A stretch of DNA of 35,071 bases, from positions 195,719-230,789 of the forward strand of contig JBMOPW010000036.1 of NCBI GenBank assembly GCA_049322915.1. Reading direction: 5' to 3'. Every line of letters starts with the position of its first letter. Positions within the stretch are counted from its first letter, which is position 1. The DNA is from Candidatus Zhuqueibacterota bacterium. Its GTDB lineage: Bacteria; Zhuqueibacterota; Zhuqueibacteria; Thermofontimicrobiales; Thermofontimicrobiaceae. A model generated the notes under the pieces. The model was not told the DNA's origin. It did no database searches and saw nothing but the letters and a program-made list of their open reading frames with translations. This document shows, in pieces, positions 1 to 35,071 of this stretch. The translations under genes were made by a program, and so were the position numbers.

Positions 1-1
1 G

Positions 2-2578
2 GGTCAGCGCATCTTCGATGTTTCGCTGGAAGGCTCGGTGGTTCTGAATGATTATGATATTTACGCCGAGGCGGGACACGACGCGGCGACGTGGAAGTCG
101 TATCAGGTCTCTGTGTCGGACGGGCGACTGGACATTGATTTTTCAACAATTTCCGATGCCGCCAAAATATCAGCGATTGAGGTGTTGTCAGCATCAGGGA
201 CTTCGAGCGAGCCTGTTTTGTCCGTGACGCCGACGACGCTGGATTTCGGCGCAGCGACGACAAACATGACGTTCACCGTGAAAAATAGCGGCGGCGGGGA
301 ACTGGACTGGACGGCTGCGGAGAATCCAGCCGAGACCTGGATTACATCGGTGACTCCGGCCAGTGGCAGTCTGGGCGCAGGCGCGAGCCAGACCGTGACC
401 ATGACAGTGGATCGCAGTGGGCTGAGCGAGGGGGATTACAGCGGCATCATCGCGGTCAATTCCAATGGCGGCGCTGCGAATGTGACGGTGCAAATGAACG
501 TCGCCGGTGCAACGCCCACGAATGTCCTGTACGTGAAGCACGCCACGGAAAGTCCCAATGCATGGGCTGGCCGCACGCCAGTCTACACGTCAATCATGGA
601 AGCAGTTGAATCTGCCGGGACCAATTCGGAGATTTGGGTGGCTTCCGGCCTGTTTATCGAAAATGTTGAATTGACTCCGGATCTGCGACTGTACGGCGGC
701 TTCGAAGGCGATGAAAATTCGGTCGGGGAACGCGGAAACGTGTTGGAGAATATTTCCAGAACAACGATCGATGGCTCGAATTTGAGCTGGTGCATCAAAG
801 CAGCCTCCAATGTGGTGATCGAAGGATTCAAATTGATCAATGGCAATCCTGTAGACGAAGGCCGGGGAGGCGGCATACTCGTGGAAAATGTGACGAACGT
901 GACCATCCGAAATATGTTCATCCAGTCGTGTCAGGCGAGTTGGGGCGCGGGCATCATGGTGGATGCTGTTGACCTTGTCGGGAATATTCTCATCGAACAG
1001 GTTGTGATTTGGGACAGCACATCCCCGTGCGGCGCACTCGAAATTAATGAAGAATCCAGGGTGACCGTGGAGGTTCGCAACTGCACTATTGTTCAGAACA
1101 CATCGTATGGGCTGGAGATCCCGTGGCACGAAGGCATCGAGGTGGCCAATCCCAAGCATAAATTTTACAATTGCATCGTGTATGGCAATTTCAACACGCG
1201 GGTCCCGAACAGCGATAATCCGGATGTGTGGACCTGGGCGCGCGATTACACGGATTATTCCTACATTGGAGGCGAGCCGTGGGAAGCGGATCCGGGGCGC
1301 TGGGGCGCTCCGTTGCCCAACAATATGTTTGAAATTAATGTCGGCGATCCGCTGTTCGCGGATGCCGCGAATGGCGATTTTCACCTGCTACCTTCATCGC
1401 CCTGCATTGGCGCAGGAATGGATGGCCTGGATATAGGCGCCTATCCCTACAGTTCAACGCCCAATACCGACATTGCAGTCAGCAGGCCTTCCATTCAGTT
1501 CCATGCAGTCATCGGCGGGCCAAATCCGGTCGGCCAGGCCGTTCAGGTGACAGGCCGTTCCGGGAATGTCGTGAACTGGACAGCCACCACGACCCTCTCA
1601 AAACCCTGGCGCATCAACAATACCAGCGGCGGGTCCGGCGATAGTTTGTCAGTCTTTGTGGATATTCAGGGATTACCGGTAGGAACCTATAAATCCAGCG
1701 TGCGCATCAGCGATGGCGCCACGACGCCAGTTATTGTGCCGATTTCGCTCATCGTCGCCGGCGATCCGTCAAAAGCGGTCCTGACGCAGTGGCAGGCCGA
1801 GACCAGCGCTTCGCTCCCGAACAGCGGCTGGGAAATCGGCGACAGGGAAGGGCAGACGTTTATCAAGGCGCAGCCCAACCCGACAGAGCCTGCCTCCGAA
1901 ACCAGCCGAATTGATTTTATATTCGATGCGCCGAACGGATTGACGACAGTGTATGTGTTCGGTGAAATTGAGTCGGAACATCCGGACGTGAATGATGGTC
2001 TCATTGTAAAAATGAACGGCTCGCAACAGAAACATTGGCGCAGCCCGGCTGGCACGTCAGAAAGTTGGCAGCGCTGCTGGTTGACCGAGCGTCAGGGCGT
2101 TCTGCCCGCTGCGTTGGCGGTGAAACCCGGCCAAAATAGGCTGAGCCTCTATCCCGGTCAGCATGTCACGCGAGTCAATTGGCTGGTCATTGCCACCGAT
2201 CCATCGCTGAATATTGGCGAATACAAATTGACCGGCAGCGCGTCGCAGGCGCTGTCCCCGGCACAGGATTCACCGGAAAGCCCCAGCCCATCGACGCCGG
2301 ATCAATTTACATTGAATCAGAACTATCCCAATCCATTCAATCCAACCACGGTCATTGCGTTCGAAATTCCGGTGGATTGCCAGGTGCAATTTGTGATTTA
2401 TAATTCGCTGGGTCAGGAAGTGAAGCAACTGGTCAATGCGTTCCACGCGACCGGGCGCTACACCCTGATTTGGAACGGCACGGATGCCAACGATCAAACT
2501 GTCGGGAACGGCATTTATGTTGGCTATCTGCGCGCCGGCGATTATGTGAAGTCTATAAAAATGACACTCATACAATAG
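2..2578 (+). CDS. Secreted multidomain protein, 5'-partial: malectin C-terminal part, BACON, right-handed beta-helix (pectin-lyase-like), second BACON-like domain, FlgD/T9SS-type C-terminal domain
   Basis: Frame is open from nt 2 (GQRIFDVSLEG...DYDIYAEAG...AKISAIEV, malectin-like). LSVTPTTLDFG...VKNSGGGELDW...W...VTPASG is BACON. DPLFADAANGDFHLLPSSPCIGAG...DIGAY is a beta-helix tail. Ends with LNQNYPNPFNPTT...WNGTD...GIY. Confidence 0.85.
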   Translation, partial: GQRIFDVSLEGSVVLNDYDIYAEAGHDAATWKSYQVSVSDGRLDIDFSTISDAAKISAIEVLSASGTSSEPVLSVTPTTLDFGAATTNMTFTVKNSGGGELDWTAAENPAETWITSVTPASGSLGAGASQTVTMTVDRSGLSEGDYSGIIAVNSNGGAANVTVQMNVAGATPTNVLYVKHATESPNAWAGRTPVYTSIMEAVESAGTNSEIWVASGLFIENVELTPDLRLYGGFEGDENSVGERGNVLENISRTTIDGSNLSWCIKAASNVVIEGFKLINGNPVDEGRGGGILVENVTNVTIRNMFIQSCQASWGAGIMVDAVDLVGNILIEQVVIWDSTSPCGALEINEESRVTVEVRNCTIVQNTSYGLEIPWHEGIEVANPKHKFYNCIVYGNFNTRVPNSDNPDVWTWARDYTDYSYIGGEPWEADPGRWGAPLPNNMFEINVGDPLFADAANGDFHLLPSSPCIGAGMDGLDIGAYPYSSTPNTDIAVSRPSIQFHAVIGGPNPVGQAVQVTGRSGNVVNWTATTTLSKPWRINNTSGGSGDSLSVFVDIQGLPVGTYKSSVRISDGATTPVIVPISLIVAGDPSKAVLTQWQAETSASLPNSGWEIGDREGQTFIKAQPNPTEPASETSRIDFIFDAPNGLTTVYVFGEIESEHPDVNDGLIVKMNGSQQKHWRSPAGTSESWQRCWLTERQGVLPAALAVKPGQNRLSLYPGQHVTRVNWLVIATDPSLNIGEYKLTGSASQALSPAQDSPESPSPSTPDQFTLNQNYPNPFNPTTVIAFEIPVDCQVQFVIYNSLGQEVKQLVNAFHATGRYTLIWNGTDANDQTVGNGIYVGYLRAGDYVKSIKMTLIQ

Positions 2579-2584
2579 ACTTTT

Positions 2585-2718
2585 AATATGAATGACCAGT
2601 TGAAAGCATGTGTAATAAATTCGATACTTTTGTATCTGTAGTGGATGGTCGCGACCGTCCACTACGCGTATGTCCAATAATAATATAAGCGACAAAATTT
2701 TTACTGGTCATTCATATT
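2585..2718. repeat. Intergenic inverted-repeat structure with central GTAG-type REP palindrome
   Basis: Perfect 16-bp IR aatatgaatgaccagt (2585-2600) / actggtcattcatatt (2703-2718) enclosing gtagtggatggtcgcgaccgtccactac (2638-2665). Confidence 0.7.
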
Positions 2719-2912
2719 TATAGTAGTTATTCAGATTCAAAATTCTAAAGTTGCCAGTTCAAGGTTTGCGAGAGATGAAAATTGGACAAACTCAAGCAAT
2801 TCAAGCCCGGCAACCAGCGCGGGAATTGACCAGGAAAGGTCATTAACTTTGAATGATGAACCTGACAACCTGAATTGTGTCAACTTATAGTGAAGAAATC
2901 GACGAGGTGAAA

Positions 2913-5900
2913 ATGAAAAAGATCATTCTCATTGTGTTGTCCCTGTTGGCTGTGAGCGCTCTCCGGGCGGAATTGTACATCAATGAATTCATGGCCGATA
3001 ACGACAATATCGTCGTGGACAATGCCGGCGACTACGATGACTGGATTGAGCTATACAACGACTACGACTATGCGGTGCAGCTTTCCGGCTACTATCTGAC
3101 GGACGATTATGGGAATCCCACGCAATGGCCATTGCCCGACGTCTCGATTCCGGCAAAGGGTTATATGATCATTTGGGCCGATGACCAGGCTGACCAGGGC
3201 GCGCTTCACGCCAATTTTAAACTGAGCGCCAACGGCGAGCAAATCGGTCTGTACCACGGCGACGCCTTTTTGGATTCGCTCACCTTTGGCGAGCAGACCA
3301 CGGATGTTTCGTTTGGCCGCTACCCGGACGGCGCGGCTTCCTGGTATTTCATGGCGGAACCCACTCCCGGCGCCGAGAATCGCTACACGAGCACGGAGAT
3401 CACCGAAGCGCCGGTATTTCAGCCCGGGCCCGGTTTTTATACTGACGATATCTCAGTGGAACTGAGCGTTTCTCACCTGGACGCGACCATCCGCTACACC
3501 CTGGATGGCGCAGAGCCGAATCCGGATAGCCCGCTTTACACATCGCCCATTCTGGTGACCGGGACGACCGTCATCCGCGCGAAAACATTTCGCGCCGGCT
3601 ATGATCCCAGCGACATCAGCACCGCTTCCTACATCATCCGGGATGATTTTGACATTGCCACGCTGTCCGTTGTCACTGATCCTGAAAATCTCTGGGATAC
3701 AGAGACCGGCATTTACACCAATTGGGAGGAGAGCGGCGACGAATGGGAGCGATCCGCTTCCATCGAATTTTTCGGGAAGGACGACGCGCTCGAATTCAGC
3801 TACAATGTTGGCCTGCGCATTCACGGCGGTTGGAGCCGAAGTCTGGAGAAAAAAAGTTTTCGCTACTATTTCCGCAGTGAATACGGACAAAGCTGGCTCT
3901 ATTACCAACTGTTCAAAGCCAAAGAGCTTGACCGCTATAAACGATTTGTCACCAGCGCGGCCTTTGGCAATTCATTTTGTCTGGATGATTACGGCACATT
4001 GCTGCGAGATCCGTTGCACCAGCTCCTGGGTCGCCGGCTCGAGCCGGATATCGGATTGGGCACGCATCCGGTGGCGCTGTATTTGAACGGTGAACCCTGG
4101 GGCCTTTACAATGCCATCGAGCACATCGACGACGAAATGCTCGAGACCAACTTCGGCATGACTGAGGCGGACATCATTGAAAATTATGACGAAGCCAAAC
4201 AGGGCAGCGAGGACCGCTTTGATGCGATGATCGCGTTCTTCGAAGCCAACGATTTTGAAAATGACGAGAATTATGAAACTGCCAAAACCATGATTGACAT
4301 GCAGAATTTCACGCGCTACAATGTCATGGAAATTTGGGGCGGAAATCGCGACTGGCCGGATAACAACAACATCGCCTATTGCGGGTATGAAGAGGGCGAC
4401 AGGTGGAAATGGTTCCTCTGGGATTTTGATAAGAGCATGGATTATTTCAGCACCAATTCCCTGGTCAAAGCCATTGATGAAAACACAGCCTGCACCATTA
4501 TTTTGAGGAAGCTGCTGGATAATGAAAATTACAGAAATTACTTCATCAATGAAACGGCTGACGCCTACAACACCATTTTGCTGGCGAGCCGCGTTGTGCC
4601 GGCGATCGATTCCCTGGCCGCGCTGATCCGAAACGACATCTGGTTCGAGGCCGAGCGCTGGGATGGCGATGCGCAAAAGTGGGAAGCGAATGTGGCCGAC
4701 ATGAAAACCTATGCGGAGAATCGGCTGGAATATCTTTACAAATACACGCGGGAGGAATTCGGCATTTCTGCAAATCATACTCTGACGCTCTCTGTCCCGC
4801 AGGGCGGCGCCGGCCGCGTCCGGGTGAACAGCATTTATCTGGCGCAATTCCCCTGGAGCGGCATCTATTTCGACGGCATCCCCATTGAACTGGAGGCAAT
4901 TCCCACGGCCGGATGTCAATTCCGCGAGTGGAGCGATGCCTCGCTGCCCAAAACTCCCACTGTCTCGGTGACCCTCACGCGGGACTATTCCGTCTATCCC
5001 ATTTTCGAATGTTCGGGTCAGACGTCGGGCGTTGTCATCAATGAAATCAATTACAACAGCGCCGGAGAATTCGACGCGGATGATTGGGTGGAGTTGCACA
5101 ACACGTCCGACAATCCTGTCAATGTCAGCAATTGGCATTTCCGCGATGACGACGAAAATCATGATTTCATTTTTCCCGGGGGAACCACAATCCCGGCCCA
5201 CGGCTTTCTGGTGCTGTGCATGGACATGACTAAATTCAGCAGCCTCTTCCCGGGGGTGACACCCATTATCGGCAATGTCGATTTTGGCCTGGGAGGCGGC
5301 GGCGACGACGTCCGAATTTATGATTTCGATATGAATCTGGCGGACTCCGTCACCTACGACGACAGCGCGCCCTGGCCCACGGAGCCGGATGGCGCAGGAG
5401 CTACATTGGAATTATTGGACGCCAACTCGGACAATTCACTTGCTGAAAACTGGGGCGCCAGCCTGGACCACGGCACTCCCGGTCAGTTCAATTCCATCAG
5501 CGCTGCCGGCGCCATTGCTGATCTTCGCGCGTCGGTCCTGGATGACGCCATTTTATTGGAATGGACCGAGCCGGATGGTATGGCTTCCTTCCACGTCTAC
5601 CGCGATACAACGTATAATTTTTCTCCGGATAAAGCGGCTGGCAGCAACCGAATCGGGGAAAGCGTCACAGATCAGGATGGCAGCGCCGCCGGGATTCAAT
5701 GGACAGACACCGGCCAGGGCGCAGATGTGGTCGGCGATGTCTCGACCAATTATTTCTATCGAGTCACCGCCGTTTCCGCGATGGAATACGCGCCCTCCAA
5801 TGTGGCTGGCGAATTCGACTACCAGTTGGTCACCACAAGCGGCACCGATATCAACCGCCTCGTTGTGCTCATGAATACGGCGAATACGCGCTTGCCCATT

Positions 5901-7040
5901 GCCACTGCTGAAGACCTGGCGCAGGCCATTCCCAATTGCACGGATGTTTACTGGTGGGACGCCAGCGGTCAGGGTACGGTCGGCCACGTCAAAGGGCTGC
6001 CGTTCAACAACTTCTCGGTTCAGCCAGGCCATGCTTACTCCGTCAGTGTGACAGAGGATACAGTCTGGACGGTAGCTGGCTCGTACGCCGATGTCAGTTT
6101 CAATCTGGTCACGACCGAGGGCACGGACATCAACCGCATCGGCGTGCCTTTGGCAAAAGCTGCGCTGACCACCGCCGACCAGTTGGGCGCGGATATTCCT
6201 AACTGCACCGATGTCTACCTGTGGGACGCTGTCGGACAGGGGACGCTGGGTCATGTGGTGGGATTGCCATTCAACAATTTTGCCGTGCGCGCCGGCTATG
6301 CCTACGCTGTCAGCATCACAGCGCCGACGGTCTGGCCCGATGACGGCGTGGGCGGTGGGGCGAGCCTGACCCTATCGTCGCCATGCCCTATGAAAGTCGC
6401 CGTGGACGAGGATTTTGTGGAATTTCGGATTCCCCACACCGTCTATGGTGAATATCAACAACCGCGGCCGGGCGCCCGCGTTCCTTCCATTCGCGCCTGG
6501 ATGTTGAGCCGTCCCCACGAAGTGCTGACGGACGCCAATTTCGGCATTGGCGTTGAAAAAAATCAGTGGTGGGTTGGCGTGAGCAACTTCGTCACCAAAT
6601 GGGAGGTCGGCGACAGTCTGATGGTGGAGATTTTCAATAAAGACAGCGAAACCTGTGGTTCGACCCTGGTCGTTTTGAGCAATGCCGGCTCCGACAATGC
6701 CGGGCGCATCCTGCTGACCGGCGTGAGCGACGAATCCGGAGAAGACCGCGTTGCGCTGCCGGGCCAATTTGCCCTGCGGCAGAATTATCCCAATCCATTT
6801 AATCCGTCCACAACGATCGCGTTCGATCTGCCGGTCGATTGCATGGTGACGTTCACGATTCACAATGCCAGGGCGCAGCTCGTCACTCGCTTGATCGAAA
6901 AAGAAGTCTCCGCCGGCCAGCACACGGTGCAATGGAATGCCGCCGATGAAAAAGGCCGGCCCGTTCAAAACGGCGTCTATTTTGGCACGCTGACCGCCGG
7001 TGAGTTCAGTCGCACAATCAAAATGATTGTGGTGAAATGA
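2913..7040 (+). CDS. Secreted CotH-family kinase with two lamin-tail domains, Fn3-associated/chitobiase C-terminal domain and FlgD/T9SS-type C-terminal domain
   Basis: RBS gaggtg then ATG 2913 with signal peptide MKKIILIVLSLLAVSALRA. LYINEFMADN...DWIELYN and VVINEINYN...DWVELHN are lamin tails. IRYTLDGAEP is Fn3-associated. LYLNGEPWGLY, GNRDWPDNN and WKWFLWDFD are CotH motifs. QNYPNPFNPSTT marks the CTD. Confidence 0.9.
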   Translation: MKKIILIVLSLLAVSALRAELYINEFMADNDNIVVDNAGDYDDWIELYNDYDYAVQLSGYYLTDDYGNPTQWPLPDVSIPAKGYMIIWADDQADQGALHANFKLSANGEQIGLYHGDAFLDSLTFGEQTTDVSFGRYPDGAASWYFMAEPTPGAENRYTSTEITEAPVFQPGPGFYTDDISVELSVSHLDATIRYTLDGAEPNPDSPLYTSPILVTGTTVIRAKTFRAGYDPSDISTASYIIRDDFDIATLSVVTDPENLWDTETGIYTNWEESGDEWERSASIEFFGKDDALEFSYNVGLRIHGGWSRSLEKKSFRYYFRSEYGQSWLYYQLFKAKELDRYKRFVTSAAFGNSFCLDDYGTLLRDPLHQLLGRRLEPDIGLGTHPVALYLNGEPWGLYNAIEHIDDEMLETNFGMTEADIIENYDEAKQGSEDRFDAMIAFFEANDFENDENYETAKTMIDMQNFTRYNVMEIWGGNRDWPDNNNIAYCGYEEGDRWKWFLWDFDKSMDYFSTNSLVKAIDENTACTIILRKLLDNENYRNYFINETADAYNTILLASRVVPAIDSLAALIRNDIWFEAERWDGDAQKWEANVADMKTYAENRLEYLYKYTREEFGISANHTLTLSVPQGGAGRVRVNSIYLAQFPWSGIYFDGIPIELEAIPTAGCQFREWSDASLPKTPTVSVTLTRDYSVYPIFECSGQTSGVVINEINYNSAGEFDADDWVELHNTSDNPVNVSNWHFRDDDENHDFIFPGGTTIPAHGFLVLCMDMTKFSSLFPGVTPIIGNVDFGLGGGGDDVRIYDFDMNLADSVTYDDSAPWPTEPDGAGATLELLDANSDNSLAENWGASLDHGTPGQFNSISAAGAIADLRASVLDDAILLEWTEPDGMASFHVYRDTTYNFSPDKAAGSNRIGESVTDQDGSAAGIQWTDTGQGADVVGDVSTNYFYRVTAVSAMEYAPSNVAGEFDYQLVTTSGTDINRLVVLMNTANTRLPIATAEDLAQAIPNCTDVYWWDASGQGTVGHVKGLPFNNFSVQPGHAYSVSVTEDTVWTVAGSYADVSFNLVTTEGTDINRIGVPLAKAALTTADQLGADIPNCTDVYLWDAVGQGTLGHVVGLPFNNFAVRAGYAYAVSITAPTVWPDDGVGGGASLTLSSPCPMKVAVDEDFVEFRIPHTVYGEYQQPRPGARVPSIRAWMLSRPHEVLTDANFGIGVEKNQWWVGVSNFVTKWEVGDSLMVEIFNKDSETCGSTLVVLSNAGSDNAGRILLTGVSDESGEDRVALPGQFALRQNYPNPFNPSTTIAFDLPVDCMVTFTIHNARAQLVTRLIEKEVSAGQHTVQWNAADEKGRPVQNGVYFGTLTAGEFSRTIKMIVVK

Positions 7041-7052
7041 GTTGCAACAACG

Positions 7053-7095
7053 GGTCATTCGCTCGCTCCCGAAGCGAATGGCCGGTTTCACTTTC
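7053..7095 (+). terminator. Putative intrinsic terminator
   Basis: Hairpin ggtcattcgct...agcgaatggcc followed by a T-rich tract, just after the CotH gene stop. Confidence 0.45.
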
Positions 7096-7426
7096 GCCGC
7101 AGGATTTTCCCCGGCCTTCCGCTTCAATGCTGCATTAACAAAATGACAATCACACGCCAACAATTCATCTGCTGCCTGCGCTGTGCAAGTATGGCCGGGC
7201 AGTTACCATTTTTTCATATTGACATTGCTGCATAGATTTTGTATGTTAGCGGTTTCGTAATTCATTCCCGGGTTGACTCTAAAACTCATTTGATACGTTG
7301 GGTATGATATCTTTTCCATGTCAAATATGACGTGGCAATTCTTTGAAAAAGTTTAAAGTTAGATAAACTGAACAGCCCCGATTTTTAAGTCGGGGAACAG
7401 ACCTGAATCATCAAAAGGGAGCAGTC

Positions 7427-8482
7427 ATGACGAGTCGGGAGATTGTCATCAACACCATTCGTTTCAAAGGCGCAGAGCGTCTGCCCTATGATTTCCCGGA
7501 GAAATACGGCAGCGACTTCGTGTGGGTCGGCATGTCACCGTCCCCGGACGATCGGCCCCGGCGCGGCGTGGATGAATGGGGCGCTGTGTGGGAGAATATT
7601 GGCGAGATGTCCCTCGGCGAAGTGAAGGATTTTCCCCTGAAGCGCTGGTCCGATTTTGACAGGCTGAAAATACCGGACATCAACGAGCCGCGGCGCTGGC
7701 AGGCGATAAAGCAGGTTCGCGCCGGGCATCCGGATAAATTCATCCTGGCTCACGGCATTTCCATTTACGAACGGGTGCACTTCATCCGCGGCCTGGAAAA
7801 CACCTGGATGGATATTTACGACGCCACCGAAAACCTGGGTCGGCTCATCGATATTCTGGTGGACATGAATCTGGTGGCCATTCGTAACTATGCGGACGCA
7901 GGCATCGACGGCTACATTTTCCCGGACGATTGGGGCTTGCAGGATAAACTGATGATTTCCCCGGCAGCCTGGCGCCAGATCTGGAAGCCGCGCTACGCCC
8001 GGATTTTCGAGGCAGCCCATCGCGCCGGCCTGCTGACGTTCCTGCACAGTTGCGGCCACATCGTCGATATTCTGGATGATCTCATCGAAATCGGGCTGGA
8101 CGTGATTCACATGGATCAGCAGGAAAATATGGGGATCAAATTATTGGGCGAGCGATTCGGCGGGCGCATCACGTTCTTCTCTCCGGTGGATATTCAGAAT
8201 ACGATGGTGCGCGGCTCACTGGAAGATATCCGTCAGTACTGCCGCGATATGGCGACCTGTCTGGGCCGGCCGAACGGCGGGTTCATCCCCCGATGGTACA
8301 GTGACCCGATCGCTGCCGGACACCGTCCGGAAGCCATAGACGCCATGTGCGAGGAGTTTCTGCTAATAGCTATCAGCCATCAGCTATCAGCGCTCAGCGA
8401 AAAGAATAGCCAGATCGTTCAGGAGATTCCTCCTGAACAGATACTAAATTCGGACATTCGTCCGAAGACGATTAATGAATGA
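7427..8482 (+). CDS. Uroporphyrinogen decarboxylase (URO-D/MtaA-CmuA) family protein
   Basis: DEWGAVW, RGLENTWMD, DDWGLQDKLMISP, FLHSCGHI, DLIEIGLD and GGFI motifs; RBS ggag. Confidence 0.85.
   Translation: MTSREIVINTIRFKGAERLPYDFPEKYGSDFVWVGMSPSPDDRPRRGVDEWGAVWENIGEMSLGEVKDFPLKRWSDFDRLKIPDINEPRRWQAIKQVRAGHPDKFILAHGISIYERVHFIRGLENTWMDIYDATENLGRLIDILVDMNLVAIRNYADAGIDGYIFPDDWGLQDKLMISPAAWRQIWKPRYARIFEAAHRAGLLTFLHSCGHIVDILDDLIEIGLDVIHMDQQENMGIKLLGERFGGRITFFSPVDIQNTMVRGSLEDIRQYCRDMATCLGRPNGGFIPRWYSDPIAAGHRPEAIDAMCEEFLLIAISHQLSALSEKNSQIVQEIPPEQILNSDIRPKTINE
8371..8398 (+). repeat. Heptamer tandem repeat (nnTCAGC)x4 in the 3' end of the URO-D gene
   Basis: tatcagc catcagc tatcagc gctcagc. Confidence 0.7.
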
Positions 8483-8504
8483 GTAATTCTGAAACAGAGG
8501 AATC

Positions 8505-9197
8505 ATGACCATAAAAATATTGGAATTGATAACCGGCGCCAAACAGGCCGCCGGGTTGACCGTCATCATCGATGTGTTTCGCGCGTTCACAACCGAATGT
8601 TATGTTTTCAACAATGGGGCGGAAAAGATATTCCCGGTGGGGGACATCGACATTGCCTATCGTCTTAAAAAAGAGAATCCGGATTATGTGCTCATGGGCG
8701 AACGGGGCGGCGTCATTCAGCCGGGCTTCGATTTCGGTAACTCACCGGCGTTGATTGAACACGTGGATTTTACTGGCAAGACGGTCGTGCACACCACCAG
8801 CGCCGGCACTCAGGGAATTGCAAACGCCACCAACGCCGATGAAATCATCACCGGAAGTTTTGTCAATGCCGGGGCCGTTGCAGCGTACATTCGACGGAGA
8901 GCGCCCGGACAGGTCTCCCTCGTTGCCATGGGCCACGCCGGCGTTCGGCCAACCGACGAGGACTCCCTGCTCGCCATGTATCTGAAAAATGAACTGGAAA
9001 ACCAGCCAAACGATTTCGGCAGGATTGTGGACCATTTGAAAACGTATGAAAGCGCTCAGAAATTTTTCAACCCGGTAATTGACTGGGCGCCGGAGCGGGA
9101 TTTTGAGCTATGCATGAGCCTGAACCGATTTGACTTTGTGCTAAGATCGGAAGCAAATGAGGCTGGGTTGGTGGTGTTGAGGAGAATTACTGTTTGA
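8505..9197 (+). CDS. comB: 2-phosphosulfolactate phosphatase family protein
   Basis: VIIDVFRAFTT, LMGERGG...GFDFGNSP, HTTSAGT, GSFVNA and ED motifs of ComB. Confidence 0.9.
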   Translation: MTIKILELITGAKQAAGLTVIIDVFRAFTTECYVFNNGAEKIFPVGDIDIAYRLKKENPDYVLMGERGGVIQPGFDFGNSPALIEHVDFTGKTVVHTTSAGTQGIANATNADEIITGSFVNAGAVAAYIRRRAPGQVSLVAMGHAGVRPTDEDSLLAMYLKNELENQPNDFGRIVDHLKTYESAQKFFNPVIDWAPERDFELCMSLNRFDFVLRSEANEAGLVVLRRITV

Positions 9198-9353
9198 CAA
9201 TTAAATTTAAATCAGAGGGTTAGTGAAATCTAATTTAACCAAAATTATCAGCCTGGTTCCATACGACGATAATAGATATTGAACAAACTCATCATCTTAT
9301 TTCCAATGAAAATTATACTTGCTTTTAGTTCACAAAAATGTTAACTTTTGGCC

Positions 9354-9698
9354 ATGAGAGAAATAAAATTCTATCGTACTTCAAGTGGAAAATGCCCGGT
9401 TGAAGATTTCCTGGACCTTCTGAATGACCAACAGGTAAAAAAAGTATTGTGGGTGCTAAAATTAGTGAAGGAGTTGGAGATTGTCCCGAAAGAGTATTTT
9501 AAGAAGTTAGCTGGAATTGATAACATTTGGGAGGTCAGAATAGTTACCGGTAGAAATCTTTATCGGATATTAGGTTTTTTTGATGGCAGCGAATTTGTCG
9601 TATTAACCAATGCGTTTGCAAAAAAGAGTCAAAAAATACCTAGAAAAGAAATACAGTTGGCAGAGCAGCGTAGAAGAGACTACCTTGAAAGGAAATAA
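9354..9698 (+). CDS. Type II TA toxin, RelE/ParE (phage Gp49-like) family
   Basis: [15 protein letters not shown]...IWEVRI...YRILGF...[24 protein letters not shown]. Confidence 0.9.
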
Positions 9699-9700
9699 AA

Positions 9701-9976
9701 ATGGATGATTTGGAAAAATATATTCAAAAACGAAAAGACAATAATTCTGTTTTTGCACAGGAGTTTGAAGAAGGATATGAAAATATAAAAATTGGATTAC
9801 TGCTGAAGAGAGCACGTGAGGAAGCCGGGATCACACAGGAAGAATTGGCACAAAAGCTGAATACAAAGAAATCTGCAATTTCCAGAATTGAAAATCATTC
9901 TGAAGATATTCGACTTTCTACGATTAAAAATTACGTTGAAGCCGTGGGCAAGAAGCTTCATTTGTCTATTTCTTAA
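9701..9976 (+). CDS. XRE-family HTH antitoxin
   Basis: [31 protein letters not shown]; immediately downstream of the toxin. Confidence 0.9.
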
Positions 9977-10234
9977 AATCAAATTAACCCTACAACGTCA
10001 TTTAGCAAGTTTATGGCAATATAATGTATGTATTATCATTTACAAATACCATATCTTGAGCTAATAAAGCCATGTGACGTAGTAGGGTTAATTGAAAAGC
10101 AGCGGTCGCCGAGGGCGCAGAGAAATGACCAGATTCGTACAACATTCCACATTTCTTTTAGGGTAACTTGTCATGCCCGATTATCCCACAAATGCGGGAA
10201 ACCCTCCAAAAAATTAAGAAATGGAATACTAAGT

Positions 10235-10461
10235 TCCCCTGTTTAAAGAACTGTTTTTGCCGTTGATAAAACAGGATTGGCTGCAGGTGATACGCATCGC
10301 AAATATCAGAAACAGGTTTGTGGTCGAGTAAGTGTTCTTTTAAAATTTTTACTTTTTGTTCCTGTGTAAATGTTCGTCGGTTCTTAGCCATGGATTTTCC
10401 TCCGTTTTGAATTTTTCTAATATAACAATTACTGAGGAAAATTCCAATTCCATCTGAAGCA
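10235..10461 (-). mobile_element. IS3-family remnant (left end plus truncated orfA, ATG at 10391)
   Basis: RRTFTQEQKVKILKEHLLDHKPVSDICDAYHLQP..FYQ.QKQFF is an IS3 OrfA HTH. Putative left end TGCTTCAGATGGAATTGG starts at 10461. No orfB is present. Confidence 0.7.
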
Positions 10462-10475
10462 TTATACCGGGAGAT

Positions 10476-11327
10476 TTACGCCGGGCACGACAATGCCAGC
10501 GCGTCCAGAATTTTCGAACAGCCGCCCTGGCGCAGATGCTGCGCGTGGTCGCCGATGTTTTCGAACGTCCGTCCGACGATTTCGGAACACTCGAATTTAT
10601 AATCAGTGCTCTGCAGATACCTCTCAATCGCCATCGACGCGTTGACGTTTTTGAAGTCGACCCGGCCAGCCCCTTCCCGGATGCTGTCCATCCCGATGAT
10701 CCAGATGGCTGCGCCCAATGCCCCGCAAGCGCCGCCGCACAGACCGATGCCGCCGGCAAGACCGGCCGCCATCACCGCGTGCTCTTCTGAAACGCCCATC
10801 CGTCGCGCCACCATGCTCGCACAACTCACCGGTGCGGCGAGCCCTTCGACGCCGCCGGCAGCGAGTGCAGCATCGATTTCACTGAACGCAACGGGCGCGA
10901 ACTTTGCCGCCATGTGAAAACATCGGAGGGTACCCCCCTTGATGAGAAAATAGGTGATCATTTTGAGGGTCGAAGACGACCTGTCGATATCCGTCAGTTC
11001 AAGGCAGTTGATGTGGTGGTTCCGCGCTCGGAAGGACGTCACAATGTGTTGAGCTGCCAGAATGGCGCTGGCCTCGGCCTGCGGAGTCGCGCCAAATCGC
11101 CGAAATGCCTCAGCCCCGGCAGCCAGCGCCGCGCCCCAGATCATGCCGCATTGGTAGCCGTGCTGCATAATGCCGCCGGCAAAAGGATCCACGGCGCGCT
11201 CTTCCATTTCCATCGGACGCTCGAACGCCCGATTGAGCACTTTCAACATCGTGTGCGAGCAGGTGCCGGCTTTGAGAAAAGTACGCACTGTCCCAAACGA
11301 GGAGAGTCCGTTGTTCAATTTCGTCAT
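10476..11327 (-). CDS. C-GCAxxG-C-C family putative redox protein (two domains)
   Basis: PFAGGI...GYQCGMIWGA...INCLELT and GLAGGIGLCGGACGALGAA...FECSEIVG...C. Confidence 0.85.
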   Translation of the reverse strand: MTKLNNGLSSFGTVRTFLKAGTCSHTMLKVLNRAFERPMEMEERAVDPFAGGIMQHGYQCGMIWGAALAAGAEAFRRFGATPQAEASAILAAQHIVTSFRARNHHINCLELTDIDRSSSTLKMITYFLIKGGTLRCFHMAAKFAPVAFSEIDAALAAGGVEGLAAPVSCASMVARRMGVSEEHAVMAAGLAGGIGLCGGACGALGAAIWIIGMDSIREGAGRVDFKNVNASMAIERYLQSTDYKFECSEIVGRTFENIGDHAQHLRQGGCSKILDALALSCPA

Positions 11328-12092
11328 GTAGTCTCCATTTTATATGTATCGGTTCCCGGGCTCCGAATGATGGAACCCGAGTGAATTTCCCTGTTTCACC
11401 ATGTCCGTTAAAATCGAAATTTTTAAGCCTGTAATACGGCCATTTAGTCTTTTGGTTTCCGGCTAAGGATGCGTCGTCTGCAGGGAATTGAATGGCGTCG
11501 GGCGCCCGGGATTTGGCGCAACTCCCCGGGCAGCAAACTTCCACTCCGGGGGATGGCCTCTGGCCGAGCGCATTGTCGATTCATGAAATGATAGCGGGGC
11601 TGATGCGGGACCCTTGTTGCTCGGTCTGCATGGGTGAGTTCGTCAGCAGGATTCCCTGACGCGTTCTGTTATAACACCTGGGTCTGTCACGGTTGAGTCG
11701 TGGTTATCCAGTATAGTTCTACCCTGCGAGGAATGAGTTTGCCAAAATATACAGTATATGTTACCATTCAATTTTGACCCAACCATGTGTACCAAGACCG
11801 AATGCATTGCGGTACTCAGCGATCCAAACGCAACTAATCCACTGAACAAACTCTTTTTTACCCCACCTGACTGAAGCTGATAATCCTACTTCCACAGCCC
11901 CACCTTTTTACATCAACCCATTAGGGGTTGGTCGGATTAATAGGTATGGGCGTTCTACGTAGCACTGATTTCGACCAGAAACATTATTATAGTTCTGAGT
12001 TAGTCTTTTGCACAAGCGAAATGCTCGACCGTCTGCAGGATATAAGCACTGAACATAAAGAACAATCAGAATTTTTAATGTTTTACAATTAT

Positions 12093-14471
12093 CTACCATT
12101 TCCACTGAATGCCAATAGACGGCAGAATAGGTAATTTTTCAACACTCACCAAATTATAATTTAAAGGGGGTAATTTAACACTACTTGCTTCGAAAGAACT
12201 TTGTTGAAAGTCTAACAATTGATATGTTATAAAATTTTTGGTGTTTAAGACATTAATTACGCTTAAGAAGGCATCAAATTTAATATTTTTTATTTTAAAA
12301 TTATAAAATAAAGTAATATCCATTCGAGCGTAATTGGGATATCGGATACTATTCCTGGGTACATCAGTTTCATCATTTAATATAGCAATATAAACTGGTT
12401 TTTTTTCTGGCAGGTAAATACTTAACTTGCGGCCATAATATTGATAAAGTTTTCCAGGATCGTATGGTTGTCCTGTGTGGAAATGATGGGTTAGGTTAAA
12501 TCGCCAGCGTTGGGAGATATCTAATGAAACATCAAAGAAAAATCGGTGACGCATATCGAAATTACTATTATAGAGATAACCATGAGATTCTCGATAACTA
12601 TGTGAGTAAGTGTAGAAAAAATTGAAATTTAATTTTCGTCCTGTATGGTGCCAATTTATTTCAAATCCATCAGCAGAACCTGGTTGGCGGCCAAAGCTGC
12701 TATCTGCATAAAGTAAATTTTTAAGTTTTTTTTGATACAACTCCACAACAATCACATTTGATTCAGATAGCTTCCAATTTATGGAAGTAGCATAATGATG
12801 CGCAATTTCTGGTTGATCGCGGAGCGGAAAATAGAGATCAAGAAATCCCAATAAGCCGCGTTCACGAGCCGTAGCCACTGTTTGTATATGTCGGCTAAGC
12901 CCTAAAGATAATATCAAATTAGAAAAAATGCTATATTGACTCGTAAAGCGAGGCTCCCAATATAAGATTGGATAATCAGGTGAATAGGAAGTACGCAGAC
13001 CTACTTGAAGTTTTAATTTTTGAAATGGTTCGTATGACCAATCAAAAAAACCGGATAGCTTCTGCTGAGTTGCATTATATTCAAAATCCGCAGGCGCATT
13101 GTCGAAAAATAGTTTTATCGTCTCATTTTCAACTATATTATACCACCAATAGTGAAAAGTTCTGTGGTCAATTTCCATGCCAATTTGTAGTCTGTTGAAA
13201 TTAAGTTTCCAGGAAAAAGATAGATTGTCAAATTGATTATTACCCTTGTGGGCGTTATCTTTGTTTTCTACATTTAATTCATAAAGTTGTTGATAGTATT
13301 TCTCTGCTAGATGCGGATTAATTTCAGCTCTTGATGATTCGTCAGTATTATTGGTCATTTCAGAATATGAAATACTAATATTATTAAAAGAATTTTCATT
13401 AAGTCTATATTGCCATTTTGCCATCCAACTTGAAGTATTCCATTTAAATAATCGTCGATTGTGAAAATCATACTTTGAATATGGATCGTCTTGATTGAAC
13501 CTTCTAACAGAATCACGAATACGGTCGAAGACATCCCAGGATGAAAAGAATGTCGCTTGCAGATAATGTTCAGCGCCAAGCCCTTGTTGAAAATCAATGA
13601 AAATATCAGAAAAATAATATGGTAAGGTATTTCCTACAATGAGATTCCAATAGGTATGACGAGCAGCAAGGGTGAGAGCGGTGCTTTTTGCTATTGGTAC
13701 TGTGGTTTTAAGCCGAGAAGAGACCAGAGATATGCCACCCTCAATGTCAAATTTATTGCCCGGTTTAGGGGTATCAACGTCAATGACTGAACTCAATCCA
13801 TCGCCATAGCAAACGGGAAAGGCAGCGCTTGAAAAATATACATCGTTGATCAATTCTGGTTGTATGATACCATTTAAACCAACCAGATGATAAAGATTAA
13901 ACAGCCGCATTCCATTCAGTAAGAATATATTTTGATCTGGTGTACCACCCCTAACATTTAGTTGAGTAGTAAGTTCATTCGTTGTATGCACACCTGGCAA
14001 CTGACTGAGCACACGCAGCAACTCTGGTTCTAAAGAGACCGGTTGCGCAAAAACCACGTCACTATTAATTCTCCGAAATCCGGGACCAGTTTTCATTATG
14101 TGTCTTTCTGGTGAGAGTCGCTCTGTTTCGACGTTAACCTCAGGCAGTTGAATTGGATTCGATTCCAAAAGAATGAGCAGTGAAGTTACGCTGTCGGCAA
14201 AAACCTGGATCCGTTTCTGTACTTGCTGAAAACCGATATGTTTTACCTTTATCGTATGATAGCCAGGTGAAAGTCTTAACGATAACTCCCCATTTATATC
14301 AGCCAGGAGACGGTATTCATCAAAAGTAATATCGGCGTTCGGAAGTGGTTCTCTGGTTTCAACTGATAAGACTTTGAGTTTTAAGAGTCCAAAATTTTGC
14401 TGTGCTATAACGGGCGAGTAAAGAACTATAAAAAAAAGTGCTATAAACGAAAGCTTATGTTTATCATTCAT
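12093..14471 (-). CDS. TonB-dependent receptor with N-terminal carboxypeptidase-regulatory-like domain
   Basis: Signal peptide; ETREPLPNADI; plug LPGV...LNVRGGTPDQN...YGDGLSSVIDV; C-terminal INVLN...LPILPSIGIQWKW. Confidence 0.9.
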   Translation of the reverse strand: MNDKHKLSFIALFFIVLYSPVIAQQNFGLLKLKVLSVETREPLPNADITFDEYRLLADINGELSLRLSPGYHTIKVKHIGFQQVQKRIQVFADSVTSLLILLESNPIQLPEVNVETERLSPERHIMKTGPGFRRINSDVVFAQPVSLEPELLRVLSQLPGVHTTNELTTQLNVRGGTPDQNIFLLNGMRLFNLYHLVGLNGIIQPELINDVYFSSAAFPVCYGDGLSSVIDVDTPKPGNKFDIEGGISLVSSRLKTTVPIAKSTALTLAARHTYWNLIVGNTLPYYFSDIFIDFQQGLGAEHYLQATFFSSWDVFDRIRDSVRRFNQDDPYSKYDFHNRRLFKWNTSSWMAKWQYRLNENSFNNISISYSEMTNNTDESSRAEINPHLAEKYYQQLYELNVENKDNAHKGNNQFDNLSFSWKLNFNRLQIGMEIDHRTFHYWWYNIVENETIKLFFDNAPADFEYNATQQKLSGFFDWSYEPFQKLKLQVGLRTSYSPDYPILYWEPRFTSQYSIFSNLILSLGLSRHIQTVATARERGLLGFLDLYFPLRDQPEIAHHYATSINWKLSESNVIVVELYQKKLKNLLYADSSFGRQPGSADGFEINWHHTGRKLNFNFFYTYSHSYRESHGYLYNSNFDMRHRFFFDVSLDISQRWRFNLTHHFHTGQPYDPGKLYQYYGRKLSIYLPEKKPVYIAILNDETDVPRNSIRYPNYARMDITLFYNFKIKNIKFDAFLSVINVLNTKNFITYQLLDFQQSSFEASSVKLPPLNYNLVSVEKLPILPSIGIQWKW

Positions 14472-14501
14472 TTTATCACTTGAAGTTAATTGTTTCGGTC
14501 A

Positions 14502-15272
14502 TCATTTTCCTGCTTCTAATTTCATCTCAACTGTAACATTAATCTCACTCATACTCATGGAACCGAATAGATTCCATTTTATTTTTGATCCTGCTTCCAA
14601 TACCGATTGATTATCGATACGCATTGCTGCTGAATCAAGCGCCCATGTCTGCAATTTTGCCGGTTGATAAAAAAGAGTATCGCTAAACCAGTTAATACCC
14701 CACGAAGGAATGGGCATCTCTGTTTCCAACGAGTCAGTTTTTATGGTCGTGTAAATTTCTTCATCGTTGTTTGAAATAATTGTGGATATGAGATATCCAT
14801 AAGTGAAATCATCTTTTTTAAATTTTATAGTGGGAATTTTATTTCCCATGCTGCTGAAATATATATGTAATGTATCACCATCATTACAATTACTTATTTC
14901 AGGGATAGGGGGAACAATCGTATTATCGGAGTAGGTCTTTCCATCTGATATCTGAACATGCAAATGATATTTTACCTTAGGTTCGACATTTAAACTATTG
15001 GACAAATCCTGATAGAGGCCAGGTTGAACCTCAATTAATACGATTTCATTTAGTGAATCAGATAAAATGACTTCAGCGCCGGAAATATTCTCCGGAGCTG
15101 ATTCAGGATAGGCCATGCCAATATAAACTTCGGCTCGCTCAAAGGCCGGGGAAATTACGGATAGAACCTGTAAACGTCCCAGAGTTTTATCGACATCTAA
15201 AGACATATCCGGGGAGCATTGAATAAACAAGGCGGCTAAAATTATTTTCAAAATACAAATTTTTTTGATCAT
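14502..15272 (-). CDS. DUF4249-like lipoprotein
   Basis: Lipobox ALFIQC; ISGAEVILSD...E..PGLY...YHLHV...GKTY...TIVP; adjacent to the TonB receptor. Confidence 0.7.
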   Translation of the reverse strand: MIKKICILKIILAALFIQCSPDMSLDVDKTLGRLQVLSVISPAFERAEVYIGMAYPESAPENISGAEVILSDSLNEIVLIEVQPGLYQDLSNSLNVEPKVKYHLHVQISDGKTYSDNTIVPPIPEISNCNDGDTLHIYFSSMGNKIPTIKFKKDDFTYGYLISTIISNNDEEIYTTIKTDSLETEMPIPSWGINWFSDTLFYQPAKLQTWALDSAAMRIDNQSVLEAGSKIKWNLFGSMSMSEINVTVEMKLEAGK

Positions 15273-15292
15273 ATTTTATTCCTCATCAAGAT

Positions 15293-15323
15293 GACCGCAT
15301 CTCGGATTTCCCGAGTTGCGGTC
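15293..15323 (-). terminator. Intercistronic stem-loop (terminator/stabiliser)
   Basis: gaccgca-tctcgg-atttc-ccgag-ttgcggtc. Confidence 0.5.
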
Positions 15324-15333
15324 CATAGAAAAA

Positions 15334-16449
15334 TTACCAAATATATCGTTTTACTTTTATCTTACAGTATCCATAAACGGGATTATCAAAAAGATACTCA
15401 TGCCATCCTCCATAGGGATCTGTTCTTTCCATTAGTCTATCCACAAAATCATCAGAGGCCCACCAATCCTCTTCCCAAACTTCAACCTTTAATCTTGGAA
15501 TATATATAGAGCCTCCTGTATGGTCAAACATTATATAATTCCAGTCATATGTATTGTACCATTTCCAATCTTCAAAATCGAAGTCAAACTCTAAAGGGGG
15601 ATCCCAATCTTCCGCTGGCTTTACATCATGTCTCTGAGAGCTCCAAGTTTCGCTACAACTATTCGGATCCAAACATGGCCATGTTTTTGTATAATACTCA
15701 GGTGGAAACGCCGTCCAATGTTCACCCACGGCTCCAATATTTTTAAAAGATATTCCACTCAAGAAAAATTTCTCATTATAATTCCCGCTTGGTTTCATAA
15801 TAGATAATGAAATTAGCTCTTGGGATTCTTTTTCATTGCTATTAGCCTTAAATCTGTCTAGAATTTTTTCTTTAAATCTAAAAACAATCGCTGGTTGATC
15901 CTTAGGCTTATCGATATTAGATAATTCTATGGAACTTCCATCAAGTAAAAAACCTATTGAATATTCATGGTCCTTCTCATCTTTAGTTGCATCATAAAAA
16001 ACAAAAACTGGCGATTTTTTTTCCAATAGTGAAAGATGATCTTTGGGAATATATATTTCTATTGGATGAAGGCCGTCCTTTGCATCCAAATGAACATCTG
16101 TAAATTCTGAAAAAATCTGAATAATATTTTTTAAGTTATTTTCTTCAGGCGATAATTTTATTTTAATCTCTGATAATTCAATTGCATGCTGTTTTGTTTT
16201 AGAAAAATAGTCATAAAAAAAAGCAGCTATATCAGGATTCCACTCTTTTGCTGTTAGCTGTGTAAGCTTTTTTAGTTTGTCAATTTGAGCAGTAAATTCA
16301 TTTGATTGATCGTCCGTTTGAGAATATTTATCAATTTGAGTCGTCTGATCGATAGTAGTCTTTTCTTCATAAGTACCTTTATCTATTGAGCAGACTATGA
16401 AAATCATTGGTGTTATTAATAAAGCCGTTATTTTGATTTTTCTAAACAT
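15334..16449 (-). CDS. Hypothetical exported protein/lipoprotein
   Basis: RBS ggagg before ATG 16449; hydrophobic N-terminus ending in IVC; long open frame; acidic and Trp-rich C-terminal region (VEVWEEDWWASDDFV). Confidence 0.7.
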   Translation of the reverse strand: MFRKIKITALLITPMIFIVCSIDKGTYEEKTTIDQTTQIDKYSQTDDQSNEFTAQIDKLKKLTQLTAKEWNPDIAAFFYDYFSKTKQHAIELSEIKIKLSPEENNLKNIIQIFSEFTDVHLDAKDGLHPIEIYIPKDHLSLLEKKSPVFVFYDATKDEKDHEYSIGFLLDGSSIELSNIDKPKDQPAIVFRFKEKILDRFKANSNEKESQELISLSIMKPSGNYNEKFFLSGISFKNIGAVGEHWTAFPPEYYTKTWPCLDPNSCSETWSSQRHDVKPAEDWDPPLEFDFDFEDWKWYNTYDWNYIMFDHTGGSIYIPRLKVEVWEEDWWASDDFVDRLMERTDPYGGWHEYLFDNPVYGYCKIKVKRYIW

Positions 16450-16644
16450 AGTAGCCTCCAATTTTAAAAGTAATTAAATAATTTTAATTATAGAGGAACC
16501 TATTCAATTATTCAACTGTAGGATTTCTGTTTTTCATAATATTCCTTTCCTGTTTTCAATCGAAATGATTTTTTCTTTAAAGTTTGTTGATAATAAGAAT
16601 AATAATGTTTCACAATTTTTTGATTGCATTAGACTTCTCTGCGC

Positions 16645-16790
16645 TAATCGCGGCGCTGACTTTGTCAGTGCCATGCTCCCCCGCGTTGACGCGCGGCGGA
16701 ATATGGCACATGACCCGACTGTGCGCGCTGTCTGTCCGTCTCGCAAGCGGGACTCCCAGCCAGCGTGCTCGCGGGTCAGCGCTGCGATTA
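16645..16790. repeat. GC-rich multi-hairpin element (REPIN/MITE-like or ncRNA candidate)
   Basis: Outer IR taatcgcggcgctgac / gtcagcgctgcgatta (1 mismatch) with nested hairpins, inside AT-rich DNA. Confidence 0.5.
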
Positions 16791-17554
16791 TACAGAAAGA
16801 TGGTTTGATAATGGAGCTAATTCCTGCCAAAATTTAAAACCCCTGTGTCGCTGTGAAAATAGAACAATTCGTTTTTCTGATGAGATTATTACAACACCCG
16901 AGAGAATCAGTGACTGCAATTGAACAAGTAAAAATTGAAGTCGGAAATTGTATTGCACACCCTCGACCCGGAACCGAACTGAAGAATAGAAAGAATGGTG
17001 GAGTAGCATTGGGGCGTCGAATTTGGTTCAGGCGTGTTGAAAGTGAATATACAAAAATCTCATAAATAGTCAAGTCATTTTTCACGAAAAAGAAAAAAAT
17101 ACCAGCCAATGATGAGATCAACGGCTCGTTTTTCCCGATCCAACCCGAATGACCCGGCATGGACAATGCCGTACCAAAATCCATTTTTCACCTGCCGCGC
17201 CTTTCAGGTCGCTCCCAGATATACGATTGTCTGATTTGAAATTTCAGGTTCGTGAAGACAGAGAGGCGTTGCCGTAACGGCCTTGTCGGATCAACGCCGC
17301 GAATGATCGTCCAAACGTTGAGGCGAAAAAAATGGACGTCGAAGGTTGGTCCCAGATACAATCGGGCGGAGGAGCCATTTGGCTTTCTCAACGATTAAAC
17401 ATTTCTTCGATTGTTACGATATTGATTAAAAGCCTTGCACGGGCGCATCAGCAGGAAACTGCCGGCGGAGAAGGCAGTCTGTCGCCATCCGGGCTGCTTC
17501 TGATGCCGGGAATGCCGGGCAGTTATTTCACGCATTGAAACTCACAGGTAACGT

Positions 17555-19981
17555 ATGACGCCAGCCACAACCTACATCACCATTCACGGACATTTTTACC
17601 AGCCGCCGCGGGAGAATCCCTGGACCGAGCAGATCGAGCGCCAGCTATCGGCTGCGCCATTTCACGATTGGAACGAGCGCATTAACAAGGAATGTTACCA
17701 CGCAAATGGCTTTGCCGAGATTCTCAATTCCGAAGGAAAGATCGAGGACATCATCAATAATTACCAGTACATCAGTTTCAATATCGGCCCGACGCTGATG
17801 AACTGGATCAAGGAGAAATCGCCCTGCACGTATCAGGCCATTGTCGAGGCGGACAGAAAGAGCCGCGAGATTTACGCCGGGCACGGCAATGCCATCGCTC
17901 AGGTTTACAATCATACCATTTTGCCGCTGGCAGCGCCGGAGGACAAGTATCTCCAGATTCTGTGGGGGATGGAGGATTTCAAATCGCATTTCAATCGGGA
18001 GCCGGAGTCCATCTGGCTGGCGGAGACTGCGGTGGATCAGGACACCATCGATGTGCTGGTGGCGTTCGGTCTGAAGTACCTCATCCTGTCCCCGTTTCAG
18101 GCGGAGCGCGTGCGCCCGCTGTCCGGCAAGGGCTGGAAGGACGTCAGTTCCGGCGCAATCGACACATCCATGCCGTACCGCCAGTTCAGCCGGGATGGCC
18201 GATTCATCGATATTTTCTTTTACAACCATGCGATTTCCAGCGCCATTGGCTTCGAGCATCTGCTGACCAATTCGTACCGACTGGCGCAGAAGTTCCGGCA
18301 GTTCATCTGGAATCCGGGCCGACCCATTTTGATCTCAGCCTGCACCGATGGCGAATCGTACGGGCATCATGAGAAGTACGGGGAGATGTGCCTGGCTCAT
18401 TTCATCAAATACACGGCGCCGGAATTTGGCTTGAGGCTGACCAATTTCGGCCAGTTCCTGGAAATGAATCCGCCCACGCATGAAGTGCAGATCAAGCCGG
18501 GGCCGAACGGCGAAGGCACGGCCTGGAGCTGCGCCCACGGCGTGGGACGATGGGTGCGAAATTGCGGCTGTTCGGACGGCGGCTATCCCTCGTGGACTCA
18601 GGAATGGCGCACGCCCCTGCGCGGCGCGTTCAACTGGCTGCACGAGACCATTCTGGAAAAATTCGGGAAAAAGGTCGCGCCGCTGCTGAATCGTCCCGGA
18701 GAGGCGAGGCGGCGCTACATTGATGTGCTGAAGAATCGGAGTCCGGAAAGTCGCCGGCAATTTTTGCTCGAGTACGGCGTCGCGGAAAAGCTCAGCGACG
18801 ATGACCAGGCTCTGGTGTTCCGGTTCATGGAAGCGCTGGCCCAGTGCCAGCTCATGTTCACGAGCTGCGCCTGGTTTTTCGCGGACGTGGCGCGATTGGA
18901 GCCGGTGCAGACAATGAAATACGCGGCTCGCGCCATTCAATTGGTGGAGCGCTATTTCAAGACAGACCTGGAGGGGCGGTTCATTGAGAAGCTGGCGGCC
19001 GCGCGGAGCAATGTGCCGGCCGAAGGAAACGGACGGGATATTTACATCAACAAAGTGATCCCGTCCAAAATCAGCTACAAAATGGTCGTCAGCAATTTTG
19101 CCATCGAGTCGTTCGTTCTGAACAAGTTCGAGCATCGCCGGATTTACCAGTACACCATCAGAGCCATGCATCAGGAAATAGGGCAGAAGCACAAAGAACC
19201 GGTGCAAAAAGGTATGGTGTGGCTGCTGGACAATTACACCGGCCAGAAGCTGGGGTATATTTATTTCCTGTTCATGGAATCGTTGCGGGACGTGCGGTGC
19301 TACATTTTGAACAACAAAGAGAGCATCGAATTCAACATCACCACGGTGGACGTCACGGAGAAAAAATTGCAGGGGCTCACCAAAGGCCGGTTTTATACGC
19401 TCAGGGATTTGTTCATCGAAAATCGGGAGCAAATTATTCAATTGGCGTTTGCGGAACAGATGAAGCAGATTCAATCCACGCTGGATGCATTCTATGAGAA
19501 GAAGCTCGATCTGATGGAGACGTTCCACGAAGTGGGGCTGCCCATACCCGGCATTCTGAAACACATCTCCGAGTTCATTTACATCACCCGAATCGAAAAC
19601 TATCTGTCCAACACCAATGGTTCCGTGGATTTGCTCCAGGGCGAAGAGATCGTCACTGCCTTTCAGAATGCCGCGCGGCTGAATTTCGACCTCAGTTCGG
19701 ACAAAATCAGGCAGAAGCTGAATCAGGTGGTGCAGAATTTATTTGCGAGTCTGAAGAAAGATCCGCATCACAGAAGCGCGTCGCAGAACATCATCAAAAT
19801 TCTGGACCTGGCTGACACGCTGGCCTTTCCGCTGGACTTCCGGAAATTCACGGAGACGGCGTTCCTGCTGCTGCATCAATCCTATCCCGATGGCGAAATA
19901 CCGGCGCCGGTGGTGGATGTTGCCCGGCGGCTCAAGCTGGCAGTGAAAATTCAGGTCGCAGCGGAAGTGAGTTCAGCATAA
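17555..19981 (+). CDS. Glycoside hydrolase family 57, DUF3536 domain protein
   Basis: IHGHFYQPPRENPW, ISFNIGPTL, HGNAIAQVYNHTILPLA, WLAETAVD, TDGESYGHH, WSCAHGVGRW and MFTSCAWFF. Confidence 0.95.
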   Translation: MTPATTYITIHGHFYQPPRENPWTEQIERQLSAAPFHDWNERINKECYHANGFAEILNSEGKIEDIINNYQYISFNIGPTLMNWIKEKSPCTYQAIVEADRKSREIYAGHGNAIAQVYNHTILPLAAPEDKYLQILWGMEDFKSHFNREPESIWLAETAVDQDTIDVLVAFGLKYLILSPFQAERVRPLSGKGWKDVSSGAIDTSMPYRQFSRDGRFIDIFFYNHAISSAIGFEHLLTNSYRLAQKFRQFIWNPGRPILISACTDGESYGHHEKYGEMCLAHFIKYTAPEFGLRLTNFGQFLEMNPPTHEVQIKPGPNGEGTAWSCAHGVGRWVRNCGCSDGGYPSWTQEWRTPLRGAFNWLHETILEKFGKKVAPLLNRPGEARRRYIDVLKNRSPESRRQFLLEYGVAEKLSDDDQALVFRFMEALAQCQLMFTSCAWFFADVARLEPVQTMKYAARAIQLVERYFKTDLEGRFIEKLAAARSNVPAEGNGRDIYINKVIPSKISYKMVVSNFAIESFVLNKFEHRRIYQYTIRAMHQEIGQKHKEPVQKGMVWLLDNYTGQKLGYIYFLFMESLRDVRCYILNNKESIEFNITTVDVTEKKLQGLTKGRFYTLRDLFIENREQIIQLAFAEQMKQIQSTLDAFYEKKLDLMETFHEVGLPIPGILKHISEFIYITRIENYLSNTNGSVDLLQGEEIVTAFQNAARLNFDLSSDKIRQKLNQVVQNLFASLKKDPHHRSASQNIIKILDLADTLAFPLDFRKFTETAFLLLHQSYPDGEIPAPVVDVARRLKLAVKIQVAAEVSSA

Positions 19982-20060
19982 AAATCAGTGAGCCGCCGAC
20001 AGCGACCGGCTGAGTTGGATTTCATTGGCCGAGGAGCGATTGATTTTTCGGAACCAGGCA

Positions 20061-21086
20061 TCAGCGTTGAAAAAGCGACAGACTGATATTCATCGTCGCC
20101 GGAGCGATGGAGCGAAGGAATGGCGCGGAGAGCCGTTTCAGCAGATGATCCGGAAAATCCTCAGGCAATCGGATTTGCACAACGCTATTCGGATCGAGCC
20201 GGTTCAGTGTATCCCGTAGCCAGCCTGTCAACTGGTCAGCGGACAAACCGCTGCGTTCGATGGCGATGACGGCCATGGGTCGCGTCGGCAATTCGAAGAA
20301 ATTCCAGCGGACATCCGAAGCGCCGCAGCCAATATCAATCACGAGGTATCCCTTGCGCTCGTTGCGCTCGGCAAAGGATGTCCGCTCGATGGAGCCGGGG
20401 TAAAAGACCGGCGCATTCAATGTTACACCGGCCAGATCGGTCATCAGCACCTGTTGGCGATGAATATGGCCGGCGAGCACCGCGGCAAATCCATCAGGAA
20501 TCTGGTGTCCGGAGATGACGTCCGGAGCCGGACGAAACGTGTAGTTTTGAACTCCCACCTGCGCGCCTTCCACGCTTTGATGCAGGCACAGCGCGCGAAT
20601 ATCCGCCTCCTGCTTTGAAAATTCAGTCTGGTCGAGAAGCGTGTCGAAGTGCTCCCGGATGGATCCGCGATAAAACGGGAAGCCGGACAGCGCGATGCGC
20701 CGGCCTTTCACTTCCCGCGTAAATGTTTTCGGTTGACTGAAAATATGGATGTTGCGGTGGGTTTCCAGCAGGGTCACCGGGATATTGGATCGCTCGTGAT
20801 TGCCCGGGACGAGGAAGACCGGAACGCCCTGGTCGGCGATGCGAATCAACGGCTGGAACGCGTCGTGGATGACGCGGGACGATACGCGGCTGCGGAAGAA
20901 CAGGTCGCCGCCATGCACCACCAGATCGACGTCGCCAGTCAGGGCCGGGACGAGACAGCGCTGGTAGTTTTCGAAGAAGTCCGGGCCGCGTCGTCGCCTG
21001 GCCACTCGCGGGCGCAGCGGCTGGTCAAAGCCGAGATGGGTGTCCGCCAGCAACAAGATTTTTATTGTGGTTGAATCGGAAGTCAT
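20061..21086 (-). CDS. SbcD/Mre11-like DNA repair exonuclease (metallophosphoesterase)
   Basis: ADTHLG, HGGDLF, PGNHE, LHQ, GHIH and YPGSIERTSFAE motifs. Confidence 0.9.
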   Translation of the reverse strand: MTSDSTTIKILLLADTHLGFDQPLRPRVARRRRGPDFFENYQRCLVPALTGDVDLVVHGGDLFFRSRVSSRVIHDAFQPLIRIADQGVPVFLVPGNHERSNIPVTLLETHRNIHIFSQPKTFTREVKGRRIALSGFPFYRGSIREHFDTLLDQTEFSKQEADIRALCLHQSVEGAQVGVQNYTFRPAPDVISGHQIPDGFAAVLAGHIHRQQVLMTDLAGVTLNAPVFYPGSIERTSFAERNERKGYLVIDIGCGASDVRWNFFELPTRPMAVIAIERSGLSADQLTGWLRDTLNRLDPNSVVQIRLPEDFPDHLLKRLSAPFLRSIAPATMNISLSLFQR

Positions 21087-21479
21087 ACGTCTATAATTTC
21101 CTGGGAAGATGCAGCGCCTGTCTCTTTTTGGCCCAGCGCCCGGCGAGCAGAAGATGAAATAGAAGCGATGAACAAAACGAAAATTACTCGTCGACTAAAA
21201 TTCGTGCCGCAGCTTGTTCGGCTGTACACACCCATTGTTAGCTATTTTTTTGAAAATTTTTCGGCGGATTCAAGTTCGAAGTGCAACAAGTTGGGTAATA
21301 TAAAACTGGAAGCAGCCGGAGAGCAACGAAAACAAAATCGCCAACAACGAAGGCTGGATTGTGTCGCGATCGTCAAACACTGATTCCTGTGATCTGCATT
21401 TAATGCAGCACTCATCAAAATGGGATCAATCGCCTTTGACGAGCTAATTCATTATCTCGAAAATTCCAATTTCCGTTGA

Positions 21480-21857
21480 AGCAGTACACACGTCGCGATG
21501 TGGTTTCCGGACGGTTTTGTAAATCTTTGATGCGCTTTCGATTCATTTCAACTTCAGACCATTGCGTATGAATCAGAAAATGGTCAAGACTATTGACAGA
21601 CTTTTGCTCAATGAAGGTCGATTGAATGCCGGAACAGGTTTTGTCTGCACCAATCCTAGTTAGATACTGTTTGAAATGTTGATATTGGGCTTTATTTGAA
21701 AATATTGCTTTAAAATTCCGTGCGTGCTTTTGAACAATTTGCGGTAAGTGAGTTATTTTTAGCATATCAGTTAGCTCTTATAATTATTCAACCAATTAAC
21801 TAACTGAAATATAGCATGTTAATCCGTTATTATTAACCTGTTTTTGGGAAAGTTTAG
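21480..21857 (-). mobile_element. IS701-like transposase remnant (left end plus N-terminal fragment, ATG 21765)
   Basis: F..IFSNKAQYQHFKQYLT...KT.SGI...SLDHFL...WS...N.KR resembles an IS701 N-terminus. Putative end CTAAACTTTCCCAAAAACAG at 21857. Truncated before the DDE domain. Confidence 0.6.
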
Positions 21858-21866
21858 TAAAATATT

Positions 21867-22094
21867 TTAAACTTTCATTTTCGCTTCGATTGTATCTGCA
21901 GAAAGATCAGCTCCACATTCCCACTCAACAAAATAACTTCCATTGGAAATTTTCATAAATTCTGATATGTCCTGCAATGGTTTGAATGCCTCATACTTTA
22001 AATAAGGCTTCACGTTAAAGATACCAATAAGACCTTTATCGGATACAATCCTCAGGGTGTAGTTTGAAATTGGAGTTACTTCATTAATTTTCAT
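21867..22094 (-). CDS. DUF2442 protein (putative antitoxin)
   Basis: VTPISNYTLRI...FNVKPYL...F.PL.D...F...VEWECGADLSADTI. Confidence 0.85.
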   Translation of the reverse strand: MKINEVTPISNYTLRIVSDKGLIGIFNVKPYLKYEAFKPLQDISEFMKISNGSYFVEWECGADLSADTIEAKMKV

Positions 22095-22363
22095 TGATCT
22101 AATCCTTTAATTGGAAATGGTTTCTTACCATTAGCTGCCAGCTCCCAGTCTGCTATCAGGTCTTCCTTGTGAATTTCGATCCACGCCACAACTAACTTAT
22201 GCTTATTAGAAGGTATTGAACCTGAGAGTACTTCACCATCTGGAATTGAATATACTGCCACTTGTCCTTGATAATCCGCATGAATATGTGGTAAATGGTT
22301 TTTTTCTGCATCCTTGAAAAACATTCTTATCAATATACCATAAAACATAGAAATTGTAGGCAT
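22091..22363 (-). CDS. DUF4160 protein (putative toxin of the DUF4160/DUF2442 TA pair)
   Basis: MPTISMFYGILIRMFF...HLPHIHADY...LVVAWIEIHKEDL...W...IKGL. Confidence 0.9.
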   Translation of the reverse strand: MPTISMFYGILIRMFFKDAEKNHLPHIHADYQGQVAVYSIPDGEVLSGSIPSNKHKLVVAWIEIHKEDLIADWELAANGKKPFPIKGLDQ

Positions 22364-22444
22364 CTATACCTCACCAAAAATGACTAAATTTGCTTTTATA
22401 AATATACAATATCTGGATTAATAATACAATCTTTTCAGCTATAA

Positions 22445-22850
22445 CCCATAATCCCCGCAGTTAGAGTTATACGCCATTAGCGCCTGCGTGGAAATTATTA
22501 GTTGAAGCATAGAGAAACCAGTATTATATTTAATTGGCGTTAAAATATAATGATGGAGGTCTCCCTATGCTTCGTCATCATATCACTCATTTTTTAGACT
22601 ATTGCAAAAATTCAAACTTCTCCAATCGCTCCATCGAATCGCTGGAGTGCCGGTTGCTGGAATTCAATGCCTTCATCCAACAGCAGGCCGCTCCCGGCAT
22701 CGAGCACATCACCTACCACCATCTCATTCAATTCGTCGCCGATTTTGGCACACCTTCACCATCCGTCAAAAAAATGCGGGTGTGGAGCCTGCACCAATTC
22801 TTTCATTACCTGACCCTGCAACAACTCATCCCGCACAACGTCGCCGCGCT
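22445..22850 (+). mobile_element. Tyrosine-recombinase element copy 1 (left end plus truncated recombinase, ATG 22567), abutting the cassette G|TT
   Basis: ctataac|ccataatccccgcagttagagttatacgccattagcgcctg. ORF MLRHHITHFLDYCKNSNFSNRSIESL...L.EF..F...ITYHHLIQFV...SPSVKKMRVWSLHQFFHYL...NVA is an XerD/phage-integrase SAM-like N-terminus. Colinear and near-identical with 25510-25828. Confidence 0.75.
22502..22530 (+). promoter_or_regulatory. Putative sigma70 promoter of the recombinase gene (also present in copy 3)
   Basis: TTGAAG-17 nt-TATATT, followed by RBS ggagg and ATG. Confidence 0.45.
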
Positions 22851-23292
22851 ATTACAGTCCCTGTCAGTTTTGATGAACGCATCGCACGACTGAATCTTCT
22901 ACAGGCAGGGTGGATCAATTATTTCAAATTAGCCAATATGTACGGCAAATTACGAGATATTGATGTCTGGGTTCGCCGCCGTCTGCGTGGCTGCATCTGG
23001 TCCCGCACCTGCGGGAGAAGAAACCAAACCGTAAGATGAAGAATCTTATCCGTTTGGGAATTCAACCAGGCATTGCCTATTCCTGGAGCCGCACTCGAAT
23101 GGGACGCTGGGCAGTTGCATGCAGTCCAATCCTCAGCACGACAATTACAAACGAAAGACTGGAACGCAGGGGCTATATTTCTATGCTATCGTATTACCTT
23201 AAAATTACTCATGGTTAATGAACCGTCCCGAAGCGTCGGGATGGTGTGAGAGGTGCACTCCAGTGGGAAACTGCTGAAGCCACCTACTCGAT
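22851..23292 (+). mobile_element. Group IIC-attC intron 3' remnant (frameshifted maturase C-terminus, damaged DV, DVI)
   Basis: SFDERIARLN..QAGWINYFKLA...LRDIDVWVRRRLR.CIW / KNLIRLGI...AYSWSRTRMG.WAVA.SPIL.TTIT..RL..RGY.S. Then gaaccg...tggtgtgagagg...cacctactcgat, followed by tagcggc, the rest of an attC R'' on the bottom strand. Confidence 0.9.
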
Positions 23293-23298
23293 TAGCGG

Positions 23299-23487
23299 CT
23301 ATTTTGCTGGCTCTACACCAAGATCTTTGCATATCTTTCTCGCCAAGATGTCCTTGATCTCGGAATGCCGAGGAATCGCCGACCGTTTATTTTGCGCTGG
23401 ATTATGCCACCATGAATGCTTACTACCTTCTCGTAAAAGATCGCATCCCTGGCTTCGCAGATACTTGAGAAGTTCATTTCTCTTCAT
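23299..23487 (-). CDS. hicA: HicA-family toxin
   Basis: MKRNELLKYL...GC.LLREGSKHSWW.NP...SAIPRHSEI...LARKICKDLG. Confidence 0.9.
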   Translation of the reverse strand: MKRNELLKYLRSQGCDLLREGSKHSWWHNPAQNKRSAIPRHSEIKDILARKICKDLGVEPAK

Positions 23488-23696
23488 ATGGCGATTTTTT
23501 CTTCCTTGTAGCCACTACCGGCAGAGGTCAATGCGTCCTGGCGGTTGAATTCCAATGCCTCTCTTAGCGTAACCTCCAAGGTCTCTTTCAACTCCTCGTA
23601 GGTCTTTTCCTGGCAATTTACACCGGAAATTTCCTCGATCCATCCCACCCACCAGTCGTCTTCCTGTTTCATAACCGCTGTATACTCGTTTTGCAT
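23484..23696 (-). CDS. hicB: HicB-family antitoxin (upstream of the toxin)
   Basis: YTAV.KQEDDWWVGWIEEISGVNCQEKT.EEL.ETL...L.EAL; RBS ggagg. Confidence 0.9.
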   Translation of the reverse strand: MQNEYTAVMKQEDDWWVGWIEEISGVNCQEKTYEELKETLEVTLREALEFNRQDALTSAGSGYKEEKIAI

Positions 23697-23734
23697 ACTC
23701 TTTGCCTCCATAATGAATATTTTATGCACGATAA

Positions 23735-23778
23735 CCCATAAACCCCGCAGTTAGAATTATACGCCATTAGCGCCTGCG
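23735..23778 (+). mobile_element. Tyrosine-recombinase element copy 2 (left end only), abutting the G|TT of the hicBA cassette
   Basis: cgataac|ccataaaccccgcagttagaattatacgccattagcgcctgcg. Confidence 0.75.
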
Positions 23779-23885
23779 CTCTGTCTGGGGGGCCGTATCC
23801 AATACAGTGAGTATTGGGCACATTGTTAATCCACTGGTATACTTTTCAATTAATACAATGGTACACTTTTCACTTGAAATTTACA
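23779..23885. mobile_element. IS21-family terminal remnant
   Basis: Minus strand TGTAAATTTCAAGTGAAAAGTGTACCA-TTGTATTAATT-GAAAAGTATACCA: a TGT terminus with tandem subterminal repeats, typical of IS21 ends. Confidence 0.65.
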
Positions 23886-24056
23886 ATTGCCGCAAAAGCC
23901 ATTAAAAAATCGGTGATTAAAATTCTCATCCAATTCCTTGAAATTTATTTATGAAGGCTTTCTTAATGCCATCTTTAACTCCTTGAATGTTGCAAGGCAA
24001 TTGATTCTTATCTTTCGAGACGAATCTTTGGTCTTACCATCGAATTGGACTTATTA

Positions 24057-24320
24057 TTAAGCAATTTTCTGTTTAATAATATCGCTAACCAGTTTTTTGA
24101 CTGGTTTTTGCTGCTTCTTGGAATAGGATCGTAACGCAATAAAACTTTCTTCATCCAACTCAATCTGGAAATGACGTCTTTTAATATCTGCTTTGAATTC
24201 AACAGGCTCCAAATATTCCTCATAATCTGTTATACTATGTGTATCCCAGAATTCGCCAGCTTCTTCTTCTGAAGAAAATTCATCAGGTAACGGATCAATT
24301 TTTTTATTTGTGTTTGTCAT
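24057..24320 (-). CDS. BrnA/CopG-like antitoxin
   Basis: LPDEFSSEEEAGEFWDTHSITDY...ribbon-helix-helix-like C-terminus. Confidence 0.85.
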   Translation of the reverse strand: MTNTNKKIDPLPDEFSSEEEAGEFWDTHSITDYEEYLEPVEFKADIKRRHFQIELDEESFIALRSYSKKQQKPVKKLVSDIIKQKIA

Positions 24321-24589
24321 AATATTTCATTTCAGTTAATGTCATTTCACGTGCTGATATAGGCAAAGCAATATCATGTTTTTTTTTATAAAAAATACAA
24401 TCAAGTATCGCCCATTGATGATTTGTGCTTGAGCGGATAGATATCTTCTCCATGCACTCGTCCTTTGACTACTTTACGAACTAAAGGACTAGAGTAGAGA
24501 GCTTCTTCTGCCTCATAAATGGTCACATTATGCTTGATTTCTAGTTTTTCAACAAATTGCTCCTTCCAAATAATATCCGTTATTTTCAA
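24304..24589 (-). pseudogene. BrnT-like toxin with two frameshifts
   Basis: IIW...EKL..KHNVT..EAEEAL, then GRYLIVFFIKK in another frame, then ALPISAREMT..E.KYY in the third frame. Shifts lie near 24436 and in the A9 run at 24379-24387. Confidence 0.75.
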
Positions 24590-24646
24590 ATTTCTTGCTC
24601 CTTAAAAATAAAATGAATAAATTAAAAAACAAGCATTATCTTCTAT

Positions 24647-24774
24647 GCATAACGAAAAGTGTTAGCCGCCGGAGCCGCGTAAAATGAAACTGCTAAAACG
24701 ACATTACTTTCTACGGCTATTATTTACTGCTATCGCGACAGGAGGCGCAGGTCGGCTACACACTTGTGTTAACC
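24647..24774 (-). other. attC site of the addiction-module (killer/antidote) cassette
   Basis: Minus strand GGTTAAC acaag tgtgtagccgacc...ggcggctaacac ttttc GTTATGC. R'' is exactly complementary to GTTAACC at the cassette 5' end (25506-25512). Confidence 0.85.
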
Positions 24775-24804
24775 ATTTATTGTCATCCAAATTGTTAAGG
24801 TGTT

Positions 24805-25119
24805 TCAAGCCGAGTGCGAAGGGTGAACTTCTTTTATTTCTATAGCCAATTTGAGTCCCAAGTTATCTAATATTGTCGAAAGGCTTGACAAATTGGGATT
24901 TCCTTCATTAGATAGCATCCGATACATATTCTCTCTATTAAGAGATGTTTGTTGCGAAATGTTTTTAATTCCCCTTGCTGCCGCGACATCTCTCAACGCC
25001 ATGAGAAATATTTCTTGATTTCCATCTTGGAGTGCAGCGTTCAGATATTCAACCGCCTCCTTTGGATTTCTGAGATCTTTTATGAGATCATCTTTGTAAT
25101 TTTTAGTGAGTTTATTCAT
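24805..25119 (-). CDS. Addiction module antidote protein (HTH, HI1420-like)
   Basis: L..PKEAVEYLNAAL.DG...FLMALRDVAAARGI..ISQQT.LNRENMYRMLS.EGNP.LSSL..IL..LG; start re-assigned to ATG 25119. Confidence 0.9.
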   Translation of the reverse strand: MNKLTKNYKDDLIKDLRNPKEAVEYLNAALQDGNQEIFLMALRDVAAARGIKNISQQTSLNRENMYRMLSNEGNPNLSSLSTILDNLGLKLAIEIKEVHPSHSA

Positions 25120-25450
25120 TTTTTCTCCTGCAATAATCAGCCCAAAACAATTTGGCCAAGTCAATATCTTTTTTTTGGCTTTTTTTACTACCCGCACAGA
25201 GGAGTATAATAAGGGTAGTGCCATCCTGGCCGAAATAAATCCTGTATCCTGGACCAAAATCAACTCGAAGCTCTGATACACCCTCGCCAACTGGTTTACA
25301 GTCTCCCAAATTGCCCAGGATAATTCGGTTAAGTCGGACACGAATAACGGCGCGAGCTTTTATGTCTTTCAATGATTTTATCCAATCATCGAAAGGGCAC
25401 TTACCATCTTCGGTGATATATTCGAGCAATTCTTTATGTTTTGATTCCAT
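25112..25450 (-). CDS. Addiction module killer protein (RelE/HigB-like, HI1419-like)
   Basis: Y.TEDGKCPFDDW..SLKD.KARA.I.VRL.RI..GNLGDCKPVGEGVSELRVDFGPGYRIYF. Confidence 0.95.
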   Translation of the reverse strand: MESKHKELLEYITEDGKCPFDDWIKSLKDIKARAVIRVRLNRIILGNLGDCKPVGEGVSELRVDFGPGYRIYFGQDGTTLIILLCAGSKKSQKKDIDLAKLFWADYCRRKNE

Positions 25451-25455
25451 ACTCT

Positions 25456-25484
25456 AATGTAGCTTAAAAGCCACTAAAAGTCAA
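25456..25484 (-). promoter_or_regulatory. Cassette-internal promoter, probably leaderless
   Basis: TTGACT-17 nt-TACATT, 5 nt upstream of the toxin ATG, with no RBS. Confidence 0.6.
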
Positions 25485-25511
25485 CTGGATTTTCATGAAA
25501 TAGATGGTTAA

Positions 25512-26011
25512 CCCATAAACCCCGCAGTTAGAGTTATACGCCATTAGCGCCTGTGTGGAAATTGTTAGTTGAAGCATAGAGAAACCAGTATTATATTTAA
25601 TTGACGTTACAATATAATTATGGAGGTTTCCCTATGCTTCGTCATCATATCACTCATTTTTTTGAGTATTGCAAAAATTCAAACTTCTCCAATCGCTCCA
25701 TCGAATCGCTGGAGTGCCGGTTGCTGGAATTCAATGCCTTCATCTTACTGCAGGCCGCTCCCTGCATCGGGCACATCACCTACCACCATCTCATTCAATT
25801 CGTCGCCGATTTCAGCACACCTTCACCAAAGGTGGTGTGTCGATCTGTCTTTTCCCCGGGAGAAGTACGCCTTGTTTATGCCTTATCGAAATAGCGATTG
25901 ATTTTTCCAACTCAATCGGTTATATTGAATCATCAACTGCTGCTCTCTCTATGTTGATGCTGCTTTTTCACCTGCCTAATTGCGTATAACTCGATTCTTT
26001 ACTGCGGGGTT
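25512..26011 (+). mobile_element. Tyrosine-recombinase element copy 3: both ends present, internally deleted (500 bp), inserted at the attC crossover
   Basis: Left end (c)ccata-aaccccgcagttagagttatacgccattag; right end (reverse complement) aaccccgcagtaaagaatcgagttatacgcaattag. Recombinase N-terminus from ATG 25634 breaks at 25828. Removing the element restores ...gcggagc ttttc GTTAACC. Confidence 0.8.
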
Positions 26012-26063
26012 CGAAAAGCTCCGCTGCCGAGTTTATGAGGTCGGCTGAAGCGACATGTTCGCC
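26012..26063 (-). other. attC site of DUF4160/DUF2442 cassette 2, separated from its R' by the element
   Basis: GGCGAAC atgtc gcttcagccgac ctcataaa ctcggcagcggagc ttttc G|. Overlaps the gene end (ANMSLQPTS). R'' matches GTTCACC at 26638-26644 at 6/7 positions. Confidence 0.8.
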
Positions 26064-26344
26064 AGCGAACCTTGCTGCGAATTCATCCATTCAGGTAGAG
26101 GGGAGTTCGTTGCCACGGAATAAAGTGTTTCAGGTGCAATATCGATTTCATCCCCCCAGGTAAGCACTCCAAGTTCCTCATTAATTTTAAAATTTTTGAA
26201 AAATTCCATATCCTTGAATTTTTCGAAGATCCCACCTTCAAGTAAATATTTTGAAAAATCGACGACTCCAGAGGCACCGTCCTCAAAAGTGATTTCAATT
26301 TTATATTCGCCCTTATATTTTGCTGAGATTACATCCCTAAGCAT
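26033..26344 (-). CDS. DUF2442 protein (putative antitoxin)
   Basis: YKIEITFEDGASGVVDF...GIFEKFKD.EFF...VLTWGDEIDIAPETLY. Confidence 0.9.
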   Translation of the reverse strand: MLRDVISAKYKGEYKIEITFEDGASGVVDFSKYLLEGGIFEKFKDMEFFKNFKINEELGVLTWGDEIDIAPETLYSVATNSPLPEWMNSQQGSLANMSLQPTS

Positions 26345-26356
26345 GACTCACCTCCC

Positions 26357-26617
26357 TTATTTCAACGGTTCAATTTTCTTTGGAGTCTGATTATTTTTCG
26401 CTAATTCCCAGTTATGACTAAGCTCATTCCTGTGCTGAACGGCCCATTCGATTACAAGCCCCAACGCACGAGGCGAAAAATGACCCTCCAGAATCCGAAG
26501 TGACTCTATTTCTATTGCCACTTTCTCCCCGCCATACCGTGCATGAAAATGCGGCGGGTTGTGATCATCGAAAAACATCGCAATGATTATACCATAAAAC
26601 CTACTGATCTCAGGCAT
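26357..26617 (-). CDS. DUF4160 protein (putative toxin)
   Basis: MPEISRFYGIIIAMFFDDHNPPHFHARY...LVIEWA.QHRNEL..NW...KIEPLK. Confidence 0.92.
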   Translation of the reverse strand: MPEISRFYGIIIAMFFDDHNPPHFHARYGGEKVAIEIESLRILEGHFSPRALGLVIEWAVQHRNELSHNWELAKNNQTPKKIEPLK

Positions 26618-26637
26618 TTTGGTTTTCCTTTTAATCA

Positions 26638-26771
26638 GGTGAACAACAATGTTGAGCGGCTGGAAATTTACAACGCACTATACATAAAATTTAATAAAAT
26701 CTTTAGACAATGTACCGAAAACTCAGATCAAAACAGCGTATTTCCAGTCCGATTCCAACATTTTGTTATGT
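26638..26771 (-). other. attC site of the giant cassette
   Basis: ACATAAC aaaat gttggaatcggactggaaat...atttccagccgctcaac attgtt GTTCACC. R'' is the exact complement of GTTATGT at 32475-32481. Confidence 0.85.
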
Positions 26772-26797
26772 TTTTATATAAACACTTCAATAATTAT

Positions 26798-29700
26798 TTA
26801 TTTCAGCAAAATAAATTTTTTCGTGTCAGCGAATTCAACTCTTTTTTGAGAAATATCTTTTACACGGATTCGATAAAAGTAAATTCCTGTGGAATACTGC
26901 TTTGCGTTCCATGAAACTTGATGTGTACCTGCATTATAGCTATCATTTATCACCCGTTCGATACATTGCCCTGCGCTGTTAAATACGTCTAAAACAACAT
27001 AGCATGTTTGGGGCAAATCAAATTTGATGTTTGTTTTTGGATTAAATGGATTGGGATAATTCTGCCATAAATTAAAATTCTTTGGGATTATCGTTTGATC
27101 TTTAGAAATTTGTGTGACTGGCGCTTTCCTGGAAAAATAGGAAATCAAACCACTCCCGCCAACGATCCAGCCAAATGTTCCTTTATCAGTATGAACTATT
27201 GAAATATTCCGAATTCCATCGTCCGTCATTGTTTCCAGTTCCCAGGAGTCCCCATTATCCTTACTGCTGTAGAGCGCATGATCGATTAATGCCCAAAAAG
27301 TATCCTGCTGGGCGTAAATATAGCGAATAAAGCCAGCTTCTGGAGCGCGGAGCAATTCCCAGGTTGTTCCAGAATCAAAAGTAATCGCCATTTTTTCATA
27401 AGTAGAGGCGGCAAGCCCAATGCCCGATCCATTTAAAGCGATCGCTGAAATATTTTTCAAAACAGGAACTTCTTTTATATTCCAGTTCACTCCTTTATCG
27501 CTTGTAAAAATAATTCTGGATTTATTCGAGCTAAACCAGATATTGTTCTCATCTACTTTACAAACGTTATGATGATATCCATTTTCTGCATCTTCCGCTA
27601 ATGGCGCGTTAGTTAACAAATTCCATGAAATCCCACCGTCGATTGTTTTAAATATCTGCCATTGTCCTTCTTTGGGATCGCCAAAAGCAAAGCCGGTTTG
27701 AGAATCAAGCATCGTGATATCATTAATAAAAAGGCGCTGCTGCTCCAGAACCTTTGTCCAGCTAACGCCGCTATTTTCAGTGATGTAAATCGCTGATATC
27801 GCCGCTGGACTATTCCATTCACCAGTGACAACTGCAATGAGCGCCGTGTCATTAGAGACCGCTTCAACGCAAAGTATATCCAGCGAATCAGGACCGTCCC
27901 ATACATTATTCCAGGCATTGCCTCCATCAATTGTAAGCAAAACAGCTCCATCGATCCCGCATGCCCAGGCTTTTTGCTCCGACACTGCGGTCACATCATA
28001 CAAAGGCTCAGTCCATCCTGATGATTGAATTTTCCATTTATCAGCGATCTTTGTGGCGTTTATCGTCACATCCTTGTCCCCGCCATTAGAAGTAATATGA
28101 AGCGCGCTGGAATATTTACCTGGATTTAAATTACTGCGATCAATCGTAACAGTGATCTCTGCGTCATTTGAACCGCTATTTGGAGAAATACTTGTAATCC
28201 AGCTTTCATTCAAAGTTACAGACCAGTTAAGAGAATTATAACCCGAATTAGCAATTTTAAATTTCTGTTCAGTTTCATGTAAACTAAAATCAAGGGTTTC
28301 AGCGCTCACTTTAAGAGAAGGCTCAAGAACAGTATTGCGATATTTTGCGATATAGCCATTTTCCCCAACAGTCCAACCGTAACGTCCCTGTTGATTTTCT
28401 ACAAACGAGAGAGAATAAAGCTGCGAATTTTTGGCAATTGTCTTCAATTCCCAATTATTCCCATTATCTTTCGTTTGATAAACGCTATTATCTACAATTA
28501 GCCAAAAAATATTTTCATGATAAACGATATGACGTTCAACGCCGTCCACAGGAAGTGTTACCTGATTCCATGTTCTTCCATTATCCAGAGTGCGTCTTAA
28601 TTGTCCATGGTCGCTAAAAAAACCAATGCCTTCATTATTGAAAGTCAGAACCTTAAAAAACTTCCCATATCCGGGATTAACCAACTCCCATGTATCGCCG
28701 CCATCAACTGTATGATGCAGATTATAGTTTGTGCCAGTAAACCAGCACTCGCTTTCATTCAGCCATATGACTCCATCCCGACTGCCCCATTCATCATTCG
28801 AAGAAGTATTGGGAGCGTTCAAAATTTGCATCCAACTCTGACCGCCATCGTTCGTTTTTAACATCGTCCAAACGCCATTTACTGCATTTCCAATAGCAAA
28901 TCCATTTTCTGAATTAAACATTGTTATATTTGTAATCCAGCCATTGGCTTGTTCGAACACTTTCGACCAACTGCTCCCTCCATTTTCAGTCTTGAAGATA
29001 TAGGCGATACTCGTTCCAGCGTTCCAATCGCCTGTCAAGCCTGCGACAAATGCTGTATCGGAATTACACGCTTCGATGATATCGATATCTAATAAATCAG
29101 CGCCCCAAACGTTTGTCCATGTAGCGCCGCCGTCAATCGTTCGCAATACAACATTCTCTCCGCCCGCTATCCAGACTGTTTGTTCATCTACTGCATCTAG
29201 CGAGTAAAGATTGTTCGATGTTCCTGAATACTGAGAAAGCCAAACCTCTGTTGAAGCGCTTACTCTTATTGTTCCTGAATTTGTGGAAGCGACTCTTAAA
29301 GATTGGTTTTGAACGTCTCCAATATTGATATTTTTGGGAGCGATTATTGTTTCACCTGCATGCTGCGGTTGAAAAACGACTGTCGCCAACACACCTGAAC
29401 CAGATGGACCATCATTTACATTTGACGAAGTAGCGCCAAATGATAATCGACCTGTCGGATTAATATTATCAATTGTTGGTTCAATTATGGAAACCGCTCT
29501 TCCAGTACTTCCGAGAAAAGGGCCAATTAAAACTGTATCCACATGTACAATATCGGTGTTATATTCCAAATCAAACTGAAAAGAACCAAGGTGTGAAGCG
29601 TCCTCAATGACAACATCAACAGAACAAGGTTCATTTATTGTTATTGTTGAATTATTCGGTTCAATGCTAATAGAAACTTCATCGCTAAAATGAGGTTTTA

Positions 29701-32455
29701 AAGCGCTTCGCACTGAAATCAGGCTGCTAAAATAATCGCCCTCAGAAAATTGTGATTTTGCCTGAACAAGCAGTGGATCGTTGGCTGTTAAAATTGATTC
29801 TGCAAGTTTAATCATATATTCTGGATTGAGCGACGCCACAAACTCGTCAGAAGTTAGGACGATACCTCCTGAATCCTCAAATGCATTTGTAAATCGGCTT
29901 GGCGCTTCAGTTTGAAAATCCATATCATCTGGATCGATAATAAGGCCAATCAATATGCTTGCAAAGACTGGCAATATGGGACCTTGATTGCGGGAACTGT
30001 GAATATAATCAATATATAAATCAGAACCTGCCTGATAATAATCGAGTCTGAATTCAATATCTTTTGTAAACTCGTTCAATGTAAAATTAAGAGTAAAATC
30101 CTGATATTTACCTGGTTCACTAAATTCGGCTGGAGTGAGAAACTGATGTGCTATATTTTGCCAATTAACTGAATTTTGTCCAACATATATTTGAGCAAAT
30201 ATCTCTGAACTTTCATTTTGACTAACTTTCATGCGAAACGTTACTGCATAGTCTCCGGGCGGTAAACTTATCGCATTTGAATTCGCTGCAAGGCAACAGG
30301 ATGCTTTGTTCATTGGAATAAAAAGGGTTTGCCCGTTATAAGCCAAATCATCCTGAATGATAAACGTTTCCGGGTCAGTGACTTGAGTAAAATTTATAAA
30401 TTCTTCGCCAGGTTTTCGTGATAAAATATCATTTACAATTGCCTCCACATTTTTCCCCCGAATTGTATAAGAAGGCCAAACGGTTGGCGCAGGCGCTCCA
30501 AAATAATCAAAGCCAAATCCTCGGTTGGAGCCGCCATAACCATAAATATTTCCAAGGTATCCAACGTCTTTTAAACGAGTATAATATTGATTTGCTATTT
30601 CAGACGTCATATCGCCTAATCGCCCATCAATTCGAACTGTTCGCAAACCTGTTTTTTGTAGATATCGAGAAGTATAATCCAGATAATTCTGAAGCTCAGA
30701 ATCATCCATTAGCTGAGGATAGGCATACCCTGCGCCCGAGAGACCTGTTAAAAAACAGGATGCTTCCTGAGGCTGTGAGTCTATATAATAATTCCAAATT
30801 ACAGGAGCAAGTTCAGCTAAAACTGGATTAATTGTCCAGCCAAATTTTTGATGATTAACATTTTCCCATCCAAAAAAATTGTAGAATCCTCTTTGCATTA
30901 AATAGTTCAATGCATCGCCATCTGTACAAAACAAAGTTGCCACAGGGCGATTGCCAAGCGTTGAAAGTATTTTTTCATTATTGAGCCCATTTTGATAACG
31001 TTTTATTTCTGGTCTCACTGCGGAAAAAACTGTTAAACTGGTTGCCCGAATATTTTCCCCCGGCCATGTAAACGCGGCGTTAAAGTTGCCATATTCCGAG
31101 AATAATGCCGTGGAACTCTCTTCCCTGAGAGCAAAGCCGCCTGTTACCGGAATTGGCGAAGGCGCCTCGCTTAAAAACGTTTTTAATAATTTTGCCTGTG
31201 GATTATTTTCAGGATCAAGATAAATAGCTGGCAATTTCAACGCAATTATATAATCGCGGCTTGCAATCTCAAGAGGCCAGTAATAAACGCTGTTTTCAAC
31301 AATTCTTGAAGTTGGAGGTCCCGGACTTAAAAAGCCAATCATCCGATGCTCCAATCGCTGCCAGAGAAAATCGTAAACCCATTGATAAATTTCGGTTTGA
31401 CTTTCAATTGAAGCGTCCCAGTTAAATTGTTGCACAAGTTCTCTTATATCATAAACAGATTCAAATTTCGGCATACCAGGCAAATCCAATTGTTGTGGTG
31501 CGAGGATCATCCTGTTTTCCAAACCTGCGATCATAGTGGCAATGTTCATTGTTTCCGGGACTTCCGGATCGTAAATCACCGCTCCATCAAATCTATTCGA
31601 ATATCTGCGCATCAAAAAATTAACTACGCTCAATCCATCCATTTCAAATGGAATAACTTCTATATGTTCGCCAATTTTTTCTTGCCAGAAGGCATGATGT
31701 CCATCAATTTCGCTCCAATCAAGATAAATTTTCGGTTGATTGCGGTTGATAATTCCCTGCATACCCACAATAGTAAGCTCCATCATAGCATCATGTGAGT
31801 CGCTTATTCGCCAATCATTAACCCTTATTTCAGGGTGGTCAATTGAAAATGCATCGTTTAATTGAAATGCAAAAACCTGATGCGTTTCCGGAAATTGTGG
31901 AAAATATTGCCCATCAATCCATACAGGTTCAGTCGTTGGTTTTGATTCAGGAATCGCTTCTCCAACAGGAACATAGCCCTGATGCCAATATTTATCAACC
32001 CGCAGTGCGGCGGACAATTCCCCATCTATTTTCACATTCATCCAAAGATTATCTTTTACCGACTTAATACCAAGCAATATTCCTTCGGTCCCGTAAGGCG
32101 TCATAAGCTGGATTTCAGCTTTCTTTTGAGAACCTCCTGACCATTGAAATGAACCGATTTCCTGATCAACCTCATTTTGAAACCATCCTCCACGCTGCAA
32201 GCTGTTCGTCTCGTCTAAGCCAAATATAAATTCCCCCAGCGAATGACCGATGGCGTCTATAAACGTAATTGAATGAAAAGCAACCGCAAGTTCTCTGCTT
32301 TCGCCTGTAGGCTTTACAGTTGCACTAAATTCAAAAACAATTTGTGTTTCGGGAATTCCGTTAATAGAATGCTTTTCTCCTGAGAGGATTATCTGAGTAG
32401 AAGTACACAAGAAAAGACAAAGTAAAAATAGCGATCTTTTTGTATTCATATTCAT
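26798..32455 (-). CDS. 1885-aa secreted protein: GxGYxYP putative glycoside hydrolase, cohesin-like domain, two YCF48/BNR beta-propellers, BACON, T9SS/FlgD-type CTD
   Basis: Signal peptide. QGIINR.QP.IY, GAVIYDP, TDGD, GWTINP.L.ELAP and SGAGYAYP are GxGYxYP-family motifs. LGSFQFDLEYN...GSGVLATVVF is cohesin. Many T.DGG.TW Asp-boxes. IANSGYNSLNW...WITSISP is BACON. QNYPNPFNPKT...STGIYFYR is the CTD. Confidence 0.9.
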   Translation of the reverse strand: MNMNTKRSLFLLCLFLCTSTQIILSGEKHSINGIPETQIVFEFSATVKPTGESRELAVAFHSITFIDAIGHSLGEFIFGLDETNSLQRGGWFQNEVDQEIGSFQWSGGSQKKAEIQLMTPYGTEGILLGIKSVKDNLWMNVKIDGELSAALRVDKYWHQGYVPVGEAIPESKPTTEPVWIDGQYFPQFPETHQVFAFQLNDAFSIDHPEIRVNDWRISDSHDAMMELTIVGMQGIINRNQPKIYLDWSEIDGHHAFWQEKIGEHIEVIPFEMDGLSVVNFLMRRYSNRFDGAVIYDPEVPETMNIATMIAGLENRMILAPQQLDLPGMPKFESVYDIRELVQQFNWDASIESQTEIYQWVYDFLWQRLEHRMIGFLSPGPPTSRIVENSVYYWPLEIASRDYIIALKLPAIYLDPENNPQAKLLKTFLSEAPSPIPVTGGFALREESSTALFSEYGNFNAAFTWPGENIRATSLTVFSAVRPEIKRYQNGLNNEKILSTLGNRPVATLFCTDGDALNYLMQRGFYNFFGWENVNHQKFGWTINPVLAELAPVIWNYYIDSQPQEASCFLTGLSGAGYAYPQLMDDSELQNYLDYTSRYLQKTGLRTVRIDGRLGDMTSEIANQYYTRLKDVGYLGNIYGYGGSNRGFGFDYFGAPAPTVWPSYTIRGKNVEAIVNDILSRKPGEEFINFTQVTDPETFIIQDDLAYNGQTLFIPMNKASCCLAANSNAISLPPGDYAVTFRMKVSQNESSEIFAQIYVGQNSVNWQNIAHQFLTPAEFSEPGKYQDFTLNFTLNEFTKDIEFRLDYYQAGSDLYIDYIHSSRNQGPILPVFASILIGLIIDPDDMDFQTEAPSRFTNAFEDSGGIVLTSDEFVASLNPEYMIKLAESILTANDPLLVQAKSQFSEGDYFSSLISVRSALKPHFSDEVSISIEPNNSTITINEPCSVDVVIEDASHLGSFQFDLEYNTDIVHVDTVLIGPFLGSTGRAVSIIEPTIDNINPTGRLSFGATSSNVNDGPSGSGVLATVVFQPQHAGETIIAPKNINIGDVQNQSLRVASTNSGTIRVSASTEVWLSQYSGTSNNLYSLDAVDEQTVWIAGGENVVLRTIDGGATWTNVWGADLLDIDIIEACNSDTAFVAGLTGDWNAGTSIAYIFKTENGGSSWSKVFEQANGWITNITMFNSENGFAIGNAVNGVWTMLKTNDGGQSWMQILNAPNTSSNDEWGSRDGVIWLNESECWFTGTNYNLHHTVDGGDTWELVNPGYGKFFKVLTFNNEGIGFFSDHGQLRRTLDNGRTWNQVTLPVDGVERHIVYHENIFWLIVDNSVYQTKDNGNNWELKTIAKNSQLYSLSFVENQQGRYGWTVGENGYIAKYRNTVLEPSLKVSAETLDFSLHETEQKFKIANSGYNSLNWSVTLNESWITSISPNSGSNDAEITVTIDRSNLNPGKYSSALHITSNGGDKDVTINATKIADKWKIQSSGWTEPLYDVTAVSEQKAWACGIDGAVLLTIDGGNAWNNVWDGPDSLDILCVEAVSNDTALIAVVTGEWNSPAAISAIYITENSGVSWTKVLEQQRLFINDITMLDSQTGFAFGDPKEGQWQIFKTIDGGISWNLLTNAPLAEDAENGYHHNVCKVDENNIWFSSNKSRIIFTSDKGVNWNIKEVPVLKNISAIALNGSGIGLAASTYEKMAITFDSGTTWELLRAPEAGFIRYIYAQQDTFWALIDHALYSSKDNGDSWELETMTDDGIRNISIVHTDKGTFGWIVGGSGLISYFSRKAPVTQISKDQTIIPKNFNLWQNYPNPFNPKTNIKFDLPQTCYVVLDVFNSAGQCIERVINDSYNAGTHQVSWNAKQYSTGIYFYRIRVKDISQKRVEFADTKKFILLK

Positions 32456-32474
32456 TCCCCATTTATATATTTAA

Positions 32475-32541
32475 ACATAACGGTTGCTGATAACCGGTTT
32501 GGCGAGTTTTTTGCCCAATCCGGTTGATTAGCGGGCTATGC
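32475..32541 (-). other. attC site (degenerate R'') of the methyltransferase cassette
   Basis: GCATAGC cc gctaatcaaccggattgggc...gccaaaccggttatcagc aacc GTTATGT. R'' overlaps the TAG stop and has AGC instead of AAC. Confidence 0.7.
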
Positions 32542-33270
32542 CTTTTTTCCAAAATAGATATATGAATTTAAACTATAAAAATACTCACCCGTTTCTTTTA
32601 GATTTGCCATCTCATCAAGGATTATCTTGTATTCGTCTTTATCTAATTTTTCTTTTACCACTAAACTATATAAATCTTTTAAGCGATCATATCCATATTG
32701 GCCTTCTGAATAATCAGTTTCAAGTAAAGAAAAAATGTCCATTTGCCCATTAAATAATCCACTACCTTGAAATATACCCCAAAGCTTCCTACCCATTTGA
32801 CCATCGCTGGCATCCATCCAATCTTGTTGCCAGTCAGAAAAGGCTGCTACGAACTTACGAATCAAATTCTTGTATTCAGAATTATAAACCTGAGTATCCC
32901 AATCCCAATGTGCAAATAAAATTTGACCTTCTTTTTTAAGTATCCTATGGAGCTCATTGATTAATGCGGGTTTATTTTGAATACATTCGAGAGTATCAAC
33001 AGAAATTATGACGTCGAATGATTCATTGGGAAAATTGAAAAAATCATTAAATTTATTATAAATAAATTCTATGCCTGAATAACTTCTTCTTACCTTCTCA
33101 ATTGTTTTTTCATCTGAGTCTATTCCAACTAATTTGGAATCACTACTTACATTGTTTTTTATATCTTTAAGCAGTAATCCTGATCCACAACCGAAATCAA
33201 GAATTTCGTACGCCTTATCAGGTTCGAGACCAAGTAGATCAATTACTTTTTGATTAAGTTGTTTTTTCAT
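32536..33270 (-). CDS. Class I SAM-dependent methyltransferase (gene cassette)
   Basis: ILDFGCGSG, VGID, SFDVIIS, ELHRILKKEG. Start moved to ATG 33270 because the longer ORF runs through an attC. Confidence 0.9.
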   Translation of the reverse strand: MKKQLNQKVIDLLGLEPDKAYEILDFGCGSGLLLKDIKNNVSSDSKLVGIDSDEKTIEKVRRSYSGIEFIYNKFNDFFNFPNESFDVIISVDTLECIQNKPALINELHRILKKEGQILFAHWDWDTQVYNSEYKNLIRKFVAAFSDWQQDWMDASDGQMGRKLWGIFQGSGLFNGQMDIFSLLETDYSEGQYGYDRLKDLYSLVVKEKLDKDEYKIILDEMANLKETGEYFYSLNSYIYFGKKA

Positions 33271-33281
33271 GTCTATTCTTT

Positions 33282-33407
33282 GGGCAACGTGAAAATCAGC
33301 CGCCAAACCGCTTGCAAAAAAACTCATATAATGCACATACTTTCAAAATTCCCACCAAAATAGAATTGAAGCACGGCGGTTTGGTCGGCTACATTTTTTT
33401 GTTATGC
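33282..33407 (-). other. attC site of the NTF2-like cassette
   Basis: GCATAAC...tgtagccgaccaaaccgc...gcggtttggcggctga ttttcac GTTGCCC. Confidence 0.85.
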
Positions 33408-33436
33408 CTACATTTTGATTGATTTGCTTTTTCAAT

Positions 33437-33937
33437 CTACTCATTTTTTGGAGCAAAATACTCCCATCGACTAATATGCCCCATAAATATTACTTTCCAT
33501 TCGCCGTCCACTTTTTCAAGAACTCGAAGTTGTTTCGAAGGTTTAAAATCTGGGTTTTGTTCTGGGTCAATACCCCACCACTGATCATACGTAACCCATG
33601 CCCCCGTGCCATAATTACGAATGATAAAGTTTTTACGGATGATTTTAGTGTCCGATGGCTTAGGGTCGCCCTTAATATATTTCCTAATAGAATCCTGCAG
33701 GGCCTGCCAACCGATAATTTCTGTAAGAGAGTTTTTATCAACGCCAAGTAATTGTGAATAAGGTGCATGTACATAAGTCGAAGTCCATGCTGTAAAATCA
33801 TTATCCAAAAACGCCTGCGTCTCTTTTTCAATTGCTTCCTTGATTTTTTGTTCTTCGACTGCGGGATCAGGTTTTTGACAATTGTTAAAAATCAAAAGCG
33901 TAAATAGAAAAATGAGACAAATTTGAATGAATCGCAT
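33437..33937 (-). CDS. NTF2/SnoaL-like lipoprotein (gene cassette)
   Basis: Lipoprotein-type signal (...IFNNC), EEQKIKEAIEKETQAF...GW...AWVTYDQ...RVLEKVDGEWKV; RBS aggagg. Confidence 0.8.
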   Translation of the reverse strand: MRFIQICLIFLFTLLIFNNCQKPDPAVEEQKIKEAIEKETQAFLDNDFTAWTSTYVHAPYSQLLGVDKNSLTEIIGWQALQDSIRKYIKGDPKPSDTKIIRKNFIIRNYGTGAWVTYDQWWGIDPEQNPDFKPSKQLRVLEKVDGEWKVIFMGHISRWEYFAPKNE

Positions 33938-33979
33938 GACAACCTCCTAATTTAAATTTGAGAGTTTTATATTTACGGG

Positions 33980-34828
33980 GTCGGGTAGCCAAGAGCTGTT
34001 ACCAGCTCTCAGCCCCCTAAGAACCGTACGTGACAGTTTCCCGTCATACGGCTCAAGCCTCTGAAAAGTATCCCTTGTGGGGATACCCACGAATTAATAA
34101 TAATTTGTTTCACGTTACTTTCTGATATTCAGAATAGCCATAAGGTATGTAGAGTGCACCATTCGCCAAACGGCGAACGTTATTTGCTTTTTCTACTTTC
34201 ATCTGATTATACCAGTATTCACGAGACCAGAGACCTGCTGAACGTCTGCCTCTTTGCAGAGTCCCGATTCATCGGGATATCCCGACCGTTACAGCCGGAC
34301 ATTCGCTTCTTTCAGCATCCTATTCCAATCCACCATCAGCTTGCCTTACGGTTAGCCTGCCCATCATAACAGGGCGATGGAATTGGGTTTCCACGTTCCG
34401 TACAATTGACCACAATGAGCAACTTAGGTGGATTCTCTACGCCGGCGATACGACAGTTCCGTATAGGTAGTTAGAAGACCTATAACCTGATCGCCTGTGT
34501 AAACACAAGGAAACACAGCTTAGACCTGACCCGCAGTTATTCTTGCTGGAATAATCTCCGTAGGTCAGATGCACGCATGACGACGCTTACGAACCTTTGA
34601 TTATTCTCACCATATTACTCAGACCTTAGCCCTTAACCAGAGGAGATTTCCGGATGGGTTTCCATCTCACGACTTCCACCCGTTTCGGTACATTGTCCGG
34701 TGAGCTTCACACCCCGTCACCTGCGCAACGGCAGCATGTCACCGTAAGGTACTGATAGGAACATATCAGGTTTGTCCAAAGAACATAATCCTTTAACAAA
34801 CATTCAATTATACAGCTTCGTGTCGCAC
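33980..34828 (-). mobile_element. ORF-less group IIB (CL1-like) intron, 849 nt, inserted in an attC R' core
   Basis: 5' end GTGCGACACGAAG; intact DV GAGCCGTATGACGGGAAACTGTCACGTACGGTTC; DVI ending CTACCCGAC; no RT ORF; flanks GTTATA|CCCG. Confidence 0.92.
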
Positions 34829-34948
34829 TATAACGTGAAAATCAGCCGCCAAACCGCTTGCAAAAAAACTCATATAATGCACATACTTTCAAAATTCCCA
34901 CCAAAATAGAATTGAAGCACGGCGGTTTGGTCGGCTACATTTTTTTGT
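34829..34948 (-). other. attC site, identical over 117 bp to 33286-33402, interrupted at both ends by introns
   Basis: 34832-34948 = 33286-33402. R' reads GTTATA| then the IIB intron. The bottom strand reads TTGT| then the IIC intron. Confidence 0.85.
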
Positions 34949-35071
34949 GTGTGCCTGGCATGGCGCGTGTATGTTTAATTTAACTGAATATACACAAATT
35001 ATCCAGAGGGTGCAAGTCCCTTATGGGCGAGTTGGCGAAGCCCATCAGTAAGCCGCAAGGGTGTTCCGGGT
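34949..35071 (+). mobile_element. Group IIC-attC intron, 5' end (runs off the window)
   Basis: GTGTGCCTGGCATGGCGC...agagggtgcaagtccc...agtaagccgcaagggtg begins exactly after TTGT, where the sister attC continues TTGT/TATGC. Confidence 0.88.

Follow-up and report, generated by a model that had tools for sequence, protein, structure and literature searches.

How the same stretch of DNA came to lie at the boundaries of three different integron cassettes is the question raised by this locus of a Candidatus Zhuqueibacterota bacterium, which was analysed as a window of 35,071 nt. An end sequence of 45-48 nt, identical in kind at each place, touches the AAC of a cassette core at 22445/22446, 23735/23736 and 25512/25513 (a slash marks a junction). 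As repeats the ends cover 22441-22488, 23731-23778 (96%) and 25508-25555 (94%), with ctATAAC, cgATAAC and ggTTAAC as the preceding letters, in agreement with the initial annotation, which had one end sequence abutting three cassette cores. Judged from sequence comparison, and with a probability of roughly 0.85, the repeats represent three decayed copies of a tyrosine-recombinase trio element of ~3.1 kb that is site- and orientation-specific for the R′ box of attC. Its three recombinases are here named RecA, RecB and RecC, and the relevant features are as follows.

22439..22445, minus strand: R′ core that reads GTTATAG on the cassette strand; it bounds the DUF4160/DUF2442 cassette on its 5′ side and forms the half-site of the target to the left of copy 1
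22446..22850, plus strand: element copy 1, truncated; left end (spacer CCATA, box 1 AATCCCCGCAGT, box 2) and RecA codons 1-95
22858..23295, plus strand: group II intron 3′ fragment with a maturase GIIM domain (Pfam, 2.4e-10) and the 3′ end ...CCACCTACTCGAT
23729..23735, minus strand: R′ core that reads GTTATCG on the cassette strand; it bounds the HicB/HicA cassette on its 5′ side and forms the half-site of the target to the left of copy 2
23736..23780, plus strand: element copy 2; a 45-nt left end is all that remains
23768..23885, no strand assigned: terminal fragment of an IS21-family insertion sequence, which truncates copy 2
24647..24774, minus strand: intact attC of the Gp49/antidote cassette (plus strand GCATAAC ... 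GTTAACC); in-window reference for an uninterrupted TAAC/GAAAAG
25506..25512, minus strand: R′ core, GTTAACC on the cassette strand; target half-site left of copy 3
25513..26011, plus strand: element copy 3, a two-ended miniature of 499 nt (left box 1, 25518-25528; right box 2, 25978-25990; right box 1, 26001-26011)
26012..26063, minus strand: attC body of the DUF2442/DUF4160 cassette, without R′ box

Each of the three copies is defective, as had been noticed at the outset, and each in its own way: by truncation (copy 1), by reduction to 45 nt (copy 2) or by internal deletion (copy 3). Copy 1, which aligns to positions 301-707 of the related locus L033 and contains an ORF from 22567 with a Phage_int_SAM_1 domain (Pfam), breaks off after RecA codon ~95 and is joined through a deletion to the maturase fragment of a group II intron. 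This intron fragment (22858-23295), which has the same orientation as copy 1, gave no match in an Rfam search; its 3′ end recurs on contig C29, and the TAGCGGC that follows it looks like what is left of the HicAB cassette attC on its R″ side. An intact version of the IS21-family element that cuts copy 2, with IstA/IstB-like ORFs, is located at 61704-63799 of contig C29. Copy 3 combines the left 315 nt (RecA codons ~1-65) and the right ~150 nt of the full element, and has 300 nt in common with copy 1 at 95% (22442-22741 versus 25509-25808). In all three copies the recombinase N-terminus lies on the plus strand and the cassettes (DUF4160/DUF2442, HicAB, CopG-type and Gp49/antidote by Pfam) on the minus strand, which bears out the constant, opposed orientation described earlier. 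Matches to the element were found in seven places in this genome, with no intact copy among them.

Copy 3 also retains a second end. Its right terminus at 26011 reads ...CTAATTGCGTATAACTCGATTCTTTACTGCGGGGTT, which repeats the left end imperfectly and in inverted orientation: box 1 (AACCCCGCAGT) matches throughout, and AGTTATACGC(C/A)ATTAG, the subterminal box, has a different spacing. Directly after it comes CGAAAAGCTCCGC..GTTCGCC (26012-26063), an attC body made up of the C of AAC, a GAAAA spacer, the L′ region, the loop, the L″ region and the closing GTTCGCC, so that R′ only is missing; by itself it folds weakly (z = -1.6). When 25513-26011 and one C are taken out, the flanks read GGTTAAC/GAAAAG, and this TAAC-GAAAAG join is that of the intact attC at 24647-24774, in whose fold TAAC pairs with GTTA and the L stem is bulged. 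Both the inverted second end in front of an R′-less attC body and the rebuilding of an attC by deletion had been proposed by the initial annotation, and both stand.

Three similar ends could also result from segmental duplication or misassembly; repeats do break assemblies, many related loci lie at contig ends, and the Logan contigs of metagenome run X1 contain one odd joint (23295 to 25509). A chance origin of the repeats is excluded by their length and identity, and segmental duplication is excluded because the three copies lie beside mutually unrelated cassettes; moreover, the point of truncation and the element responsible differ from copy to copy. Contigs of X1 cross each junction (22300-22482, 23234-23816, 23859-25549 and 25955-26200), although this support is not independent because X1 is perhaps the source sample. 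More than 100 unrelated contigs and one closed genome follow the same junction rule, and an artefact or a duplication is extremely improbable.

The structure of the full-length element is established from its relatives. The search for a complete copy that had been suggested was successful: the 28 two-ended pairs listed include 26 genuine full-length relatives of 3056-3232 bp (3.06-3.23 kb) with three recombinase genes, the others being one false pair (left end of copy 2 with right end of copy 3) and one 1853-bp deletion form. Two-ended miniatures are copy 3 (499 bp) and locus L102 (314 bp). The terminal inverted repeats of the full-length relatives are a perfect 11 bp, AACCCCGCRGT, and this repeat is accompanied by a subterminal box in 27 genuine two-ended pairs; the box, AATTGCGC[C/A]TAAC at 27/27 listed right ends, has the target motif as its core. 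The three tyrosine-recombinase genes are arranged in tandem with overlaps of 1-10 nt and encode RecA (289-294 aa; one Phage_int_SAM_1 domain plus a catalytic domain), RecB (300-304 aa) and RecC (324-328 aa). In the translations, R..HxxR..H..Y is read in each of the three proteins (for example, LRT/HLFRH/GH/YAH, LRV/HVLRH/GH/YIH and LRV/HTLRH/GH/YIH). Neither ribozyme domains nor a reverse transcriptase/maturase was found inside the element, and the full-length relatives contain no Tfp/TnpC-like fourth gene. The loci come mostly from short contigs of metagenomes or MAGs; record titles indicate about ten phylum-level groups, a provisional range given the uncertain binning of such MAG contigs.

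Tabulation of the flanks, another check that had been recommended, gave a consistent rule. At 57 distinct true left ends (96 rows, from which 39 right ends were sorted out by hand), the element follows TAAC in 48 cases, another NAAC in 5 and a non-AAC sequence in 4, and the positions upstream of the AAC motif are nearly free of information. Of the 121 distinct right junctions, 120 start with C; the first two letters are CG in 100, CA in 19 and others in 2. These flanks, an attC body on one side and TAAC on the other at more than 100 independent junctions, establish the junction rule and support the earlier proposal of a tyrosine-recombinase element specialised on the attC crossover. Read along the bottom strand of attC, the insertion point in the R′ box falls between TAA(C) and (C)G, at most one base from the G/TT phosphodiester exchanged by integron integrases; the element always has the same orientation, with its genes antisense to the cassettes. 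The attC is thereby cut in two: its body borders the right end of the element, and the TTRRRY half, together with the following cassette, borders the left end. The 5-nt spacer of the left end begins with CCAT at 4/4 ends in G000 and with CCCC at 5/5 ends in the closed genome G113; because it is constant across flanks, no flanking "coupling" sequence is carried along.

It might be argued that the target is any TAAC/G beside a hairpin, or that TAAC is borne by the element, rather than attC as such. An attC-like hairpin is present in 82/113 right flanks versus 39/339 shuffles by a home-made criterion (closure by AAC..GTT and at least 16 stem pairs) that 31/113 flanks fail, and a few left flanks are not AAC. 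Nevertheless, a moderately conserved L′-like block lies at a fixed distance (flank positions 9-16), and the closing boxes GTTAT (27) and GTTAG (21) of the hairpins mirror the left flanks ATAAC (21) and CTAAC (24). In addition, both halves of the attC split by copy 3 occur uninterrupted, each with its own TAAC/G, in contigs of other metagenomes (other runs of different studies, 90-99% alike), each half on its own and not as a junction of these two cassettes. Runs X4 and X7 hold the Gp49/antidote cassette in other contexts, and there the cassette with GTTAACC continues past 25512 into another attC body. One X2 contig has ...GGTCTCTAA followed by C at 26012, and one X7 contig has ...GGGCTAACGGC followed by 26016 onward. 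Since these element-free halves keep their own TAAC/G, TAAC is part of the target and not of the element. No empty site was found among 20 relatives. Insertions in G113 lie within an IntI-linked array, and a target other than attC is highly unlikely.

In G113, two copies of the element are identical over 3084/3084 nt, with intact ORFs and unrelated flanks, which demonstrates recent copying. The two are located inside different short attCs, and a genuine intI, scoring 366 bits, is 5.4 and 15.9 kb away; the left ends of this genome are at NTAAC in 5/5 cases.

The layout of the window resembles intI-attI-cassette: the recombinase start faces away from the cassettes, and each time a conserved site adjoins G/TT and a different cassette. 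The repeat might accordingly be an attI, the recombinase an unusual integron integrase and the window three decayed integron platforms, the more so as G000 has no IntI over the cutoff. On TIGR02249, a model that includes the IntI-specific additional domain and has a cutoff of 265 bits, four RecA proteins score 40-58 bits, matching in two stretches around the IntI-specific insert, and two RecB proteins score 62-85 bits, whereas the genuine IntI of relatives reach 311-486 bits. In the recombinase phylogeny, six genuine IntI from related genomes form a clade with 100/100 support, apart from RecA, RecB and RecC, each of which forms a 100% clade of its own. IntI over the cutoff is present in 5/8 relatives carrying the element, and genuine IntI stands alongside it in G002, G015, G017, G018, G019 and G113. 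Finally, at its other terminus the unit carries an inverted end in direct contact with an attC body. These scores, clades, co-occurrences and the second end contradict the attI reading, which is scarcely credible; RecA, RecB and RecC are not integron integrases, as the initial annotation had held for the recombinase fragment.

The element could still be passive, being inserted like a cassette by a host IntI through attC- or attI-like joined ends, with another role for the trio. It is found in integron arrays, its junction is close to the IntI crossover (at most one base) and its ends contain GTTAG/CTAAC motifs. IntI-type cassette insertion leaves GTT at both junctions. On the cassette strand, however, the attC-body junction is ..CG/AACCCC, that is, G/AAC instead of G/TT, and IntI exchange would require GTT to be regenerated. 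Full-length elements always carry three intact recombinases with their catalytic residues, and remnants occur in G000 (96% complete), G005 (77%) and G007 (91%), where no IntI over the cutoff was found, which does not imply its absence. Passive insertion is thus distinctly unlikely. An element moved by its own recombinases would probably pass through a circle, and no circular junction or tandem form was present in any fetched locus; in a scan of viral contigs for the pattern of such a circular junction, 119/119 matches were unrelated hairpins. The joined ends of such a circle would constitute a classical core site, ACYGCGGGGTT, a 6-bp spacer (C+CCNNA) and AACCCCGCRGT, which would recombine with attC. 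One recombinase may read the [C/A]TAAC core in both the subterminal box and the target, and the defining exchange would take place on the attC bottom strand, with the target possibly folded as single-stranded DNA.

Among known systems, the element is a RIT-like trio rather than a BIM-type pair or an IntI. The RIT/BIM-like affinity originally proposed is supported by the three tandem recombinases between inverted repeats, with the qualification that they are not a BIM-type pair. The double core-binding (CB) domain of RitA is absent from the first protein. RIT elements (ritA-ritB-ritC; archetype in Cupriavidus metallidurans CH34), as described in PMC3414803 and PMC10214605, also have three same-strand recombinase genes with short overlaps, catalytic motifs in all three proteins, terminal inverted repeats, a size of ~3 kb without cargo and several copies per genome. 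They differ from the present element in a 34-bp TIR (PMC10214605) versus the 11-bp perfect repeat plus subterminal box, in a canonical RitA of ~400 aa with two CB domains (PMC8138268; 405 and 412 aa in the sequences compared) versus ~290 aa with one SAM-like domain, and in a target specificity listed as not tested (Table 1, PMC10214605) versus the attC R′ target. RitC has an extra conserved C-terminal helix, and RecC, from its sequence alone, ~45 residues after the catalytic Tyr. Neither BLASTP nor the tree yields a collinear A/B/C orthology: RecB and RecC both match RitC best and RecA matches RitA weakly, whereas the tree pairs RecC with RitB (92/84) and RecB with RitC (89/84), both under the support threshold, and does not resolve the position of RecA. 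In tblastn against plasmids, the best trio-borne match of RecC was the third gene of canonical trios.

Tn554, SE and GInt share several tyrosine recombinases and site-specific insertion without target duplication (PMC10214605). In those elements a 6-bp piece of the former flank is copied into the new site and there is a Tfp/TnpC-like fourth gene, whereas the present element has a flank-independent spacer and lacks this gene. The enzyme of IS1111-attC elements, an IS110/IS1111-family transposase, is of another kind than the tyrosine recombinases that alone are encoded here. According to PMC3001079, these elements (ISPa21, ISPst6) are likewise attC-specific, orientation-specific and antisense to the cassettes, but insert near the 5′ end of attC rather than at the 3′ R′ crossover point; group IIC-attC introns also insert antisense to the cassettes, into the bottom strand of attC. 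The latter belong to the retroelements, having a ribozyme and a reverse transcriptase, and occupy a different attC position. Relative to IntI (attI x attC), the element shares a tyrosine recombinase at the same R′ phosphodiester within one base and a left junction resembling attI-cassette, and differs by three enzymes, two inverted ends, a separate clade, the lack of the IntI-specific domain and the unregenerated GTT.

Integron attC sites are hubs of cassette exchange. IS1111-attC elements and group IIC-attC introns are the attC-specific parasites named in PMC3001079, and the trio would add a third enzyme class that hits attC, at the crossover point itself. Literature searches gave no description of such an attC-targeting trio element, and it is apparently an undescribed kind of integron parasite. 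Its insertion would inactivate the attC and weld the neighbouring cassettes into one unit, with which the element would travel when IntI moves that unit. It is conceivable, although rather doubtful, that the trio amounts to another enzyme system able to act on attC without IntI, recognising the folded bottom strand and exchanging a single strand at the IntI phosphodiester or beside it. In that case it would be more than an integron parasite and could excise, fuse or move cassettes in integrase-less arrays, for which this genome, with no IntI found and its several element matches, would be an example, and it would offer a view on the origin of attC recombination from Xer-like enzymes. Mobility and target specificity of trio-recombinase elements are listed as untested in PMC10214605, and the attC R′ box would be the first defined target for such elements; the identical intact copies in G113 provide a tractable system for asking why three recombinases are needed.

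Small minus-strand cassettes occupy 21.8-26.7 kb of the window, which forms the final 35 kb of contig C36 in the source genome (G000, 6.25 Mb in 45 contigs), and by Pfam they carry DUF4160/DUF2442 (twice), HicB/HicA, a CopG-type pair and a Gp49/antidote pair. A 48-nt repeat with 94-96% identity is found there three times, at 22441, 23731 and 25508, at the starts of three defective element copies, the first and third of which stay similar over 300 nt (95% identity):

Copy 1, 22446-~22850: left end and 95 recombinase codons (Phage_int_SAM_1, Pfam)
Copy 2, starting after 23735: 45 nt, interrupted by the terminal fragment of an IS21-family element
Copy 3, starting after 25512: a 499-nt miniature that joins 315 nt of the left side to ~150 nt of the right side

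The sequences directly before copies 1, 2 and 3 are ..ATAAC, ..ATAAC and ..TTAAC, and on the cassette strand these left junctions show the cores G|TTAT.. and G|TTAA.., each with a cassette ORF 20-80 nt downstream. The right end of copy 3, at 26011, is an inverted version of the left end and is followed by CGAAAAGCTCCGC...GTTCGCC. An intact attC at 24647-24774 contains a TAAC-GAAAAG join identical to the one that removal of copy 3 would restore, and adopts the fold of an attC bottom strand, with TAAC paired to GTTA and a bulged L stem. The initial annotation's description of these repeats and junctions proved right in every detail that could be checked.

The similarity of copy 1 to a full-length relative ends at copy-1 position 404, beyond which copy 1 gives way to the 3' portion of a group II intron, identified by a Pfam GIIM match only (2.4e-10); Rfam, searched over 22400-26100 at E<=1, gave no group II RNA domain for this fragment. 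After the intron's 3' end comes TAGCGGC, probably what is left of a GT|TAGCG box, and copy 1 and the intron seem once to have resided in one attC from which the intervening DNA was later deleted. Logan contigs of X1, the best-matching sequencing run, contain a joint of 23295 to 25509, which links the 3' end of the intron with TAAC plus the element left end, and a second, opposite-strand joint of 23242/23768; neither is present in the G000 assembly, and they may represent an assembly-graph artefact or another strain. The IS21-family fragment that cuts copy 2 is a solo terminus of ~118 nt (23768-23885); a complete copy with IstA/IstB-like ORFs lies on C29 (61704-63799), and more solo ends are found on C12 and C14. 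Other remnants of the element in G000 are a fourth left end after GTCTAAC (C29), a lone right end (C14) and recombinase fragments (C16, C3), and no intact copy was found in the contigs of this genome.

Other features of the window, recorded as side observations, are as follows:

9982-10093: 48-nt inverted repeat, 71% complementary, with a 16-nt loop
26798-32455, minus strand: 1885-aa secreted protein, with the cassette region on one side and, towards the contig end, more attC-like repeats on the other; it has GxGYxYP glycoside-hydrolase-like, BNR/Sortilin-repeat, BACON and cohesin domains and a Por secretion tail
33980-34770, minus strand: group II intron (Rfam D1-D4, 83 bits; D5-D6, 69 bits), with no room for an ORF because it spans only ~790 nt
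33286-33402 and 34832-34948: 117-nt repeats, 100% identical, flanking this intron, with ends resembling the attC at 24750-24786

The intron at 33980-34770 differs from IIC-attC introns in pointing the same way as its neighbouring genes.

Relatives of the RecA N-terminal fragment are present in 8/41 genomes of the clade, G000 included, and at 51 loci in species-representative genomes. On sufficiently long contigs, the RecA gene leads a tandem of three tyrosine-recombinase genes, here named RecA, RecB and RecC, which encode proteins of 289-294, 300-304 and 324-328 aa, overlap by 1-10 nt and each specify the R..HxxR..H..Y set; the full-length element missing from the window, whose recovery the initial annotation had proposed, was thus obtained from relatives. 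In public databases the three proteins are annotated only as 'tyrosine-type recombinase/integrase' or XerC/XerD, and a RecC of the same 90% cluster is listed for Desulfobacula toluolica DSM 7467. On the + strand, the left end of the element reads C[C/A]NNA + AACCCCGCRGT + TAG.., and the right end ..AATTGCGC[C/A]TAAC + T + 8-9 nt + ACYGCGGGGTT. Scanning metagenomes for the right-end pattern yielded at least 116 stretches. The two-ended pairs listed across all loci number 28, 26 of which span 3056-3232 bp, the remaining two being a false pairing (the left end of copy 2 with the right end of copy 3) and a 1853-bp deletion form (L143). Deletion derivatives with two ends measure 314 bp (L102), 499 bp (in the window), 1.7 kb (L056) and 1.85 kb (L143).

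Tabulation of the flanks, as suggested by the initial annotation, agreed with its proposal on both sides of the element. For the left junctions, 39 right ends caught by the pattern were removed manually from 96 rows, leaving 57 distinct true left ends. TAAC precedes the 5-nt spacer in 48/57 (one shifted by 1 base), another NAAC in 5/57, and AAC is absent from four (L026, L018, L071, L077); the base preceding TAAC is C (24) or A (21), and positions farther upstream are nearly information-free. The flanks of 121 distinct right junctions start with CG (100), CA (19), CC (1) or TA (1). A right flank was counted as attC-like if, with TAAC prefixed, it formed a single hairpin with AAC..GTT closure and at least 16 outer-stem pairs, a count preferred to the lowest energy because the latter favoured over-long structures. 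By this home-made criterion, which has no curated attC model behind it, 82/113 right flanks were attC-like vs 39/339 shuffled flanks (53/71 vs 44/355 in an earlier subset), and a control of other TAACR sites, contaminated by genuine attCs of the same arrays, gave 32/192. The attC-like sites are 45-129 nt long (median 83), their closing boxes, mostly GTTAT (27) and GTTAG (21), mirror the left flanks, and positions 9-16 of the right flank form a moderately conserved L'-like block at a fixed distance. Several of the other 31/113 flanks open with a motif resembling L' and could be attCs that are long or damaged. That this mobile element targets attC is, in our estimate, about 85% probable, and the element is best regarded as a trio-recombinase transposon whose defined target is the integron attC crossover site. 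The interpretation of the initial annotation is supported.

The boundary between element and target was located with Logan contigs from other runs of different studies aligned on the window, in which uncovered stretches (X2, X4, X7) carry no meaning. In X4 and X7, the Gp49/antidote cassette at 24646-25512 is 90-99% alike and is followed after 25512 by another attC body, GCGGAGTATAACCGG..., whereas the match of an X2 contig begins at 26012 after ...GGTCTCTAA and that of an X7 contig at 26016 after ...GGGCTAACGGC. Each half of the copy-3 attC therefore occurs elsewhere uninterrupted as TAAC|G, although the halves are seen separately, with the same two cassettes not joined, rather than as a true empty site; no empty site for copy 3 was found in 20 relatives searched with either flank. 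The element starts and stops exactly at TAAC|G, and TAAC belongs to the target, not to the element. One C is common to the element end and the target, which places the junction at AA|C or AAC| and accounts for the one ambiguous base remarked at copy 3 from the outset.

Evidence for movement of the element comes from G113, a closed genome of 5.2 Mb from the same genus as one metagenomic host, which has seven element-matching places. Two copies are identical over 3084/3084 nt, with three open ORFs each and unrelated flanks: TTAAC and ATAAC stand on the left, and on the right are ~40-nt hairpin sites that differ between the two copies but are both closed by GTTTGAA. They lie 5.4 and 15.9 kb from, and on the same strand as, an intI scoring 366 bits on TIGR02249, and are surrounded by more attC-like sites; the cassette ORF adjoining copy A runs in the opposite direction. 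Because these identical copies have exact inverted-repeat bounds and occupy different attCs of one array, transposition in G113 was probably recent. A near-complete third copy and two fragments start after CTAAC, TTAAC and ATAAC. Two further repeated features were observed in this genome:

G113:C1 3037652-3037794, 3049322-3049464, 3060167-3060309 and 3061962-3062104 (loci L262, L263; IntI-linked array): ~143-nt highly structured repeat (CTGGAAC...GTT) in four places, each immediately following the GTTCCAG with which a short attC-like site ends
G113:C1 2368016, 2378979, 2388548, 2391441, 2404223, 2436724, 3077759, 3617948 and 5056604 (examples from ten places): frame of 297 aa with an N-terminus that partly matches IntI (an identical 81.4 bits in nine cases, 77.8 in the tenth)

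The former may be another small element using attC ends. The latter, six of whose ten occurrences lie within 80 kb of the other intI of G113 (2358238-2359182), could represent another recombinase element, present in many copies within integron arrays.

The concern that the recombinase might belong to the IntI clade is dispelled by a maximum-likelihood tree in which RecA, RecB, RecC and IntI form four separate clades (100% support each), and by TIGR02249 scores far below the cutoff of 265 bits (RecA, 40-58 bits; RecB, 62-85 bits). Genuine IntI is encoded by 14/41 relatives, 5/8 with the element and 9/33 without it, a co-occurrence that is descriptive only, the genomes being kin and incomplete. 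Insertion of the element by IntI was also considered. An insertion of the IntI type would leave GTT at both junctions, whereas the attC-body junction reads ..CG|AACCCC on the cassette strand, that is, G|AAC rather than GTT; this possibility is judged unlikely, and the element's own enzymes are therefore the likely agents. In G000, 96% complete, nothing scored above the TIGR02249 cutoff for IntI (79 bits at best), despite attC cassette arrays on at least C36 and C29, and this genome looks either to hold attC arrays without an integrase or to have an unassembled intI.

The trio architecture matches that of canonical RIT ('recombinase in trio') elements, which consist of three adjacent overlapping genes, ritA-ritB-ritC, and inverted repeats (PMC3414803), and whose mobility and target specificity are given as untested in Table 1 of PMC10214605. 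At ~290 aa, RecA contains a single core-binding domain, unlike RitA, which has two and ~400 aa (PMC8138268). Searches of plasmids with RecC by tblastn gave XerD as the top single match (34%), and the best trio-borne matches were the third genes of canonical trios on Aromatoleum and Sphingobium plasmids (29% identity). No clean collinear pairing of RecA/B/C with RitA/B/C emerged from 3x3 BLASTP, and the tree paired RecC with RitB (92/84) and RecB with RitC (89/84), both under the support threshold. Because of the RecA domain count, the BLASTP result and the tree misfit, the element is better described as RIT-like than as a member of the RitA/B/C families. The main RIT census is reportedly that of Ricker in 2013 (Plasmid 70:226), and its element list may already include this attC-associated family.

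Full-text literature searches, with subscription journals and bioRxiv supplements outside their reach, returned nothing that combines trio recombinases (RIT, three tyrosine recombinases) with attC; attC with RitA gave only irrelevant matches among those listed, and Desulfobacula toluolica with integron gave nothing. Judged by title or the start of the abstract, none of the matches listed describes an element inserting into or targeting attC like this one. IS1111-attC elements and group IIC-attC introns run antisense to the cassettes and insert close to the attC 5' end (PMC3001079). The present element is likewise antisense to cassettes but, unlike both, resides at the 3' crossover point and depends on a different enzyme class.

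The element shows two ends, a fixed orientation and no duplication beyond one ambiguous base. Its left-end spacer is constant whatever the flank (CCAT in 4/4 in G000, CCCC in 5/5 in G113), which argues against carry-over of flanking bases in the manner of Tn554/SE. Joining of the ends would create a classical tyrosine-recombinase core site, ACYGCGGGGTT - 6 bp - AACCCCGCRGT, with ACYGCGGGGTT-CCCCCA-AACCCCGCGGT as the predicted circle junction of the G113 subfamily. The circular junction GCGGGGTT-N3-9-AACCCCGC was present in none of loci L001-L263, and 119 viral-contig matches to the circle-junction pattern were dismissed as unrelated hairpins (extended arms, 0/119). With the attC bottom strand, exchange would occur at the arm|spacer boundary of the core site and at AA|C of attC, the position cleaved by IntI; a single-strand exchange followed by replication would fit the constant spacer. 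The common core [C/A]TAAC suggests that one trio protein reads both the subterminal box and the target. These mechanistic details are put forward tentatively, at somewhat less than even odds. Since L' is separated from R', insertion should disable that attC for IntI, and would combine the element with two cassettes in a single larger unit.

Follow-up and report, generated by a model that had tools for sequence, protein, structure and literature searches.

Two palindromes of the form TCCCG-N6-CGGGA, each a perfect 16-mer, stand in what is left of a group II intron in a Candidatus Zhuqueibacterota genome: one lies in the maturase gene, the other in the place of the core of domain V (DV). How they came to be there is the question raised by this locus. 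A sequence-only reading of the window, i.e. the whole stretch of 35,071 nucleotides analyzed here, had taken them for replacements, which may have been left either by a tiny mobile palindrome or by a host process that scars mobile DNA. Both 16-mers are found where that reading had located them, within the features listed below. The genome that contains the window is indicated as G000, a congeneric genome as G005, and the altered form of domain V as DV*.

22858..23292, plus strand: 5'-truncated remnant of a class C-type group II intron, aligned with intact relatives
22860..23000, plus strand: maturase (X/GIIM) domain in frame A, ending ...RRRLRGCIW (PF08388 GIIM, 41.6 bits; TIGR04416, 28.7 bits)
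23001..23016, plus strand: hairpin 1, TCCCGCACCTGCGGGA, in place of CATGACTG (alignment with intact relatives and run contigs)
23018..23218, plus strand: maturase C-terminal tail in frame B, KKPNRKMKNLIRLG...YYLKITHG, then a stop (by the tails of relatives)
23221..23246, plus strand: DV*, i.e. AACCG, hairpin 2 TCCCGAAGCGTCGGGA (23226-23241) and TGGTG (alignment and fold)
23248..23292, plus strand: domain VI (DVI) with bulged A (GAGAGGTG...CCACCTACTC) and intron 3' end (fold and alignment)
33980-34828, minus strand: separate ORF-less group II intron (Rfam match)
34262..34277, minus strand: third copy of the motif, a hairpin within that ORF-less intron (motif scan)

The remnant corresponds to the 3' third of an intron and includes the end of the maturase gene, DV*, DVI and the 3' end (...CTACTCGAT). 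In the alignment, homology to intact relatives extends from about 22858 to 23292; upstream of it unrelated repeated DNA is found, while contigs from public runs continue in the 5' direction with intron ORF sequence from the point where the window departs (loose end at 22858). The reverse transcriptase (RT) domain and the 5' GUGYG end are absent from the remnant, truncated at about 22858, and its 5' junction is lost; full-length relatives in Pseudochryseolinea flava sit behind hairpins. The frame B tail is 70-83% identical to the tails of relatives with open frames of 427-467 aa. When its 66 aa were used for a search, matches were obtained in 13 of the 167 genomes of the phylum, among which G073 (467 aa), G140 (427 aa) and G100 hold relatives with intact frames. 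In the predicted fold an uninterrupted 10-bp hairpin comes first, and after it a DVI-like one in which an A is bulged. No group II family of Rfam is found at 22700-23400, even at E <= 10; the DV-DVI region of one relative (L011) scores 38.9 bits with RF00029, and the DVI of the remnant aligns with the DVI of such relatives. An integron context was discarded, as no integron integrase (IntI) was found above cut-off in G000 (best score 79 bits vs 265).

Hairpin 1 stands between frame A, which ends at 23000 and meets a stop at 23037-23039, past the hairpin, and frame B, which starts at 23018. At this site (site 1) G073 and G140 read TGG CATGAC TGG AAG, the window TGG TCCCGCACCTGCGGGA G AAG: eight bases (CATGACTG) are swapped for 16, with a net gain of eight which shifts the frame. 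The replacement of about 8 nt at the frameshift, suggested by the sequence-only reading, is seen again in the run contigs, where X1, X2 and X4 each have one contig that omits eight letters at 23001-23016, the loose end reading CATCTGGCATGACTG; runs X3 and X4, as well as those of small share, offer short pieces only, uninformative for the parts that they leave uncovered. The hairpin has a predicted 6-bp stem (-14.2 kcal/mol with its flanks). The notion of a scar confined to this locus fares less well: a second X1 contig, about 10% diverged, crosses site 1 with no gap, indicating that a 16-base segment is present at site 1 in at least one other copy. In a Balneolaceae copy with DV* (L042) the insert at site 1 also begins with TCCCG right after the TGG codon, and its frame is shifted too.

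At hairpin 2, relatives read AACCG CCGTATTCGAGACCCGAACGTACGG TGGTG, the window AACCG TCCCGAAGCGTCGGGA TGGTG, i.e. 16 bases in place of 25. The canonical sequence is present in the run contigs: one contig from X1 and another from X2 have nine added letters at 23227-23239. Both hairpins are of one type (T-CCCG-A/C, four bases, T/G-CGGG-A) and both, compared with intact relatives, are replacements (8 by 16 and 25 by 16), in agreement with the earlier claim that they are no plain insertions. Canonical DV is predicted to fold into two helices, lower and upper, separated by a 2-nt bulge; DV* forms a continuous, bulge-less helix of 10 bp, of equal predicted stability (-17.4 kcal/mol). The sequence-only reading had considered both triad and bulge as lost: the bulge and the third triad base are indeed gone, as is the upper helix, while the first two triad bases (C and G) survive, together with the G-U wobble. 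The AGC or CGC triad plus 2-nt bulge, expected of domain V, is not found in DV*. Since the frame is shifted and DV is left with only three basal pairs, neither the protein nor the ribozyme would be able to work, and the remnant is, as far as may be judged from its sequence, a dead intron, presumably unable to splice.

DV* is not limited to this locus. Contig collections were scanned with the pattern AACCG-TCCCGA-N4-TCGGGA-TGGTG: nine loci were found among genome contigs (four in P. flava, one each in MAGs of Caldithrix, Brumimicrobium and Balneolaceae, and two identical to copies of G005) and 15 among metagenome contigs. By their 3' flanks, 22 distinct copies may be told apart, in 11 sources (six genomes and five metagenome series). 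The junctions AACCG|...|TGGTG are identical in all 22, and the allele recurs in at least three phyla. Its stem is invariant and its loops vary (GTAC in 13 copies, AGCG in three, CTTT in two, AACG, CGCG, CGCC and TCCT in one each; n=22), which is what had been proposed in terms of fixed arms and variable centres. DV* is also present in contig C14 of G000 and in two copies of G005, one of them with loop AACG; each of these has its own 5' truncation point and its own 3' flanks. Canonical DV bases are retained in contig C29 of G000. In P. flava there are mini-introns of some 430 nt that lack an ORF, start precisely with GTGYG and are located behind hairpins; they are found in both canonical DV and DV* forms, with near-identical backbones and the same two junctions.

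The backbones were compared in a tree based on 150 nt 5' of DV and 75 nt of DVI, with DV excluded, for 23 rows (14 DV* and nine canonical); the Caldithrix copy, two Brumimicrobium-type copies and the C14 and C29 copies of G000, whose ORF tails are not alignable, are omitted from it. The DV* label requires at least four changes on well-supported branches, and in none of 200 bootstrap trees could DV* have arisen only once. Canonical copies of G103, G109 and G111 form the sister group of the window and G005 copies (97/92), canonical and DV* forms of P. flava are intermixed, and the protein tails agree with the tree. On the evidence of the backbone sequences, DV* is polyphyletic, being carried by at least four separate backbones that also have members with a normal DV. 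The same swap, with identical junctions, in intron copies of several phyla marks DV* as a shared and, by these comparisons, transferable allele, rather than a local scar.

Several routes to a local origin were examined and rejected. In classical quasipalindrome correction a hairpin arm is rewritten with its partner as template; the arms of DV* complement neither arm of canonical DV. The footprint of an excised transposon is at odds with flanking bases that are not duplicated and with junctions identical in 22 copies, which also exclude repeated imprecise repair. As for a derivation in situ, with the 3' half of canonical DV as the source, the nearest backbones (G103, G109, G111) have CCCGTACG at this position, and P. 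flava and Balneolaceae copies begin from other bases and finish with the same arms. Some DV* hairpins do look like canonical DV in their 5' half, CCCGAA.CGT being common to DV* and to DV of the G073 type, a resemblance which hints at an origin in place.

Further hairpins of the TCCCG...CGGGA type are gained or lost within introns. In one metagenome contig series, two alleles (A and B) are near-identical except for two added hairpins: the first, ATC followed by TCCCGAAGTCCCGGGA, is near the end of the ORF, the second, GGCGCCTG followed by TCCCGAT-N12-ATCGGGA, replaces TTTG directly 5' of DV*. Loci L051 and L053 contain three such hairpins each, with TCCCGATGCATCGGGA directly 5' of DV* and, at the DVI tip, TCCCGATCAATCGGGA in L051 and its one-base variant TCCCAATCAATCGGGA in L053. 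In a Balneolaceae ORF-less intron with canonical DV, TCCCGCTGGAGAGCGGGA and TCCCGCACGTGCGGGA occupy two domain I tips, both inside Rfam group II D1-D4 matches; relatives of this intron have other sequences at both tips, and TCCCGCACGTGCGGGA equals site 1 of the window in 15 of 16 bases. A different hairpin, CCCGCC-N4-GGCGGG, is found at the same spot 5' of DV in relatives from G111, G112 and G103. The sites of gain or loss are thus the spot just 5' of DV, the DVI tip, two domain I tips and the ORF. No common string precedes the inserted hairpins (CTGG, ACCG, TCCA, AATC, CCTG, GGTT, ACTG). The third copy in the window, at 34262, seems to be derived in place, as an older hairpin minus five bases.

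The explanation that we favour, tentatively and well aware that it may be wrong, is that small hairpin cassettes pass from one intron copy to another through short-patch copying. Cassettes would be written mostly into hairpin tips; either the intron reverse transcriptase or a replication fork would switch templates, or very short tracts would undergo gene conversion, with no homology other than the few bases conserved at the foot of the hairpin. This mechanism, and the direction of copying with it, we infer from the combination of fixed arms with variable centres, replacement of target bases, preference for tips, identical junctions, and gain and loss among near-identical copies, all of which short-patch copying would fit best. 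The flank conserved 5' of DV across backbones is only about six bases long, so that copying by microhomology would suit better than RecA-type recombination. The footprint of a mobile palindrome, as first suggested, is thereby retained in part: near-identical copies do differ by the presence of a hairpin, but the DV hairpin is shared, not made locally. Against short-patch copying it may be noted that a donor with the exact 16-mers of the window was not found in G000, that the copying steps themselves are unobserved, and that the motif exceeds its control also in genomes devoid of DV* (see below).

A bolder form of the same idea, which we consider doubtful, would see in the 16-base cassette a parasite that exploits group II introns, and perhaps other structured RNAs as well, being copied by template switching mainly onto hairpin tips; in its DV form it would kill the ribozyme, and yet spread across phyla. 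In a still bolder variant, introns with a DV reduced to a bulge-less hairpin would be mobilised all the same.

Unlikely, in our opinion, is the spread of REP-like elements by a Y1 transposase of the IS200/RAYT type, which would recognise the TCCCGA/TCGGGA stem in single-stranded DNA, the remnant being just a tolerant recipient. The 18-fold excess of TCCCGA hairpins in G000, given below, speaks in its favour. In the window three copies of the motif are found (at 23001, 23226 and 34262) vs 0.06 expected, a number reached in none of 100 dinucleotide shuffles. The genome-wide count proposed by the sequence-only reading gave the over-representation that it anticipated: G000 contains 47 copies vs 9.9 expected from 5-mer counts, a ratio of 4.7, where the median over all stems is 1.05 and the motif ranks 19 of about 1000. 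A sixth pair is present in 35 of the 47 copies, a quarter being expected; among 6-bp stems with loops of 3-5 bases, TCCCGA is found 29 times vs 1.62 expected (18-fold), TCCCGC nine times vs 1.67. Ten of the 47 copies are inside open frames of at least 250 aa, about the number expected by chance, and no flanking string is shared among the 47. Copies are located in two intron families, two MITE-like families, 23S rRNA, RNase P RNA and the repeats upstream of a Y1 gene described below. The MITE-like families, about 165 nt long, bear the motif at their central tip, and one of them swaps the six centre bases (CATTTG vs AAGCAT); the window 16-mers, in contrast to MITEs, whose non-coding body is enclosed by terminal inverted repeats and a target-site duplication, consist entirely of arms and loop, and at their sites target bases are lost and none is duplicated. 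A methylase/Vsr ratchet was also considered and set aside: the 5-mer reaches only about 1.3 times the flat expectation.

A Y1 gene flanked by the motif, another element of the earlier proposal, does exist. G000 contains four Y1_Tnp genes, one of which (contig C45) encodes a protein of 150 aa of the IS200/IS605 family (NF033573, 63.8 bits; PF01797, 89.2 bits). Upstream of it four tandem repeats of about 280 bp are found, each with a CCCA-TCCCGATTGATCGGGA-TGGG, the last of which is about 65 bases before the start codon. About 90 bases past the stop there is a unit of a 37-copy palindrome family, CGTTCGGGAT-N4-ATCCCGAACG, featuring the same 6-bp duplex as the motif with the loop at the other end; this 24-base hairpin has 17 of 24 bases in common with DV* of the window. 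Of the features by which REP/RAYT systems are recognised, a repeat-flanked Y1 gene is therefore present (one of four in G000), while conserved flanking bases and co-occurrence in other genomes are not found. Homologues of the C45 protein in four of the five other DV* genomes (G005, P. flava, Brumimicrobium, Balneolaceae) are just 33-44% identical; TCCCG-N6-CGGGA is present at none of the 12 homologue loci fetched, two of which (L095, L097) show only a 13-base form with a 3-base centre, and no match is obtained in the Caldithrix MAG at E <= 1e-10. Outside DV*, the motif is at chance level in P. flava. Inserted hairpins without a common 5' string, in sites where bases are replaced and not only added, argue in the same direction, and identical junctions in 22 copies are incompatible with independent insertions.

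DV* might otherwise be a functional hairpin, selected in a non-autonomous or still mobile intron lineage, and working either as a protein-binding stem or as a minimal DV with its loop at the place of the bulge, the remaining hairpins being added copies; we do not think this likely either. A stem kept invariant across phyla, with a variable loop, is what would be expected of it, and the loop starts exactly five pairs above the triad position, i.e. at the place of the canonical bulge. Yet the six pairs above the triad, near-invariant in canonical DV, are all rewritten, the third triad base is changed and the loop sequence is not conserved. According to PMC4424553, it is DV that holds the triad binding the catalytic metals.

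The coding capacity of the DV* copies bears on the same point. Seventeen copies were examined; a complete RT+X frame is present in none of the ten with at least 1.8 kb upstream, and many copies are 5'-truncated or internally deleted. The best RT frame is an RVT_1 of 294 aa, in which a microsatellite takes the place of the X domain; a GIIM frame of 179 aa is also found, and in the short contig L054 a frame of 173 aa, open to the contig edge, includes a full GIIM domain. The sequence-only reading had named intact, active relatives with the same 16-mers as the observation that would speak against it: the same DV swap is indeed found in 22 copies, which is not far from such an observation, but not in association with a complete RT+X frame in any of those ten. 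On the other hand, DV* copies with precise 5' and 3' ends occupy different sites, seven loci belong to one metagenome series and four to P. flava, and in several sources DV* copies outnumber canonical ones. The same ORF-destroying microsatellite is shared by DV* copies at four or more loci, suggesting that these copies may multiply; their number and their shared defects would be easier to explain if they still did.

Ordinary decay with convergent hairpin evolution, where strong stems with a C-rich and a G-rich arm are favoured, tips drift by compensatory change and the same hairpin recurs independently, appears improbable for the whole of the data. It has in its favour that the motif exceeds a backwards control in all ten other genomes counted, five of them without DV*:

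G005: motif 30, backwards control 1
P. flava: motif 11, backwards control 1
Caldithrix: motif 13, backwards control 4
Brumimicrobium: motif 18, backwards control 1
Balneolaceae: motif 11, backwards control 1
G002 (no DV*): motif 7, backwards control 0
G003 (no DV*): motif 4, backwards control 0
G011 (no DV*): motif 7, backwards control 4
G013 (no DV*): motif 12, backwards control 1
G073 (no DV*): motif 8, backwards control 4

The Brumimicrobium copies are the tips of terminator-like and MITE-like hairpins, suggesting that the excess is partly due to a stem that is favoured in general; together with the excess in genomes devoid of DV*, this suggests that some of the recurrences may be convergent. 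The copy at 34262, with its apparent derivation in place, points the same way.

So do the RNAs of the host. In the RNase P RNA of G000, about 95% identical to that of G005, the tips of P3 and P12 are TCCCGA hairpins, where G005 has TGCGC... and TCCGCC... and the Caldithrix tips resemble those of G005. Three variable helices of 23S rRNA also carry the stem in G000, while relatives mostly have CCGCC-type tips. All these tips belong to variable helices, different in every relative. The DNA flanking the RNase P genes of G000 and G005 is unalignable, indicating that the two genomes are far apart; an abrupt swap of the RNase P and 23S tips was for this reason not retained, as slow compensatory change may also account for them. 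P12 of G000 and DV* both read ACCG-TCCCGA-N4-TCGGGA-T; P12 was rejected as the donor of DV*, because G005 and Caldithrix have a P12 tip different from that of G000, so that the state of G000 is recent, while DV* is older.

Convergence does not easily account, however, for an identical 26-base DV*, junctions included, on at least four backbones, for hairpins added between otherwise near-identical copies, for a 16-for-8 replacement within an ORF, where no hairpin stood, or for 29 TCCCGA stems vs 1.6 expected.

A host process that recognises mobile DNA and overwrites it with palindromes, the second proposal of the sequence-only reading, could be invoked because both window hairpins inactivate essential intron functions and DV is struck repeatedly, but it is very improbable: the same stem is found in essential host RNAs (P3 and P12 of RNase P RNA, three 23S helices) and, in an intron whose DV is canonical and whose ORF tail is open, at a tip of domain I; across the six genomes no gene stands out as a linked candidate, and DV* is inherited, not remade locus by locus.

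The locus and its hairpins may be compared with known systems. The remnant is similar to degenerate or ORF-less class C introns, in that intact relatives whose DV is of the CGC type have a closely similar X-domain tail, DVI with bulged A and 3' end; the ORF-less mini-introns of about 430 nt behind hairpins also fit this group. Degenerate introns are, however, described in terms of truncation and decay, whereas here the core of DV gives way to one particular hairpin of 16 bases, at the same junctions in many copies and phyla. A literature search, supplements being outside its scope, found no report of an allele with a hairpin in place of DV.

Patchwise rewriting of hairpins through few homologous bases is also a feature of quasipalindrome template switching and of copy-choice in retroelements; unlike the products of quasipalindrome correction, the DV* arms complement neither canonical arm.

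REP elements feature a conserved GTAG-type head beside the hairpin. The window hairpins, only 16 bases long, have no conserved flanking tetranucleotide and replace target bases. They are inside structured RNAs and introns, and DV* also occurs in genomes whose search gave no Y1 gene flanked by the motif. They share with REP/REPIN sequences associated to RAYT, as these are presented in PMC3116915, the over-representation of short extragenic palindromes and one flanked Y1 gene.

The nearest analogues are the small dispersed repeats (SDR) of Nostocaceae, of 21-27 nt, reportedly described by Elhai et al. in 2008 (Genome Res 18:1484). Phylum, sequence and length are different, and the likeness is one of kind only. 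In PMC5861425, a paper on HIP1, and in PMC3116915, SDR are presented as very small palindromic repeats, thought to be mobile and located within other mobile elements.

No part of group II introns is more conserved than domain V, and it is usually by this domain that such introns are found. Passages of PMC4424553 report that class IIC introns target terminators and attC sites, that ORF-less introns are rare in bacteria, unless those with unusual DV structures are considered, and that introns with an unusual DV would be missed by DV-based searches. The DV* allele would thus reveal a class of intron derivatives invisible to such searches. The allele would also imply that some short-patch copying process moves tiny hairpins between copies of retroelements. 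P. flava, a cultured organism which holds both alleles side by side, makes a direct test possible. If true, short-patch copying would provide a testable model for the spread of very small palindromic repeats without coding capacity, and a model for the silencing of intron families, or for their turn into non-autonomous forms.

The exchange of entire 16-base hairpins is seen in an ORF-less group II intron family, present in 17 of the 167 genomes of the phylum and in three copies in the source genome:

33980-34828 of the window, minus strand: ORF-less intron of 849 nt, with hits to RF02012 and RF00029
Contig C19, about 88039-88879: second copy
Contig C32, about 241271-242103: third copy

In front of each copy stands a long, imperfect hairpin, about 110 nt in length. 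The C19 and C32 copies are 92% identical to the one in the window, which differs from them by whole swapped hairpins: at 34162-34177 the swap is TTCGCCGTTTGGCGAA for TCCCGACGAGTCGGGA, and at the tip of domain VI (DVI) it is GAGCTGGTAACAGCTC for GGGGCAGCAATGCCCC.

Related copies of the truncated intron carry other inserts and replacements. In three metagenome loci (L043, L044, L055) the maturase X domain is replaced by a compound microsatellite that combines units of the CCAATTA and TTGCAC types and varies in repeat number from locus to locus. Decayed relatives with a canonical domain V (DV), compared in genomes G112, G111, G103 and G138 (loci L010, L013, L018 and L014, respectively), have different short inserts at the same spots: a CCCGCC-N4-GGCGGG insert lies immediately 5' of DV in three genomes; in the G138 copy, 20 bases are inserted after KKPN and 27 within the loop of DV. 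In a Caldithrix MAG (L038), DVI is separated from a DV whose core is replaced by the TCCCGA-N4-TCGGGA hairpin by an additional 24-base insert. This holds a small hairpin (GTCCCAAAGGGA...), similar to the GTCCC-loop-GGGAC hairpins common in repeats of the source genome, found at:

Contig C45, 153900-155700 (L070, L089): IS200-family Y1 transposase gene and upstream repeats

The repeats here are four in tandem, each about 280 bp long; they contain several small hairpins and match the Rfam Acido-Lenti-1 RNA motif (40.6, 32.2 and 28.3 bits).

Three palindromic families are abundant throughout the source genome (examples at C14:749419, C1:279 and C14:809367):

About 40 copies of CCCCGACTTAAAAGTCGGGG, which lies within a longer element
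About 30 copies of GTAGTGGACGGTCGCGACCGTCCACTAC, which has a GTAG head
About 37 copies of CGTTCGGGAT-N4-ATCCCGAACG

Around the truncated intron, a different repeat is spaced among small toxin-antitoxin-like genes (DUF4160/DUF2442, HicA and, by a weak hit, UPF0150-like):

22441-22488, 23731-23778 and 25509-25553 of the window: three occurrences of the 48-base repeat ATAACCCATAA.CCCCGCAGTTAGA.TTATACGCC...

A 320-base block, containing a truncated ORF (MLRHHITHF...), is duplicated with 95% identity (22442-22761 and 25509-25828). The layout resembles that of a cassette array; a search of the genome for an integron integrase gave none at or above the cut-off.

The TCCCGA/TCGGGA (or TCCCGC/GCGGGA) stem is also found in two structural RNAs of the source genome:

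Contig C45, 45019-45365: RNase P RNA
Contig C45, 69000-71814: 23S rRNA

In RNase P RNA it forms the tips of P3 and P12, with a near-match in a third hairpin, which we take to be P18; in 23S rRNA it occupies three variable helices. The corresponding helices of the congeneric genome G005 and other relatives feature CCGCC-type stems.

Follow-up and report, generated by a model that had tools for sequence, protein, structure and literature searches.

An ORF-less group II intron of the CL/IIB1 kind in the R' core of an attC-like site, with an EBS1 loop that matches the core

The window analysed in this work is a stretch of 35,071 nucleotides from a Candidatus Zhuqueibacterota bacterium and forms the end of a contig (C36) in an assembly of 6.25 Mb and 45 contigs. 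Its minus strand carries, from 34828 to 33980, an 849-nt group II intron without an ORF (5' GUGCG ... GAC 3') that interrupts the R' core of an attC-like site in cassette orientation, in the order GTTATA, intron, C. On that strand the window reads ...TTTTCACGTTATA up to the 5' splice site, then the intron from GTGCGACACGAAG to GGCTACCCGAC, and then CCCGTAAATATAAAAC... The 3' exon opens with the C at 33979 (minus strand), which supplies the seventh base of R' (GTTATA/C; here and below a slash within a site marks the point of insertion or crossover) and is the presumed IBS3. Past the intron, AGGAGG and an ATG open a cassette gene (33437-33937, minus strand) whose start lies 43 nt beyond the intron and whose 166-aa product has a lipoprotein-like N-terminus and belongs to no Pfam family. 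The gene is flanked by two attC-like sites on the minus strand, namely attC1 (34829-34948), which holds the intron, and the intact attC2 (33282-33407), which follows the gene directly. A third site (26767-26642, minus strand; ACATAAC...GTTCACC) follows an 1885-aa gene and has toxin-antitoxin-like gene pairs downstream.

The last part of the window (34949-35071, plus strand) is taken up by the 5' part of another ORF-less element, group II-like but unrelated to the first, which comparison with attC2 places in the bottom strand of attC1 at TTTTGT/GTGTGCC inside R''. A copy of about 725 nt, 94% identical, lies elsewhere in the genome and gives a sub-threshold match to RF01998 (31.9 bits where the cut-off is 35; E 8e-4). 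This second element displays the pattern of IIC-attC introns, being on the bottom strand, in R'' and antisense to the cassettes. An outward promoter is unsupported by a consensus scan of 33250-35071, which returned three promoter-like sites against 3.5 expected and none near the intron 3' end on its strand. Contigs of four DNA runs, when compared with 33250-35071, contained neither a joint skipping the whole intron nor an empty-site allele. In metagenomes from mats, caves and sediments, segments of the intron were met repeatedly and at high depth. Among 23 public runs listed, no RNA run carried the sequence; neither this outcome nor the contig comparison is used as an argument here.

The intron begins with GTGCGAC at 34828 and ends in ...CTACCCGAC at 33980, and its boundaries conform to the group II pattern of 5' GUGYG and 3' AY. 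An earlier note, made from the letters of this DNA, had placed the intron on the cassette strand at GTTATA/C inside R', as the boundaries read on the minus strand bear out; its end coordinate of 34834 is corrected here to 34828, as bases 34834-34829 are the exon GTTATA. Searches against Rfam gave matches to RF02012 (group-II-D1D4-7) at 34770-34629 on the minus strand (83.1 bits) and to RF00029 (domains V and VI) at 34056-33980 on the same strand (69 bits, cut-off 40). On the intron strand no ORF of at least 50 aa lies within the intron, and a tblastn search with the intron protein of a relative produced no match to the intron, domain IV included, at an E value below 10.

All six domains (DI-DVI) were predicted using RNAalifold, with compensatory changes in 109 of 280 pairs: 52 of the 150 pairs of domain I, folded from seven family members, and 57 of the 130 pairs of DII-DVI, folded from five ORF-less copies. 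On the minus strand, domain I (intron positions 7-437) spans 34392-34822, its window coordinates being converted from alignment columns; domain II spans 34325-34386 and domain III 34236-34317, and domain IV is a 180-nt remnant devoid of an ORF (34056-34235). Domain V (34021-34054), delimited by the RF00029 alignment together with RNAalifold, measures 34 nt and carries an AGC triad. Domain VI (33983-34017), delimited in the same way, has a GUAA tetraloop of the GNRA type and, 7 nt before the 3' splice site, a bulged A (33986). A DV of about 34 nt with an AGC triad and a two-base bulge, followed by a DVI with a bulged branch A, is the arrangement that defines a group II ribozyme. The Rfam matches, the 34-nt DV and the lack of an ORF of at least 50 aa agree with what had been noted, an ORF-less group II intron with a full-length DV, and the conclusion that the element is a genuine ORF-less group II intron is supported.

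Sites of the attC type have an R'' core of the form RYYYAAC and an R' core of the form GTTRRRY, L''/L' arms with extra bases and a size of about 57-141 nt; the integrase crossover point is G/TT. The sites in the window were identified by our own criteria. A structural attC finder that we wrote was too insensitive and was set aside, having missed attC1, attC2 and the copies on contig C14, and its sole use was to point to the site at 26767-26642. The intact attC2 is 126 nt long, runs from R'' GCATAAC to R' GTTGCCC and reads GCATAAC-...-AGCCGACCAAACCGCC...GCGGTTTGGCGGCT-GATTTTCAC-GTTGCCC. Its R''-L'' arm has an extra base (AGCCG[A]CCAAACCGC versus GCGGTTTGGCGGCT). As the empty-site analogue of attC1 it equals attC1 in sequence, aside from the two insertions in the latter, of which there remain an AC remnant of R'' at one end and the first six bases of R' at the other (GTTATA, 34834-34829, the IBS1). 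The two sites are identical from the A-run to CACGTT and then split (ATA[intron]CCCG... versus GCCC...), and identity that ends at G/TT reads as the signature of a cassette boundary.

An imperfect hairpin of about 120 nt lies upstream of each of the three intron copies in this genome, and a profile of these three hairpins found a repeat family of 11 members on eight contigs, three of them with the intron. As in attC sites, inverted R''/R' cores, imperfect arms and a length of about 57-141 nt are all found here, and the position is behind a cassette gene, at its 3' end. No integron integrase above the TIGR02249 cut-off was detected in this genome (96% complete, 45 contigs; best score 79 bits against 265), and the sites would therefore at best form an attC cluster without an integrase. 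Integrases above the cut-off occur in eight of 21 genomes of the order and in two of five further host genomes, the genes lying mostly at contig ends. When six integrase-bearing loci of relatives were searched with the attC profile, a single match was obtained, in G019, at E 2.4e-19 and about 2.8 kb from the integrase gene. By our own criteria, the supported conclusion is that the target of the intron is an attC-like site.

Two further full copies of the intron are found on contigs C32 and C19, the latter of which also carries a diverged 5' fragment. The C32 and C19 copies are identical (848/848), and the window copy is 90.1% identical to both. The 5' exons end in GTTATA (window) and in GTTATG and GTTAGG (C32 and C19), while every 3' exon starts with C; the 5' and 3' flanks differ among the three copies, the 3' exons being unrelated beyond that C. 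Between the window copy and its sisters whole stems are replaced by other stems, both in the hairpin of DIV (UUCGCC/GGCGAA versus UCCCGAC/GUCGGGA) and in the distal part of DVI, where the sisters have a different, equally paired stem capped by GCAA. No change is seen in DV, at the branch site or in the EBS1 loop.

DNA searches placed the intron in seven of the 21 genomes of the order. Among 39 loci from a 17-mer scan of genome contigs there were 11 true members, several of them in records of candidate division KSB1 and one in a gammaproteobacterial MAG; the remaining 28 were chance matches and were dropped on inspection. A 21-mer scan of metagenome contigs yielded 55 loci. Because the motifs used to search for relatives are internal to the intron (about positions 61-83), the exons were not biased by the search. 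Two false hits (L028 position 71 and L104), two duplicates with identical 22-nt exons and loci cut at the 5' end by a contig end were removed before the exons were counted. The 56 unique 5' exons that were left have GTT in register in 48 cases, as GTTNNN/ (GTT at -6 to -4) in 38 and as GTTNN/ (GTT at -5 to -3) in 10; five of the other eight are one base off GTT and one lies directly after the 3' end of another intron. In minimum-energy DNA folds of the 150-nt flanks (at least 130 nt), the exon GTT is paired, in 18 of 45 relatives, to an AAC that lies 48-124 nt upstream, compared with 23 of 300 random GTTAKN sites of this genome (7.7%; Fisher p 1e-7, a test that overstates independence as the family members are related). 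The earlier note had proposed asking whether the 5' exons of homologues are attC R' boxes; the register favours this, while closure of the hairpin is limited to 18 of 45 flanks, against a control rate that is itself appreciable.

The part of the intron that would read this core lies in domain I. The final hairpin of subdomain ID in the RNAalifold consensus fold (34462-34484, minus strand) consists of a 7-bp stem, tataggt at 34462-34468 with acctata at 34478-34484, in which three of seven pairs show compensatory changes, and a 9-nt loop at 34469-34477 that reads CUUCUAACU on the RNA strand and contains UCUAAC (34475-34470). The stem and the UCUAAC loop that it closes are present as had been noted, and the reported 5/6 pairing of UCUAAC with the exon GTTATA also holds, with a C.U mismatch at -2. 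Over the 33 relatives for which both the 5' exon and the loop are available, on average 5.33 of the six loop positions 3-8 pair with exon positions -1 to -6 (6/6 in 17, 5/6 in 13, 4/6 in two and 1/6 in one). With exons permuted among introns the mean is 4.17 +/- 0.19 and none of 10,000 permutations reaches 5.33, a test that likewise overstates independence because of the relatedness of the family members.

The pairing is maintained by change on both sides. UAUAAC occurs with GTTATA or GTTATG, CAUAAC with GTTATG, GCUAAC with GTTAGC and CCUAAC with GTTAGG. Where the second EBS1 position is A or G, exon position -2 is T in 8/8; where it is C, position -2 is G in nine, T in eight and A in two, so the C.U mismatch of the window copy is shared by 8/19 relatives with C at that position. 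A subtype with the loop CUCUAACGU (CUAACG) sits one base earlier, after CGTTAG, and pairs at 6/6 in three and 5/6 in two of its five members. The single 1/6 value in register belongs to intron L074. A Shigella plasmid intron of the same Rfam type has, by eye, a hairpin in the context GGUUAU...AUACCCGGA with GCUUCC at loop positions 3-8, the exact complement of that intron's own exon GGAAGC; MAFFT did not align this hairpin with that of the window family in DI, and as the 5' end was also misaligned the alignment was discarded. Both its position and its covariation with the exons identify the loop CUUCUAACU as EBS1, a 6-nt element at the tip of the distal hairpin of ID that pairs with -1 to -6, as is characteristic of IIB1 introns. 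The proposal that the loop is an EBS1 programmed against the attC core is borne out by its place in the last ID hairpin and by the means of 5.33 and 4.17, and the recorded observation as a whole is confirmed.

The second guide gave another picture. In IIB1 introns an EBS2-IBS2 pairing (5 bp) and an EBS2a-IBS2a pairing engage the exon at about -8 to -14, according to the part of PMC8643678 drawn on here, from which the expected place of EBS2 was also taken. At that place, the start of the ID(iv) loop, lies the motif ACGGAGA (34555-34561, minus strand), conserved as ACGGRGA-like across the family. Tested as the single candidate motif against exon positions -7 to -20 (n = 28), it pairs at 3.32 of 5, a value equalled or exceeded in 839 of 2000 permutations, compared with 3.29 for permuted exons, and it thus provides no signal of EBS2-IBS2 or EBS2a-IBS2a pairing. 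Exon positions -8 to -14 are occupied by the variable spacer and the L' arm of attC. At the +1 base of the 3' exon, seven family junctions have C in six and T in one, which is compatible with a purine EBS3. Folding domain I and searching it with Rfam models had been put forward as a means to recognise the exon-binding sites, and it did so in part: EBS1 is recovered by fold position and covariation, while the candidate for EBS2 pairs no better than it does with permuted exons.

For the assignment to a class, the protein of a full-length relative was informative. In G010 the relative is 2.3 kb long, and its 452-aa protein combines RVT_N, RVT_1 and GIIM domains, an endonuclease domain being absent; the best match of solved structure to this protein is the T.el4h maturase-RT 6me0_C (E 2.4e-145). 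A full-length relative is 74% identical to the window intron over DI. RF02012 also matches the Shigella plasmid intron, at 120.9 bits, and the protein of that intron is 52% identical to the relative's. From these matches we infer the class of the Rfam model, and with it a D1-D4 RNA architecture that would be of the IIB1/CL1 class. The Thermosynechococcus introns of T.el4h are CL/IIB1, and the ORF-less ones among them are mobilised by the proteins of sister introns, as described in the part of the report used here (Mohr et al. 2010, PMC2882425). The IIB/CL1-like identity that the earlier note had read from the 5' end accords with the RF02012 match shared with the Shigella intron and with the relative's protein being nearest to T.el4h, and assignment of the window intron to the CL/IIB1 kind is supported by these sequence matches. 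No cognate reverse transcriptase was found in this genome, where the best match is 31-32% identical and lies inside a 988-aa ORF; a cognate protein at E 1e-50 or better was found in just two of 21 genomes of the order. The identical copies at different sites argue for recent movement, which together with the missing cognate protein would point to a protein source in an unassembled copy or to its loss after movement.

Several readings of these data were weighed. The observed anatomy, attC context, EBS1/IBS1 covariation, ORF-less state and occurrence of multiple copies at separate attC sites are best explained, and in our judgement probably, by an ORF-deleted, non-autonomous retroelement of the CL IIB1 lineage that is specialised on the attC R' core, guided by EBS1 and mobilised in trans. 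Membership of the known class C (IIC-attC) introns is scarcely credible and was rejected; the intron does sit in an attC site, but on the top strand at GTTRRR/Y in R' as against the bottom strand at TTGT/T in R'', with a 6-bp EBS1, a 34-nt DV, a match to the same Rfam D1D4-7 model as the CL1-type Shigella intron, and a relative's protein nearest to CL/IIB1. It is improbable that the hairpin repeats are some other structured intergenic repeat, with the intron homing to GTTAKR at their 3' foot and having no tie to integrons. The absence of an integron integrase here and in the congener G005, the spread of the 11 copies over eight contigs with no single long array, and the failure of our finder to report known copies would fit such a repeat. 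Against it stand the R'' (RYYYAAC-like) and R' (GTT...) cores, lengths of about 77-126 nt, a spacer that stays unpaired and one arm with an additional base, together with the exact end of identity between two repeats at G/TT. The repeats also follow genes in gene orientation, including toxin-antitoxin-like pairs, integrases occur within the order and a repeat of the same family lies close to the integrase gene in G019; in addition, the site adjoining the intron UHB.I2 was called attC by IntegronFinder in the material of PMC7923331 used here.

Still less probable is a spread of the copies through integrase shuffling of intron plus cassette, or through homologous recombination, with the EBS1 match a relic of one ancient insertion. 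TTAKR and the intron both lie on the cassette side of G/TT, and an integrase would presumably move the two together; yet the three copies differ in exon positions -1 and -2 and in the 3' exon, that is, the cassette, two copies that are 100% identical precede different cassettes, and EBS1 variants co-vary with exon positions -1 and -2, for which only repeated target selection by base pairing would account. Of another order is the idea that the window copy itself has become an inert relic, immobile and perhaps unspliced, and now amounts to 849 nt of structured RNA in a cassette leader. This has an appreciable chance, short of even: the assembly has no cognate protein, the window copy has a C.U mismatch at -2, its 90.1% identity to two identical sisters suggests greater age, and attC1 has also been invaded by the second element. 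The differences from the sisters are nevertheless concentrated in stems and compensated, the sisters share the same DV, EBS1 loop and branch site, and assemblies break at repeats, so that a protein-coding copy may be missing from this one.

Under the preferred explanation, that of an ORF-deleted element guided by EBS1 and mobilised in trans, excised intron RNA bound to the RT-maturase of a full-length relative would reverse-splice into the top strand after GTTRRR. The six-base EBS1 in the last ID hairpin loop (UCUAAC here) would pair with GTTAKR and the EBS3 base would read the Y that follows GTTRRR, while EBS2-IBS2, the usual second guide, would go unused. As the insertion site is 5 nt beyond G/TT, the attC hairpin would stay whole and the intron would become the first element of the downstream cassette. 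Given the established crossover point at G/TT, it could then be expected to travel with that cassette. It would lie in the untranslated leader on the transcribed strand and could be spliced from there, with a predicted ligated exon junction of GTTATA-CCCGTAAAT. A bolder extension, which we regard as rather unlikely, is that the IIB1 lineage has converged on class C targeting, dispensing with EBS2-IBS2 and relying on the folded attC hairpin (a single-stranded top strand) together with the 6-bp EBS1 and EBS3, with cassettes as its vehicles between genomes. Were that true, identical copies and opposite-strand introns within one attC would offer integrase-free routes to reshuffle or create cassettes.

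The readable target rule, EBS1 as the complement of GTTRRR, in a lineage with autonomous as well as ORF-less members, gives these introns a wider interest. They would be co-transcribed with cassettes and could affect cassette expression, and they would ride along in cassette movement. The intron is also a small IIB1 ribozyme of natural origin that needs very little target sequence, and through it one can examine directly to what extent a IIB intron manages without EBS2.

The earlier note had taken all described attC introns to be class C, and this proves incomplete. An intact group IIB1 intron in cassette orientation, UHB.I2, which encodes a CL1 protein, was reported from a cassette array of a soda lake (Sonbol and Siam 2021, Mob DNA 12:8, PMC7923331), and the comparison here draws on parts of that paper and its supplement. 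UHB.I2 is described as lying "immediately after" an attC, with boundaries UUGCG...GU and poor exon conservation (PMC7923331). Its supplement gives the IntegronFinder attC as c(7295..7364) and the intron as c(5096..7296), a 2-nt overlap that would place UHB.I2 5 nt after the G of R', like our CGTTAG/ subtype. Both introns are thus in cassette orientation and adjoin an attC; by eye the UHB.I2 5' end TTGCGACATGATG resembles that of our family, and its odd boundaries UUGCG...GU recur in the full-length relative from G010. UHB.I2 differs in encoding a 500-aa protein, which by eye is similar to the relative's, whereas the window intron encodes none. In the parts of PMC7923331 drawn on, no target conservation and no rule linking EBS1 to the R' core are given. 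In the literature searched (subscription journals being outside its scope), that paper was the sole one on IIB introns at attC, and an EBS1-R' rule or ORF-less members appeared in none.

IIC-attC introns such as S.ma.I2 resemble the window intron in being specialised on attC, apparently without EBS2-IBS2 and with a hairpin upstream of the insertion, and differ in being class C introns on the bottom strand, antisense, at TTGT/T in R'' and with an IBS1 of 3-4 bp, as far as the relevant parts of PMC7923331 and PMC3001079 describe them. The window intron has none of the class C RNA, strand, site or antisense features and is a IIB1 intron on the top strand, at GTTRRR/Y in R', with a 6-bp IBS1. One class C intron is reportedly inserted in attC on the sense strand, the strand that the window intron uses, as a single case. 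The ORF-less TeI3 and ORF-containing TeI4 introns of T. elongatus offer the parallel of ORF-less IIB1 derivatives spread by the proteins of sister introns (PMC2882425 in part; structure 6ME0), while using EBS1 and EBS2 at diverse, mostly intergenic sites that are not attC.

The proposed independent route to attC, through EBS1 recognition of the GTTRRRY core, is upheld by the covariation in 33 relatives and by GTT in register in 48 of 56 exons. Invasion of attC was credited to one lineage, class C and antisense; this window together with some 50 relatives shows a second, unrelated lineage, IIB1/CL1 and on the sense strand. The sequence comparisons support placing UHB.I2, as far as its published description extends, and the window intron together in this sparsely described IIB1 lineage, which would home to sense-strand attC R' cores by means of EBS1.

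In its final 14 kb the window resembles a cassette cluster that lacks an integrase. On the minus strand, positions 21415-26767 include two DUF4160/DUF2442 gene pairs together with genes for an antitoxin of the CopG type and an antidote of the HI1420 type, and an attC-like site (ACATAAC...GTTCACC, 26767-26642, minus strand) follows the gene for an 1885-aa secreted glycosidase-like protein. An ORF of 145 aa on the plus strand (22602-23039), with toxin-antitoxin-like genes as neighbours, contains the group II maturase domain GIIM, with an E-value of 2.4e-10. No intron matches to Rfam were obtained in its surroundings and tblastn found no similarity between this ORF and the protein of the intron family; the ORF is possibly a decayed piece of some other intron.

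The sole group II-like reverse transcriptase detected in the genome carrying the window (G000) was a 988-aa open frame (G000:C34:430820-431722, locus L077) with a reverse-transcriptase region that is 31% identical to the family's protein. Each of the three intron copies in G000 (contigs C36, C32 and C19) lies 0.3-7 kb from a contig end; the assembly thus breaks around these repeats. The absence of a protein-coding copy and of an integrase from the assembly may reflect such breaks, and both may therefore still exist in the genome.

Introns of the family can be dense in some arrays, as three matches to its DV/DVI region were found within 3.3 kb of a single contig (L088-L090, G023:C141:158-3347). 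At locus L028 (G015:C174, minus strand, approximately locus position 88), a family member begins right after the 3' end of another intron, with ...CCTACCCGGAC immediately followed by ATGCGAC at the junction; this arrangement is a tandem insertion.

The 5' ends of the family are variable (GUGCG, UUGCG, UCGCG, UCGUG, AUGCG, CUGCG or CCGCG), the first base being G in some members and another base elsewhere. In the full-length relative in G010 (L020:3271-3345), the only U-start copy in which the 3' end was seen, the intron terminates in GU instead of AY, an ending likewise published for UHB.I2 (PMC7923331). The odd first base together with the GU end may represent covariation of the first and penultimate intron bases.

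A second ORF-less element, unrelated to the IIB1 intron of the window, has its 5' end on the opposite (plus) strand inside attC1, the site split by that intron. It starts with GTGTGCCTGG and occupies positions 34949-35071, where the contig terminates within the element, leaving it incomplete. A further copy of approximately 725 nt, 94% identical, is present on contig C14 (L006:1505-2230), preceded by ...GATTGT and followed by TAGAG, and the only group II match it gives, to RF01998 at 31.9 bits, falls short of the cut-off (35). In attC1 the element is inserted immediately after TTTTGT within R'', which is the pattern known for IIC-attC introns.
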